Source of the DNA: Naegleria gruberi
Taxonomy: Eukaryota
Strand: one strand, 5' to 3'
Assembly: GCA_000004985.1 (NCBI GenBank)
Contig: GG739235.1
DNA length: 3,081 bases
Part shown: positions 1 through 3,081 of the stretch, piece by piece
Position numbering within the stretch: position 1 is the first letter of the stretch
Layout: the number at the start of each line of letters is the position of its first letter
Notes under the pieces: generated by a model
Seen by the model: the letters and a program-made list of their open reading frames with translations, nothing else
Database searches by the model: none
Told to the model about the DNA's origin: nothing
Position numbers and translations under genes: made by a program

Positions 1-1500
1 ACATGATATATAATGATATAGAATTCAATTTCATGTCTTAATAATCAGAAATGGTATCATGGGAAGGTAAATGTTGATATTTTATGGTTGACTTTAAGGA
101 AAGACAAGTCACACCAACTCTATCAAATACATCACTTCAACCAACAATATATACATGAAAATGCTTCACTCTACGAGTAGAGATAGAAAATCAAGTTTAT
201 TTTCACTTTCATGTTCATGATTTCAACTCTATCATACCAATTAGTCAACTGTGGACATGGATGAAAATCTGGAAAATGATCACTCTATGCAACTTTACCA
301 TCATGTTATACATCTCAAACAACGTATGTGGATCAATTTTCAGACATTCTGTTGAACATTCCATCTTTCAGTAAGGTAAAGGGTGAAATATCAAGGTTGA
401 CTTTGAAGATCAGGAGGAAATCTTGAATATAGAGAACCAAATCCTCAATCAACAAAATACATATCAATCGATTGGAAATCAATAGTACATCTCGAAAATA
501 TAATTTATTTTATGTTTTGAAATCTCTTCTTGACCTCTTTTAGTCAATTAAGACAATTAAGGATGACACTATAGGAAAAGTTACCAATCTCAAAATAAAT
601 GATAATATCGAGTTCCACATCTCAAATAAAGTGGACTTTCATCAAATTATATAATTTCATTTCAAGAAATACATCCGTTAGATAGTACATGGTGATATTT
701 CAAGGGAATGGCTGGAAATCTGAAGGATATAGAAACAACTCCATTTTCACTGAAATTGATACCATGATATGTAGACACTCTAATTAGCATATAATATCAA
801 TTTCATGAGTATTGGCTCAGTAGATATTGAGTTGTCAACTCTATCATTTTACTATAGAACTTTGACATAAAATCAAAGATTATGCTCCAACTCACTTATT
901 TTATATGCAATTAGTCTAGAACTGATAACACACATTCTGTACACCATGTATATACATCTATACAAGTTTAAAAACAATTCATGATACTTTAATTCAGTCA
1001 ATCAGTAAATGTTCAATGTCAATAGTGATTATATCCAAGTGTACACTCTATCTCAGCGAAAGTACATTCAACCATCATGTAACTTTACCAGATACATTTA
1101 GTCACACTATTATACAACTGGAATCAATTTTAATGTTTTAGAATTGAATTCAATATGATAATAATAACAATCTGTCAAATTGTCATATTTCAACATATAG
1201 AATATACTCCATCTCATTTATTTTTCAAAATATCATACAAGTATCAAATATGAATACACTCTCCTAGATGAGGAGAACAATCTGAGAAAGTTTCACATTC
1301 ATGGCTCAGTATCTTAAATTCCACTAACTTACCTTAGAAGAAAGTTTACGTTCCATATCAGTCATTTCATAGAGTTATTGATCAATTCCAACACCAGTAT
1401 GTTATTCATCCGTTCTAGTACAATTTATGTTTCAAGAGTGATTTCTGTGATAAAGTTGATGGAAGTGAGTGCCAAATGGCACTTTCACTTCCAATATAGT
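1..1500. repeat. Degenerate tandem or satellite-like repeat array, period about 300-320 bp with internal sub-repeats, roughly 5 units; no ORFs.
   Basis: Recurring anchor words at roughly 300-bp spacing. 'aaggtaaa..ggttgacttt' occurs at 65-98 and 374-407, about 30 of 40 positions identical, and a third copy 'ggtgatatttcaagg..ggaaatct' lies at 690-720. 'ttagtcaa' occurs at 241, 541 and about 910. 'acatctcaaa' occurs at 311 and 617. 'caactctatca' occurs at 116, 225 and 834. 'caatttcatg'-like words occur at 25, 333, 651, 798 and 975. 'aactttacca' occurs at 291 and 1081. 'tggctcagta' occurs at 813 and 1302. Copies are only about 60-75% identical and carry indels. Neither strand has an ORF on the track. 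Confidence 0.5.
1461..1492. other. Imperfect hairpin: ggaagtga-gtgcc / ggcac-tt-tcacttcc, 13 paired bases with a 2-nt bulge and a 4-nt loop.
   Basis: Seen directly: ggaagtgagtgccaaatggcactttcacttcc. It sits at the boundary between the repeat array and the unique sequence downstream. Confidence 0.3.
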
Positions 1501-1568
1501 AGTAAGCTTTGTTAATCCTTTCGATTCTGAGCCATTTTCACATCAACTTGAATCTATTTTTAACTTTT

Positions 1569-1619
1569 CCGCGCGTTTGGCGGTTTGATCAAGCGACAAA
1601 AATACTTTTGATCAAGTGA
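1569..1619. promoter_or_regulatory. GC-rich island (ccgcgcgtttggcgg) followed by two copies of the 8-bp palindrome TTGATCAA inside a 13-bp direct repeat TTTGATCAAG[C/T]GA, 23 bp apart. Candidate protein-binding site.
   Basis: Seen directly: ccgcgcgtttggcgg at 1569-1583, and tttgatcaag at 1584-1593 and again at 1607-1616. The GC-rich motif stands out against roughly 75% AT flanks. TTTGGCGG resembles an E2F-type site (TTTSGCGC). Function unknown. It lies about 150-200 bp 3' of the minus-strand ORF stop. Confidence 0.2.
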
Positions 1620-1763
1620 TTTTATTACCACTAGCCACCATCATAACTTGATATATATAAATATTTAACAATTTCACATCAGCCGTATATTGTGCCCCAT
1701 TACAATCACCATCTTTTGACATCATTTGTGATATATATTGTTAATGTATTTAAGGAGAAAAGC

Positions 1764-2054
1764 TTAATAAATAGGGGTTGACATGGGATCCAAACCCAAC
1801 CTATCGTAACATGAGCAATTATTTGGAGAAAAACAATTTCCATTTCCTGAGCAAATATTAGAATTGGTTGAATTTAAATTAAAACATGTTGGAAATTCAC
1901 ATTTCATTCCAACATAACCTGGAAGGCATTGACAGATATCGAATTGTATACATTTTCCGTTTCCATTGGAACAAACAGCAGATTCATTCGACAGGATATC
2001 GAAACATTTTGTAAATTGGCAAAATTGACCACCATTAGTTGCTACATGGACCAT
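1764..2054 (-). CDS. EGF-like cysteine-rich repeat protein, single exon or fragment (possibly a pseudogene); predicted extracellular.
   Basis: The 96-aa ORF has 17 Cys. Repeat 1 (CSNGNGKC-IQFDI-CQC-LPGYVGMKC-E) matches tenascin/integrin-type EGF spacing C-x-C-x2-G-Y-x-G-x2-C. Repeat 2 (CSGNGNC-FSPNN-CSC-YDRLG) is cut off by the stop before its last Cys. N-x-S/T sequons are present (NES, NST). Codon third positions are A/T-rich like the flanking genome. There is no N-terminal signal peptide, and an in-frame stop lies 2 codons upstream of the Met, so it is probably an exon or fragment rather than a complete gene. Confidence 0.5.
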   Translation of the reverse strand: MVHVATNGGQFCQFTKCFDILSNESAVCSNGNGKCIQFDICQCLPGYVGMKCEFPTCFNLNSTNSNICSGNGNCFSPNNCSCYDRLGLDPMSTPIY

Positions 2055-2376
2055 ACCTCATCATCTACTTGACCAAATCAAAAACTTTCTTCTAGTAGTA
2101 CTATTTATTTTGACAATATATAACATTTTCATTATTACTTTCTTCAATAGCATTGTAATTGTCATGTACAATATCGGAACATCATTCCAATATCATGAAG
2201 ATGCTCCAATGGATGTGTAGAATCATCCCTCCAAGTTTCATCCCTTTAATAACAGTATTTCCTTATCGTCACAATATTTATTATCAAACCAGCACTATTA
2301 CTGACTAGATTCATTTACTTCTAGAGGTATCTCAAATAAATTTAAAACAGTTTCAGATTTTGAAATAGCTTAGTAG

Positions 2377-3000
2377 AGATTTTTCTTTGGTATTAAGCAG
2401 GCCAACCTTAGAAATGCTATCATTGAAACTCAGCGATCCAAGAAAATTATTAATAAGTTGGGCCAATTAGACAATGACTATAATTGGCATAATAGCACTC
2501 TCTCCTTCTGGAGAAACTCTCTCTTGTCTTATTATCAGCAAAGACTCCTCTACTTTAATCTCCACCACTCAATTTTACTAGGTAACGACAGTATTTGTGA
2601 CAAATGTAATGTCAAGGAAGATTGGACCCACGTATTCCAAACTTGTCCCAAATGCAATCCTGAAAAGGATGAACTGTATGCCACATGGGACGCTATCTCC
2701 CAGAAATTTAGCCTTAACAAGATTCGTTTCCCTCCTGATATCTCAGAATCCTCTCAACTTAGGATAGAATTTGATGGTCGTTGCTCCCGTAATGACTGGC
2801 TTAACTGGTCTAAGCGCAAAAGAATACCTAAGAATGTGGCCCTAGAAGTCTACAAAGCACTAGCTATTTATTTGGAAAATTGCTACAAGAACTCAGTGTG
2901 GTACAACCGTCCCAATGCAGGCTTCACTATTAACAGGAAATACCTCTCTGCCTACCACAGGCAGGCTCAGTCTAACCAACCACTTAGCGTCAACCCATAA
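2377..3000 (+). CDS. C-terminal portion of a non-LTR (LINE) retrotransposon ORF2 (pol). It is 5'-truncated. The ORF track reports 2458..3000 from an alternative TTG start.
   Basis: The frame is open from the TAG at 2374-2376 to the TAA at 2998-3000 with no upstream ATG. Position 2458 is TTG, so the 'M' is an ORF-caller artefact. The protein contains ...RLLYFNLHHSILLGNDSICDKCNVKEDWTHVFQTCPKC... . This matches the conserved C-terminal block of jockey/CR1/I-like ORF2s (R-L-R-x-G-H-x-x-L-x-H-x-x-L ... C-x2-C-x3-E-D-x-x-H-x4-C-P), that is, the CX1-3CX7-8HX4C zinc-knuckle. GC content is higher than the host-like ORF and the flanks. Confidence 0.7.
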   Translation, partial: RFFFGIKQANLRNAIIETQRSKKIINKLGQLDNDYNWHNSTLSFWRNSLLSYYQQRLLYFNLHHSILLGNDSICDKCNVKEDWTHVFQTCPKCNPEKDELYATWDAISQKFSLNKIRFPPDISESSQLRIEFDGRCSRNDWLNWSKRKRIPKNVALEVYKALAIYLENCYKNSVWYNRPNAGFTINRKYLSAYHRQAQSNQPLSVNP

Positions 3001-3039
3001 CACTTAAACGCTGAACCGAAACTTACTGGTTGTAGACCT

Positions 3040-3070
3040 CGTCTCTCAGGTCTTTACGATACAAGAGACG
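3040..3070 (+). other. 3' UTR stem-loop of the LINE fragment: 7-bp stem CGTCTCT/AGAGACG with a 17-nt loop, immediately followed by the A-rich run taaaaaatcaa.
   Basis: The inverted repeat cgtctct (3040-3046) and agagacg (3064-3070) is seen directly. Stringent-type LINEs carry a 3'-terminal hairpin recognised by their own RT, upstream of a short A-rich or microsatellite tail. Confidence 0.4.
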
Positions 3071-3081
3071 TAAAAAATCAA

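Follow-up and report, generated by a model that had tools for sequence, protein, structure and literature searches.

The locus described here most closely resembles low-copy degenerate tandem duplications, the minisatellite- or macrosatellite-like relics in which a few head-to-tail, non-coding units of a few hundred base pairs decay without being homogenized. Classical satellite DNA is likewise tandem and AT-rich, lies in ORF-free surroundings and has units usually of 150-350 bp, but its arrays run to hundreds or thousands of units with identities above 85-90%. The 5' UTRs of LINE-1 elements carry tandem promoter monomers, such as the A and Tf types of mouse, which are also units of a few hundred base pairs oriented as the ORFs that follow them. 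Short satellite-like arrays, in which a few monomers lead into a non-coding tail, also occur in other genomes within Helentron-, Helitron- or MITE-like elements; such arrays have been described, for example, from non-autonomous Helentrons of oyster (PMC7492417).

We analyzed a 3,081-nt stretch of Naegleria gruberi contig GG739235.1 (assembly GCA_000004985.1), hereafter the window, which is about 30% G+C and carries at its left end part of an array of tandem units of about 309 bp. Nothing essential separates this array from the low-copy relics; its oddities are uneven conservation relative to a related metagenome contig, VFQN01031297.1 (L002), and flanking pieces that are rearranged there. Across the window and L002 the array consists of three clear units and two eroded or marginal ones, about 1.5 kb in all, of which the window holds the right-hand ~850 bp: the tail of unit Z, the full units A and B, and the degenerate unit C. 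The features of the window are listed below, with strand where one applies.

Window 1-63: 3' tail of repeat unit Z, severed by the window's left edge and recognized by a match to a unit HMM.
Window 64-372: repeat unit A, 309 bp, delimited by self-blastn and pairwise alignment.
Window 373-681: repeat unit B, 309 bp, delimited by the same alignments as unit A.
Window 682-850: degenerate partial unit C, clearly in phase only over its first ~85 bp and at a 13-mer at 835-847.
Window 741-815: AT-rich inverted repeat (hairpin) inside unit C, with a fold z of -2.8 in the window.
Window 851-1766: ORF-free flank outside the array, not demonstrably repetitive, which the sequence-only reading had counted as repeat as far as 1500.
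Window 1460-1493: GC-rich hairpin of 14-16 bp, with a z of -5 to -6 in the window and a counterpart at L002 446-484.
Window 2057-1767, minus strand: 97-codon EGF-like ORF with two EGF-like cysteine patterns (EGF_2, E 1e-5, above the Pfam threshold).
Window 2401-3081, plus strand: 5'-truncated copy of a non-LTR-type retroelement, consisting of the tail that follows the reverse transcriptase (RT) and running past the window's right edge.

The sequence-only reading had proposed that a diverged tandem repeat of roughly 310 bp, with internal sub-repeats, fills positions 1-1500. The period is real, and both self-blastn and in-phase words support it, but the repeat occupies only about 1-765/850, roughly half of that block. 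Self-blastn aligned 64-466 to 373-764 with 58.6% identity over 413 columns (E 5e-13), an alignment that extends into unit C at 682-764. At offsets of 305-311, 40 stretches of 20 nt had at least 15 matches, compared with a maximum of 18 in 200 dinucleotide shuffles. Window 1-960 contained 15 in-phase exact 8-mers where 0.35 were expected, about 40 times the shuffles, and six in-phase 10-mers where 0.04 were expected. There were no in-phase words at all in 961-1500 and no match to the unit HMM in 961-1800; the stretch from about 850 to 1500 is ordinary AT-rich non-coding flank, not repeat.

Most of the anchor words from which the repeat had been deduced are present about one base from where they had been placed, and some were not confirmed. 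Among those found were AAGGTAAA at 64 and 373, GGTTGACTTT at 86 and 395, TTAGTCAA at 241 and 540, ACATCTCAAA at 310 and 617, and GGTGA[AT]AT[AT]TCAAGG at 382 and 691. Because the sequence is so AT-rich, single words of 8-10 nt repeat by chance, and the non-chance part is the collinear spacing of the anchor words, 307-309 bp, which is far beyond chance. A supposed third copy of ttagtcaa at 910 proved to be merely the 6-mer TTAGTC at 911, and the recurrence of AACTTTACCA at 291 and 1081, offset by 790 and out of phase, is what chance predicts for a 10-mer. Nor does the array have the 110-180-bp sub-period from which a higher-order structure had been suspected: CAACTCTATCA recurs in phase, at 224 and 836 (2 x 306), and the sole pair 110 bp apart, a borderline one at 1157 and 1267, lies outside the array. 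Tandem Repeats Finder, which had been suggested as a check, left the array undetected and at a minimum score of 30 returned just two trivial 10-bp repeats, because the copies are only 60-70% alike. The suggestion that the repeat is old holds up well, given unit identities of 60-72%.

These identities are accompanied by small indels, and the units are spaced 307-310 bp apart. Units A and B share 60% identity across 301 columns (z = 25 relative to shuffles), with pairwise A-B identities of 60-68%, and the complete unit Z, at L002 1455-1763, is 71-72% identical to unit A. An HMM built from Z, A and B matched window 9-59 to unit positions 252-304 (E 2.5e-4), a match that is not fully independent, as the Z of L002 was among the training units. 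With the same HMM, the further unit Y was marginal (E 0.015), and only 685-709 of unit C was matched (E 0.33). Y is 62% identical to B (z 4-5). Taken whole, C is not significant (z below 1); the word TCAACTCTATCAT occurs at 223 and again within C at 835, an offset of 612.

L002, which is 2627 bp long with 31% G+C, was the only contig among 241 million metagenome records to match a pattern taken from the start of the unit. The GTDB genomes and IMG/VR, in neither of which Naegleria DNA is expected, gave no match when scanned with DNA patterns. Window 1-926 corresponds to L002 1701-2627, where the contig stops; the two are 92% identical, and a single indel separates them over these 927 bp. Within L002, 1543-2025 aligns to 1853-2333 at an offset of 310 (65.7% identity, E 2e-45), and 1205-1455 aligns to 2136-2385 at an offset of 931, or three units (61.6% identity). 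The array thus carries on leftwards beyond the window's edge. Upstream of L002 1146 there was no unit. Since the units differ from each other by 30-40% and the window differs from L002 by about 8%, the duplications long pre-date the split of window and L002. Outside the region shared with the window, L002 has at 585-660 a compound microsatellite, (ATGATGATATG)n / (GATGATGA)n, with a purine-rich run after it, a feature that the window lacks.

Conservation between the window and L002 is strikingly uneven. Unit A is 87% identical to its L002 counterpart and unit B 96%, with differences at 6/250 positions in its core, 401-650. More generally, divergence is about 12% in 1-400 and 651-750, where identities are 78-94% and 86-88% respectively, and 2-3% in 401-650 and 751-926, where they are 96-100%; the heterogeneity of this mosaic is strong by a post-hoc estimate. 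Such a pattern is not what neutral decay alone would leave at an orthologous locus; to explain it, either diverged copies must have exchanged sequence, by recombination or gene conversion, or parts of B and C must be under constraint.

The flank is also arranged differently in the two contexts. Window 1263-1315 recurs at L002 1-53 (94% identity), about 1.1 kb upstream of the array there, and window 1453-1505, which contains the GC-rich hairpin, recurs at L002 443-493 (77%), again upstream of the array. Both pieces are downstream of the array in the window, and their position on its opposite side in L002 means that the segment is present in more than one arrangement, which suggests a dispersed or larger repeat rather than a single-locus relic as the better fit. 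The ends of L002 correspond to window 926 and 1263 and so flank a 336-bp segment, 927-1262, which hints that this segment is repeated in the genome from which L002 came, or that the arrangement there is tandem or circular with a length of about 2.96 kb. Together these observations suggest that array and tail exist in more than one copy, as a dispersed non-autonomous element, a ~3-kb repeat or a rearranged paralogue. Elsewhere in the flank, window 1569-1601 is a small GC-rich, partly palindromic island (ccgcgcgtttggcggtttgatcaagcgac) amid AT-rich DNA, about 170-200 nt downstream of where the minus-strand EGF-like ORF stops.

The plus-strand ORF at 2377-2997 matches two N. gruberi 'predicted proteins', P0001 with 99% identity and P0002 with 60%, which marks the window as N. 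gruberi or a very close relative. The similarity begins abruptly at about 2401-2404, with the N-terminal 70-80 residues of both proteins absent from the window. A full HMMER scan added two more distant relatives, P0007 and P0008, in which an RVT_1 domain (E 1e-37 to 1e-39) precedes the homologous region. Based on these comparisons, 2401-2997 encodes the Cys/His-containing C-terminal domain (CDKC...H...CPKC) that comes after the RT in a non-LTR-type retroelement; this copy lacks its 5' two-thirds, including the RT and everything upstream of it. This copy was recently inserted, and the P0001 family, which is annotated in N. gruberi as ordinary genes, looks to have been recently active. The retroelement lies about 340 bp upstream of the EGF-like ORF, which had no close relative among 5.8 billion proteins and may be an unannotated exon or a pseudogene.

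The array itself encodes no protein, and its units have no RNA fold in common. We consider it somewhat better than an even chance that the array is the neutral fossil of a local tandem duplication that affected non-coding DNA in an N. gruberi-like nuclear genome. Under this explanation a unit of about 309 bp would have undergone a few rounds of head-to-tail copying, for which unequal crossing-over or replication slippage is the simplest mechanism, and the copies would since have drifted, with small indels, to their present 60-72% identity. The array would be neutral, in the sense of having no sequence-specific function. The ORF-poor stretch in which it lies has also received the 5'-truncated non-LTR retroelement. 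In the literature, no account of a Naegleria repeat close to 310 bp came to light, and no paper mentions the accession VFQN01.

An alternative that we hold only tentatively, and judge unlikely on balance, is that the units are the internal tandem region of a dispersed sequence of about 2-3 kb, either a non-coding (non-autonomous) mobile element or a low-copy repeat. Besides the array, this sequence would include a tail reaching as far as about 1315 or the hairpin at 1460-1493. Helitron 3' ends have a hairpin shortly before the terminus, and the similarity between window and L002 stops about 12 nt after the strong GC-rich hairpin. This hairpin is retained in L002 although its 3' arm differs, and the L002 copy reaches -28 kcal/mol on the minus strand, where it is stabler because of G-U pairs. 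The two tail pieces found upstream of the array in L002 (94% and 77% identity) are consistent with such an element, as are the ends of that contig, which bracket one 336-bp segment in the way that assemblers would be expected to end contigs around repeats. The resemblance to such element-borne arrays, for example in oyster (PMC7492417), lies in the few monomers that lead into a non-coding tail, which in the window has a strong hairpin and pieces that also occur in a second context. Terminal inverted repeats, a target-site duplication, a poly-A tail and a CTRR end were sought and not found, and L002 offered no convincing 5'/subterminal complementarity or asymmetric terminal repeats. Furthermore, the similarity at the hairpin spans just 53 bp, and two contexts are known, the second from one contig out of 241 million metagenome records.

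It is also conceivable, at a distinctly lower level of probability, that parts of the array are functional non-coding DNA (a regulatory array, a lncRNA or a small-RNA locus) maintained by selection in B and C. The segments 401-650 and 751-926 would then owe their 96-100% identity to L002 to constraint that their neighbors, at 78-94%, lack, but recombination between diverged haplotypes or paralogues explains the mosaic equally well. The long hairpin at 741-815 has a nearly perfect counterpart in L002 (2442-2516; -26.5 kcal/mol, z -6.35), but the window copy is weakened by two mismatches that are uncompensated. A palindrome at 485-618 folded no better than its shuffles (z -0.5 to -1.2). RNAalifold returned no consensus pairs for seven units, and there was no Rfam match: searches for tRNAs with ARAGORN and against Rfam at E values up to 1 gave noise-level matches only. 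We give comparably little weight to a broader proposal, that array and tail together make up a conserved repeated module, non-coding and about 2-3 kb long, either a mobile non-autonomous element or a larger tandem or circular repeat with a period of about 2.96 kb, in which 401-650, 751-926 and the two hairpins would be functional. If that were so, the near-invariant stretches might be, for example, a non-coding RNA or the target of a replication or transposition protein.

That the window catches the edge of a true centromeric or subtelomeric satellite, its bulk lying outside the window or collapsed in assemblies, seems very unlikely to us. The array is a head-to-tail series of defined monomers with a period of 307-310 bp, set in ORF-free, retroelement-invaded DNA, and it runs off the window's left edge, all of which such a satellite would explain. 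In L002, however, it stops after about two more units, with Y already marginal, and in the window there is no unit downstream of about 960, so that it has a visible end and comprises 3-5 units, three clear and two marginal even with L002 included. Monomer similarity is low (60-72%), with no sign of homogenization, and the unit-start pattern occurred in only one metagenome contig of the 241 million records. The satellite interpretation raised by the sequence-only reading is therefore left unsupported.

Its further suggestion, that the units are tandem 5'-UTR monomers of the LINE family represented at 2401-3081, is highly improbable. In its favor, the array shares the plus orientation of the retroelement and has a mildly A-rich plus strand, and a related and recently active family is present in N. 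gruberi (P0001, 99% identity). The retroelement copy, though, is truncated, starting at about 2401 within the domain that follows the RT, and some 1.4 kb, including the antisense EGF-like ORF, separates it from the array, so that the interpretation fails. Unlike the monomers of mouse LINE-1, the units do not adjoin ORF1 or ORF2, and they are far more diverged from one another, being just 60-72% alike. No ORF1 or RT remnants or other retroelement domains were found in 961-2400, and a partial copy of the same family (L001) has no array.

We regard as equally implausible that the array is what remains of a gene whose product contained a repeated domain of about 103 residues. In length the unit comes near to a multiple of three (309 = 3 x 103), and the EGF-domain ORF is close by on the opposite strand, but the spacing varies among 307, 308 and 309 bp. 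The block had been reported as ORF-free, which was borne out, the longest open frame in 1-1766 being 71 codons; this is only the chance level (shuffle mean 72-77), and stop density is the same as in random sequence. When 1-1766 was scanned against Pfam in six frames, no domain was detected, with a single sub-threshold match to a DUF, and the 20 open frames of 1-1138, concatenated, had no match among 5.8 billion proteins. Mismatches between units showed no codon-phase bias, and the 71 substitutions between window and L002 fell 26/25/20 over the three codon phases, with no third-position bias in either comparison. Splice-site-like words sit at the unit boundaries; an exon-intron repeat was considered and rejected, as the splice-like AAG|GTAAA and TTAG|TCAA are lost in L002 (GGCAAAT; CTGATAAACT). 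A ciliate genetic code was also rejected (the organism is Naegleria, and table 6 open frames were equally unremarkable), as was CpG depletion as a sign of methylation (GpC is depleted equally). Finally, a tandemly amplified SINE- or MITE-like unit, as the sequence-only reading had also envisaged, finds no support, with no tRNA or A/B-box signal, no poly-A tail and no convincing terminal inverted repeats, the only candidate (9-30 / 1142-1163; 19/22 nt, blast E 0.21) being placed within a repeat unit.

We return to the fossil local tandem duplication as the explanation we prefer. The array looks like ordinary genomic debris and not part of the neighboring retroelement. At most, the sparse record of Naegleria repeats gains from it one further tandem repeat, low in copy number and degenerate. 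The array also marks an ORF-poor, retroelement-invaded spot within an otherwise gene-dense genome. To our knowledge, the non-coding RNAs, centromeres and non-autonomous transposons of Naegleria are essentially undescribed. The finding would carry greater weight if the unit were the internal array of a mobile element, or if its near-invariant segments were transcribed.

Follow-up and report, generated by a model that had tools for sequence, protein, structure and literature searches.

A scaffold-end sequence of Naegleria gruberi as a very probable 5'-truncated copy of an APE-type LINE family

Accessories that are typical of particular LINE clades include an RNase H after the reverse transcriptase (RT) in I, LOA, Tad, and Ingi as well as PHD, CCHC, or esterase domains of ORF1 in jockey, I, and CR1, and the Pfam family zf-RVT is typical of plant L1. 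A helix followed by a zinc knuckle is common to several LINE clades and is not specific to the jockey/CR1/I/R1 groups. LINEs of the stringent type recognize a stem-loop in their 3' UTR, examples being the eel UnaL2/ZfL2 (L2 clade), CR1, and SART1. LINEs that target tRNA genes occur in Dictyostelium, and a fossil of the RLE-to-APE transition has been proposed for the Dualen elements. In L1 ORF2p and in R2, a CCHC knuckle sits in almost the same place next to the RT active site, and the domain at the C-terminus (CTD) contacts template RNA or target DNA in the structures of these proteins (PMC10830420, PMC12503042). The 5' truncation of LINE insertions is a common fate (PMC10830420). In Naegleria lovaniensis, LINEs make up 0.25% of the genome (PMC6125883), and our literature search found no description of Naegleria LINE families.

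Here, a stretch of 3,081 nucleotides of N. gruberi DNA (contig GG739235.1 of assembly GCA_000004985.1; referred to as the window) was analyzed, which is the complete length of a small NEG-M scaffold. Positions 2401-3081 of it are, with high confidence, a copy, truncated at the 5' end and non-autonomous, that belongs to a Naegleria family of non-LTR retrotransposons (LINEs) of the APE type. An earlier note, made from the letters alone, had described an open frame on the plus strand with a CX2CX7HX4C knuckle, and the peptide it quoted, RLLYFNLHHSILLGNDSICDKCNVKEDWTHVFQTCPKC, is indeed found letter for letter in that frame. The frame follows directly on two in-frame stop codons (TAG TAG at 2371-2376) and stays open from 2377 to the TAA at 2998-3000, though over 207 codons and not the 208 residues that had been given; it survived in none of 20,000 mononucleotide shuffles of 2377-3000. 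The first in-frame start codon in the fragment is a TTG at 2458. The element had been taken to begin at 2377, where the frame opens, but the first eight residues of the frame are flank and homology sets in at 2401, so that the distance to the neighboring host-like ORF, put at about 320 bp, amounts to 323 bp when counted from 2377 and to 347 bp when counted from the true start of homology. The fragment was also correctly said to be richer in GC than its surroundings, the GC content being 0.41 in 2401-3000 versus 0.307 in 1-2400. The coordinates of the features are collected in Table 1.

Table 1. Features of the window and the evidence on which each is based
Feature	Position	Strand	Evidence
Exon 1 of NAEGRDRAFT_54910 (67 bases, outside the element)	257..323	+	Exact reconstruction of P0130; probably spurious
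Flank read in frame, open, without homology to the element	2377..2400	+	RFFFGIKQA precedes NLR in the window
LINE ORF2 remnant: last 199 codons (C-terminal domain past the RT thumb) and TAA	2401..3000	+	99% identity to P0001 residues 69-267
Conserved helix motif QQRLLYFNLHHSILL, 5' of the knuckle	2536..2580	+	Q, L, and H columns nearly invariant in the family
CCHC zinc knuckle CDKCNVKEDWTHVFQTC (CX2CX7HX4C) and a further PKC	2596..2655	+	Family alignment
Subdomain after the knuckle (a helix, then short strands and two helices) with the nearly invariant CYKNxxW at its end	2656..2934	+	
3' UTR of the element, ended by the scaffold end	3001..3081	+	Alignment to the L001 and L002 3' UTRs up to window 3077
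3'-UTR hairpin CGTCTCT-CAGGTCTTTACGATACA-AGAGACG	3040..3070	+	Stem conserved; folding energy

The assignment is carried by homology to proteins in which the same domain is part of a complete LINE ORF2. The translation is 99% identical to the N. gruberi protein P0001 (NAEGRDRAFT_75469), whose 90%-identity cluster includes P0129, P0130, and P0131, and the identity to other N. gruberi copies, which are known from gene models, is 95-99%. Two of these models carry an APE-like N-terminus together with the same C-terminus, namely P0028 (NAEGRDRAFT_68513, 856 aa, 95% identical to the window) and P0131 (NAEGRDRAFT_51419, 1920 aa). In two metagenomic proteins that are about 65% identical in the CTD (P0021, 658 aa; P0134, 1117 aa), an RT domain (RVT_1, E ~1e-32) lies in the same uninterrupted chain. 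More distant are P0008 (703 aa) and P0009 (685 aa), which have RVT_1 (E 4e-39 and 2e-37, respectively) upstream of the matched part and are matched by BLASTP over their last ~200 residues (E 5e-35 with 36% identity and E 2e-30, respectively); the similarity to a non-LTR ORF2 C-terminus on which the proposed identity hung was thus found. Proteins of full length (~1150 aa) with an APE endonuclease, an RT, and the same tail are 32-36% identical to the window. In the N. fowleri protein P0020 (FDP41_006562, 1158 aa), Exo_endo_phos occupies residues 9-223 (33 bits, the Pfam cut-off being 24.5 bits), RVT_1 residues 525-766, and the matched domain residues 941-1146, and subthreshold matches to Exo_endo_phos occur at the same position in P0019, P0027, and P0028. 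RVT_1 was found in P0008, P0009, P0019, P0020, P0021, P0023, P0027, and P0134, with the CTD contiguous in each. Because the matched domain follows RVT_1, and in full-length members also APE, in a single chain, the reading of 2401-2997 as the C-terminal ~199 residues of the ORF2 of a Naegleria non-LTR family is supported.

Within the CTD, the knuckle proper (C-x2-C-x7-H-x4-C, at 2596-2646) is followed by an extra x2-C. The knuckle columns C, C, W, H, F, and C do not vary among 12 family sequences; the additional Cys after the knuckle is not conserved. A helix is predicted for the motif 5' of the knuckle, at residues 44-60 of the structural model. An exhaustive profile search gave 16 matches among 1.84 billion representative proteins, and judging from these sequences the ~200-aa domain has so far been seen only in Naegleria-like (heterolobosean) sequences. 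When the CTD profile was run against about 100 other LINE RTs, nothing was matched except for one weak hit to a knuckle. A Pfam search of the 207-aa translation returned no relevant family and no zf-RVT at E <= 10, a sequence search of the PDB with the fragment gave nothing significant, and two metagenome scans, one for CTD relatives and one for the hairpin pattern, were both empty. The profile also weakly matched P0018 (360 aa), which consists of five tandem copies of a 72-aa unit, and P0016 (2041 aa), a bacterial Cna_B repeat protein; these matches to the Cys/Trp-rich part are probably spurious.

The predicted fold of the CTD resembles the C-terminal parts of LINE-1 ORF2p and R2. The six best Foldseek matches are all R2 proteins, at weak E-values of 0.16-2, and this similarity of a modeled fold supports the LINE assignment independently of sequence. 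In a phmmer search of the RT against solved structures, R2 was matched with E 8e-27 and human ORF2p with E 1.6e-11, and the named distant RT matches are a mix of plant L1-like, arthropod, fungal, and fish sequences with comparable E-values. Neither RNase H nor any other Pfam domain was found after the RT in P0019, P0020, P0023, and P0134, and the lack of RNase H and ORF1 accessory domains is compatible with R1, jockey, and CR1. The family is thus assigned at the level of APE-type LINEs, and the narrower 'jockey/CR1/I/R1' is a guess. We weighed the presence of a restriction-like endonuclease (RLE) active site downstream of the knuckle and discarded it, as the PD...D/E positions are not conserved in the intact members P0019, P0020, and P0023: 'PD' and the acidic residues after the knuckle are present in the window's subfamily and replaced in the intact full-length members, so that such a site is not a family feature. 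We consider it doubtful that the post-knuckle subdomain (with its three short strands and 'PPD...IEFDG') is a degenerate remnant of an R2-type RLE fold in an APE-bearing LINE, perhaps now recognizing the 3' hairpin together with the knuckle; if this were true, 2656-2934 would be a structural fossil of the RLE-to-APE transition.

The 5' end of the copy was located by comparison with its relatives. The statement that no RT core lies upstream holds, as tblastn of 26 family proteins and three ORF1s against the window gave matches only from 2401-2410 onward and no ORF1, APE, or RT similarity in 1-2400. The truncation junction lies at about 2399-2403. P0001, P0028, and P0021 read through this break with ...HKPV(S/Q)(N/D)(L/I)R..., and the sequence of the relatives running across it is ...HKPVSNLRNAII.... 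Three DNA copies (the window, L001, and L002) were compared and found to share their 3' end and to vary at the 5' end: in element coordinates, the start of L001 (found in sequencing run SRR26902778) lies ~190 bp further 3', beside an unrelated gene, and L002, like P0021 and P0028, continues through both truncation points. This variable 5' truncation with a shared 3' end supports the reading as a LINE fragment. A target-site duplication (TSD) was sought for L001 and not found, the longest shared word being 7 bp; the 3' flank of the window copy lies beyond the scaffold end at 3081, and the TSD evidence comes from a relative in N. fowleri (see below). The fragment cannot transpose by itself, and in this sense the word 'dead' in the earlier note is right, but it is not decayed, as about one residue in 199 differs from other copies and the frame is intact. 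The truncated copies differ from one another by 0-3 residues, and the intact frame reflects youth, not host function.

Downstream of the stop codon, the window can be aligned to the L001 and L002 3' UTRs as far as 3077, and judged by this alignment the scaffold probably ends a few bases short of the element terminus. The hairpin is the best conserved stretch within 3001-3081: the window, L001, and L002, which are otherwise ~69% identical, have the stem GTCTCT/AGAGAC without a difference, and this stem, being invariant among the three, offers no covariation. It folds with -11.2 kcal/mol (z -2.57), and three of 200 shuffles fold as well. The distant subfamily member L005 has a different hairpin in a similar place (z -3.9), and the 3' UTR of the N. 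fowleri element holds no comparable hairpin. Copies L001, L004, and L005 end in ...ACTACA(C), after which a T-rich flank begins, and a poly(A) tail was not seen in L001-L005. By analogy with LINEs that lack poly(A), the hairpin may take part in recognizing the template.

An apparently intact full-length element was found at 4783-9541 of L003 (N. fowleri VFQX01000052.1), where an exact 20-bp direct repeat, ATTTTTTGGAATTGGAAATT, flanks it at 4763-4782 and 9542-9561. Such a repeat is not expected by chance between two 180-bp windows, and it is the TSD of the element, which has neither terminal repeats nor a poly(A) tail. The ORF1 stop overlaps the ORF2 start as TAATG in L003 and as ATGA in L004. 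The full-length element is thus ~4.8 kb long and consists of a coiled-coil ORF1, an ORF2 with APE, RT, thumb, and the ~200-aa CCHC-containing CTD, and a short 3' UTR without poly(A). The ORF1s of L003, L004, and L006 match no Pfam family and give only weak matches to coiled coils.

Some further observations were made on these elements. The neighbors of the L003 element are a synaptobrevin gene on one side and a peptidase M16 gene on the other, and the called ORF1 of the element (4797-5840) seems to go on in another frame to 6000. In the ORF1 of the window's subfamily (L006 122-1696; P0131 residues ~950-1010), an RRM-like stretch, YKRRFRVLLxGFP...VAFxYF, can be discerned by eye ahead of the coiled coil, and Pfam reports no RRM there. 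In L004, a tRNA-Gln gene (minus strand) and an apparent tRNA-like sequence that was not called by ARAGORN (at 4720-4810 and 5006-5078) are located downstream of a full-length family member, within 400 bp of its 3' end, which is a single case.

These elements suggest how the window copy may have arisen. Target-primed reverse transcription, starting at a nick that the APE had cut, would have copied the element RNA into the genome, as indicated indirectly by the 20-bp TSD of the relative. The enzyme would recognize its own RNA through the 3'-UTR hairpin and the terminal motif and not through poly(A), and the CCHC knuckle of the CTD would handle single-stranded nucleic acid beside the RT active site, as the similarity in fold to LINE-1 ORF2p and R2 suggests. 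Because homology is lost abruptly at 2401, the point at which reverse transcription stopped or at which the cDNA was joined presumably lies ~680 nt from the 3' end, so that only the CTD-coding part and the 3' UTR were inserted.

The sequence upstream of the copy is poor in recognizable features. Positions 1-1760 contain no ORF >49 aa in any frame, have a GC content of 31%, and carry weak short repeats. N. gruberi has a gene-dense genome, for which this region is unusually non-coding, and it fits a repeat-rich unplaced scaffold. Scans of the whole window for tandem and dispersed repeats gave only short and weak ones, Rfam gave chance-level matches only, and tRNA genes were not found in the window. 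A minus-strand ORF at 1764-2054 (96 aa, beginning at 2054) contains an EGF_2 domain (E 1e-5, 26.2 bits, cut-off 22.1) and shares 35% identity with the EGF repeats that P0131 has in its host part; possibly the ORF is an exon standing alone or a fragment of a pseudogene. Moreover, ~160 bp of the window (2043-2198) are 69% identical, in reverse orientation, to positions 5274-5426 of L006, a metagenomic Naegleria-like contig (E 8e-16 in a pairwise search). Its place in the window is just upstream of the LINE, and in L006 it comes downstream of a LINE that is interrupted; it could be another repeat.

Three other accounts of the locus have to be weighed against a 5'-truncated LINE copy. The least probable pair concerns a host function. 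Public annotation asserts a gene here, NAEGRDRAFT_54910, the one model retrieved for this scaffold, and thereby just the kind of zinc-finger host gene with an upstream exon that would make the knuckle unrelated to LINEs: join(257..323, 2582..3000), with GTATGT...CTAG boundaries, reproduces P0130 (EFC35442.1, 161 aa) residue for residue, including the Gly that sets the window apart from P0001. With a model in GenBank/RefSeq, GT...AG boundaries at the 'intron' (324-2581, 2258 bp), and an intact frame, the fragment could be read as exon 2 (2582-3000) of a genuine small zinc-knuckle protein. However, this exon would start partway through a domain that runs without a break in all relatives, and homology reaches 181 bp upstream of the proposed acceptor, to 2401. 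Exon 1 is without a homologue, its N-terminus occurring in none of the family matches, and the 'intron' contains the EGF-like ORF on the other strand. The same sequence recurs in at least five gene models in varied contexts, in some of them fused to APE and ORF1. Naegleria introns are, moreover, reported in the genome paper to be mostly short (our literature search found no figure for Naegleria intron lengths). The evidence thus contradicts the annotation; a genuine host gene is extremely improbable, and NAEGRDRAFT_54910 is most likely an artefact of gene prediction. Just as hard to credit is a domesticated CTD fragment that selection maintains, independently of transposition, in the role of a host protein or a regulatory RNA. 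It is true that several truncated copies (P0001, P0129, and P0130) have all 199 codons in an intact frame, but 0-3 residue differences are the look of recent insertions without selection, neither a start codon nor evidence of a promoter was found (the TTG mentioned above being the first in-frame start), and truncation points that vary do not fit a fixed gene structure.

Somewhat less remote, but still unlikely, is that the sequence is a LINE fragment whose break at 2401 came about after insertion, through a deletion or the nested insertion of a repeat, or through a chimeric join in the assembly. The scaffold is tiny and ends inside a repeat, 1-1760 is AT-rich without a longer ORF, and L006 contains a related LINE with an interruption inside the CTD, after which comes AT-rich sequence that includes the stretch matching window 2043-2198. 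The two loci are not collinear, however, as this stretch lies 202 bp from the LINE in the window versus 616 bp in L006 and has its orientation relative to the LINE reversed, and the loci have no further significant match in common. Positions 1-2400 contain no LINE sequence, and LINE insertions are commonly truncated at the 5' end (PMC10830420). The interpretation as a 5'-truncated LINE insertion, which the earlier note had proposed, is by comparison backed by four independent lines, namely homology, the TSD of a relative, variable 5' ends, and similarity in fold.

A consequence concerns the annotation of the N. gruberi genome. At least five 'predicted proteins' (NAEGRDRAFT_54910, NAEGRDRAFT_75469, NAEGRDRAFT_46033, NAEGRDRAFT_51419, and NAEGRDRAFT_68513) are pieces or chimeras of a single young LINE family and should be masked and not counted as genes. 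P0131 and P0028 are chimeric or edited models: in P0131, LINE ORF1 and ORF2 are joined to a host protein with EGF repeats, and both models skip the RT core, at different points, which suggests frameshifts or stops in these copies or spurious introns. The APE-type family is apparently still or was recently active across Naegleria, including the pathogen N. fowleri, and has a lineage-specific CTD and a conserved 3' hairpin; the analysis gives a first outline of it. For the scaffold itself, a repeat has now been named; in other respects the fragment is a routine piece of a transposon.

Compared with described systems, the Naegleria family combines traits of several. The tRNA-Gln neighbor in L004 recalls the LINEs of Dictyostelium that target tRNA genes, in one case only. 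Like the stringent-type LINEs, the family is without poly(A) and has a short conserved hairpin near the 3' end, which is a putative binding site for ORF2p, as well as a terminal ACTACA(C) motif that is common to distant subfamilies; it differs in showing no terminal microsatellite repeat. Human LINE-1 uses a poly(A) tail, whereas none is present in any copy of the Naegleria family, and its ORF2p is a weaker RT match by phmmer than R2; the arrangement of a wrist and a CTD with a CCHC knuckle in ORF2p (PDB 9hdo, 8c8j) is nevertheless similar in the fold of the CTD. The zf-RVT of plant L1 is absent from the Naegleria CTD. R2 (R2Bm and R2Tg; PDB 8gh6, 8ibw, 9dou) is built as linker, zinc knuckle, and RLE without an APE, whereas the Naegleria family has an N-terminal APE, and no specificity for rDNA targets as in R2 was seen. 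From APE-type LINEs in general, the family differs in its ~200-aa CTD, which occurs in Naegleria-like sequences only. With them it shares the domain order, a TSD without terminal repeats, the overlap between the ORF1 stop and the ORF2 start, variable 5' truncation, and the CX2CX7HX4C knuckle after the RT.
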